A DNA stretch of 64,000 bases. Source: Narcine bancroftii. Lineage: Eukaryota. The notes under the pieces were generated by a model. The model worked only from the letters and a program-made list of their open reading frames with translations. It was not told the DNA's origin and searched no databases. The translations under genes were made by a program, and so were the position numbers. The stretch lies in assembly GCF_036971445.1 (NCBI RefSeq), contig NC_091474.1, positions 193,998,001 through 194,062,000 of the forward strand, in the 5' to 3' direction. Of the stretch, positions 1 to 64,000 are shown piece after piece; position 1 is the stretch's first letter; each line of letters starts with the position of its first letter.

Positions 1-1632
1 CAGACTAAGGAGGCCTTGGCCAACACGATGATGCTGGTACACCCACATATGGATGTACCGATGGCCCTCACAGTAGATGCTTCCAACACCGCCATGGGCA
101 CAGTCCTGAAGCAGTTTGTAAATGACTAATGGCAGCCTCTCACCTTCTTCAGTAGACACCTGCAGCCGGCCGAGTTGAAGTACAACACATTTGACAGGGA
201 GTTGCTCTCCCTCTATATGGCCATCCCCCACTTATTACTTCCTGGAAGGGCATCTGCCCATTGTCTACTCCGATCACAAGCCCCTAACTTTCGCCTTCTC
301 GAAGTCCTCAACAACAACAGAGACATTTATCCTACTGAATTCACCACTGCTATCCGATATTTGTTGGGAAAGCACAACATGGTTGCAGATGCACTCTCCA
401 GACTAGCAACCAATGCTCTGTCACAGGGCATAGACCACCATGATCCGGCATGTACACAGATGGATGACCCAGAGACACACAGCTTCAGAATGGCAATCAC
501 GAGCTTGCAGGTCCAGGACCACCCACTGGATGCCGACAGCACAACGTTCTTCTGCGATGTTTCCACTGGCCAGCTCCGCCCTCTCATCCCTGCTCAATGG
601 AGAATGGTTTTTGATATAATCCATGGGTTGTTGCACCCCTCAATCTGCACAATGTGGAACTGGTGTCAGTGAAATTTATTTGGCATGGCCTGCATAAGCA
701 GGTTACAGAATGGGCAAAGACCTGTACAGACTGCCAGACGGTCAAGGTCCAGCGGCACACCAGTTATAAGACTTCAACAATCCTTCCATAGTTTTCAGCA
801 AGTACACATCAACATTGTCAGGATCGTGCTACCTGCTCACATTGGTTGACAAGTACACTCGTTGGCTGGAGACTACAGAGACATCCACAAGTGTTTTCCT
901 CTCTGCCTGGTGCACCAGCAGACATTATGACAGACCAAATTGCCCAATTCACCTCTGCCCTATGGACGAAACTCTCAAAACTCCTGGGTACCCAGCTTCA
1001 TCATATCATTACCTACCACCCACAAGCAAATGGCCTAGACGAGAGGTTCCATCACCACCTCAAGGCAGTGCTGATGGCACGCCTTGAAAGGCCCAACTGG
1101 GTGGACGATCCACCCTGGGTGCTACTGGAGATATGCACGGCGCCCAAGGATGACTTTGGTGCCTCCTCCGCTGAACTGGTCTATGGTGAGACCATTTCAG
1201 TCCCTGGCCAGTTCCTCCCACCTTCAATCAAGCAGGACACTGATACTGCAGCCCTCCTTGAGAAGTTGTAGCACAAGCTGGGTTCACTTGAACTACCCCC
1301 GCCATCACAGCGTGGTCAGCCACCCTACAACTACTGCCCAGACTTGGCCTCTTGTGACTATGTGTTCATGCACAGAGGCCTGCACAGGACTCCCTTACAG
1401 CAGCCTTATGAGGGACGTACAAAGTCCTGCACAGGAACACATCCATATTCGCTCTTGACATTAGAGGCAAAGAGGAGCTTTTCACAACAGACCGATGGAA
1501 ATTGGCCCACTTTGACTTTTCCCAGCCAGTATAGGTCACATCACCAGTACACAGAGGATGGCTGCCGAAGCAACACACCTAACCCGCAATGCATCGCAAG
1601 ACCTTTGGTGCCGGTTCTGGGGGGGAGGGGGT
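1..1632 (+). mobile_element. Gypsy (Ty3) LTR retrotransposon pol relic: RNase H and integrase, frameshifted, cut by the window start
   Basis: ORF fragments KYNTFDRELL, SDHKPL, NMVADALSR (RNase H) and TDQIAQFTS, YHPQANGLDERFH (integrase); polypurine tract at about 1619-1631 just before the LTR. Confidence 0.9.
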
Positions 1633-1924
1633 TGTTGCTTTGCAACATACATAACTGCAGCAGCGAAATGGCCCTGATTGTTACGCATGGGCGGCAGGAC
1701 AGCCGCAGCAAAAATGGCGTCATGGGATGATCTCTTCCAGTCCAGACTGGAAGGGTGCATGCATGCTTGTGTCATCATGATACGAGCACCTGTGTGTAAG
1801 GGCCGGAATGGAGTCGTGCTTAAAGGCTGCGTGCAAGATGCAAATTAAATCAGATAGTTGTGATACCTGAGCACATAGCCTGCTGCTTCAGTCTCGGTGC
1901 TGCGCTCAGTCACAACACGCTACA
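1633..1924 (+). mobile_element. 3' LTR of the Gypsy element
   Basis: Begins TGTTG right after the polypurine tract, ends GCTACA, contains ATTAAA near 1844. Confidence 0.75.
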
Positions 1925-2639
1925 ATATAATAATTTTTGTATTCATCGAAAGAAAAATTTAGGTGCTTCAAGATGAATTAATTTAGAAATTAAATCTACC
2001 AAAAAAAATTCTCTTCTTTCGATACTTGGAGCACCGTTACCTTTTCTGGCCTCCAAACTAACTGAAAATTTTGTTGTTAGACCTATGTTGAGAATCTGGT
2101 TTCAATTTAGGAAACATTTTGGGTACCATACATTTTTATTAATTAGTCCTATTTTAGGTAATTCCTTTCTTTTGGTTCAAGATATCAGTTTCCAATATTG
2201 GTCAAATTTAGGTATCCAATCTTTTTTATATATTTTTACTGACCAAAATCTTGTCTCATTTGAACAATTATCCACCAAATTTACAATACCTAGATATAAT
2301 TTTTTTCATTATTTACAAGTTAGGAGCTTTTTGAATTCTTTAATTTTGAAGCTCAGTGAAGACCTGGAACCTCTTAATGAGAATGATTTATCATTTTCAA
2401 CCTAATTATAAAATTATAAAATTCGAGAGATAGTTCCCTAGATAGAATTTTTAAAAATTATGGGAACAAGATTTTCAAGAGCTAATTTCTGAAACTACGT
2501 GGAATTCTATTTTGAAGCGAGCGCATTCAACTTCACTTTGTGCTAGACACTCATTTTGAGTGTTTGAGGTAGTACACCCGGCCCACTATTCCACAGTTCA
2601 ATTGGCTAAATTATATTCTAATCCCTCTTCTAAATGTGA

Positions 2640-3858
<1,219 letters not shown>

Positions 3859-3878
3859 AAACAAATGTATAACTGAAG

Positions 3879-4342
3879 GACACCACCTTAACGCATTCCA
3901 TTTCTCCTGCCTCAGATCCATCCTAGGCTACTCATGATGCGACAGTCACAAATGTCCATGTCCTGGAGAAGACTGGAAGTACGGACCTCTACTCAATCAT
4001 CCACATTCGCCACCTGCAGTGGGCTGGCCACATTGCCCGTATGGAGGACGGCTGATTGCCCAAATATGTCCTCTATGGTGGGCTTCCAGATGCTCCTCGC
4101 CCTGTTGGCCACCTACATCTTTGCTACAAAGATGTAATCAAGTGCGATCTCCACTCATTCCATGTCAACCATACTGACTGGGAGGGCCTCGCAAAAAATT
4201 GCACTGCATGGCATTCTGCTATTTGCAGTGACACATCACAACATGTCAACAACTACAAAAAGTTCTGTGAGGGCAGAAGAGCTACAAGGTACCGTGTTCA
4301 TCTTTGCTCGTGAAGGGATGGGCCGTGATGACGACGATGATG
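3879..4342 (+). mobile_element. Old RTE-clade LINE 3' fragment with (GAT/GAC)n tail
   Basis: WAGHIARMEDG.LPKYVLYG-like motif; flanking direct repeat AACTGAAG at 3871-3878 and 4343-4350. Confidence 0.75.
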
Positions 4343-5435
4343 AACTGAAGAAGTAACATTGCATCATATGTTCTGGTTATGTCCTTTTTCCAATATTTTG
4401 GAAGGGGTATTTCATACTTTGTCTTTGGTTCTTAACGTTAATTTGACTCCAAATCCTTTTCGCGCTCTCTTTGGAAATAGTGGGCCAACAGGTTTCATAG
4501 TAGCCCTCACCCCAACCTTATATCTAGAAAGGTCATAGATGAGATGAAAAGATGCTGTCCCTCCCACTCACACTCAATTATAGTCTGATGTGATGACTTG
4601 TCAGACCTTGGGAAAAATTAGACGCTCCACTACTGAAATGAATCTTAATTTTGTTTCTTTGCGGGTTTCTTTTCTCAATTATATTCAAAATTTGTAAGAT
4701 TAACTATTTTCTGGTTTATGACCTCATTGATTACTTTATTTCTTTATTATTATCAGTAGTGGTCTGTCCATGTTAAGCCAATTGCCTCTGTATGGTGGGG
4801 TTAGATAAGTAGAATAATAGTTTAATGGTTTTTTCCTACTTTTTAATGTAATAAAGGTTACAATACCATCTGTATTATTCTATAAGATTTATTAATATTC
4901 TATTTTATTCTCATGTACCTATGTAACATTTATAATAATAAAAATATTGAAAGAGAATGAGCTGGAAATATATAATCATTTTGTTTCCTGCTCTTCTTTT
5001 GCTTGAACTATAGAACATCAGTTTGTACTCTGGACTAATGCTTGAATTATCTGGATTTCCAAACAATCTAGAGTGGGATTACTGGAGTTTTACTCTAACT
5101 TCTAGCCTTCCCAGCAACACCCACATCCTCTGAACGAATAACAGTGGCAGGTCTTATGAGCCACCAGACAATAAAAATAAAAGAATAAAATTTTTTTAAA
5201 AATCACATACTCCACTCTCACACTCGACACAAAGTCTTAATTCATATATTTCATATCAAGATTTATCATGGAGCTGTTTAAACATTTGACTATGCATCTG
5301 CAAACAATAGAGTTTTGTGGACTACATGGGTTCCTCTGGACATTTGTGCACACTCAAGCAAATTTGTCTTGGTTCAGGTACTATTTCAACTTTCACTCAA
5401 TTCCAGGTCTCCAGTTCTGCTTAACGTGTGTCAAT

Positions 5436-5672
5436 AGCCCCTTTTATACGAGCTTTAAAGCCAGGTCTTATCCGCCTTTTGAGCGCCATGTAAAAGAATT
5501 GAAATTGGATTGGGGAGTCTAGACTTACCCGTCTTTGATTCACCTAGATAGGTACTATTAGCGGTGGAGCAATGAGCCGGCTTTTTTTTGGTTCTGTGTG
5601 AACAAACAAGCTGCCTTCCTAAGATGGGTCATATCTATGGAAATACTATGGCTTTGCAGTATAAAGAGGGAT
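5436..5672. mobile_element. Probable MITE (non-autonomous DNA transposon)
   Basis: Imperfect terminal inverted repeats GCCCCTTTTATAC ... GTATAAAGAGGGAT. Confidence 0.4.
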
Positions 5673-5892
5673 ACTGATATTATCATTTTCAAAATCTGGC
5701 ATATGAAGGTTTACAAATTCACATTATCAAATTTCCTGAAAATCACCTGAATATCAGAAGCCAAATTATGAAGAAATTGAAATCACAGGCTTGCTGGTCC
5801 ATTCCTATCTCCCTTCAAGATCTCTGCCCACCTACAGCAGACAGATGAAAGTCACCCTTCAGATCTTCTAAATATGTTTCCTTGTCCCCCTT

Positions 5893-6620
5893 ATCAGAAT
5901 GAGAATTTATTGTCATGAACAAATCAAAATTTGGTTTTTTTTAAACGGCAGCATCAGAGAGCAAACATATGCATATCTTATGACATTGATATAAGTAAAA
6001 TTATAACAACAGTGCACAAAATGAAAGGCAGTGTCTTTGATTCATTGATTATTCAGGAATCTGATGGCAGTGGGGAATAAGCTGCCCTTGTGTCATTGAG
6101 TGCTCATCTTTAGGCTCCTGTATCTCCTCCCCCCCCCCCCCCACCTCAATGGTTGCAGAGTGAAGAGGGCATGGCCTGGGTGGTGGGAGTGTTTGAGGAT
6201 AGATGCTGCTTTTTTAAGACACTACCTCATGTAGATGTCCTTGATGGAGTGAAGTCCAGTGCACTGCAGATGTTTGTGAAAGTCTTGGGTAACTGACTAA
6301 ACCTCCTCAGACACCTCACAAAGTATAGCCGCATGGAGGCTCCAGGACAAATTCTCTCAGATGTTGACACCCAGGAATTTGAAGTTCTTGACCCTCTCTA
6401 CTACTGAGCCCTCATTGAGGACTGAGTCGTGTTCCCCGACTTTTTTCTGAAGTCCACAATCATGTCCTTTGTTATGCTGACGTTGAGCAAGGTTGTTGTC
6501 ATTACACCATTCAATGAACTGATCTTTCTCCCTCCTATACGCTTCCTCATTGCCGTTTGTGATTCTGCTGAGAACTATGGTGTCATCGGCATAATTGTAG
6601 ATGGCATTGGAATTATGCCC
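5893..6620 (-). mobile_element. Rex1/Babar LINE 3' fragment
   Basis: ORF 6357-6623: YADDT and VERVKNFKFLGVNI; ATTCT-type tail with AATAAA on the minus strand near 5895-5912. Confidence 0.75.
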
Positions 6621-6879
6621 CATCCTACATTCTCAGTATATCATCAAAGTTCAAGCCTTTGTCTCAGACCCTTCAATGCCCTGGCCTCCCTGCAAACAAA
6701 AAGTACCCATTTAATGCAGACATTTGTCAAATCTCGGTTTTTCTAACAACTCATCAACAGCCACCGTAGAGGACATAAAAAAATTAAAAACAGCCATTAT
6801 AAAGGCTTTATTCATAAAAGCTTCACAAATAATGTTCGGTTTATACAATGTAGATTAGACTAATGTTTAAATAATATAG

Positions 6880-7380
6880 TGTTATGAGCCCAGTGGACCC
6901 ATATCTCCAGATGATAACCTCTTTCTTTCAGGTCACCTCAGAGTTCCTTCTTGTTTCTCTTATTCCAAGAGAAACATTGGATGAACCACAAGGGATTTGA
7001 CCAGGCCGCCTTACAAATGGGCTTTCCATAAGCTTGCCAGCTTGTTCTGTACTAGCCCCAGCTGCTGTCTGCTGGCTGTAACACTGTACAAGTGATTTCT
7101 GTGTTTCTCTGTCTCACAGAAAGAAAAGCCTGTTTGGCTCTCTCTGATTGCAAAACCATATGACCCTCCTAGAACAACACATTCTTTCCAGACAACCTGT
7201 GGATAGAACAAGATTTTTCATAGACAACAATCCATTAGTGAAGTCTCTTCAGCACTCTTCAAAGCTCTTGCCAAAGCCCTGAGGCCCCGATATGTCTAGC
7301 AGTATTTTAAATAAGATCTATTTTAAAGTGTTTAACAAACGTTTCCCAATTTATCTCCCAAAAACATATACTCTATCACA
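6880..7380 (-). mobile_element. Solo LTR relic
   Basis: TGTTAT...ATCACA termini flanked by ATAG / ATCG (4-bp TSD with one mismatch). Confidence 0.55.
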
Positions 7381-8804
7381 ATCGAACCTTTCAACGGAAA
7401 GTTACAGCCATGGATTGTTTAATGAAAATGTACTAGAATTTACATAAAATATTGTGCAGTATTTGGCTATGTTATTACTGAACTTAGAAAGCCATGAATC
7501 TGCAAAGACAGCTTTTAGAAATATAAAAAGGTGTGTTTCAACATGTAAATAATGCAGTGATGCATTAAATTTAATCTGGACAGGTAGACAGCAGCACACA
7601 GAGGAATAAAATAATTGGCAAATGCAGGACCATTGTTGAAAATAGCTATTCAAGTGGCAAAAGGCTTCAACAGATTTGGTGTGCCATATGGTTAACCACA
7701 ATGGGACTGTTGTCATCAACGTCAACGCAGGTTTGAAGGATTAAACTTCAAATCCATTGGCATTTTTTTGTTAGATTCTCACAATGTAATCATGAGTGCC
7801 TGCCTACATGTACATTCACAATTAAAACTGGAAATCCACAGTTGCTGACAACCTTCACCGACAGAACTGAAGGAACTTAATTCTGGAAAGTCATTCCAAA
7901 GTGCAGTCTTAGAAATCCTGTTTTGAAATTCCGACATTTACATTGATGCCAGAAGTTATCACAAAGGAGGTGAGAAAGAATGAGTGATCAGATGGCTGAA
8001 AACTCACAGATCCTTATATAAAATGCCAAAGAAGCTCAGCAATTTGTGTAATTACTTCAACCACGGTGGCTACAGATTTTCATGATTTACTGCTTCCAGA
8101 GAAATGTCCTTTGATATAAATGGTGGTAACAACTTTCCTCTTCCTTGCGTAGGGGAAATGTAACATGCGACTTCCACAGAGTTTTCAAAACCCAGGAATG
8201 AATCAGAAGAAATGACCATCCCAATCCAATGAAGCAATTTTGCTTCCTTTACCCAGATATGGGTCAATCAAAATGACCATTACAATGGTCACAGTGGTTC
8301 AATTATTCCCGACAAGGAGAATCAGCAGACATGTCCATTTCACAGAGTCATTCCACTCTGTGTTTATCAGATGGCTGGCTGATCAAAACGGAAACCTGTT
8401 TCTTTAAGTGACCCAATCACATGACTCTCTCTCACCATCTGTTTTTCCTGAATAAACAGCCACTGTTCTTTACATCTTCCAGAGCATCACTTTATTTATA
8501 GTCAATACTTAACAGTGCCATTCTGTCTCACAAATTGTGAATGGTTGCAGCTTGCACTAATCCTTAAAATGACAGTCACTAAATGAAATGTAAGGTTGTA
8601 ATAGTGCCAATTTGTTTTTTCCCCCCCCATTATGCATTGATCTAAAACTATTGTTCAATGAATCAATGAATCTCTGGCCACAGTGTATTGTCCTCTTTGT
8701 TAAATACTTCAAATATGTTGGATTAAAAAAAAATTCTATTTTGGTTTTATGTAATGTTCCAATCATACTTTGCACTTGATAAATTATTAGCAAAAAACAA
8801 TACC

Positions 8805-8955
8805 TTACAAGTCCTCGATGAAGGGCTCAGGCCCAAAATGTTGGTTATATACCTCTGCTTCCGATGGACACAGTGTGACCTGATGGGTTTCTCCACCACT
8901 TTTGTGTATTGCACTACAAACACAGTGTCTGCAGACTTTCCTGTTTAACTTTTCA
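8805..8955 (+). mobile_element. Penelope-type 3' tail or short repeat fragment
   Basis: GATGAAGGGCTCAGGCCCAAAATGTTG...GTGTCTGCAGACTTT; related sequence at about 39500 (+) and 15570-15700 (-). Confidence 0.6.
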
Positions 8956-10219
8956 CTTCCCTACATTTGCTGAATTACTCACTGCAGTTATTGAGATGGT
9001 CAAATTGAGAGAAAAAAAAATGTTAGTTTTTCCACCCAACAGGAAATTCCATTTGATTATTTCAGATTTCCATTCAATATCTGCAGCATTCTGCTTTGAG
9101 TTCACATAGTGATGGATTTTCCAACCTGTTTAATGATATCATTATTGTTGGGCACCAGTAATTTCTTTGAACTGACAATGAAATCAATTAGCATCTGGTA
9201 TCAGAAAGTCAATGTCACTGATATTGCTGCAGTAAGTAGTGCCACTTCATTGCTGACCACAAAATTCAGGCCTGTCTGGTTTTATTTGCTGAGTTGTGGG
9301 AGATACACTAGGAGTTTTTTATGCCGGGCCTCCATTTTGAGGCCGGCTCGATCCACGGAGAAAATTTTGAATGTACCTTTTTATGGAACAGCCCTAAAAG
9401 GCTGGTCCTGCACCACTTTTATGAAGAGCGGCACTTCATAGCGTCCTCTGTAGCATCTGGAAATGGGGCGAGTGGTGCAGTAGCACTGCCCATCCCATGA
9501 GGTCTTACATATGCACTGAGCAATGGCCATCTTCGTTACCCATAATCTCCCACGCAGCTAGAACGGCTCTGGGAAACAAAAAGCAGTTCCATCTGTGTGG
9601 GGGAATTATGGGTAACAAAGGTGGCCATTGATCATTCTTCTGCCCATGTTGCCAGACACTCAGGTCCCAGAGACTCCAGTATTAGATATCATTGCTGTAT
9701 CTGACACCGAATGAGACTGCAATTGGAGTTTTATCATTGATGCGTTCCATCACAGTCTGCCCATGAACCAGGGAAGTATCTGTGATATCTTTTTGCCCAA
9801 GATCATCCTTTCTTACTAACTAAAGTTTGAAGAGTTGATTAATGATCTTTTTAAATTGCCATGTTGCCATGGATAGAGGCTGGCGTGGTCCAGGGACCAC
9901 AATGTGTAAAATATTCCATGAGCTGGGATGGCAGCAGTTTCCTGATATTCTTGTTTCCTGTCCACACACGCGACTTCTCCCACTGGGACCAGTGCAGGAA
10001 TTAACCCCGTACGTTCACCTGTGAAATGCCACTGTCAACAGCATTTCCACGGGATGCAGTTGACACATTCCAGATGGCTAAAGACTACATATGTGCCAGA
10101 AGCCAATGCATGAAACAGGAGACCTAAGGCAGCCAGCAGACCCCAATAGCCAGCTGCTCACACATGCAGCCCTTTATTGCCTGTTTTCTTTTTGTTATTG
10201 TACAGTGTGCTTCTCAAAG

Positions 10220-10685
10220 CCAGAGAGATAAAGGCTTGGAACAGAGAGAGGTGGGCAAAGAAGAAATGCACATAGACAGAGGGAGATAGTAAGAAAGGCA
10301 GAGAAAGTCCCTACCTAACTCCTTCTTTCCATTTCATATCTCCCGTCCTGATTTGTTCTCATTTCTCCATCTTTGTGCTTCCTTCTTTGGCTCTTGCTGT
10401 GCTCCTTCATTTGTCTGCATTCTCCACACTGGTCTTTCCTTTCCCATTGTCTCAGGCTCACTTTTTCCATCCTTTTCTCTCAACCAGAGAACAGGGTGCA
10501 CAGCAAATGGAAAGTGGGGCAAAGATGGAGGATGGGATAGAGAGAAAGAGGGAGTGGGAGGGGTTGGGAATGGGAGAGGAAGGGAGAAAAGGGAGAGGGA
10601 TGTGGGAAAGAGAGATATGGGAATGGGAGAGGAAAGAGAGAGAGGGTACTAAGAACAGGGAGAGAGGGAAAAAGAGGGAAGGTTG
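10220..10685. repeat. Low-complexity purine/pyrimidine (GA/CT-rich) tracts
   Basis: Alternating GA-rich, CT-rich and GA-rich blocks visible directly. Confidence 0.7.
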
Positions 10686-12879
10686 AAGAATGTGTGTGGA
10701 CAGCATATAGTGCTCAACAAATTTGATACAATATGCCAGTTCATGTCCTGGTTCTTTCTACTTGATTCTACTTTCCCCAGCACCTGCCCCATTCAACCTC
10801 TGCCTCCTCGTCTCATTGCCTGTATCCCCATTCTTCCCCCTTGCACCTCCTCTGTCCGCCTCCTTAATTTGGTTTATCCAGGTTCAATATTTAATTCATC
10901 AATTTTGCCTTGCACGTTATTTTTTTCACTTGGCAAGTCTTGAACATTATGTTCAGATGTGAATGTGAGCATGGAAGGTTGGTGATATCAGATGGCTATT
11001 GGCCTCTAAACTGGGTGGAGGATATTGGGAAATATATGCAGTATTCAATTGGTATGTAGCAGTTCCAACGAAACACGATTGCAGTGGGCACATGTTCAAC
11101 TGGGTCCTGGTCGCAGACTGATGTCCTCATTGCAAGTCATCAGCCCACCCCTAGCCAGCTGCTTGCAAAGGCAGTACATTTATGAAGCGAGGTGGAGAGC
11201 TCTACTCCGTCGCTGGGACTACCCTGCAAGGTTCAGAGTCTGCGTCTTTGAGCCGCTCGCGGGTAGGGTCAGTGCTGTGTAGGTGGAGAATCTTCATCTT
11301 TACAGTCGCTTTTGTTTTACTGCATAAAAGGGCCTACTTTTTAAACTCAAAATACATTTCAGAAAAGAGGCACAAGACACATGCCCAGATCAACAAATTG
11401 AAAAAGAACAGTAAACAAGAGAATCTTCACACCAGGAAGGGTAACTGCAAGGTTAAAAATAACATGACAATGGCAGGAATCAATCATCAATATACAGAAT
11501 GATCAACAATCAATTCACAGAATGAGACATTTCTAGTGGAGTAACAAAGCCAAGACAACCTTCAAACACTTTACAAACAAACTAACTGGATGGAAAGTTC
11601 CAGTCTCTCTGTGTCTCTCTATGCGTTTTAAGACCAATTCAAAAAAGAGACAAAACATGCAGAATACCACTTTTTATTTAAAATTGCAGAAACAAACAAT
11701 TCATCAAAAATGATGACATCACATGCAGTTTAGTTGCTTTGTTCGTAACTTCTGAATGAATTATTCAAGTAAACTACAAGAGTCGAGCAGCGCTGATACA
11801 ATATATTTCAGTTCAAAGAATAAATTGCCAGACCTGCATTTTTCAGCATTATTCACAATAAAAGCTGGAAATTATCTCAATAAACAAACTAGAGATAATT
11901 CTGAAAACTGAAGTGCCCACACATCAAAATATATCTTTTCAAAACAATTCTGCAGTAAAAAGTTTTTTTTGCACATTCAACTGCAAATGAACAATTACAA
12001 TAACATTTTGTTGTTTTTATGAGTTCCATTGTGACCAGATTATTTATATTTGGGCTATAACATTTATGAATGGAAAAAATAAATTGCAAATGATACAGAA
12101 CATTTGAAACTGTCACTCCCTCATAAACCTGCAATAAAAACATAAAATAGTTGTACTTCCAAAGAAAGCTTTAAAGTGCACAATATAGCCCCTGCATGTA
12201 AAGTAACTTGGATGTTGTGACCAAATTGTTCTTGCATCCAAAATAGGATTTTTTCATCATGTTACCTATTTTTAAATTAAATTGTTAAAAAACCTGCAAT
12301 TAACATGTACACAATAAAATCAAGGAGTGACAAAAGTCACATGTATTGCGTTCTCAAAGAAAATCTATTTTAATATGGAACAACCTCATTACTATAGTTT
12401 ATACAAATTACCACTGTAGTTGGTACATTTTCTTCATTAAGATTTGTGAGCGAAGAGCATGGTCAGGCACACGTTTTTTTTATTTAATTTCTTATTTTTT
12501 ATTTATTTATTATTTATTTAAGCTCATTTAATGTCAGATGAGTGAGACTGTTGACTCGTCAGCTTAAACTCACTGGGCAAAACAAAGTGCTCCAGAAACA
12601 CAACAATAGTAAGAATGGCACAATTCTAACTCAAAGAATTAAAGAACATTAAGCATTTGTATTGTTGAAGGAGTGTCCAATTGGTTTCTGACTCCCTGGT
12701 CACAGGAGATAGAGCTGATTAGAACTGGAAACAGATATTGGTTAGTTCTGGCTAAGAATACACGAAGACAAGGTAGAGACACACAAGGAAGAGATATTGC
12801 TGCCAAGTTGACACCAAAGATGATGACACTCACTTGTATTTATTCATGAATTCTGAGAGACAGAATTCCAGTTAAATAC

Positions 12880-14010
12880 CTAGATCTGATATTTATCTAG
12901 CTCGGTGACCAAAACTGCACAGAATATTCTGTATAGCCTCACAAACATCTTGCTTAACTTCACAGCACTTCTATCTATTGCCTCGACTAATGAAAGCAAG
13001 CATCCTAAAGGCTTTCTTCATTTTCTGTCTCTGGTGCCACTTTTAAAGAGCTATGTAGCTGCAACCCTCTGCTCCATCTCACTCTTTAGGGAACTGCTGT
13101 TAACAGAGTTAGCCCTGTCGTGATTTGATATACCACTCACTTCTGCCATTTCTTTTCTCAGCTCTCCATCTGCTCTAGATCCTATTGTAAACCCAGGTAA
13201 CCTTCTTTAATGTCGACCGTAGCATGTATTTACTAACTCACCTTGCCACAAACATCTTTGACCAAATTATTTTTCCAATATTACCAAAAAGCAAGGTCTT
13301 AGTACCAAATCCTAAGGCATTCCACGGTCACAGACCTACAGTCTGAAAAACTGCCCTCTAAGATTACTTCCTATGTCTATCACTCAAGACAATTTTTTAT
13401 CCAATTGGCTAACTGGCCTTTTCTATATGGTCTCACCCTCCATACTAACCTATCATGTGGAACCTTATCAAATGCTTCACTAAAATCCATATCAATAACA
13501 TCAAATGCCCTATCCTTGTTTATCCACTGTCACCTTCTCAAAATATTCTATCAAGTTCCTGGGACACTATTTCGCACACATAAATCTAGGCTGGGACTCC
13601 TTAATTTTCCCTTGGCTATCCAAATGTTGATAGATTCTACCTCTCAGAATCCTCTCCAGCAGTTTCCCTACACTGATGTCAAATTAGCAATCTGTAGTTA
13701 GCAGGATTAATCTTACAGCTCTTTTTAAATAATGGCACATTTGCCATCCTTCTGAACTCCTCTTGTCCTTAGCGATGAATTAAAAATTTGTCATCAATCC
13801 CAATAATTGTCTTTCTGCCTTCCCACAATGTTCTAGGATGCACCTAATCTGGACCTGAAGGTTCATTCACCTTGATACAATCTCTTCATTTCTGCCCCAG
13901 ACTATCTTTAATTACCTCCTTCTCTTCCTTATCCTATTGCACAGTAAACACATTCACAAAATATTGGTTTTTGCTCTGCACATAGACTCCCACCCTTAAG
14001 GGGACCTATT
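12880..14010 (-). mobile_element. Highly degraded CR1 LINE RT fragment
   Basis: Reverse complement resembles the CR1 copies at 19020-20485 and 60540-63970 (VQFWSP, FDKVPH regions). Confidence 0.65.
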
Positions 14011-15249
14011 CTTTCCCTTGTAATGTTCAAAAGACATTTAGATAAGTGCATGAATCGAAAATGTTTAGAGGGAGACAAAGTGAATACAGGCATAGAGGAC
14101 CAGTTTGGTTGGCATGGATATGCTGGGTAGAAAGGCCTCTTTCAATGCTGTAAAACTGCATGATTCAGGGTGTTGCTGTGATTTGCTGAGTTGATGCAGT
14201 GACCCTGAATGACAAAACAAAAAAATTTCCAAAACTGATCCTGTTTCAATCAAGATATCATAATTTAAAACATTTATTATCAGGTCATTGAAGAATAAAA
14301 AAAGACTTGATATAACCAAGGTATTTGACTGTGGATTTTTGTTCCATGGCTGTAGATAGACATTTTATTAACCTCATCACCTACTTATATTTTAACTAAG
14401 ATTGAAAGTGATAAAGGAAAGTTGGTCCAATGCTAATAAGAGGAGTAAGAACAAGGTGATTCACTTTCTCCAATTTTATTCAATAATCACAGACATTTTG
14501 TTCCATTCATTAGATAGGTTAGGTGTGTGGTTTCTACCTGGATAGTGATGGTATAAATTGTAAAGCCATAGCTTTTGAATAATTGAATTTTGAAATATTT
14601 CAGGAGGCTTGGTGATATTGATGATGACTTAGATGTCAGCTGGAGAGGGCTTGATTGGAATAATTGAAAATGGAGGGAAGTTGAGACCTGGAACATGCTG
14701 CCGCATGAGGGAGTAAAGCATTTTAAAATAAAATCAGGTTGACAGAATGGGCAAAGGATTTTACTCCTTTTAAACAAAGAGTTCTATCTTCATTATTTAT
14801 TGATATCTTGCTTTAACAATCAAATACTCATCCCATAAAAAGTAATCAAGCCCTAGTCAGACCAGACATTGACAAGGCAGGATGGTGCTGCTGGTTGGTC
14901 TATGAAATACTGGGATACATCTCTTAAACAATATTAGCCTCTTTAAAAAAAAATCCCAGGATCAGGAGACATAACAAAGTGCTCAAACATTAATCTGATG
15001 AGGACTCTCAACCAGGATGGATGTTTTTTGATGAAGATTGGTGCTGACAAGTATTGGATTCCTGACAAATTTCTAGCAAGGATAGGTTCATAGTTTAATT
15101 GTTAATCAAAATATTTGCATCGGTGGGGGGGGTTAGCAGGAATAGTGTAGAGTGCACCCAGTGAGTTTCTTAAGATTTATTACTAGTGCAAGAGGGACGC
15201 GATTCCAGATGATGGCAATTAATTTCTGGGGTTCAAACTCATGACCAAC

Positions 15250-15560
15250 TAACAGATATGGGACTGTTTCACCCTCTGCAACTGGGTCCTCAACTTCCTC
15301 ATCAGCAGATCCCAATCAATTCGAATCAACACCTTTTCCTCCACGTTGACCTTCAACCCAGTGGCACCCCAAGACTGCACAGTTAGTCTCATGGTTTATT
15401 GTCAGGACATTCATGAACGTGGAGTGAAATGTTTCTCCAACACAATCTATAAATGCACTGATGATCATTGTTGGCTGAATAACAGAAAATTATGAGTCAG
15501 GAATAGGAGATCAACAAGAACTTGGTTGGGTACTGCTAGAACAATAACCTTGCCATCAAG
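15250..15560 (+). mobile_element. Degraded Rex1/Babar RT fragment
   Basis: LCNWVLNFL and APQDC motifs in the DNA. Confidence 0.55.
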
Positions 15561-15565
15561 AGTTA

Positions 15566-27410: not shown

Positions 27411-28880
27411 GGCACTTTCAGGTGGCCAATTGCCCCGCTTGTAAAGCTGCATATTTTGGCAATATGTGGCTGTTGGGAGGCCACGTGAATGTGCAGGAGG
27501 CACTTGCAAGGTGAACTTTGTAACCCTCCTCCGAGAGCCTCCCCAGCTGTCTGAATGCTGCCACCTAAAAGTGGCTGCATTTGGGATGAGTCAGCTAGCG
27601 AGCACCTGACAGCTCCTCTCCCAGCTGCCCCTTCCCCTGGCGCAGGACATCGGGACAGGAGCAGCTGCCTGGGCTGTCAGCGCGGGAACTGCGGGGCTGG
27701 AGTGGCCGGCGGGGGAGAGCGGGGGCTGGAGCGGCCGGCGGGGGAGAGCGGGGGCTGGAGCGGCCGGCGGGGGAGAGCGGGGGCTGGAGCGAGAGCGGGG
27801 GCTGGAGCGGCCGGCGGGGGAGAGCGGGGGCTGGAGCGGCCGGCGGGGGAGAGCGGGGGCTGGAGCGGCCGGCGGGGGAGAGCGGGGGCTGGAGCGGCCG
27901 GCGGGGGAGAGCGGGGGCTGGAGCGGCCGGCGGGGGAGAGCGGGGGCTGGAGCGGCCGGCGGGGGAGAGCGGGGGCTGGAGCGGCCGGCGGGGGAGAGCG
28001 GGGGCTGGAGCGGCCGGCGGGGGAGAGCGGGGGCTGGAGCGGCCGGCGGGGGAGAGCGGGGGCTGGAGCGGCCGGCGGGGGAGAGCGGGGGCTGGAGCGG
28101 CCGGCGGGGGAGAGCGGGGGCTGGAGCGGCCGGCGGGGGAGAGCGGGGGCTGGAGCGGCCGGCGGGGGAGAGCGGGGGCTGGAGCGGCCGGCGGGGGAGA
28201 GCGGGGGCTGGAGCGGCCGGCGGGGGAGAGCGGGGGCTGGAGCGGCCGGCGGGGGAGAGCGGGGGCTGGAGCGGCCGGCGGGGGAGAGCGGGGGCTGGAG
28301 CGGCCGGCGGGGGAGAACGGGGGCTGGAGCGGCCGGCGGGGGAGAACGGGGGCTGGCCAAAACAATGCCGGTCGGTACCCAACTCAAGCACCATTACTGA
28401 CTTTCCGGCCGCTCCAGCCCCCGTTCTCCCCTGCCAGAGCTCCAGACCCTGCTCTCCCCTGCCGGTGCTCCAGCCTCCTCCCCTGCCAGCCGCTCCAGCC
28501 CCGTGAGTGGGGAGAGAGCGGGACAGCGGTATCATTGTGGGAACGTCCCATGCGGGATGTCCCCATGCTGACAGCCTGTGCCGGCCGCCTGACAGTGTCG
28601 GGACTGAATTTATGAGTGGGGAAAGAGTGGGGCAGTGGGATCAGTGTGGGTGCGCCTGGCGCGGGATGTCCCTGCGCTGATAGCCTGCGCTGGCTGTCCC
28701 AGTTGACAGCCAGCAATCCTGAATTGACACCCCAAGGGACAGGAGCCGGATTGCGCTCAGATGCGCATCACGCCACAGCTGTCCTTTCAGGTGGCCAATG
28801 CTGCCACCTGAACTGCAATTTAAAGGGACGCTTCGGCTTCTTCAGGCGCATTCTTAGCTGAGAATGCACCTGAAAAAGCC
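27411..28880. mobile_element. GC-rich palindromic MITE (PIF/Harbinger-like termini) containing a minisatellite
   Basis: Terminal inverted repeats GGCACTTTCAGGTG ... CACCTGAAAAAGCC in TA-rich flanks; internal inverted subrepeats. Confidence 0.65.
27692..28356 (+). repeat. 29-bp minisatellite (GGGGGAGAGCGGGGGCTGGAGCGGCCGGC), about 23 copies
   Basis: 29-bp period read directly; one truncated unit near 27790; last two units carry an AGAAC variant. Confidence 0.95.
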
Positions 28881-29154
28881 TTTAGTTTTCTGAAAAAAAA
28901 TCTGTTGCATTAAGACTAAACATGCAGCCTTATTCGAAAAGTATAACCATGAATAATTTATGACCATTTTTCTTTCCACCTCCTTAATTCTTACCTGCAC
29001 TCATATTGCACTTACTTAGCACCTTATTAGATTTGGTTATTCTCAGTGCTTTACAATGAATGAGTCAAACATGAAACATGATATTCAGTTTGTCACAAGA
29101 GGGTCTCACAATTTGAATAAATTAGTTAATTAATTCTGCTCTATTTCATCTGAC

Positions 29155-32100
29155 AGGGTTGGGAATCTGAATCTTAGTGCTGAGATTAAGGTAGAAAGAA
29201 ATCAAGGTGTAATGGTAGGCAAAGTTAAAATTGGAAATAAGTCCAAATTGATAGGCAGCAAACAAGACAAAAAAAGACAAAGGAAAAGACCAGATAATTT
29301 GGTGAACAATGGAACTACAGAGAAATCAGATACTGGTCGAAGGGTAATTGTGCTTGTATGCAGAGTATTAGGAATAAGGTAGATGACCTAGTTGTGCAGA
29401 TTCAGATGGTAAGGTATGACATTGTGGCCATCACCGAAACATGGCTGAATGAGAAATCTGATTGGGAACTGAATGTACAGGGTTACACCTTGTATAGGAA
29501 AGATAGGCAGGTAGGTAGAGGGGGTGGCCTGGCCTTGATGGTAAACAATGCTATTAAATCACTTGAAAGAAGGGACATGGGGACAGAAATTGTGGAATCT
29601 TTATGGGTTGAAATAAGAAATGGCAAAGGTAAAAAGAATTTACTAGCTGTAATATACAGGCCCACAAACACCAGCCGGGAAGTGGACTGTGAACTGCAGC
29701 TGGAAATAGAAAAAGCATGTCAGAAGGAGAATGTCAAGATAATTATGGGAGATTTTAATATGAAAGGGGATTGGGAATGTCAGGAAAGTACAGGATCTCA
29801 GGATTATAGAATGCCTAAAGGATGGCTTTTTGGAACAGTTAGTCGATCAGCCCACCAGAGGATCACCAGTTTTGGATTGGGTGACGTGTAATGAACCTGA
29901 GGTGATTAGGGATTTAAAGGTTTTGAAGCCCTCAGGAAGTAGTGATCATAACATAATAGAGTTCATCTTCCAATTTGAAAGGGAAAAAATGATATCAGGT
30001 GATCAATTTTTCAATGGATCAAAGGGAATTACAGTGGTATGAGAGGGGATCTGACCCAAGTTGATTGGAAAAAGAAAGCTACATTGTGGGATGGGGGGGA
30101 GGGAATGGCAGATTAGAATTGGTTGATATTTCTACAAGAAAAATAAAGCACAGAATAGGTATATTCCAAGGAAAATTATAAATGGTAAAATAACGCAGAT
30201 GTGGCTAACAAGAGAGGTTAAAGCTAAAACAAAAGCAAAAGGGAGAGCATATAAGGTAGCAAAAATTACTGGAAAAGCAGAGGACTTGGAAAATTTTAAA
30301 AACTTACAGAGACAAAGAAAGTCATCAGGAAAAAAAGATGAATTATGAAAGGAAATTGGCAAATAACATACAAAAGAATACTAAGAGTTACTTCAAATAC
30401 ATAAAAAGTAAAAGAGAGACAAGGGTAGATATAGGGCTGATTGAAAATGAAGCTGCAGAAATTATAATGGGTAACAAAGTGATGGCAGAGGAATTAAATG
30501 GATATTTTGTGCCAGTCTTCACTGTGGAGGACAGTAACAATATACCTGATATTCAAAGGTCTCCAGGAATAGAATTAAATACAGTCAACTTAGGAAGGTG
30601 AATGGTCTAAAATTAGATAAGTCTCCAAGAATGGATGAAGTGCACCCACCCACTCGTTCTGAAGGAGGTGGCCTTGGAGATTGTAGAGGCATTGGAATTG
30701 ATTTTCCAGAAATCAATAGACTCAGGCATGGCTCCCGAGGATTAGAAGGTTGGAAATGTAGTTCTGCTGTTTAAGAAAAAATGAAATTATAGGCCTATTA
30801 GTCTGACTTCTGTAGTTGGAAGATATTGGAATTGATCCTCAAGGAAGAGGTTATAGAATACTTTGAGGTGCATGGCATGATAGGTCCAAGCCAGCTTGGG
30901 TTCAAGATCCTGCCTGATGAATCTAATGCAATTTTTTGAAGAAATCTCAAGTAGGGTGGACAAGAGAGAGGCTGTGAATGTAGTGTATTTAGATTTTTTT
31001 AAAAAGGCCTTCAATAAGATGCTGCATAAGAGGCTGCTTAATAAGATGAGAGCACATAGAATTATAGGAAAGATATTAGACTAGGTAGAGCATAGGCTGA
31101 TAGGCAGGAAGCAAAGGGTGAGAATAAAGGGATCCCATTTTAGTTGGTTGCCTTTTAATACTGGTGTTCCATAAGGGTCAGTGTTGGGGCCACTTCTTTT
31201 CAACAATGTATATTGATGATTTTCATGAAAGAACCCAACAATGAAGACGCTGTTGACATCCGGTACCGCACGGATGGCAGTCTCTTCAATCTGAGGCGCC
31301 TGCAAGCTCACACCAAGACACAAGAGAAACTTGTCCGTGAACTACTCTTTGCAGACGATGCCGCTTTAGTTGCCCATTCAGAGCCAGCTCTTCAGCGCTT
31401 GACGTCCTGCTTTGCGGAAACTGCCAAAATGTTTGGCCTGGAAGTCAGCCTGAAGAAAACTGAGGTCCTCCATCAGCCAGCTCCCCACCATGACTACCAG
31501 CCCCCCCACATCTCCATCGGGCACACAAAACTCAAAACGGTCAACCAGTTTACCTATCTCGGCTGCACCATTTCATCAGATGCAAGGATCGACAATGAGA
31601 TAGACAACAGACTCGCCAAGGCAAATAGCGCCTTTGCAAGACTACACAAAAGAGTCTGGAAAAACAACCAACTGAAAAACCTCACAAAGATTAGCGTATA
31701 CAGAGACATTTTCATACCCACACTCCTGTTCGGCTCCGAATCATGGGTCCTCTACCGGCATCACCTACGGCTCCTAGAACGCTTCCACCAGCGTTGTCTC
31801 CGCTCCATCCTCAACATCCATTGGAGCGCTTTCATCCCTAACGTCGAAGTACTCGAGATGGCAGAGGTCGACAGCATCGAGTCCACGCTGCTGAAGATCC
31901 AGCTGCGCTGGGTGGGTCACGTCTCCAGAATGGAGGACCATCGCCTTCCCAAGATCGTGTTATATGGCGAGCTCTCCACTGGCCACCGTGACAGAGGTGC
32001 ACCAAAGAAAAGGTACAAGGACTGCCTAAAGAAATCTCTTGGTGCCTGCCACATTGACCACCGCCAGTGGGCTGATATCGCCTCAAACCGTGTATCTTGG

Positions 32101-33283
32101 CGCCTCACAGTTTGGCGGGCAGCAACCTCCTTTGAAGAAGACCGCAGAGCCCACCTCACTGACCAAAGGCAAAGGAGGAAAAACCCAACACCCAACCTCA
32201 ACCAACCAATTTTCCCCTGCAACCGCTGCAACCGTGTCTGCCTGTCCCGCATCGGACTTGTCAGCCACAAACGAGCCTGCAGCTGACGTGGACTTTTACC
32301 CCCTCCATAAATCTTCGTCCGCGAAGCCAAGCCAAAGAAAGAAAATTGATGATTTAGATTGTGGATTACAGATGACACCAAGATAGGTGGTAGAGTATGA
32401 AGTGTAGAAGAAATCAAAAGCTTGCAGAGAGACAGACAACTATGGAGAATGGGCGAATGGCAGATGAGAAATAATGTTGAGAAATGCACGGTTGTGCATT
32501 TTGGTAGAGGAAATAAACAGTCCGATTATTATTTGGATGGGGAGAAAATTCATACCTCTGAAGTACAAAGGGACTTGGGGGTCCTCGTGCAGGATAACCT
32601 GAAAGTTGACTGCCAGGTTGGAATGGTGGTAAAGAAGGCAAATGCTATGTTGGCATTCGTTTCAAAGGGGATTGTGTATAAGAATAAAGATGTTGATGAG
32701 ACTCCATGAGGCACTGGTGAAACCTCATTTGGAGTACTGTGTGCAGTTTTGGGCCCCATATCTTAGAAAGAACATAGCAAGGTTGAAGAGGGTACAGAGG
32801 AGGTTTACCAGAATGATTCCAGGAAAGAGAAGGCCAACAAATAAGGAATGCTTAGCGGCTCTTGGACTCTATTCATTAGAATATAGAAGAATGAGAGGGG
32901 ATCTCTGAAATATTTTGAATAATGAATGGATTGTAGATTGGACAGAGTAGATGTAAATAAGATGTTTCCCCTGTTGGGTGAAACCAGGACAAGAGGGCAC
33001 AATCTTAGAATTAAAAAGTACTAATGTATAACAGAAATAAGGAGAAATTTCTTTAGCCAAAGTAGTGGAATTCGTTGCCAGATGCAGCTGTGGAGTCAGG
33101 ATCATTGGGGGAATTTAAAGGGGAAATTGATAGGTATCTAATTAGTCAGGGTATCATGGGATATGGGGACAAAGGCGGAACTTGGAACTAGATGTGAGAA
33201 CAGTTTAGCTCAGGGAGGTTTTACAGAACAGGCTTGATAGGCCAAATGGCCTGCTCCAGTTCCTTTTATTTGTGATCTTGTGG
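29155..33283 (+). mobile_element. CR1 LINE ORF2 relic (APE endonuclease and RT), split by an RTE insertion
   Basis: YDIVAITETWL, IIMGDFN, GSSDHNII, VVYLDF, HLEYCVQFWAPYL motifs with stops and frameshifts. Confidence 0.9.
31223..32344 (+). mobile_element. Young RTE-clade LINE, 5'-truncated, uninterrupted RT C-terminal ORF
   Basis: LLFADD, FTYLGC, LRWVGHVSRM and C-terminal CNRC...H zinc motif; (GAAA)n tail; TSD ATTGATGATTT at 31212-31222 and 32345-32355. Confidence 0.95.
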
Positions 33284-33479
33284 TAAGCTTAGTTCAGAAA
33301 ACAATATTATTTGGGACACTGATCCATTTCCTCCTCCTCCATGTTGAATAGTCAAATTCAATATCTCATTCAAAAGATGGTCCTCTACATCAGTTCATTT
33401 TAGTGAATGATCCCCAGAGACCCCAATTCCTATAAATGCCCAGATATCTATTGATCTGTATTTTAATGAACAAAACATA

Positions 33480-33865
33480 TTAACCAAATACATAATGGGA
33501 TTTATTGTCACATTCACATGATGCACCAACATCTTTTATTGCTGTAGCCAAACAACTACACAACTTGCACCAAGAACAGAAGTTTACATTAAATTACCAC
33601 AATATGCAGAGACAGAAAAATCAATAATATAGAAGGACATGTTAATAAATATACATAGTTCCAGTCAGAACAAAAAATAGATCATCTGGTGTCCTGGTAT
33701 TACCTGACAATTCAAAGTGGAGGAGGAGAAAAATGTATCAATGGCCCAAAGGGAGGTTGAAGAGCCTGATAACAGTTGAATAAAATCTGTTCTTGAACCT
33801 CAAGGTGACAGGCTTCAGGCTTTTGTACCTTCTGCCTGAAGGTAGCAGCGAGAAAAGACTGACCA
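33480..33865 (-). mobile_element. Rex1/Babar 3' end fragment
   Basis: LFSLLPSGRRYKSL...RFKNRFYSTVIRL (ORF 33738). Confidence 0.7.
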
Positions 33866-36299
33866 CCTCCTCTGACCTCTGCAATAGATATGCAATTGTT
33901 TTATGTTTCCAGAAAAGTTGAGTGAACCCAGGGGTTTTCATCAAGGATTTAAAGAAAGGTGAAATACGCAGAATAACCTAGAATGCTACATGCTTTTCCA
34001 ACTTACTGGATACATTAACAGTTGGGCCTGCAAACTAAGTTATTCTACTTAAAATATGGCACTAAAAACTTTCTTTTTTTCAAACATGAGGAACAAATCA
34101 ATGGTTTCTGTTGCCTTCAGGTTGATTACAAAAGAGGAACATCTTAATTTACTCAAATCATTTAAGGAATGAAGAATTTCAATGACCAGATTAGTGAACA
34201 GTGTGGTATTCTTCTCCTTAAAGCATAAAGAAAGTTTGAGAGGAGCTTTGATAGAAGGCTATTTGATCCCATAGGGTTCAAATAAAGCAAATGTGGAGAA
34301 GCTGTTCCCAAAAGCAGGTGATTTGACAAGCAAAGGAATAAAGATTTAAAATGAAAAGTGAGCTCAAGAAATGAGAGTAAAATTGAGGGTGGGGAGAATG
34401 CAGTCAATTCGGACTTTCAAACGATAACAGGATAGACTTATGAAGGGAACTAATTAACAAGGTTACAGGAGGATGAAGCTGATTATACATTTCTGCAAGG
34501 AGCTGACATGAAATTAATGTGCTAATTAATGTTCAGTGCTGAAACAATTCTATAATTTTTGGATTTTAAAAATCTAAATTTTTTTAGATTAAAAAATGCT
34601 TCGGTTTCAATGAGAAAATTCCACCCCTCCCTCCAATAAAATGATCCTACTACTGTTTACCAAAGACTTAATTTAAAAAGGATAATAAAAAAACATTATA
34701 CAATGACAGCTTACTAAATGAAGTTTATGATAACAACATGAATGACTCAGGTTGTATTGCTTAAATAATGTTGCTAAATGGCTCATTTATTTAACAAGCT
34801 ATTTTCAACTAATTAGTATTGTATAAACAACCTTTAAAAACCACGCTCAGGATTAGGAATTGGTAAACAAACTGCACCTGAGATCCTCATCCAGCACACT
34901 GTCTCACAGGAAGATGCTTCCAAATCAACACATCATTTTTGTGGGGGGAAAAAAAATCAAACTTGTGAAAGTCATTCATCAGATGGTAGCAACTAAGCCC
35001 TTTGAACTGAACATCCATGTACTGTAGTTGTGTTTTGCACCTTGATGACACAAAATATTTCAGAACTAAAATACCAAATGCTTAATTTTAAACCAATATT
35101 GAACATTTCCCATTCATCCTTTAAAAATATAAATGACTATAAACAAGATTCTTAGCCATCTTGAATAAAAAGTTATGAACCAAGATATTAAGCAGTAACT
35201 ACCTACAATATACATTTGTAAAGCCCATATTTCCTCAATGGCTACCTTTATGAAAATGGGGCATTATTTGCATTTATGGTCTATTTCTAAATGTTTTGAA
35301 CTGAGGTGGCAGGTCAGAACAAACCAAATTGGTGGGTCTGGATTCATTTACATGTCATACTGGAGAAGGCTGGTGAATTTCCTTCCCTGAAGGACATTAG
35401 TGAACTTGGAAGTTTCATGATTAGTGATTTCATGGTTGTCATCACTGGCTTTGGTTTTATTTCTTTTAGAATCACTGACTTATTTAATTTTCTTCACATT
35501 TAATTTCCCCATCAGCACTGGCAAGTCGTCGAGAGGTGAATGGTATAGAACTCTGGTTTTTCCACTCAGTTAACTTAATGATTATAAAAGTGTACAATTA
35601 AGGAGCATTAAAACACCAGCCTAAAAACTCCAGACAAGGCTGGAAATGTTCCAAAAGAGACTGTCAATTTAATTAAGAATGAAAACCTCAAATCCTCTGC
35701 TAAATATTGCAAATAACACAAGCAGCTAAATTCTGTTCTTCAAGCAGGATGCCAACAATTTGGACAGTGATTCTTGATCATATTTCACAATTTTAATTCT
35801 TTAGGAAAACAGAACCTATTTGTCAATTAATTGTATTATAGAGTCCAGTGAGACTGAATTTGAGAAAACTTAATTTCTAAATATAAGGAGCCTAGACCAA
35901 GATTTTGGAGACATAGTCAAATACTTCCACAGCAGTTGTGCAAGTTAAATGTAATGTATTCAATAAATTCTGCAGTAATAAACACAAGCAGTAATCCTAC
36001 AATCAATAGTTCAGGTCAAAGCTTGGCACATTCATTCATGAAGTTTTAAAAAAAATGTATTTAATTGTTTTATTCATTTTTTTCCTGTAATGATGCAAAC
36101 ATTAATCAAATATCCATAGCCAATGACACAGAAAAAACCTTTATATTTTTCTCCCCATTCCCCCTCCCACTCCAAAGTAAGAATAATGATGGATATTTAA
36201 AAATCTGATGGAAGGAAGAGGACACAAGAACATTCCCAGCCTCAAAAACAACACAGCTGAAGAAACTCATTGGATTTGGAACACGTTTAGGCTTAAGTG

Positions 36300-36845
36300 G
36301 ACAATCTACCTTTGCTCCATGCCTGCACATACCAGTTGGCAGGAGTATTCAGACATCTTAAATCTCTCTGTTCAGCAGGCTGAAATACCTACGTGCTTCA
36401 AGGTGGCCATTTTTATCCTGATACTGAAGAAGAATGTCATGACAGGCCAAAATGATTAATGCTCCATCAAACTTTTATAAGTGCACTGTGGAATGTAAAC
36501 ATCACAACCTGGTTTGGGAATTTGAATGTCCAGCAACACAGAATACTGCAGAAGGTAGCAAACATAGCCAGATTCATCAAGGGTTCTGATCTCCCATCCA
36601 CTAAAAGCATCAAAGTGAGGGACTGCCTCACAAAGACAGCCAACATCATAAAGGACCCCCATCACCCTGGTCACAACCTCTTCTCATTGCTATGTTTGAG
36701 TAGAAGGTACAAAAGCCTGAAGACCAACACCTTTTGCTTTAAGAACAGTTTCTTTTTCCAAGAATTATCAGGTTCTTAAACCTCCCCTTGGTCCTTGTGG
36801 TGTTAGAACTCTGGCATCACAAAAGGACTGCCTACACTATTGCAA
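36300..36845 (+). mobile_element. Rex1/Babar fragments
   Basis: DILNLSVQQAEIPTCFK and IIKDPHHPGHNLFSLL motifs. Confidence 0.7.
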
Positions 36846-37657
36846 AGTCAGGAATTCCTCATTTCCTTAGTGTCCTTCGTATTTGCTCCCAAGATGTGAT
36901 CTTCCAGCCCAGTTCATCTGAGATGTCCTCCTGCTCCAAAAAAATGTGGCTTCCCCTTTTCTACCATCAACTCAGCTCTTACCTGCATCTCCTCCATCTC
37001 CTGCTCATCTGCCCTGCCCCGTTTGTCCCGAGATGCAACAAAAGCAGGATTCACCTTGTCCTCCCCTACCACCCCACCAGTCTCCGCATCCAACATATTA
37101 TCCTCTGCAATTTCCATTACCTACAATATGACCCCACCACCAGACACATCTTCCCCTCCATGACTCCCTCACCCACTCATCACTTCCCTCTAATTGCCGC
37201 AGGAAGTGCCACACCTTCCCCTATGGTAATCGGAAGTACCACACTTCTGCCCACATTTCCTCCCTTCACCACCATTCGGGGCCCCAAAATGTCTTTCCAA
37301 GTGAACCAACACTTCACATGATTCTGCGGGAGTCGTCAACTGCATCTGGTGCTCCCGTTGTGCCTTCGCTACATCGGAGAAACTGGATGCAAATTGAGAG
37401 ATTGCTTCGCTGAGCACCTTCACTCTGTCCACATCAATGACTGAGATCTTCCAGAAGCCAACCATTTCAATTTTGTGCCCCACAACTGTGCTGACATGTC
37501 TGTCCCTGGACTCATGCACTGCCAAACCAAGGTCATTTGTAAATTGGAGGAGCAACACATAATATTCCACCTGGACACTCTCCAAGCAGATAGCATTAAC
37601 ATTGGCTGCTCTGGTTTCTGATAACCCACTCTCTGTTCTCCCTCTCTTCCTTATCCC
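36846..37657 (+). mobile_element. Penelope-like element 3' part (GIY-YIG region); tail resumes at about 39311-39590
   Basis: DNA reads FTC...VVNCIWCSRC...YIGETG...RFAEHL-like motifs; LVLPYHPTS in ORF 36788; pyrimidine-rich tail continues after the LTR block. Confidence 0.75.
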
Positions 37658-39310
37658 TGTGATTGAGCCAAAGGCTCGATTCTTACCTGTTGTGGCAGTG
37701 GGCATCGGTGGTGCCCCAGATCTGTGGGTATGCCTTTTCCCACTGGCCACATGTGCCAAGGCTGGAACAGTTTAGGGAGCCAAAGGAACATGGTGGCGCA
37801 TGCACAGTTGGCTCAGCCCCAGCGGCTTCAGCTGGGGCTGGCGTGCCCACCAGTGCACATGCACCATGGATTGAGTCAGCGCATGCGCACTTGAGCAAGG
37901 GCCAGTGTTTCCTTTAATAAGCATGCACAGGGGGTTTAGCACGCATTAAATATAGGTTCCCCAGCTTGCGTTGTCAATTGGTGATCAGAGGAGGGTGAGT
38001 TAGGCAGTGATAATTTCTGTCGATCGCTATACTACATTAAGTTACACGTCACGCTGCATGTTATGTTACATGGACTGTTACATAAAATGCTATAGGGATG
38101 TGTAACAGATTTATGTTAATCTTTAATTTATTATTAAACTATATTTCTCATATATAAAAATGTCTTAGTAAATTGTTAGGTTAAAATGTTGTATCTGTAT
38201 TCTTAGTAATTACTTGTAGGTGGTTACAAGGGCATAAAGACAACACATTAGCATTTTAAACACAAATGGTTCTTTGAGACAGAAGCCAATTTGAGACAAA
38301 ACTGGATGCTGATTGAAGTTAAAGTCAAAAAGATGAAAAAGATTTATGATGGTTCTTCAGATATTGGAAACAATAGATGTTATTTCAGAAGCCCCTGTAT
38401 AAATGCACAGCCATTTTAATTTTGAGGAAAGCAGACTTCTCAGAGACATAGGTAGACTTGAATGCTTTTAGCACATTTTTGTCAAAAGACCTTACGAGCT
38501 TCAAAGACAGAAATAATATCATATACCATGGGATACTAGAAATGGGAGAAATATATTATTGAAATGAGAGACAAAGAGATCAGTTCAGTTTGGCGAGTAC
38601 AAAAGTCAAAACCTGACGACACACAGGGGTTGAAACCTTGTGAAAGACAGGGTTGAGTTACAGTAACCACAACTGGTGCTATTGTGTGTGTTACTCCTGG
38701 GAAAAGGGGACTACAGAATCAGTCATTTTTGAAATAAAGAAGTCTATTTCACTGTCTCTTTGGAAAAGAGGACTGATTTCTACTGGGTCTAATTTGTATG
38801 GCTACTTTGTTTAGCCCTTGTCTGGGTTTCTGAATTCATCGTGGAATAAAATAGCCACATTTGCTGTCTCTTTGAGAAGAGGGCAGATTCTTTGTGTGAA
38901 AAGCAGAGTTGTGAGTAGAGGCCTATTCTTTCTGAACTGAGAATTTAAGATTGTGCACAGCGGGGTTAAATTTAAAATAGGTTGTTAATAGTGTAAGTAA
39001 AAACTATCATTTTGAATTTACCATTGCCTGGTGAATTTTCCATTACTGTTCCTGTGTTAGTGCTAACAAAGTCCCTTTAGTCCCAAACAAAATTTAAAAG
39101 GGTTGTTAGTTCGTAAGAGATGTTAGAACAGAAAGTTACGTTATGATTAATGGGCATTTACAGACGTTAGCCCTTTTGTGTTTGTTTAATAAAGATTGTT
39201 TGAGAAAATTCATCTGGGCTTTGTTACTGATTTATTCAAGAAATGTGTTGCAGACAAACACCTAACTTAGCCTCCAAGTGACTATATTTTATTAGAATGA
39301 AGTCGCTATA
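37658..39310. mobile_element. Composite LTR-derived insertion within the Penelope tail
   Basis: Starts TGTGA, ends GTCGCTATA (a degenerate Gypsy-type GCTACA end); interrupts contiguous Penelope tail sequence. Confidence 0.45.
38101..39068 (+). mobile_element. Solo LTR nested in the previous insertion
   Basis: TGTAAC...CTAACA termini; 3' end (CATTGCC..GGTGAAT) shared with the LTR ending at 52668. Confidence 0.65.
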
Positions 39311-39769
39311 TACTGTCTCCTTTCCTCCAGCTCTGATCCCCTTCCCTCTCCATTCAGAGAGCCATCTTCCCTCCCACTATATGCTGGTGTGCCCTCCCTC
39401 CCTTACCCACCTATTACCTCTTGCCTGTGGGACTGCGCTCCTCTCCCTGCTGCTCCCCCCAACCTCTTTGTTCTGGCACCTGCCTATATTTTGCTTATAC
39501 CTCGATGAAGGGCTCAAGCCCGAAACATTAGTTATGTACCTTTAACTTTGCTATATAAAGAATAGTGTTTGACCTGCTGAGTGTTTTTATTATTACAAAG
39601 TCATTTTTCTCCCCCCCCAACAGATAACTATGAACATATCTATTAATCGATTGTTTGCATTTATTGTCATGTTTTAATCTAATCATGTAAACTATTGTTA
39701 GTTTCCCCCTCCACCCACAAAGAGCCTATTTGGCTGCAGCAATAAGAATTTTAGTGCAGTGCATTGCTA

Positions 39770-41630
39770 TTGAATAACTGCCGGCTGGTACCTCTGACAT
39801 CCACCATCATGAAATATTTTGTGAGGTTGATCATGGCACATGTTAACTCCAGCCTATCAATCACCTTCAATCCACTCCGCAGCAAGTTCATATGAGATGA
39901 CATCTTCCTGACCCTACACTCATCCCTGAAACCTGGTCAGACTCCTATTTATCAACTACAACCCAGCCTTCAACACAATAATACCAAACAAACTCATCCA
40001 CAGTTGCAGGACCTTGTCCTCAAGACCCCTCTTTGCAAGTAGATCCGCAATTTTCTACCTGCAAGTGACATTGATAAGTATTAGTGATAGAACCTCTTTT
40101 GTGAGCATCCTCAACTTCAGGCCCCCCACAAGACTGGGTACTCAGTCACACCTTGCACACAGATGATTGCATACTCAAACACCACTCCAAGTCAATCAAT
40201 AAATTCAAGATTCACAATTCCTTTTATTGCTATGTAATAATACAAAAAATGTAATGCACATGATATACCTCAAATACTGAGTCCCTTCAGATACTAAGTG
40301 CCCACGGATTTGCCTTCAATGTTTCTGCAGCCTCTGTAACTACACAGACTCTTATTCAAACCATTGGCAACCTGAGACCCAGATCTGAACCTCTGAAACA
40401 GTCAGGAAGCCTTCAGTGACAGAGGTCCTACAGGAGCCCTTTCTTGTCCTCAGCACCCTCTCAAATCCCAGTTCTGATACCTGGTTCCCATGAGCAAGTC
40501 TCCAGAAGTCCGCAGCCTCTGCGGATCCTTCAGCTGCAGAGCCCCTCTCTGGTCCACTGCCTTGGTCACCATCTCAATGGGGCAGGGGTGGGGGTGTTCT
40601 CCTAGTTTCTGATCCCCTGCTACCTGGAGTCTGCAACCTCTTGTGGTACTTTGCCCAGCACAGCTGATGACATCTTGGCTACCGACCCCCATGTTTGTAG
40701 GATTAAAACAAAATACTGTTGGCTCCTCTACATGGGCCGCTGAAAACCTGTATGGAGCTGTCGGCATCAGGACCGGGGAGAAGGACCCTGCGGAGCGGTG
40801 CTGTGTCTCCGCTCCCCAGTCTGCGTCAGACTGCAAATGACATCGCAGCTGCAGGCAGGATTTCTAAAAACAAGTTGGATTTTAGAAGGGAGGTGGAGGG
40901 ACTAATATCTTGATGCCAGAACAACATCCTCTCCTCAAATGTCAGCAAGACCCAGGTTAATGACTTGCATGAGAGGAGCTCACTCTCTGATCTGCATCAA
41001 CTGTACTGAGGTAGAGGCAGAAGCCAGCTTTAGGTTCTAATGTCTCCAGTGATGTGCCTTGACCCACTCTCATCGATGAAATGACCAAGAAATCACACCA
41101 GCATCTGTGCGTCCTCAGATGCCTAAGGAAATTTCGACTGCATGATTAATGCAACACTATTACAACACTGTCAACCTGAGTCTGAATCTGCCACTGTCTG
41201 CAAGGTGTTTACGTCTCTCCTGTGGGTTTCCTCCAGGTGCTCCGGTTTTCTCCCATGTTTCAAAAATGTACAGGATCATAGGTTAATTGGTCCATGAGTG
41301 TGTCCTGGTTGTGCGGCCTCATGGTCTGGAAGGGCCTGTTACTATGATGCATCTCCAAATTAAAAATAAATATCTCACTTGCATCCTTTAACAACTTCTA
41401 CAGGTGCACCACTGAAAGCATCCTATCATGGATGGTACAAGAAGTACTCAGCCTTAAACTACAAGAAACTGCAGAGGGTTGTGAAACCAATCAGATCATC
41501 ATGCAAACCATCACCCCACCCCAGCAACTCCACCTTTAATTCCTGCTGCTTGGAAAAGCAGCCAACATTTTAAAAGATTTATCCCATTCTAGCCAGACTT
41601 TTTTCACCTCCTCCTGTCAGGAAGAAGATT
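39770..41630 (+). mobile_element. Degraded Rex1/Babar LINE with nested insertions, including a V-SINE at about 41140-41370
   Basis: LTSTIMKYF, AFNTIIP and YKKLQRVV-like motifs; SINE core GGGTTTCCTCCAGGTGCTCCGGTTTTCTCCCA. Confidence 0.6.
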
Positions 41631-41757
41631 CACTCGCGACCTGTTTGACGTCTTGAACGATCATCAAAAAGGTAAAATGATGCTACCTTTGCTAAGTACC
41701 AACTAACCTCTCTCTATAACTGCACTTCTGTACTACATCTAACTTGTCATACTATGT

Positions 41758-43580
41758 CTTCTTTGGCTTGGCTTCGCGGACGAAGATTTATGGAGGGGGT
41801 AAAAAGTCCACGTCAGCTGCAGGCTCGTTTGTGGCTGACAAATCCGATGCGGGACAGGCAGACACAATTGCAGCGGTTGCAGGGGAAAATTGGTTGGTTG
41901 GGGTTGGGTGTTGGGTTTTTCCTCCTTTGCCTTTTGTCAGTGAGGTGGGCTCTGCGGTCTTCTTCAAAGGAGGTTGCTGCCCGCCAAACTGTGAGGCGCC
42001 AAGATGCACGGTTTGAGGCGATATCAGCCCACTGGCGGTGGTCAATGTGGCAGGCACCAAGAGATTTCTTTAGGCAGTCCTTGTACCTTTTCTTTGGTGC
42101 ACCTCTGTCACGGTGGCCAGTGGAGAGCTCGCCATATAACACGATTTTGGGAAGGCGATGGTCCTCCATTCTGGAGACGTGACCCATCCAGCGCAGCTGG
42201 ATCTTCAGCAGCGTGGACTCGATGCTGTCGACCTCTGCCATCTCGAGTACTTCGACGTTAGGGATGTAAGCGCTCCAATGGATGTTGAGGATGGAGCGGA
42301 GACAACGCTGGTGGAAGCGTTCTAGGAGCCGTAGGTGGTGCCGGTAGAGGACCCATGATTCGGAGCCGAACAGGAGTGTGGGTATGACAACGGCTCTGTA
42401 TACGCTTATCTTTGTGAGGTTTTTCAGTTGGTTGTTTTTCCAGACTCTTTTGTGTAGTCTTCCAAAGGCGCTATTTGCCTTGGCGAGTCTGTTGTCTATC
42501 TCATTGTCGATCCTTGCATCTGATGAAATGGTGCAGCCAAGATAGGTAAACTGGTTGACCGTTTTGAGTTTTGTGTGCCCGATGGAGATGTGGGGGGGGC
42601 TGGTAATCATGGTGGGGAGCTGGCTGATGGAGGACCTCAGTTTTCTTCAGGCTGACTTCCAGGCCAAACATTTTGGCAGTTTCCGCAAAGCAGGACGTCA
42701 AGCGCTGAAGAGCTGGCTCTGAACGGGCAACTAAAGCGGCATCGTCTGCAAAGAGTAGTTCACGGACAAGTTTCTCTTGTGTCTTGGTGTGAGCTTGCAG
42801 GCGCCTCAGATTGAAGAGACTGCCAACCGTGCGGTACCGGATGTAAACAGCGTCTTCATTGTTGGGGTCTTTCATGGCTTGGTTCAGCATCATGCTGAAG
42901 AAGATTGAAAAGAGGGTTGGTGCGAGAACACAGCCTTGCTTCACGCCATTGTTAATGGAGAAGGGTTCAGAGAGCTCATTGCTGTATCTGACCCGACCTT
43001 GTTGGTTTTCGTGCAGTTGGATAATCATGTTGAGGAACTTTGGGGGACATCCGATGCGCTCTAGTATTTGCCAAAGCCCTTTCCTGCTCACGGTGTCGAA
43101 GGCTTTGGTGAGGTCAACAAAGGTGATGTAGAGTCCTTTGTTTTGTTCTCTGCACTTTTCTTGGAGCTGTCTGAGGGCAAAGACCATGTCAGTAGTTCCT
43201 CTGTTTGCGCGAAAGCCGCACTGTGATTCTGGGAGAATATTCTCGGCGACACTAGGTATTATTCTATTTAGTAGAATCCTAGCGAAGATTTTGCCTGCAA
43301 TGGAGAGCAACGTGATTCCCCTGTAGTTTGAGCAGTCTGATTTCTCGCCTTTGTTTTTGTACAGGGTGATGATGGTGGCATCACGAAGATCCTGAGGCAG
43401 TTTACCTTGGTCCCAACAAAGCTTGAAAAACTCATGCAGTTTGGCATGCAGAGTTTTGCCGCCAGCCTTCCAGACTTCTGGGGGGATTCCATCCATACCT
43501 GCTGCTTTGCCACTTTTCAGTTGTTCGATTGCCTTATATGTCTCATCCAGGGTGGGAACCTCATCCAGCTCTAGCCTTAG
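41758..43580 (-). mobile_element. Young RTE LINE, 3' half (RT, C-terminus, 3' UTR, GAA tail)
   Basis: KAAGMDGIPPE, SQCGFR, FVDLTKAFDTV, GVKQGCVLAP, LLFADD; one +1 frameshift in a G-run near 42592-42599; nearly identical to the 31223 copy; left TSD TCATACTATGT at 41747-41757. Confidence 0.95.
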
Positions 43581-46500
43581 AGCGCACTGCACTCCACCTA
43601 AAAGCTCCTTTGCGCAGGCCCGAGGACAGGTCCACGTCCTCCCCCTCCACGTCCTCCCCCTCCACGTCCTCCCCCTCCACGTCCTCCCCCTCCACGTCCT
43701 CCCCCTCCACGTCCTCCCCCTCCACGTCCTCCCCCTCCACGTCCTCCCCCTCCACGTCCTCCCCCTCCACGTCCTCCCCCTCCACGTCCTCCCCCTCCAC
43801 GTCCTCCCCCTCCACGTCCTCCCCCTCCACGTCCTCCCCCTCCACGTCCTCCCCCTCCACGTCCTCCCCCTCCACGTCCTCCCCCTCCACGTCCTCCCCC
43901 TCCACGTCCTCCCCCTCCACGTCCTCCCCCTCCACGTCCTCCCCCTCCACGTCCTCCCCCTCCACGTCCTCCCCCTCCACGTCCTCCCCCTCCACGTCCT
44001 CCCCCTCCACGTCCTCCCCCTCCACGTCCTCCCCCTCCACGTCCTCCCCCTCCACGTCCTCCCCCTCCACGTCCTCCCCCTCCACGTCCTCCCCCTCCAC
44101 GTCCTCCCCCTCCACGTCCTCCCCCTCCACGTCCTCCCCCTCCACGTCCTCCCCCTCCACGTCCTCCCCCTCCACGTCCTCCCCCTCCACGTCCTCCCCC
44201 TCCACGTCCTCCCCCTCCACGTCCTCCCCCTCCACGTCCTCCCCCTCCACGTCCTCCCCCTCCACGTCCTCCCCCTCCACGTCCTCCCCCTCCACGTCCT
44301 CCCCCTCCACGTCCTCCCCCTCCACGTCCTCCCCCTCCACGTCCTCCCCCTCCACGTCCTCCCCCTCCACGTCCTCCCCCTCCACGTCCTCCCCCTCCAC
44401 GTCCTCCCCCTCCACGTCCTCCCCCTCCACGTCCTCCCCCTCCACGTCCTCCCCCTCCACGTCCTCCCCCTCCACGTCCTCCCCCTCCACGTCCTCCCCC
44501 TCCACGTCCTCCCCCTCCACGTCCTCCCCCTCCACGTCCTCCCCCTCCACGTCCTCCCCCTCCACGTCCTCCCCCTCCACGTCCTCCCCCTCCACGTCCT
44601 CCCCCTCCACGTCCTCCCCCTCCACGTCCTCCCCCTCCACGTCCTCCCCCTCCACGTCCTCCCCCTCCACGTCCTCCCCCTCCACGTCCTCCCCCTCCAC
44701 GTCCTCCCCCTCCACGTCCTCCCCCTCCACGTCCTCCCCCTCCACGTCCTCCCCCTCCACGTCCTCCCCCTCCACGTCCTCCCCCTCCACGTCCTCCCCC
44801 TCCACGTCCTCCCCCTCCACGTCCTCCCCCTCCACGTCCTCCCCCTCCACGTCCTCCCCCTCCACGTCCTCCCCCTCCACGTCCTCCCCCTCCACGTCCT
44901 CCCCCTCCACGTCCTCCCCCTCCACGTCCTCCCCCTCCACGTCCTCCCCCTCCACGTCCTCCCCCTCCACGTCCTCCCCCTCCACGTCCTCCCCCTCCAC
45001 GTCCTCCCCCTCCACGTCCTCCCCCTCCACGTCCTCCCCCTCCACGTCCTCCCCCTCCACGTCCTCCCCCTCCACGTCCTCCCCCTCCACGTCCTCCCCC
45101 TCCACGTCCTCCCCCTCCACGTCCTCCCCCTCCACGTCCTCCCCCTCCACGTCCTCCCCCTCCACGTCCTCCCCCTCCACGTCCTCCCCCTCCACGTCCT
45201 CCCCCTCCACGTCCTCCCCCTCCACGTCCTCCCCTCCACGTCCTCCCCTCCACGTCCTCCCCCTCCACGTCCTCCCCCTCCACGTCCTCCCCCTCCACGT
45301 CCTCCCCCTCCACGTCCTCCCCCTCCACGTCCTCCCCCTCCACGTCCTCCCCCTCCACGTCCTCCCCCTCCACGTCCTCCCCCTCCACGTCCTCCCCCTC
45401 CACCCCCTCCACCCCCTCCACGTCCTCCACGTCCTCCCCCTCCACGTCCTCCCCCTCCACGTCCTCCCCCTCCACGTCCTCCCCCTCCACGTCCTCCCCC
45501 TCCACGTCCTCCCCCTCCACGTCCTCCCCCTCCACGTCCTCCCCCTCCACGTCCTCCCCCTCCACGTCCTCCCCCTCCACGTCCTCCCCCTCCACGTCCT
45601 CCCCCTCCACGTCCTCCCCCTCCACGTCCTCCCCCTCCACGTCCTCCCCCTCCACGTCCTCCCCCTCCACGTCCTCCCCCTCCACGTCCTCCCCCTCCAC
45701 GTCCTCCCCCTCCACGTCCTCCCCCTCCACGTCCTCCCCCTCCACGTCCTCCCCCTCCACGACCTCCCCCTCCACGTCCTCCCCCTCAAAAGATGTTCAC
45801 AAACTCAAGCTAGCATGCTGGAACATCAGAACCATGCTAGACAAGGCTGAAAGCCACCGACCTGAACGTCGGTCTGCCCTCATTGCACATGAACTCCTCA
45901 GACTTGACATCGACATAGTCGCTCTCAGTGAAGTCCGCCTGGCAGATGTAGTAAGCCTCCAAGAACGCGGTGCGGGATACACACTCTACTGGTCTGGCAA
46001 GCCTTCGGATGAACGACGCCTATCTGGTGTAGGCTTCATGGTCAAGAGCTTCATTGCCTCCAAACTCGAAAACCTTCCGACAGGCCTCTCGGACCGAATC
46101 ATGTCCATGCGACTCCCCCTTCAAAACAAGCGTCACATCACCCTCATCAGTGTCTATGCTCCAACCCTCCAGGCGGAACCAGCAGAAAAGGACAAGTTCT
46201 ACACCGACCTGCGCAACCTCAACCAACGCACCCCTACAGCAGACAAGGTTGTCATCCTGGGCGACTTCAACGCTCGTGTCGGCAAAGACTCAGAAACCTG
46301 GCCAGGAATCCTGGGCAAGCATGGCGTCAGCAAGTGCAACGACAATGGGCGCCTCCTGTTGGAGCTCTGCGCAGAACAGCGGCTTGTCATTACAAACACC
46401 CTTTTTCAGCAGAGGGACAGCCTTAAGACCACCTGGATGCATCCCTGATCCAAACACTGGCACCTCCTGGACTACATCCTGGTGCGAGAAAGTGACAAAC

Positions 46501-47224
46501 GAGATGTGCTCCACACCAGGGTCATGCCTAGCGCGGAATGCCACACTGACCACCGGCTAGTTCACTGCAAGCTCAACCTTCACTTCAAGCCAAAGCCCAG
46601 GAACAATAAAGCCCCCAGAAAGAGGTTCAATGTTGGAAACCTGCAGTCAGAGGAAGCGAGAGGAAACTTCCAGGCAAACCTCAAAGCAAAGCTCGACGAT
46701 GCAACCCGCCTCACGGACCCGTCCCCTGAAACCCTCTGGGATCAGTTGAAGACTACCATACTGCAATCCACTGAAGAGGTACTGGGCTTCTCCTCCAGGA
46801 AAAACAAGGACTGGTTTGACGAAAACAGCCAGGAAATCCAGGAGCTGCTGGCAAAGAAGCGAGCTGCCCACCAGGCTCACCTTACAAAGCCGTCCTGTCC
46901 AGAGAAGAAACAAGCCTTCCGTCGCGCATGCAGCCATCTTCAGCGCAAACTCCAGGAGATCCAAAATGAGTGGTGGACTAGCCTCGCCAAACGAACCCAG
47001 CTCAGCGCGGACATTGGCGACTTCAGGGGTTTCTACGAGGCTCTAAAGGCTGTGTACGGCCCCTCACCCCAAGTCCAAAGCCCGCTACGCAGCTCAGACG
47101 GCAAAGTCCTCCTCAGCGACAAGATCTCCATCCTCAACCGATGGTCAGAACACTTCCAATCTCTTTTCAGTGCCAACCGCTCAGTCCAAGATTCCGCCCT
47201 GCTCCAGCTCCCTCAACAGCCCCT
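43581..47224 (+). mobile_element. Inverted 5' half of the same RTE LINE (N-terminus, APE endonuclease, linker)
   Basis: LACWNIRTM, DIVALSEVR, SVYAPT, ILGDFNARVG, HTDHRLV; TGA at 46446-46448; ends QLPQQP, contiguous with LRLELDE of the minus half; right TSD TCATACTATGT at 47224-47234. Confidence 0.93.
43631..45787 (+). repeat. 15-bp tandem repeat (TCCACGTCCTCCCCC), about 144 copies
   Basis: Read directly; perfect except two 14-bp units at about 45221-45251, short 9-bp units at about 45399-45430 and one T>A at about 45762. Confidence 0.98.
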
Positions 47225-48999
47225 CATACTATGTACGAGATGTCTAACTGGTCTACTTGCAAAATAACCCCGTTGACTGCATCTTGATAGATGTGACAAT
47301 AAACTTGAATGTGAACTTCCTGAGGTTCACACTGTCACAGCCAACTTAAGTTAATTTGATTTCACATTTCAGATGAAAACATATTCCAGATTAAGCTTAA
47401 GTACTGATTAATTTATATGACTCACTGGAAAATTGTCAACTGTCCATTAAAAAAAACAGAACATGTCCAATCCAGCTAATTACTGACAAGTTTACTCTCA
47501 CTTCAACAAAATGATGGTTGATGAATGATTCAACCTTGTACTTATTTCCCTCACCAGTATCTCGTGTTATCTTGGTCTGGATGCACTCCAGTGCAGAGCA
47601 CTTTCTCCTGCTTCTTTGCATCATTCAGATTACTGAATCTGGTGGAGAGAGGGTGGGTGGGAGTGGCTTTAACCCACGAGAGTGGGTTTTGGGGCCTTCC
47701 ACTCACCTAGTTAATTTCACTTTCAGTCAACACAGAGGTGCTCTCAGTTGTGTGGTTCAGCAGATATGGCCCCCAAGTAGATAAGCAAAGAATTCTTTTC
47801 ATCGATCATAACACAGAAAACGCTTGAAACATTCAGCAGGTCAGAGAGCATCTGTGGAAAAAAGAAACTGAGTTAATGTTTAGGGTCTGAGACCCTTCAC
47901 CAGGGAGAAAGGAAGATCTAGAGAAATCCTGCTAATTATTTCCAGCATCTCTATTCATAGAGGCTTGATGTTCAAATGGAAGAGCTTACAGCAAGACAGT
48001 AGCTTGTGTATTAAACATGCAAGTGTACTTCAAAATGTTTCCTTTCTGATCAGAATTTATTCACCTCCTTTCACTGGAACAGTCTTTTCAACCACTAAAT
48101 ATCACATGCAGCATATTACTACTGGCACGCACCAATTATTTGAGAATTCCAGCAAATTAGGAATTTCAAAAATAATTTGCCAAGTAGTCATTAGATAAGC
48201 ATATTATATGGAACCTTTATGTGCAATTTTTAAGTAGTTTGATTTTATCCTGCAGTAGAACAACAACTGAGCACCGAGCTCGACTTTAGAGAGGTACATG
48301 CACTTGCTATTTTGCAAGATCTATAAATGGAAGCTACCAACACATTGTTTATTTTTATGCATTCCTTTTCCTTCATTAAGAAGCCTCACCTCCACTCCAA
48401 ATCTCCTCTCCTCAATGTGGTCACTTTAAACACTCATATGGTAAACTTAGTGCCAAGCAACGATACTGAAGCATCAAGAGCTGGGATGGCAAAGTTTGTG
48501 GCAACAAATATCAGCCACTGAGACAAACAGATTTTGGTTGCATAGTTATAAAGGTACTGAACTAGCAGCTTGAAGTTGAGACCAGTAATTCTGAGGCATG
48601 CAGAGTTTAATATGATAAATTAAATACTATTATCCAGAATTCAAGCAATTAGCAAAAAAATTATAAAGTTGTAATAGATAATAACTGAAAAAAAATTAAA
48701 TGAAAAATTTAAATTTGTTAAAGTAAATGTTCTTTGAAAGATGGCGCTGGACCCCCCCTCCACCTCAGGCACAAAGCCTGCAAACCGAATAACGTGTCCG
48801 GGGTGGGGGGGGGGGGGGGAGGGTGGGGGTGGGTGTCATGACATCACTTCTGGTTTCCAGTCAGCCGGACCAGAAGTGACATAAAAGTTGGCTGGAAAGA
48901 GAATTAAAGATTTTCCTGCTCATCTTAACCTGAGCCAGAGTAGGTGGAACTTTATGAGGAATTGGCTGAAAATTTGAACTTTTTCTTTCTCTTAAAATA

Positions 49000-50790
49000 T
49001 TTTTTATTTAATCGAGAACATATACATAATAGGTTCCTAAAGAATCAAATACAATATATATTGATATTAATTATCATATTGTACATTAATGATAGTAAAT
49101 GAAATCATAATTAAACCCATAAGTGCTTATTGCTCAAAAAAAAAGAAAAAAAAACAATAAATGAAAAAAAGTTTCTCTAACCCATTCTATTAAACAAGGT
49201 TGAATAAATAATATTAGCAACCTTGGAATCGAGCAGCAACTGAAGCATACCAATCTACCGCACATATACATATAAATTGACCCAATCTTATCAAACATGA
49301 TCTTTATTTTCCTGACATTATGTCTAATTTTCTCTGGGCTCAAAAATGACATGGAAGTAACCATTACAAGTGATTAGGTGGAAAATCATCTTTCCATTTT
49401 AGCGGGATTTTTCTTCTGACCAGCAATTTAGAAAATACTAAAACATGTCTTGGATTTGATGTTAAATTTATATTCTCATCCTTGGAGAAATCAAATATTG
49501 CTATAAATGGACAGGGTTCAAGATTGACCCTGAAGATATCCAAAAAGGTTTTAAAAATATCTGTCCAAAATTTTCCTAATTTGGGACATGACCAAAACAT
49601 GTGCATCAAAATGCTTCAAAAATTTTACATTTATCACAGAATAGATTGATATTAGGATAAATTCGAGAAAGTTTAACTTGAGAAAAGTTTACTCTAAATT
49701 GAATCAAACTGTGCCTAGCTCACAGAAAAGGATTATTGATAAGGGCGAAGATTGTGAATTAGATCATTCTCCTCTTCAGTTTTGTTCTTAATTAAGGAAC
49801 CTGTCTTTATATTCAATATTTTATAATATAAAGTGGTTATTATACCTTTATGCACAAAGTGTTGTTCAAAAGTTTGTTTTTAAAATTCAGATCAGGAAGA
49901 CGTGAAAATTCTAGGTTTAGATCGAATAAAATGCCTTATTTGGTAATATCTAAAAAATGTCTACATGGCAAATTAAATTCCGTCATCAATTGTAAAGATG
50001 CAAAATTTTGTTGAATAAAAAGATCTTAAAAGCTTTTAATCCCCAGCTGATTCCACTCTTCATAACCTGCATCTAAAATGGAGGGCTGGAAAAGATGATT
50101 AAACAGAATCAGACCAGTGAACAAAAATCCCCAAAATTTCCTGAATTGAACTCAAATTCTTAGTCTCTGTTTCAATATTAAATTCTTTGTTAATTTTGGA
50201 ATAGAAAAAGGTAATGATGAGCCTAAAACTGTCCAGATAGAAGTATTTTAAAAAGATTTCAACCCAGTTAGGGAGGTTGTCTATTTTATCAAATTGTAAC
50301 AACAATAACATTATATTTATTGCTCAATAAAAGAATCTAAAATTGGGTAATGACAAACTTCTGTCATTCCTTGTATTCTGAAGATAAATTTTATTTAATC
50401 AAGCTTTCTTCCCTTGAAGAAATGACATAATAAATGTTTCCAAAGTATCAAAAAATAATTTAGGAATAAATATAGATAAAAACTGAAATAAAAATAAAAA
50501 GTTTGGTAAGATATTCATTTTGACTGAATTAATACAACTGATCATAGTCAGAGAAAGTGGTGACCATCAGGATATTATGTTAGTTTGATTAAATAAAGCT
50601 GCAAAATCTTCTTTAAAGAGGTTTTTAATGTTCTTAGCTATCATTATATCAAGATATCTAAATTGTTCTTTCACCATCTTGAAAGGGAGAGTATAAAGTA
50701 ATAGTGCCCTTTAATGGTAACAATTCATTCTTATGCAGATTGTTTACAGGCAGCAAACTAACTAAAATGTGTAAATAATGACAAAACCTT
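49000..50790 (-). mobile_element. Old L1-clade LINE 3' relic
   Basis: MHMFWSCPKLGKFW...LKWKD (ORF 49364); degenerate YLDIMI and MNILPNF motifs upstream; poly-T on + near 49000. Confidence 0.75.
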
Positions 50791-51559
50791 TTTTTAAACA
50801 ACTTAGGGTGACCCTTCTTTTTTTGGAAAGATACACTGTGATGATGCTGGACATCTTCCCAAACACAATACTCTGCCAAACACAAGTTCAGAACTAGACA
50901 CATGGACTTCTGAAATTATAGAGATGGAAGCATAAATCAAATAGGGAAATTTTGAATTGTGCAACACATTTTTTCTAACTTTTGATACTAGAGTTAGATA
51001 TTATTCACAGCTTATTTCAAAAATATTTTCAAAATGTACCCAGTGTTTCCAGGTAAAAACCCGTCAAGTTCTCGACAATATTCAGTTCAATGCAGCATGT
51101 TGCAGTCTCTTCTGTTCTCTACTGTGAGGTTGACTGAACTATTAAACTTAAGAAATCTGGAAATAAAAATAAAAAAATCTTCTCTTAAAAATGTAAAATG
51201 TGTTGCTGAAAATACCAAAGTACTTTTGAAATACATGAGGGTTCAGTTTTGATGCTTGCATTGAACATATTGCCCAGCATCAGCTGTACTCTAGGATACA
51301 GTAAGTGAACAGAAGGGGTCTACTTTCATCAAAGTGAAGCTTTCTCAGTTGGTAACTCACATTCATGCTATTATGAAAGACTGGAAAGTTTGCACCTTGT
51401 CAACATATCAAAGGATGAAAACAAAACCAAGCTTGAACAATAAGGAGAGAAGGTAATTTTTTTTCGTCATGCATACTATTTTGTGACTGAATCTGAAAGA
51501 TTTCATTAAAATCAAATATGCATGCCAGAAATCCTGGTAAAACAACATTGGTGTTATTC

Positions 51560-53250
51560 TGGCTGAAGGCCCATGATCAATGGTGTTCCCCTTGCAATGT
51601 TGTTTGCGATAATATGTATATAAATAATGGTTGAAAATTTGGTGGATGGGTTGACAGGCAGATGACTCAAAGATTGGTGAAGCTGTGGACAGTGCAGAGG
51701 GCTATCAACAAATGCAGGATATTGATCATGTACAGTTATGGCCAGAGAAATGGTAGCTGGAGTTTAATCTGGACAAGCGTGAGATTTGCGTTTTGGAAGG
51801 TCAAAGGTAAGGGAAATGTATACAGTTAATGGCAGGACTTAAAAGCATTGATGTGCAGAAGCATCTGAAGGTACAGGTCCATAGGTCATGAAAAATGGCA
51901 CACAAATTGATAGGGTGGTAAAAAAGGCAAATGGAGTTACTGCGAGCTCCCATTTCATTTAGTGTGAGTATCACTTTAAGGGCTAGTACTGGCTGCAACC
52001 AGCCACAGCTGTAGACAGACTGAGTGGCAACAACTAGTATAGACTGGACCCAACTTTGCTATTTTGGAGAGGAGAAGGAACATATGTTGCTTTTTCCAAG
52101 AAAACAGGTGGTGAGAGTCATGTGGGTGAAACAATGAAGAAACAGGATATTAGTGACCACCAGCCATCTCATGGAACATGGAGGTGGAGTGACTCTGTGA
52201 AATAGACAATTCGGCCGATTCTCCCTGTCAGGGAAATAATTAAACCTCACTGTAATCAAAGGAAAAGTCACTTTGATTGATCCATACCTGGGTTTTGGAC
52301 GCATCATGGAAGTCACTTGGTTCACTTCCCCTACGCAAGGAAAAGGGGAGTTGTGACAACTGTTAGTACAAAAGGATCTTTTCTCTGGAAGAAACTTGAC
52401 AAGGATTTGTGAGTTTTCGGAAGTACAAAGACTCAGTCTCTCCCACCTCCTTTGTGATTACTTCTGTGCATCAGTTTAAAATGATTTTCCAGAATTGTGC
52501 CTAAGCTATAATAGTTTGATATCTCACACAAACACACTCAAGTACACTCACAGGTTGATTTGACTAATGTGTTATATTGTTAGTAGTTATCAATAAAAAT
52601 AGTGTTTTAAAAGACTAATATAACATTGCCTTGGTGAATCTCTATGGCTGCTGGTCTGTGACGTAACAGTATGCTTGTCTTAATTGGGAGGGGCATTGAG
52701 TACAAAAGTAAGGAAGGTATGTTGCAATTATATAAAACTTTGGTTTGGCTGGATTTGGTTTTGTGAGTAATTTTTGTTTGCCCCTTTACAGAAACAATGC
52801 AGAGGATTTGGAAAGGGTACCTTGGAAAGAGATTTATCAGAATGCTGCATGGATCAGAGGATACAAGCCATGAGAAGAGGTTAAAAAAAAAAGGGTTTTC
52901 TCTGCAGCATCAGAAGCTGAGGGGTGATCGGACAGAAGTTTATAAAATTATGAGGTATTGATTGATAGGTTAGGCAGAATCTTAGCCTCCCAGAAAAAAA
53001 ATACATCTTTGATGATATGACCTCAAAACTCCACTCCTCACTTTAAACACATGTGGGCCAAGTTTTATTTTTACAGAGAATAATTTGTGCCCAGAATGGG
53101 TTGCGAGGAGTAATGGTGGAAGAGATACAACAGTAGTATTTTAAGAGGCTTTCAATAGACACATGAAAACACAGGGAATAAAAAAGTAAGTTTTAGTTTA
53201 ACTTGGAACATCATGGTCTGAAGGCATGTTACTGTGCTATACTGTTTCAT
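51560..53250 (+). mobile_element. Degraded CR1 LINE 3' relic split by a solo LTR
   Basis: ADDSKIG, RVVKKA and GIEYKSKE motifs on either side of the LTR. Confidence 0.7.
51935..52668 (+). mobile_element. Solo LTR inside CR1
   Basis: (A)GTTAC...GTAACA termini, AATAAA near 52592; CR1 sequence resumes right after 52668. Confidence 0.65.
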
Positions 53251-53740
53251 ATTTTTAGCATTTGGTAAACTAAAATTGTTTTACAACATTTATCTGCTAT
53301 GACAGCAAGCATGCCTTCAAAATAAAATGAGTGTATATAAAAGAATGCACATTTTGAAGTGAAAAAGATACTGCAACAATCATCTTGAATACCTCTAGTC
53401 TAATGCAATCCCTCAGCCTTTGCAGCTCAAAGAAAACAGTCCCAGCCTATCCATTCTCTCCAAGTAACTCAAGTTTGCAGTAGGGACACTGGAGTACTAT
53501 GTACAGAAATAGATTCCAGAGAGCAGAGCAGTCCAAAAACAGGCCCTTCAATCCAAGATGTCTGCAGTACTCTCCTTCCAAAGCAGATATACTGCTTTGA
53601 ACATTGCTGGAGGAGATTGTTCACCAGGGGAAAGTAGCAGTAGCCAAATTCATGTTCTGCAAAACTGGAAAAGAGTGGCAGAGCTATGGTGGTAGGGGTT
53701 CATTGTAAAGGGAATAGAAAGGTGATTCTGTGCCCACAAA

Positions 53741-53998
53741 TAGGGCAGCATGGTTGGCATAGCAGTTAACACAATGCCTTTACAGCAGCAGCTATCAGAA
53801 CCAGGGTTCAAATCCCACACTGTTTATGTAAGGAGTTTGTACATTCTCCCCATGTCTGCATGGGTTTTCCCCAGGGGCTCTGGTTTCCTGCCACGGATTG
53901 AAACGTACCGGGGGTGTAAGTTAATTAGGTATAAATTAGATGTCACGAACTCTGGGCTGAATGGCCTGTTACCGAGGTGTATGTCTAAATTTAAAACG
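53741..53998 (+). mobile_element. tRNA-derived SINE (V-SINE/HE1-like)
   Basis: A-box-like TGGCATAGCAGTT, B box GGTTCAAATCC, core GGAGTTTGTACATTCTCCCCATGTCTGCATGGGTTTTCC. Confidence 0.75.
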
Positions 53999-54391
53999 AA
54001 GGGACCCCTGGTTAGTGTATTGCCTTGCACGTGCAAGGGCCAGGGATGTCTTGGAGCAGCTGCTGAGGACTTTGATTCAGGAGGGTTCACAGGTAGATAT
54101 TGTAGTGCATGGAAGCACCAACAATGCAGAAAAAAGCAGGATGAAGATCTGCAACCCTGAATTTAGGGAGATAAGAGATAACCTCAAAACAAGTAATCTC
54201 AAGATTAATGCCCGTGCCATGTGCTAACCTGAGTAGGAATGAATATGCGGCTTGAGCAATGGTGTAGGAGGGAGGGTTTCACATTTCTGGAGCATTTGAA
54301 CCATTTTAGGGGAGGTAGTATCCAGTACAAACCAGACGGTCAACACCTGGGCAGGAATGGCATCAATGTCCATCGGACACTGTTTGTTAGT

Positions 54392-54447
54392 TCTTCTTCT
54401 TTGGCTTGGCTTCGCGGATGAAGATTTATGGAGGGGTATGTCCACGT
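54392..54447 (-). mobile_element. 56-bp RTE insertion consisting only of the 3' UTR and (GAA)n tail
   Basis: Matches the 3' ends at 32287-32340 and 41758-41815; TSD CTGTTTGTTAGT at 54380-54391 and 54448-54459. Confidence 0.9.
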
Positions 54448-55404
54448 CTGTTTGTTAGTGCTGTTGCAGAAGATACAGAGACTAAAGCAACAATTGGAAA
54501 AGAGAAAAGTCAAAGTGCAGAACCAAAATGTTAAATGTAAAAGACACAAAGATGACTTGATTGTGAAAAGGATAATGAGTGCAATGGCACTTTGTGTGAA
54601 TGCTCGCAGTATGATCAAGATCAGTGACTAGTATAAAGGGGTACGATTTAGTAGATTGGAGGAATCAAGTTGGTTGAGGCAGCCTTTAGGACTTCCTCGA
54701 ATGCATTCTTGAATCTTCACAAAATAGCTTTCTTGAACAGCATGCTATCAAATCTACAAGGGAACATGCTATCTTGGAACTGGTCCTTTGCAATGAGACA
54801 GGTAAAATTAATGATCTTGTTGTTAGGGAAACTTTGCCTGTGATGCCCTAGTCTGTGTCCCACTACCTTTTGCAGGGCTTTACACTCATGGATATTGGGG
54901 ACCCACACAACAGACCATGATGTAGCCGGTCAGCACACTTTCTGCCATACATCCTTTATGGTAACAGATATTAGTAACAGATATTCATAAGGTGTACATG
55001 GGGGGGGGGGGGGGGCAGGGGCTCAGACCATTACAGTCCAAGTTCAAAAGTCCTAAAATAAAACTCCCAAAACAAAACTTCAAGTCAGTCACATCAAATC
55101 AGTCAGTCAAAAAGGAACATGTCACAGAGTCTGGTGTCCCGGCTTGGGATTCTTAGTTTGTTTGCACTCTGGTCTTTTAGTTGGATGTGGAGACAGATGG
55201 CCGTGATCACTGTAGACTTACAACTTTCCTGAGTTTCGAATGTGGCTACCACCTTTGATTTCTTCATATAGGTATTTTCACCCAGTGACATCCTAGTCAC
55301 TACACTAGGTTCACACCTCCAAAGCCCACTTTAGGGTTAACAAGTGACCTTCTGTCACACAAATCTTTCTCTCTAAAAACCCAGTCTTGGGTCTTTGCCA
55401 TTCT

Positions 55405-56852
55405 AGTTTGTGCTGAACCATTTTTTTTTGCCTTATTCCATTAACCTGCTCCCAGTCCATAGCCATCCAAATCTTTCCCATCCATGTATCTGTCCAAATT
55501 CCAAATTGTTCTTAAATATTAAAATTGAGTCTACATTCACCATCTCAACTGGCAGCTCGTTCCACTCCCACCACTCTCTGTGTGATGTTTCTCTCATGTT
55601 CCCCTAAACTTTTCCCCTTTCACTCTTAACCCATGACCTCTGGTTTGCACCTCACCTAACTTCAGTGGAAAAAGCCTATCTACATTAATTCTATTTGCCT
55701 TATAATTTTAAAGACCCCTATCAAATCTCCATTTATTCTTCTACGCTCCAGGGAATAAAGTCCTTACCCGTTTAACCTTTCCCTGTAACTCAGTTCCTGA
55801 AGTCCAGGCAACATCCGAGTGAATCTTCTCTGCACTCTTATTGATACCTTTCCTGTAGTTCAGTGACCAAAACTGCACAAAATATACCAAATTTGGCCTC
55901 AACAATGTCTCATATAATTTTACCATAACATCCCAGTTCCTATACTCAATATTTTGATTTATGAAGGCCAAAATGACAAAAGCACTCTTTACAACCCTAC
56001 CTGTGATGCCAATTTCAGGGAATTATCGATCTGTGTTTCCAGGCCCCTCTGTTCTATCGCATTCCTCAGTGCCTTACCATTCATTGTGTACATCACTTCT
56101 TAATTCGTCCTTCCAAAATGCAACCTCTCACAGTTGTCTGCTATTTTTCAGTCCATTTTTCTAGATATTTCTATAAGCTTTGAAAACCTTCTTCACCATC
56201 CACAACACCTCCAATCTTAGTGTCATCTGCAAACTTATTGATCCAATTTACCACATTATTATCCAGATCATTAAAATAGATGACAAGCAACAAATGTCCC
56301 AGCACTGATCCCTGAGGCACATCACTAGTCACAGGCCTCCAGTCTGAGAAGCAATCATTCATCACAACTCTTGGCTTCTCTCATCCAGCCACTGTTGAAT
56401 TCAGTTCACTACTTCACCATGAATACCTAGTATCTAAACCTTCCTCACTAACCTCCCTTATAGGACCTTGTCAAAGGCCTACTAAAGTCCATGTAGACAA
56501 CATCCACAGCCTTTCCTTCATCAACTTTCCTGGTAGCCTCCTTGGTTAAACATAACCTACCATACCATACACAAAGCCTTGGTGACTATCCCAAATCAGT
56601 TTCAGGCTATCCAAATAAGTGTATATCGGATCTCTTCAAACACCATCCAATAATTTACCCACTATTGATGCCAAATTCACTGGCCTATAATTTCTAGGGT
56701 ATATTTTGGAAATTAAAAAAAAAAACAACTGAACAACACAAGCTACCCTCTGGCACCACACCTGTGGCTAAGGACATTTTAAATACTTCTCGTCTAGCCT
56801 CCCTCAAGGTCCAAGGGAATATCTTGTCAGGCCCTGGGGATTTATCCACCCT
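55405..56852 (-). mobile_element. CR1 LINE RT relic
   Basis: VPQGSVLG...INKFADDTKIGG (ORF 56171); LYETLLRPNL..VQFWS (ORF 55741). Confidence 0.88.
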
Positions 56853-57574
56853 TAAAATGAAAAATCTTTCTTTCCTTGGTGCTGCCTGACTTGCTGAACA
56901 CTTCCAGCAAATGTTTTTTTTTTAATGAAAAATTGTTTTCCTCAAATCACCTCACATATACAGCCCACAGTGCAGCTCTGTAAACTAGACTAAATTTGTC
57001 AATGATTAAATTTATAAATGAGCATATAAATTTATACATTGATACGTGGTTGTATAATTTAATGAATGTAGATCACAACTAAAGGTTTGCATGAGTTTAT
57101 TGCATAATTCCCAAGTAATTATTCATGAATCTACTTCCAAGAATTAAATGCACTGATCTGGATATATAGTTATAAATTACAGTGTCATTTAATGTGAGAT
57201 GGATCATCTAAAAAAAAGGTATTCTGACGTTAGATATTGACATTTGCACTAGCAAAATAGAAACTTCATGACATCTTAACAACTTTTGAAAAGTGTGAAC
57301 TCATAAGTGAGCAACAGTTAATTAAGAACTGCCAATTGTTAAACCTTGTATATTTTACCTTTGCAGCAGATAATGGAATTTCAAATATTAAATACTTGGT
57401 TACTGTTCCATTCTTTATTTAAAATGTAAAGGATTCGAATGTTCCATAAACACAATATGCTGTTTGGAGAGGATCAGCCAATAATTCTGGTTTTCAAGAA
57501 GAGGTAGTACATTTAGATAGTACTCTTGAGGAGAGCAGCAACATATTTTTGCTAGCCTTTAAAAGTAGTCAATA

Positions 57575-59278
57575 GCCTCTTTTACACTTGCGTCCCACTA
57601 AATCGGTCGTGCAATGTCCCGGGATAGGAATAGTGTTTTTGCTGTTCACACTTGACCTCTCTTAACTGGGACAGTGCACTTGCAAGGAGCCATCCCCAGG
57701 GTTAGGACTGTTCTACCTTCTACCGGTGACATCATAACGCATCTAGTGATGTCATAATGCATCTAGCGATGGTGGACTTGTCCTAAATCCTGATCAATGT
57801 ATTATCTTAAATTGGAACAAAATTAATCATGCCCAATTATAACATAATTAAGCTTTATGTACAGCACAATATAAGCCCTTCAGCCCATTGTTGTGCCAAC
57901 CTATATAAACCTTTGTAAGGGACTGTGGAAAGTGCTACCAAAAAATAGCAATAGCGGACAATTTTTAAACAGTATGGGAAAGTTGGTTGCGTTATCGTGC
58001 ACAATTTATAGTGTGGGAAAGTTGGAGGCGCTATAGCGGACAATTTATAAATACTGCGGGGGAAAAAAGCGATGGCAGACCTGCCCTCCCAGAGTTCCAT
58101 GCAACAGAGAAAGGGCTGTATGCATGGCTGCAAGCACAGAGCATTAATGGAGGGGTTTCTCTGCCACACAGCATTCTGTTAAGTCAGGTCTGCCATTGCT
58201 TTTTCCTTAAGATCTTTATAAATTGTGCACTAACAACTTCCCACACTGTTTAAAAATTGTCGCTATTGCTATTTATTTCCTCTCTCTTCCCCACTGCAAC
58301 TTTCCCACGGCAAAGTTTATACCTTCATTTTAATCTTTACTTCCTTCACATTCCTGCAAAAACGTGGATCAATTCTATACAAGAAAGCAATTGCCTGTTC
58401 TACACTTGCTTGATAGTGTTACAGAGTTCTGTGTTGTGTGATTTTATGTTAAAAAGTGACAGTTTGCCTTAGAGAGCCAAGGTGAAGGTGGACTGTTGAG
58501 AGAGTGGGAGACAGACTGAGCATGTGCAGAAAATTATCTAAAAATTTCTGGACTTCGATGATAAACCACCACTGGGGGTGCTGTAGAGCAGAAGGAGGGC
58601 CGGAGCATGAGTCATGGTCTGGAGGACAGTTTAGAATGTTGGGATTTCAAAAAGGATGAACATTCTGAAGGCAGCCAGAAGGATCCGGACCAAGCCAGTG
58701 GTTCCTCTCTCTGCAAAAAACACAAGACAACTTCGAATTTTGTGCTCTCTCTCTCTCTCTCTCTCAAAGATTTTTTGGCTTCAGTTTATTGAACAAACTG
58801 AATTTTGTTTATGATCTTTGCTTCAGTTGAGATTGAAGTTTTGTGAGTCTTGTATGTTTTGTGTCTAAGTTTTTCTGTGGGCTGGTTGGAAATATAACTA
58901 AGACTTTAATTACATATGTTATATTTAAGCTGGGGAATTCATTAGTTTTACACTGTTATAGGAATTTGCATAGTAACCAGTGGGCATTGTTATAAAAGGG
59001 GGGATTTTTGAATTAAAGTTTGAAGGTGAATTTTTGTTAATAAAGTAATTGTTCATCTTTACCACTGTGTGATATGCCTTCTTTGTGGTTGCTGACTTGA
59101 TCTTGCAACAATAGCAACGTCGGCGTCTACAGACACCAGAGATTGCATTAGGATTTTATGGCAGTCTATCCATGGCGTGAGATGATGTCATCTCACGCTG
59201 GCATTGAGATGATTTTAATTCCACACTAGACCTTTTTTAGGCCAAATGGACGTTAATTCCTAGGACCACGCAAGTGTG
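57575..59278. mobile_element. Probable MITE hosting nested insertions
   Basis: Imperfect inverted termini ACACTTGCGT (about 57584) ... ACGCAAGTGT (about 59268-59277). Confidence 0.45.
58417..59110 (+). mobile_element. Solo LTR, 694 bp
   Basis: TGTTAC...GCAACA termini, exact 4-bp TSD ATAG (58413-58416 and 59111-59114), AATAAA at about 59039. Confidence 0.8.
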
Positions 59279-60549
59279 CGACAGTGTTTCAAAGTCCTAG
59301 CAGTTTTATTGCTGTCCCTTCAACTTAGGCATATTGACAGAATTTGTTTGCCACAAAATAGTTAGCAATACAATTGCAGCAGAAAAACAACAGCATTTTT
59401 TTTTTCTATAACTGTGTGATGAGCTGTCAGCAAGTACAACTTAAAATTTCAGTCATCTTCATCGTGTAAATTGGACAACTTTTTTTAGACGATGCTACAT
59501 CACTTTGTAACAACTATATAGAGGAATAAGCAATGCACAGTTCCTAAGATATTTTGAAAAAAATATAAACAGCATACAAATAAAAATGGATCGGTGCAAG
59601 AAGATTGGAGATCAGGTAACATGATTCCTAAATTTAATAAGATGAGCAGCATGAGTGATCAAAGTAGTACAGGAAAGACTCAATGGGTCAGGCAGCATCT
59701 ATTGGAAGAAATTATCAATCAGAATCAAATTATCAAAAAGAATGAACACCTGCTGAGCTGACTGGACTGATAGATACTGTGTTGTAAATGCAATATACAT
59801 ATTTTCATTTCATTAAACTTAAACTCCTGTTTCAAAAACTGATGCAAAAATGCTTGTTTCTGTATGGAAAAGTTCCAGTATTCTCAAAAATATGAACTTA
59901 CAACCCCTTTCTGAAAAAAGTTTCAGATCAAAACATTTACTAACACGTCAAGGAAAGAATCAGAAAGTGATATTTACATATATATTTTAAATGACAAATA
60001 GTTGGTTAATTAATTAGGAAAAAAAGCCTTGGTTTAAAGGGAGACTTAAATCAATCTATTTATCGGCATTAAGAGAGTTTAACAGTCACCTTCTGGTATA
60101 ATAAAGAAAGAACTGATTATTCATTATCCACAAGTCAACTGCAGAGTAGTTTGATACTTCACTATCTGATATCAATGACAAAAATGCAGGGTCCAGAGCA
60201 AAAATTATTCCAAATCCATACTTCAAAATCCAAACTATGCTATCTTCGTTTTGCTGCAATATTTGTTTCCTCTTTCAAAGTATAATCAATATCACCTGGC
60301 AACCAGAGCAAGAGAACAGATGCCCTATTGTTAAAGATAACCGAAGTGGAGAGTTTAATACAAATTAAATTCCCTGTAATTTGCATCACATTTGAAGAGC
60401 ATTTGGCCACTAAGCAGCATCAGCAAACAACATCTTTTCGCTCAGTGCTCTTTTCCTTACAAGATGGTGACTGGAGTTCTAAATGTGGTGATGTAGCAGC
60501 GGCTACTCTGCTCCAGACGGGTTGAGCTCAGTGAACAGACTAGTTTATT

Positions 60550-63500
60550 GAGGTAGGTGTGACCTGTACAAAAAGGACGGGTTGCATTTGAACCCCAGGT
60601 AGTGAGCATGGGGATTCTGGAGAGGACATTTGCTAGGGTTACTCAGGAGACTTTAAACTAGAATGGCTGGGGGGCAGGGAAGCAAATGAAGGAGAAAAGC
60701 AAGGAGAAGGTTAGAGTGCAATCAAAGAAAGCTTGTTGACAGTGCTTGAGGGGGGGAAAGGCAGGTGATAGAAAAGGGGGATGCTTTATACGAAGATGGA
60801 CAGAGGTCAATTGCAAAAGATCAGAAAAGAGGTGTTGGTAAAGATAGGGGCATAAAGGAACTAAAAAGTGGGAAATCTCTAAAATACATATATTTTAATG
60901 CTAGGAGCATTGTAAGGAAGGTGGATGAGCTGAAGGTATGGACTGACACTTGGAAGTATGACGTGGTGGTGATTAGTGAAACATGGTTACAGGAGGGATG
61001 AGGGATGTGACTGGCAGCTAAATATTCCTGGATTTAGATGCTTTAGGTGTGATAGAACCGGAGGGGGGGGGGGGGGGGTGGGGCAAGAGGGGATGGGGTT
61101 GCACTACTTAGAGAAAATATTACAGCAGTGCTTAGGTGCGATAGAATAAAAGACTCGTCCAAGGAGGCTATTTGGGTGGAATTGAGGAATGGGAAAGGGG
61201 AAGTTACCACCGAATGGGGAACGCGAATTAGAGGAACAAATTAGTAGGGAGATAGCAGATATTTGTAATACGCAGAGGGTAGTGAGCATGGGGGTTTTTT
61301 AATTTCCGAATATTGATTGGGAAACCCATTCCGTGAAAGGGCTGGATGGGTTGGAGTTTGTAAAATGTGTGCAGGATAGCTTTTTACATCAATACGTGGA
61401 GGTACCAACTAGAGAGGGAGCTGTGTTGGATTTACTGTTGGGGAATGAGATGGATCAGGTGACAGAGGTATGTGTGGGGGAGCACTTCGGGTCCAGTGAT
61501 CATAGTGCCATTAGCTTCAAGGTAATTATGGAAAAGGATAGGTCTGGGCCCAGAATTGAGGTTTTTGAGTGGGGAAAAGCTAGCTTTGAAGAGATGCGAA
61601 AGGATTTACAAGGGGTGAATTACAAGGGGCGTTTTCTGGGAAGGATGTAATAGAGAAATGGAGGGTCTTTTAAAGGAGAAGTTTTAAGAATACAATATCT
61701 TTATAAACCTGTTAGGTTGAAAGGTCAGGTTAAAGGTTTGAGAGAGCCATGGTTCTCAAGGGATATTGGAAACTTAGTTCGAAAAAAGAGGGAGTTCTAC
61801 AATAAATATAAGAAACAGGGTAAAAAGATGTTTGGGTATTATATTGAATGTAAAAAGAATCTTAAGAAAGAAATTAGAAAAACTAAAAGAAACTATGAGG
61901 TGGCTATAGCAAGCAAGGTGAAAATAAATCGAAATATTTTCTACAAATATGTAAATAGCAAAAGGAAAGTGAGAGATAAAATTGGTCCAATAGAGAATCA
62001 GAAAGGACAAATGTGTGTGGAGCCAAAAGAGATGAGGGAGGTCTTGACCAATTTATTTTCCTCAGTATTTACTGAGGAGAAGGATATTGAATTGTGCAGG
62101 GTAGAGAAAGCAAAAGTGGTATATATGGAGACTATAGCATTTAAGAAAGAGGTAGTACTGGGGGTTTTGAAACATATAAATGTGGATAAATTTCCAGGTC
62201 CTGACAGGATTTTCCCCAGGACCCTGAGAAATTAGTGAGGAAATAGCGGAGGCTCTGGTAGTGATTTTTCAAATGTCATTAGAGGCGCGTATTGTGCTGG
62301 AGCATTGGCGTGTTGCGCATGTGGTTTCTTTGTTTAAAAATGGTTCAAGGAGCAAGCCTAGCAATATCGGCCTGTAAGTTTGACGTCTGTGGAAGGTAAA
62401 TTGATGGAAAGCGTTCTTAGAGATAGTATATACAAGAATATGGAGGGACGGGGTCTGATCAGGGACACTCAACACAGATTTGTGCGTGGAAAGGCGTGTT
62501 TGACCAATCTTGTTGAATTTTTTGAAGATGTGACTAGGAATTTTGATGAGGGTAGAGCAGTGGATGTTGTCTATATGAACTTCAATAAGGCCTTTGATAA
62601 GGTTCCACTTGGGAGATTAGTTAGGAAGGCTAAGTACATGGGTATTAATTTGGAGATAATCAAATGGATTCAACAGTGGCTGGAAGGAAGGTGCCAGAGA
62701 GTAGTAGTAGATAATTGCTTGTCAGGATGGAGGCCGGTGACAAGCAGCATACCTCAGGGTTTGGGATTGGGACCGTTGGTGTTTGTCATATATATTAATG
62801 ATCTGGAGGATGGGGCAGTAAATTGGATTAGTAAATATGCAGATGATACTAAAATAGGGGGAATTGTGGATGATGAAGAGGGTTTTCAAAGATTGCAGAG
62901 GGATTTAAACTGATTAGAGGAGTGGGCAGAAAGATGGCAGATGGAGTTTAATGCTGATAAAGTGTGAGGTGCTTCATTTTGGAAAGAATAATCAAAGCAA
63001 GACATATGTGGTAAATGGGAGGGCATTGAAGAATGCAGTGGAGTAGAAAGATCTAGGAATAACGGTGCATTGTTTCCTGAAGGTAGGAGCGTATGTGGAT
63101 AGGGTGGTGAAGAAGGCCTATATAAATCAGTGCATGGAATATAGGAGTTGGGAAGTAATGATGAAACTGTACAAGGCATTGGTGAGGCCAAATTTGGAGT
63201 ACTGTGTGCAGTTCTGGTCACCGATTTATAGGAAGAATATTAACAAGATAGATAGAGTGCAGAGAAGATTTACGAAAATGTTGCCTGGGTTTCAGCATCT
63301 GGAATACAAGGAAAGATTGAGCAAATTAGGTCTTTATTCCTTGGAACGTAGAAGGCTGAGAGGGGATTTGATAGAGGTACTTAAGATAATGAGAGGGATA
63401 GATAGAGTTGAAGTGGAAAGGCTTTTAGGAAAGATTGAGCAAATTAGGTCTTTATTCCTTGGAACGTAGAAGGCTGAGAGGGGATTTGATAGAGGTGCTT

Positions 63501-63970
63501 AAGATAATGAGAGGGATAGATAGAGTTGATGTGGAAAGGCTTTTAGGAAAGATTGAGCAAATTAGGTCTTTATTCCTTGGAACGTAGAAGGCTGAGAGGG
63601 GATTTGATAGAGGTGCTTAAGATAATGAGAGGGATAGATAGAGTTGATGTGGAAAGGCTTTTCCCATTGAAAGTAGGAGAGATGGATACAAGAGGTCATG
63701 GGTTGAGAGTTGATGGGCAAAGGTTTAAGAGTAACATGAGGGGGAACCACTCTCTGTGGTTACTGTGTGGAATGGGCTTCCAGGAAAGGTGGTGGAGGCA
63801 GGGTCAATTTTGTTATTTAAGAAAGAGTTGGATAAGTATATGGATGGGAGGGGGATGGAGGGATATGGGCAGAGTGCTGGTAAGTGGGATCAAAAGAGGG
63901 TATTTGGATCAGTGCAGACTAGAAGGGCCAAATTGGCCTGTTTCCGTGCTGTAATTGTTATATGGTTATA
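60550..63970 (+). mobile_element. CR1 LINE: end of ORF1 plus degenerate ORF2 (APE and RT) and 3' tail
   Basis: YKKDGLHLN, YFNARSI, ISETWL, FGSSDH, YMNFNKAFDKVP, SKYADDTKIGG, LEYCVQFWSP. Confidence 0.93.
63309..63662 (+). repeat. 118-bp tandem triplication inside the CR1 element
   Basis: AGGAAAGATTGAGC starts at 63309, 63427 and 63545. Confidence 0.92.
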
Positions 63971-64000
63971 CAATTTCAGGCATCTAAAAGAGACTCATAT

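Follow-up and report, generated by a model that had tools for sequence, protein, structure and literature searches.

The insertion at positions 41747-47234 of the window, which is the 64,000-nt stretch of Narcine bancroftii contig NC_091474.1 analysed here (193,998,001-194,062,000, forward strand), is very probably a young RTE-type LINE with a single ORF, now dead, in which the front part was inverted within one TSD. Twin priming is the likely cause, and about 11% of the sampled sister copies are built alike. The window copy is unremarkable on its own, and the interest lies in the behaviour of its family. The geometry and the TSD were observed directly, as were the family rate of inversion, an excess of microhomology at the site of second priming, a coupling of inversion to TSDs and a floor in the length of the sense arm.

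The two halves of the element lie on opposite strands (Table 1). The tail-primed arm contains the linker, RT, C-terminal region, a short 3′ UTR and a short GAA-type tail. On a family consensus of 3,682 nt, taken as the majority of seven uninverted copies, the plus arm ends at 1863 and the minus arm starts at 1862, so that the arms overlap by 2 nt and nothing is lost at the inner breakpoint. The anchor across this point is contained in 18 of 19 sister loci, as CAACAGCCCCTAAGGCTAGAG in 17 and with a one-base difference in one; because uninverted sisters run through CAACAGCCCCTAAGGCTAGAG, QQP adjoins LRLE in the family. The first-pass annotation had placed two opposite-strand halves inside one 11-bp TSD and had QQP and LRLE rejoin in one frame with a 2-nt overlap. 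The first statement is confirmed by the 11-mer and by the alignment of both arms to the consensus, and the second by 17 of the 19 sister loci together with the seven-copy consensus. Its claim that there had been no loss stands at the inner breakpoint only; elsewhere, the window copy lacks consensus 1-345, a stretch that includes the 5′ UTR and the ATG at 317. The T at 47224 is common to the inverted arm and the TSD, which gives the priming site 1 nt of microhomology; the inner junction has none and carries one extra base, and both values are within chance for one copy.

Table 1. Features of the inverted insertion and its flanks (window coordinates)
Feature	Position	Strand	Details
TSD copy at element 3′ end, 11 bp	41747-41757	+	Exact match to other TSD copy
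Non-inverted (tail-primed) arm	41758-43580	-	Consensus 1862-3682, 99.3% to consensus
1-nt deletion in G run, near 42600	42593-42600	-	Frame shifted after RT core; sole indel in minus arm
RT domain, PF00078 RVT_1	42636-43343	-	E 8.5e-34; residues 80-315 of 42633-43580 minus-strand ORF
Inversion junction base	43581		Single base fitting neither arm
Inverted (internally primed) arm	43582-47224	+	Consensus 346-1863, 98.5-100%
15-bp minisatellite	43631-45787	+	144 copies, 99% matches, 2,157 bp, ORF N-terminus
AP-type endonuclease domain, PF03372	45819-46301	+	E 1.8e-11
Premature stop codon	46446-46448	+	Arg at same place in intact sisters
TSD copy at element 5′ end	47224-47234	+	Base 47224 also in inverted arm
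Older host repeat, interrupted by insertion	47235-47320	+	~80% to relatives; other part ~41650-41746

The 11-mer TCATACTATGT is present exactly twice within the 64-kb window, at the two TSD positions of Table 1. The flanks belong to one host repeat, for which 40 scored matches at ~80% identity were found among 278 candidates. Left flank, a single 11-mer and right flank form a gap-free collinear alignment at the site with nine uninterrupted repeat copies. Because these empty-site copies carry the 11-mer once, it is a true TSD, and the objection that the 11-mer might already have been doubled at the empty site falls away; the nine copies are paralogues of the host repeat rather than an orthologous empty allele. 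In three sequencing runs, possibly of the source sample itself, the right junction lies in one 1,623-nt Logan contig per run. The match is free of differences but reaches just 28 letters into the element, below the 31 letters required for support. In a run of a second organism, coverage was confined to scattered pieces of the flanks and stopped short of the site. The inner junction is unbridged among the contigs listed; since such contigs omit links of low depth that join very deep repeats, this is uninformative either way.

The LINE family is young. An exact 33-mer of the 3′ end has 68,058 occurrences in the 3.33-Gb genome, and the end of the plus half is matched at 99-100% by 39 other copies. 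Two copies (L035 and L039) retain an intact ORF of 1,103 aa with AP endonuclease and RT. In the family, the ORF is followed by a short 3′ UTR of 57 nt and tails of GAA/AAG type. Upstream of the main ORF, no ATG-initiated ORF longer than 51 aa was present in seven long copies, none of them proven full length. The 5′ region consists of ~145 unique nt and a variable number of 169-bp monomers, with up to 919 nt seen and the true 5′ end undefined. Across the RT region, close relatives in sea urchin, amphioxus, shrimp and fish share 75-85% identity (420-656 bits), and no protein named RTE is found among the 120 homologues listed. L1 ORF2p and R2 are only distantly similar, the former at ~71 bits over the whole ORF. 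Membership in the L1 clade was considered and rejected on the basis of the single ORF, the failure to find an ORF1, the lack of a poly(A) tail and this weak similarity to L1 ORF2p.

The RTE clade (RTE-1, BovB) is reportedly that of Malik and Eickbush in 1998. The present family resembles it in having one ORF with AP endonuclease and RT, a short 3′ UTR and a microsatellite tail, and its TSDs resemble those of the clade, which peak at 10-12 bp according to the passages on TSD length in PMC4245944 and PMC6007223; it appears to differ in its 5′ region, which contains tandem 169-bp monomers and reaches at least 919 nt, where a ‘short 5′ UTR’ is usual. The element is thus best fitted as a putative single-ORF RTE-type LINE, and the RTE label given in the first-pass annotation is borne out by architecture, tail and TSD length rather than by a tree with named references.

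The same annotation had regarded the 3.6-kb inverted arm as unusually long, a view that does not hold. The arm spans 3,643 bp, of which 1,518 nt represent element on the consensus and 2,157 bp are an expanded minisatellite, and three sisters have inverted arms that exceed this element length (1,725, 1,958 and 2,599 nt). The minisatellite has two units in the consensus and 1-47 units, usually 2-4, in the 17 sister arrays measured, with at most four in 9 of the 17; since sister arrays differ so widely in size, growth of the array likely came after insertion. The window copy is dead and has no function, having lost its start codon and acquired a premature stop and a frameshift.

Three samples of sister copies were used to determine how common inversion is. 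Sample A comprised the 39 closest long copies, 37 of which were classed (L030 and L049 have no 3′ end in the locus); 12 of the 37 are inverted, 11 of the 12 with a TSD, and as the sample is enriched for long copies it gives no rate. The long copy L040, which has no TSD, contains an internal inversion ending short of the element end. Sample B comprised the first 100 of the 68,058 3′ ends (C1, 1.8-5.9 Mb), with 10 inverted copies, one of them complex (L129). Sample C comprised the first 100 of 524 3′ ends chosen by three arbitrary flank letters across C1 and C5; an antisense piece was present in 14, two of which are nested insertions and 12 inversions. Three loci first taken as inverted (L027, L255, L261) were rejected because each proved to be nested in an older copy on the opposite strand, and were counted as plain, and L111, plain according to L281, was excluded from the TSD counts. 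Samples B and C together contain 22 5′ inversions in 200 copies, or 11% (95% CI 7-16%), which by extrapolation from these two chromosomes would amount to ~7,500 inversions genome-wide. All breakpoints and TSDs differ, so the inversions are separate events, and the twin-priming geometry recognised in the first-pass annotation is a property of the family and not a one-off.

Inverted copies are set apart by their TSDs. In samples B and C, TSDs flank 21 of the 22 inverted copies, which supplies the count that had been proposed as a check, and 64 of 177 plain copies (P 5e-8), against a false TSD rate of 15 in 800 mismatched flank pairs. The inverted share of TSD-bearing copies is 21/85 (25%), and the TSDs of inverted copies measure 9-14 bp with a mode of 12. 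Of the 34 inverted sisters, 27 were scored for microhomology between the TSD end and the antisense RNA, two without a TSD and five that are complex or lie in tandem-repeat zones being excluded. Microhomology reaches at least 1 nt in 18 of the 27 (6.5 expected) and at least 2 nt in 14 (1.6 expected), and neither count was matched in any of 20,000 simulations; most sisters have 1-5 nt at the second-priming site, and its absence from nine of the 27 counts against twin priming. The ends of the two arms are at most 20 nt apart on the RNA in 15 of the 27 and at most 50 nt apart in 21, and the arms overlap in 14; ends more than 100 nt apart, in six, also count against twin priming. At the inner junction, microhomology of at least 1 nt is seen, as a raw count, in 10 of the 17 copies listed, and extra or templated bases in five of the 17, the window copy included. 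The lengths of the two arms are uncorrelated (rho 0.05, n=22).

Inversion also depends on the length of the sense arm. In the pooled samples B and C, inversions of at least 18 nt are found in 0 of 98 short copies (sense arm below ~620 nt) and 22 of 102 long ones (P 1.5e-7), and the shortest sense arm with such an inversion is 622 nt. This floor was first seen in sample B, was replicated in sample C (0/52 vs 12/48, P 7e-5) and persists in copies with 97% or more identity to the consensus (0/58 vs 16/71). Among 25 plain-looking copies that have extra bases, 10 contain nearby antisense inserts of 6-16 nt (P <=0.05 each, ~1 expected); five of these 10 have a sense arm below 600 nt, which counts against a strict floor. 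Second priming may begin in short copies and then abort, or the short antisense inserts may be products of host repair. For inverted L1, Kojima and Okada reportedly described a floor near 590 nt in 2009.

Under the twin-priming model (Ostertag and Kazazian 2001), as described in the relevant sections of PMC2912911, PMC12016303 and bioRxiv 10.1101/2024.08.27.596794, the endonuclease would nick both strands ~11 nt apart, and the first 3′ end would prime at the GAA tail and copy consensus 3682 to 1862. Before completion of this first arm, the second 3′ end would pair with the same RNA at ~1863, through 1 nt of microhomology, and would copy toward the RNA 5′ end, stopping at 346. The two cDNA ends would then be joined, with one extra base in the window copy, and filling of the gaps would produce the 11-bp TSD. 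The order of these events, the use of one RNA as template and the action of the element’s own RT as the second polymerase are what we infer. The coupling to TSDs fits an RT that has to take the second 3′ overhang before it is trimmed by the host, a requirement taken from the part of PMC4245944 that deals with such trimming.

The best-surviving alternative, although an unlikely one, is that host repair joined a free piece of cDNA, or the cDNA of a broken RNA, in reverse by end joining and without internal priming by the target end. Such repair would suit the extra or templated bases at five of the 17 inner junctions, the window copy among them, the nine of 27 sisters without TSD microhomology, and the short antisense inserts at 10 of 25 plain-looking junctions, which resemble templated insertions. 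It sits badly with the near-perfect coupling of inversion to clean 9-14 bp TSDs (21/22) and with an inverted piece that is always the upstream part, always inverted and abutting the TSD, and the overlaps in 14 of 27 imply that the same stretch of RNA was copied twice.

Priming of two RNAs or RNPs from both target ends, with the products joined head to head, has already been proposed for L1 (in the section of PMC2837659 on this point), and the gaps of 466-2,327 nt in three of the 27 sisters would fit two templates or a template jump. We regard it as highly improbable here, given arms that meet within 2 nt on a 3.7-kb RNA in the window copy, an inverted arm without a 3′ tail, and arm ends that lie within 50 nt in 21 of 27 sisters, where independent ends would do so in ~3% by our own estimate (100/3682). 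Slighter still is the chance that an ordinary 5′-truncated copy was inverted later through double-strand-break repair. That later or complex inversions exist is clear from L040, but such an event requires one break exactly at the TSD edge, whereas the TSD is intact at, or within ~16 nt of, the mapped arm end in 32 of the 34 inverted sisters, no inversion among the 34 runs into flanking DNA, and the copies are young (median ~98% identity to the consensus). Least probable of all is a misassembly that bridged the 2-kb minisatellite by joining two different copies of a repeat with 68,000 members. The very high copy number and the unbridged inner junction among the contigs listed could be cited for it, but against it stand the same 11-mer on both flanks, the continuation of one host repeat through these flanks, an inner junction 49 bp outside the minisatellite, and the same architecture with different breakpoints at 34 other loci.

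Twin priming, the preferred reading, also places these copies beside the 5′-inverted L1 elements of mammals, which share the order TSD, inverted upstream arm, junction, sense 3′ arm, tail and TSD, as well as microhomology where the second end primes and arms that overlap slightly or leave a small gap. The rate is L1-like: the 25% of TSD-bearing copies in the present family compares with the 30.9% of TSD-flanked human and chimpanzee L1 in Table 2 of PMC2912911 and with the L1 inversion rate of 18-22% in Table 1 of PMC12016303. The arm ends of human L1 lie within 20 bp in 46% of cases, as stated in the portion of PMC12016303 on arm ends, and internal duplications, that is, overlaps of the arms, are described for L1 in the corresponding portion of bioRxiv 10.1101/2024.08.27.596794. 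Unlike L1, the RTE-type element has one ORF, a GAA-type rather than a poly(A) tail and TSDs of 9-14 bp rather than ~15. The sense arms of inverted L1 have medians of 253 bp (somatic) and 571 bp (germline) in the length data of PMC12016303, whereas none below 622 nt is found here, and the correlation of arm lengths given for tumour L1 (R 0.76) in the arm-length section of bioRxiv 10.1101/2024.08.27.596794 contrasts with rho 0.05 in the RTE-type family.

A literature search by title and abstract start found no report of 5′ inversions in RTE elements, and the word ‘inversion’ is not used in the main text of two papers on RTE insertion signatures (PMC6007223, PMC13295347). In the cell assays covered in part of PMC4245944, 5′ inversions arose almost only with human L1 in human cells, which counts against twin priming here; the exception in the same account is one 5′-inverted insert of zebrafish Nimb-2_DR in chicken DT40 cells. 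Nimb-2_DR is likewise a non-L1 LINE with a TSD of ~12 bp that is able to give a 5′ inversion, but it belongs to another clade and is represented by a single cell-assay insert, as compared with tens of germline copies and a rate in the present family. Provisionally, twin priming is a known mechanism for which the clade is new, and which is now quantified in this clade with respect to rate, TSD coupling and length floor.

In LINE integration, the manner and timing of the second-strand cut are still open. We tentatively suggest, with somewhat less than even confidence, that twin priming is built into the AP-endonuclease LINE machinery wherever the staggered cuts are at least 10 bp apart, with no need of ORF1p, a poly(A) tail or a mammalian host, that one RTE family made thousands of such copies (~7,500 by extrapolation), and that the ~600-nt floor would reflect a fixed delay, or an RNP footprint, that separates the first priming event from the freeing of the second target end. 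Inversion at an L1-like rate by an ORF1-less, non-L1 element shifts the cause to the shared EN-RT chemistry. With a single protein, at least 68,000 young copies and intact ORFs side by side in one genome, the family lends itself to the timing of second-strand nicking, both as a system and as a large set of natural data.

The 5′ region of this RTE-type LINE family is built of tandem GC-rich 169-bp monomers, of which up to four were seen, in a region reaching 919 nt, in long copies of the L017 type at sister loci (L043, L053, L056). These monomers resemble the monomer promoters of mouse L1 and are an unusual feature among RTE-type elements; in L033 and L041 the inversion lies within them. Downstream, a 15-bp unit at the N-terminus of the ORF constitutes a minisatellite seed that is carried by the family, with 144 units at 43631-45787 in the window copy versus 1-47 across 17 sisters.

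Additional repeats in the window and a minisatellite shared with sister loci.
Feature	Location	Strand
Family copy, plain 5′ truncation	window 31224-32339	+
Family copy, plain 5′ truncation	window 54397-54436	-
GC-rich minisatellite, 29-bp unit, ~20 copies	window 27693-28356	
Three 118-bp units in tandem	window 63309-63662	
15-bp minisatellite	L026, L040, L044	

The 118-bp tandem units have the appearance of a CR1-type fragment.

Additional T runs of 3 and ~13 nt separate the TSD from the inverted piece in L034 and L086, respectively, at positions where the RNA carries an A run, and are attributed to slippage during second-site priming. L022, L081, L121, L137 and L239 carry same-strand internal deletions, 130-3,000 nt long and in some cases with short matches at the joints, which may represent template jumps on the RNA. 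At L040 (2193-6671), sense monomers are followed by an inverted middle (consensus 1204-64) and then by the sense arm, an internal inversion that differs from simple twin priming; no TSD was found at this locus.

L027 and L255 (element 3′ ends) are two independent insertions that share one landing site, consensus 3638-3640, near the 3′ terminus of an older family copy on the opposite strand, and their 11-bp TSDs are almost identical, making this position a possible self-targeting hotspot for the family. L129, with three copies of its TSD and an antisense 3′ piece of 44 nt whose end coincides with this landing site, is possibly a further case.

Among the listed homologues (P0001-P0020), the RT region shares 85% identity with a sea urchin protein and 76-81% with proteins of amphioxus, shrimp and fish, a similarity that suggests possible horizontal transfer.

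Follow-up and report, generated by a model that had tools for sequence, protein, structure and literature searches.

The window, i.e., the whole stretch of 64,000 nucleotides analyzed here, belongs to the genome of Narcine bancroftii (assembly GCF_036971445.1, contig NC_091474.1, positions 193,998,001 to 194,062,000 of the forward strand). It carries a rearranged copy of an RTE-type LINE, in which a long 15-bp minisatellite stands between an N-terminal coding leader and the endonuclease domain. The parts of this copy are as follows.

41747–41757, + strand: left TSD, TCATACTATGT, 11 bp
41758–43580, − strand: 3' half of the RTE-type LINE, from the RT to the 3' tail (RVT_1, E 8.8e-35, Pfam)
43582–43630, + strand: start of the inverted 5' piece, a 49-bp N-terminal coding leader (..APLRRPEDR)
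43631–45785, + strand: (TCCACGTCCTCCCCC)n array, 145 units, coding for (STSSP)n in the family frame (TRF and splitting at TCCAC)
45786–47224, + strand: remaining part of the inverted piece, with the endonuclease domain and a linker (Exo_endo_phos, E 1.7e-11, Pfam)
47224–47234, + strand: right TSD, the first T of which is common to the element end

The 3' half corresponds to positions 1436–3254 of the post-array stretch in the full-length copy L158, and the inverted 5' part (43582–47224) joins this RT half with a 2-bp overlap. Twin priming is the model for the inverted 5' pieces of LINEs, and the inverted 5' piece, the 2-bp overlap and the TSD give the window element a layout which appears to be of this type. 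The array had been placed 50 bp from the inversion junction, and the inverted piece does begin 49 bp upstream of it, at about 43582; this nearness looks incidental to the array, and in the sample described below, six of the seven arrays with more than 50 units sit in collinear copies. Inversions of the twin-priming type are common in the family (10 of 101 copies). The family ATG, located 78 bp upstream of the array, is missing from the window copy. The post-array part of the inverted piece contains a single stop, the TGA at 46446–46448, where the relatives checked (4/4) read CGA, as the original prediction had proposed. A 5'-truncated sibling copy lies at 31224–32339 (+) and is 97.9% identical to the window copy; the earlier hand count of about 19 differences at about 1100 sites was close, the recount giving 21 mismatches and 2 gap openings in 1118 columns. 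A short 3' fragment of the element is also present at 54395–54448.

In the copy L167, the element consists of a single ORF of 1,103 aa with Exo_endo_phos and RVT_1 domains (Pfam), i.e., an AP-type endonuclease and an RT with no separate ORF1, and GC-rich monomers are located upstream. The 3' tails in the sample are of the (AAG) type, and the candidate TSDs, some of which are chance matches, are mostly 9–15 bp long. Homologues, those named including lancelet, carp, sea urchin and shrimp, reach 75% identity and none of them bears a clade name, and the structures of L1 and R2 match only at E of about 1e-20; the RTE label is provisional and comes from the anatomy. The 5' region of the family is a tandem array of a 169-bp GC-rich monomer (seven copies with 97% matches at 4254–5429 of L145), and the 5' ends of the elements fall at many positions within this monomer array.

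Several other features were observed in the window. A second near-perfect GC-rich minisatellite, with a 29-bp unit in about 23 copies (TRF), occupies 27693–28356 inside a 1.4-kb GC-rich stretch, the ends of which share CTTTCAGGTGGCCAAT. The 5' end of a 421-aa stop-to-stop ORF at 22517–23782 (−) lies about 4 kb away from this minisatellite. This ORF is probably a single-exon GPCR, judging from its translation (7tm_1, E 4e-45, Pfam), and no match to it was found in the PDB at E 1e-30. A 118-bp × 3 tandem repeat (TRF) and fragments of LINE and LTR elements (Pfam) were identified at 63309–63662, 29298–29891, 62362–62913 and 130–1271.

The 15-bp array was called by TRF at 43631–45787 (144.1 copies), exactly where it had been noted at first sight. 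Splitting at TCCAC yielded 139 perfect units, one substituted unit (T>A at 45756) and five units that fall short of 15 bp, namely two of 14 bp (45221 and 45235) and three of 9 bp (45399–45425). The description of the array as near-perfect thus stands as regards the single substitution and the absence of CpG decay, and it had left out the five short units. The array is flanked by RPEDR on the left and by SKDVHKLKLACWNIRTM on the right, with STSSP between them, and the right-flank frame reads SKDVHKLKLACWN. The view that the repeat is the element's own in-frame sequence is supported. In the family, the frame codes for (STSSP)n. In the assembled window copy, where the array proper measures 2155 bp (mod 3 = 1), the reading frame of the left flank does not run on into that of the right flank. 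The 14-bp units may be homopolymer errors. The length and purity of the array are known from one assembly, and the data from sequencing runs consist of contigs. The array of the window copy is probably neutral, given that this copy lacks both promoter and start codon and contains a stop. Taken by itself, the locus is ordinary: a dead copy carrying one long allele.

In the genome (3.33 Gb), 32,339 perfect dimers of the unit were counted, versus none of the backwards control pattern, along with 2,710 right junctions that match exactly. Exact one-unit copies number only 150, and the unit number in 100 sampled copies has a mode of 2 and a median of 4, so that the locus-specific birth of the array from one unit is ruled out and the statement that one unit was expanded, if extended to the family, was wrong. 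For this sample, we took the 100 junctions that come first among the 2,710; all of them lie on C1, and L107 and L108 form one local duplication. The unit number in these 100 copies ranges from about 1 to 279; at least 20 units are present in 11 copies, more than 50 in seven and more than 100 in four, two of which are longer than the window array, the tail of long arrays being an estimate from this sample. The sample agrees with the genome as a whole, since it contains 13.2 dimers per copy versus 11.9.

An ATG in the context ACCATGG lies 78 bp upstream of the array in 77 of the 93 copies with a left junction, and the stretch from the array to the conserved WN motif holds no in-frame ATG, so active parents probably make a protein with a short (STSSP)n in front of the endonuclease. 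Unbroken ORFs run through arrays of 2 to 179 units, the longest amounting to 1,988 aa with 179 units. The full-length ORF is intact in about 18 of the 100 sampled copies (L158, L128 and others), including two with 118 and 179 units, and because of these unbroken copies the family is probably still active. In 10 of the 93 copies, all of them older ones, GACATG replaces GACAGG just 5' of the array, creating a second in-frame ATG. In five internally deleted copies (L072, L082, L135, L147 and L148), the first 15–145 bp after the array are joined to the last 150–330 bp; these may possibly be short non-autonomous derivatives carrying the array. As for other organisms, the contigs of organism B show a one-unit joint and loose ends compatible with further units, and the matches in organism C are short stretches around the array, none of which crosses it; both are faint hints.

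The moment at which long arrays arise can be approached from the relationships and ages of the copies. In a tree of 90 of 101 copies (11 with fewer than 900 aligned bases were left out), the long arrays are scattered, their 12 tips requiring 11 changes versus a mean of 11.5 after shuffling, and the closest relatives of the long-array copies hold 3–12 units. As a clock, we used the private substitution rate of the body of each copy, with CpG and non-CpG sites taken apart, in 84 sample copies; these rates may take in mutations of unsampled parents. On this scale, the seven arrays of more than 30 units show no substitutions versus 66.4 expected. The 70 arrays of 1–12 units show 64 versus 35.0 expected, so the clock is not too fast. 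The copy L074 has 81 perfect units, although it is 3.5% away from its nearest relative. At the window locus, one substitution was observed versus 16.8 expected, in line with the proposal of an array that either postdates the insertion or is homogenised. Short arrays are inherited, since a C3A marker is present in unit 2 of 8 of the 100 copies, all belonging to one subfamily. Older copies have shorter arrays (median 2 versus 6; Spearman −0.42), a trend which runs counter to plain steady growth and which fits if the older parents had fewer units, an extra assumption.

Arrays filled with variant units provide a second line of evidence. Motifs made of two terminal variant units were searched for throughout the genome and returned 33 loci in all; together with a separate search at position 3, the unit positions covered were 3, 4, 5, 6, 7, 10 and 13 (7/15), all except position 3 being anchored at the right end. 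Takeovers by T7G were found at three loci (44, 52 and 37 units), by T7C at three (29, 10 and more than 90 units) and by A4G at three (69, 46 and 24 units), along with one each by T10G (83 units), T10C (about 90 units) and T10A (20 units, L206). Loci with the same variant have no rare body allele in common and are 1.5–7% apart. The variant arrays contain no substitutions versus 94.8 expected, or at most about three if the edge units are included. In L210, a nested block duplication of a marked unit was found within 212 units. Arrays filled by a private unit need repeated duplication in DNA, because an RT re-copying an RNA template would return the template unit at each round. In L202, an A4C variant array breaks down into a long irregular C/T simple repeat.

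The absence of clustering on the tree, the purity far above that expected from age and the private takeovers at unrelated loci argue for expansion after insertion. The window array is thus very probably one long allele of an in-frame 15-bp minisatellite of a young RTE-type LINE, expanded after insertion at the DNA level with a bias favouring G/C. Copies would arrive with a short array, mostly of 1–12 units, and some of them would later lengthen in the chromosome by repeated DNA-level duplication of units and homogenisation. The steps involved might be replication slippage and conversion within the array or between sister chromatids, with a turnover biased towards G/C-richer units, and a G4 on the G-rich strand may help the expansion.

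Three other explanations were considered. The first is that sequencing, consensus or polishing artefacts have inflated the length or purity of the arrays, the long arrays being nonetheless real in number. Indels of the homopolymer type do occur within arrays (the 14-bp units of the window and the C7 and C9 runs in L207), the array lengths rest on contigs, and polishing could have erased variants. However, neither collapse nor polishing towards the common unit can explain the pure locus-specific variant arrays, for instance those of 69 A4G, 83 T10G and 52 T7G units. In addition, both flanks and the TSD are intact in the window copy, and a contig from the runs X1/X3 bridges the right junction (47196–48600) with no differences, although it possibly comes from the source sample and is therefore not independent. 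We regard artefacts as very unlikely to account for the observations.

The second explanation, put forward in the original prediction as telomerase-like reiterative copying by the RTE reverse transcriptase, would build the long array during insertion. The recurrence of the expansion at one site in many copies, which was the check proposed for stuttering of the RT, was indeed observed, young copies have long arrays more often, as the above correlation indicates, and L209, L212 and L213 contain repeated copies of a marker unit that was inherited; moreover, slippage of a host or element polymerase is named as a possibility for the Gmr9 minisatellites in the part of that report consulted here (PMC3305785). 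The array should then be as old as the element, yet the long arrays, including the 81 perfect units of L074, have remained pure in old copies, and private variants, rather than the template unit, have filled arrays at unrelated loci. The other half of the check, an enrichment in inverted copies, failed: long arrays were present in one of nine inverted copies versus 10 of 75 others (Fisher p=1; 12 "partial" copies may hide further inversions). Reiteration by the RT is largely refuted as the main cause and seems more improbable still than an artefact. The RT may add to the variance of length in the youngest copies, two of which stand out when taken singly (L158, P=0.012; L075, P=0.028).

The least credible of the three is that long arrays were inherited from long-array parents or selected for a Ser/Thr/Pro linker function: the unbroken ORFs with 118 and 179 units and the inheritance of short arrays and of the marker unit speak for it, while the long arrays are unclustered on the tree, broken copies such as that of the window also hold them, and STSS occurs in the first 200 residues of none of the 120 listed homologues of other organisms, many of which are annotated from a later Met.

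The expansion after insertion seems to favour certain units. A/T>G/C changes account for 11 of the 12 takeovers and A/T>A/T for the remaining one, the neutral mutational share of A/T>G/C being 0.117 (P 6e-10, or 1.6e-4 once CpG sites are left out and 0.024 if the comparison is confined to A/T sites); L180 and L202 were excluded from this count. Two takeover loci, L178 (identical to L017) and L177 (identical to L166), were known before the searches, and without these and L181 the tally is 9/10 at best (P 4e-8, or 0.054 among A/T sites only). CpG transitions are about 10 times commoner in the element body. At the 18 loci where two terminal units had changed at a CpG, each carried at most four variant units and none (0/18) was a takeover. 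Among the arrays of at least 20 variant units, A/T>G/C changes numbered 10 versus 2.3 expected and CpG losses 0 versus 12.6 expected (with the least favourable limits of the count interval, P 0.006 and 0.001). There are counter-examples, since the inherited C3A unit fills 26 units in L209 and 11 in L210; these came from the separate, unanchored search at position 3 and stand outside the 11/12 tally.

The element body next to long arrays showed no GC bias (W>S share 0.20–0.36 versus 0.25–0.30), and a crossover hotspot is therefore not indicated. Heteroduplex mismatch repair and a greater instability, or faster slippage, of GC-richer units might both explain the bias, and both fit. That array turnover has a directional drive, in which GC-gaining units sweep several times above chance and CpG-decayed ones almost never, via GC-biased repair inside the array, is a serious possibility, though we lean slightly against it. 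If true, it would explain how such arrays escape CpG decay, and runaway (STSSP)n growth would be a built-in fate of the element copies.

As regards DNA structure, the G-rich strand of the canonical repeat has a G4Hunter score of 1.87 and is predicted to form a G4, in keeping with what had been suggested for this strand from its letters. The score does not track the takeovers: G6A, at 1.93, has none and T7G, at 1.67, has three. Hairpins were rejected as a driver: with energies of −2.7 and −3.9 kcal/mol per 90 nt they are weak, and they are not predictive, T7C having no hairpin yet three takeovers. The repeat agrees with the hotspot motif CCTCCCTNNCCAC of humans at 10 of its 11 set positions; this likeness was taken as a coincidence, since this motif is described in the part of the source consulted as active in humans and not in the chimpanzee (PMC4230742).

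The family amounts to a natural experiment: a single unit sits between identical flanks at thousands of loci, and the element body serves as an internal clock. It lets RT slippage be told from chromosomal expansion and can be used to study why hypervariable minisatellites combine a high GC content with purity. By the dimer count (32,339 × 15 bp), it would account for roughly 0.5 Mb of G4-prone sequence in the genome, and the arrays are a ready source of multilocus markers. In a literature search with limited coverage of subscription journals, repeat databases and supplements, neither this repeat nor any other in-frame VNTR of an RTE was found to be described.

Several known systems resemble this family in part. 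In the young retroelement SVA, the VNTR and the (CCCTCT)n hexamer are G/C-skewed and G4-prone, and their length varies within loci as well as from one locus to another. SVA itself is neither autonomous nor coding, whereas the present repeat is coding and belongs to an autonomous LINE. The name MMS10 is used for the B1-derived (GGCAGA)n minisatellites. Together with the MaLR-derived Ms6-hm and Alu-derived families, these are among the minisatellites known to derive from TEs (PMC6947457, PMC9659126). As described in the sections of these reports that were available, the B1-derived arrays are similar in that a repeat within a dispersed retroelement gives rise to many independent unstable arrays, and differ in that B1 is a non-autonomous SINE with a 6-bp non-coding unit, whereas the unit here is a 15-bp in-frame one in an autonomous LINE with intact copies. 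The mouse L1 has a length polymorphism region (LPR) in ORF1 and tandem 5' UTR monomers (PMC3600994), which recalls both the in-frame variation in repeat number in a LINE ORF and the 5' monomers seen here (169 bp, seven copies in L145); in the extracts of that source, however, a few units of 42–66 bp, located in a coiled coil, vary between families, whereas 1–279 units occur here between copies of one family.

In GC-biased gene conversion, A/T>G/C variants win beyond the prediction from mutation rates, according to the portion of the source available (PMC4230742), and the excess of A/T>G/C takeovers over the mutational share is alike. Unlike GC-biased conversion at a crossover hotspot, the bias is confined to the inside of the arrays and absent from the adjacent body, and instability of GC-richer units could mimic it. 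The soybean element Gmr9/GmOgre carries a minisatellite in thousands of copies of one retrotransposon, with up to 149 monomers per locus, and slippage, conversion and RT are listed as candidate mechanisms that are not told apart in the part of the report consulted (PMC3305785). As far as that text describes it, Gmr9/GmOgre is an LTR element with the array 3' of the coding region, whereas the array here lies in the ORF of a LINE, and the mechanisms are separated here, unlike there, by purity versus age and by the private takeovers. Minisatellites borne by TEs are thus already known; what is new is that the repeat stands in frame inside an autonomous LINE and that the GC bias is replicated.
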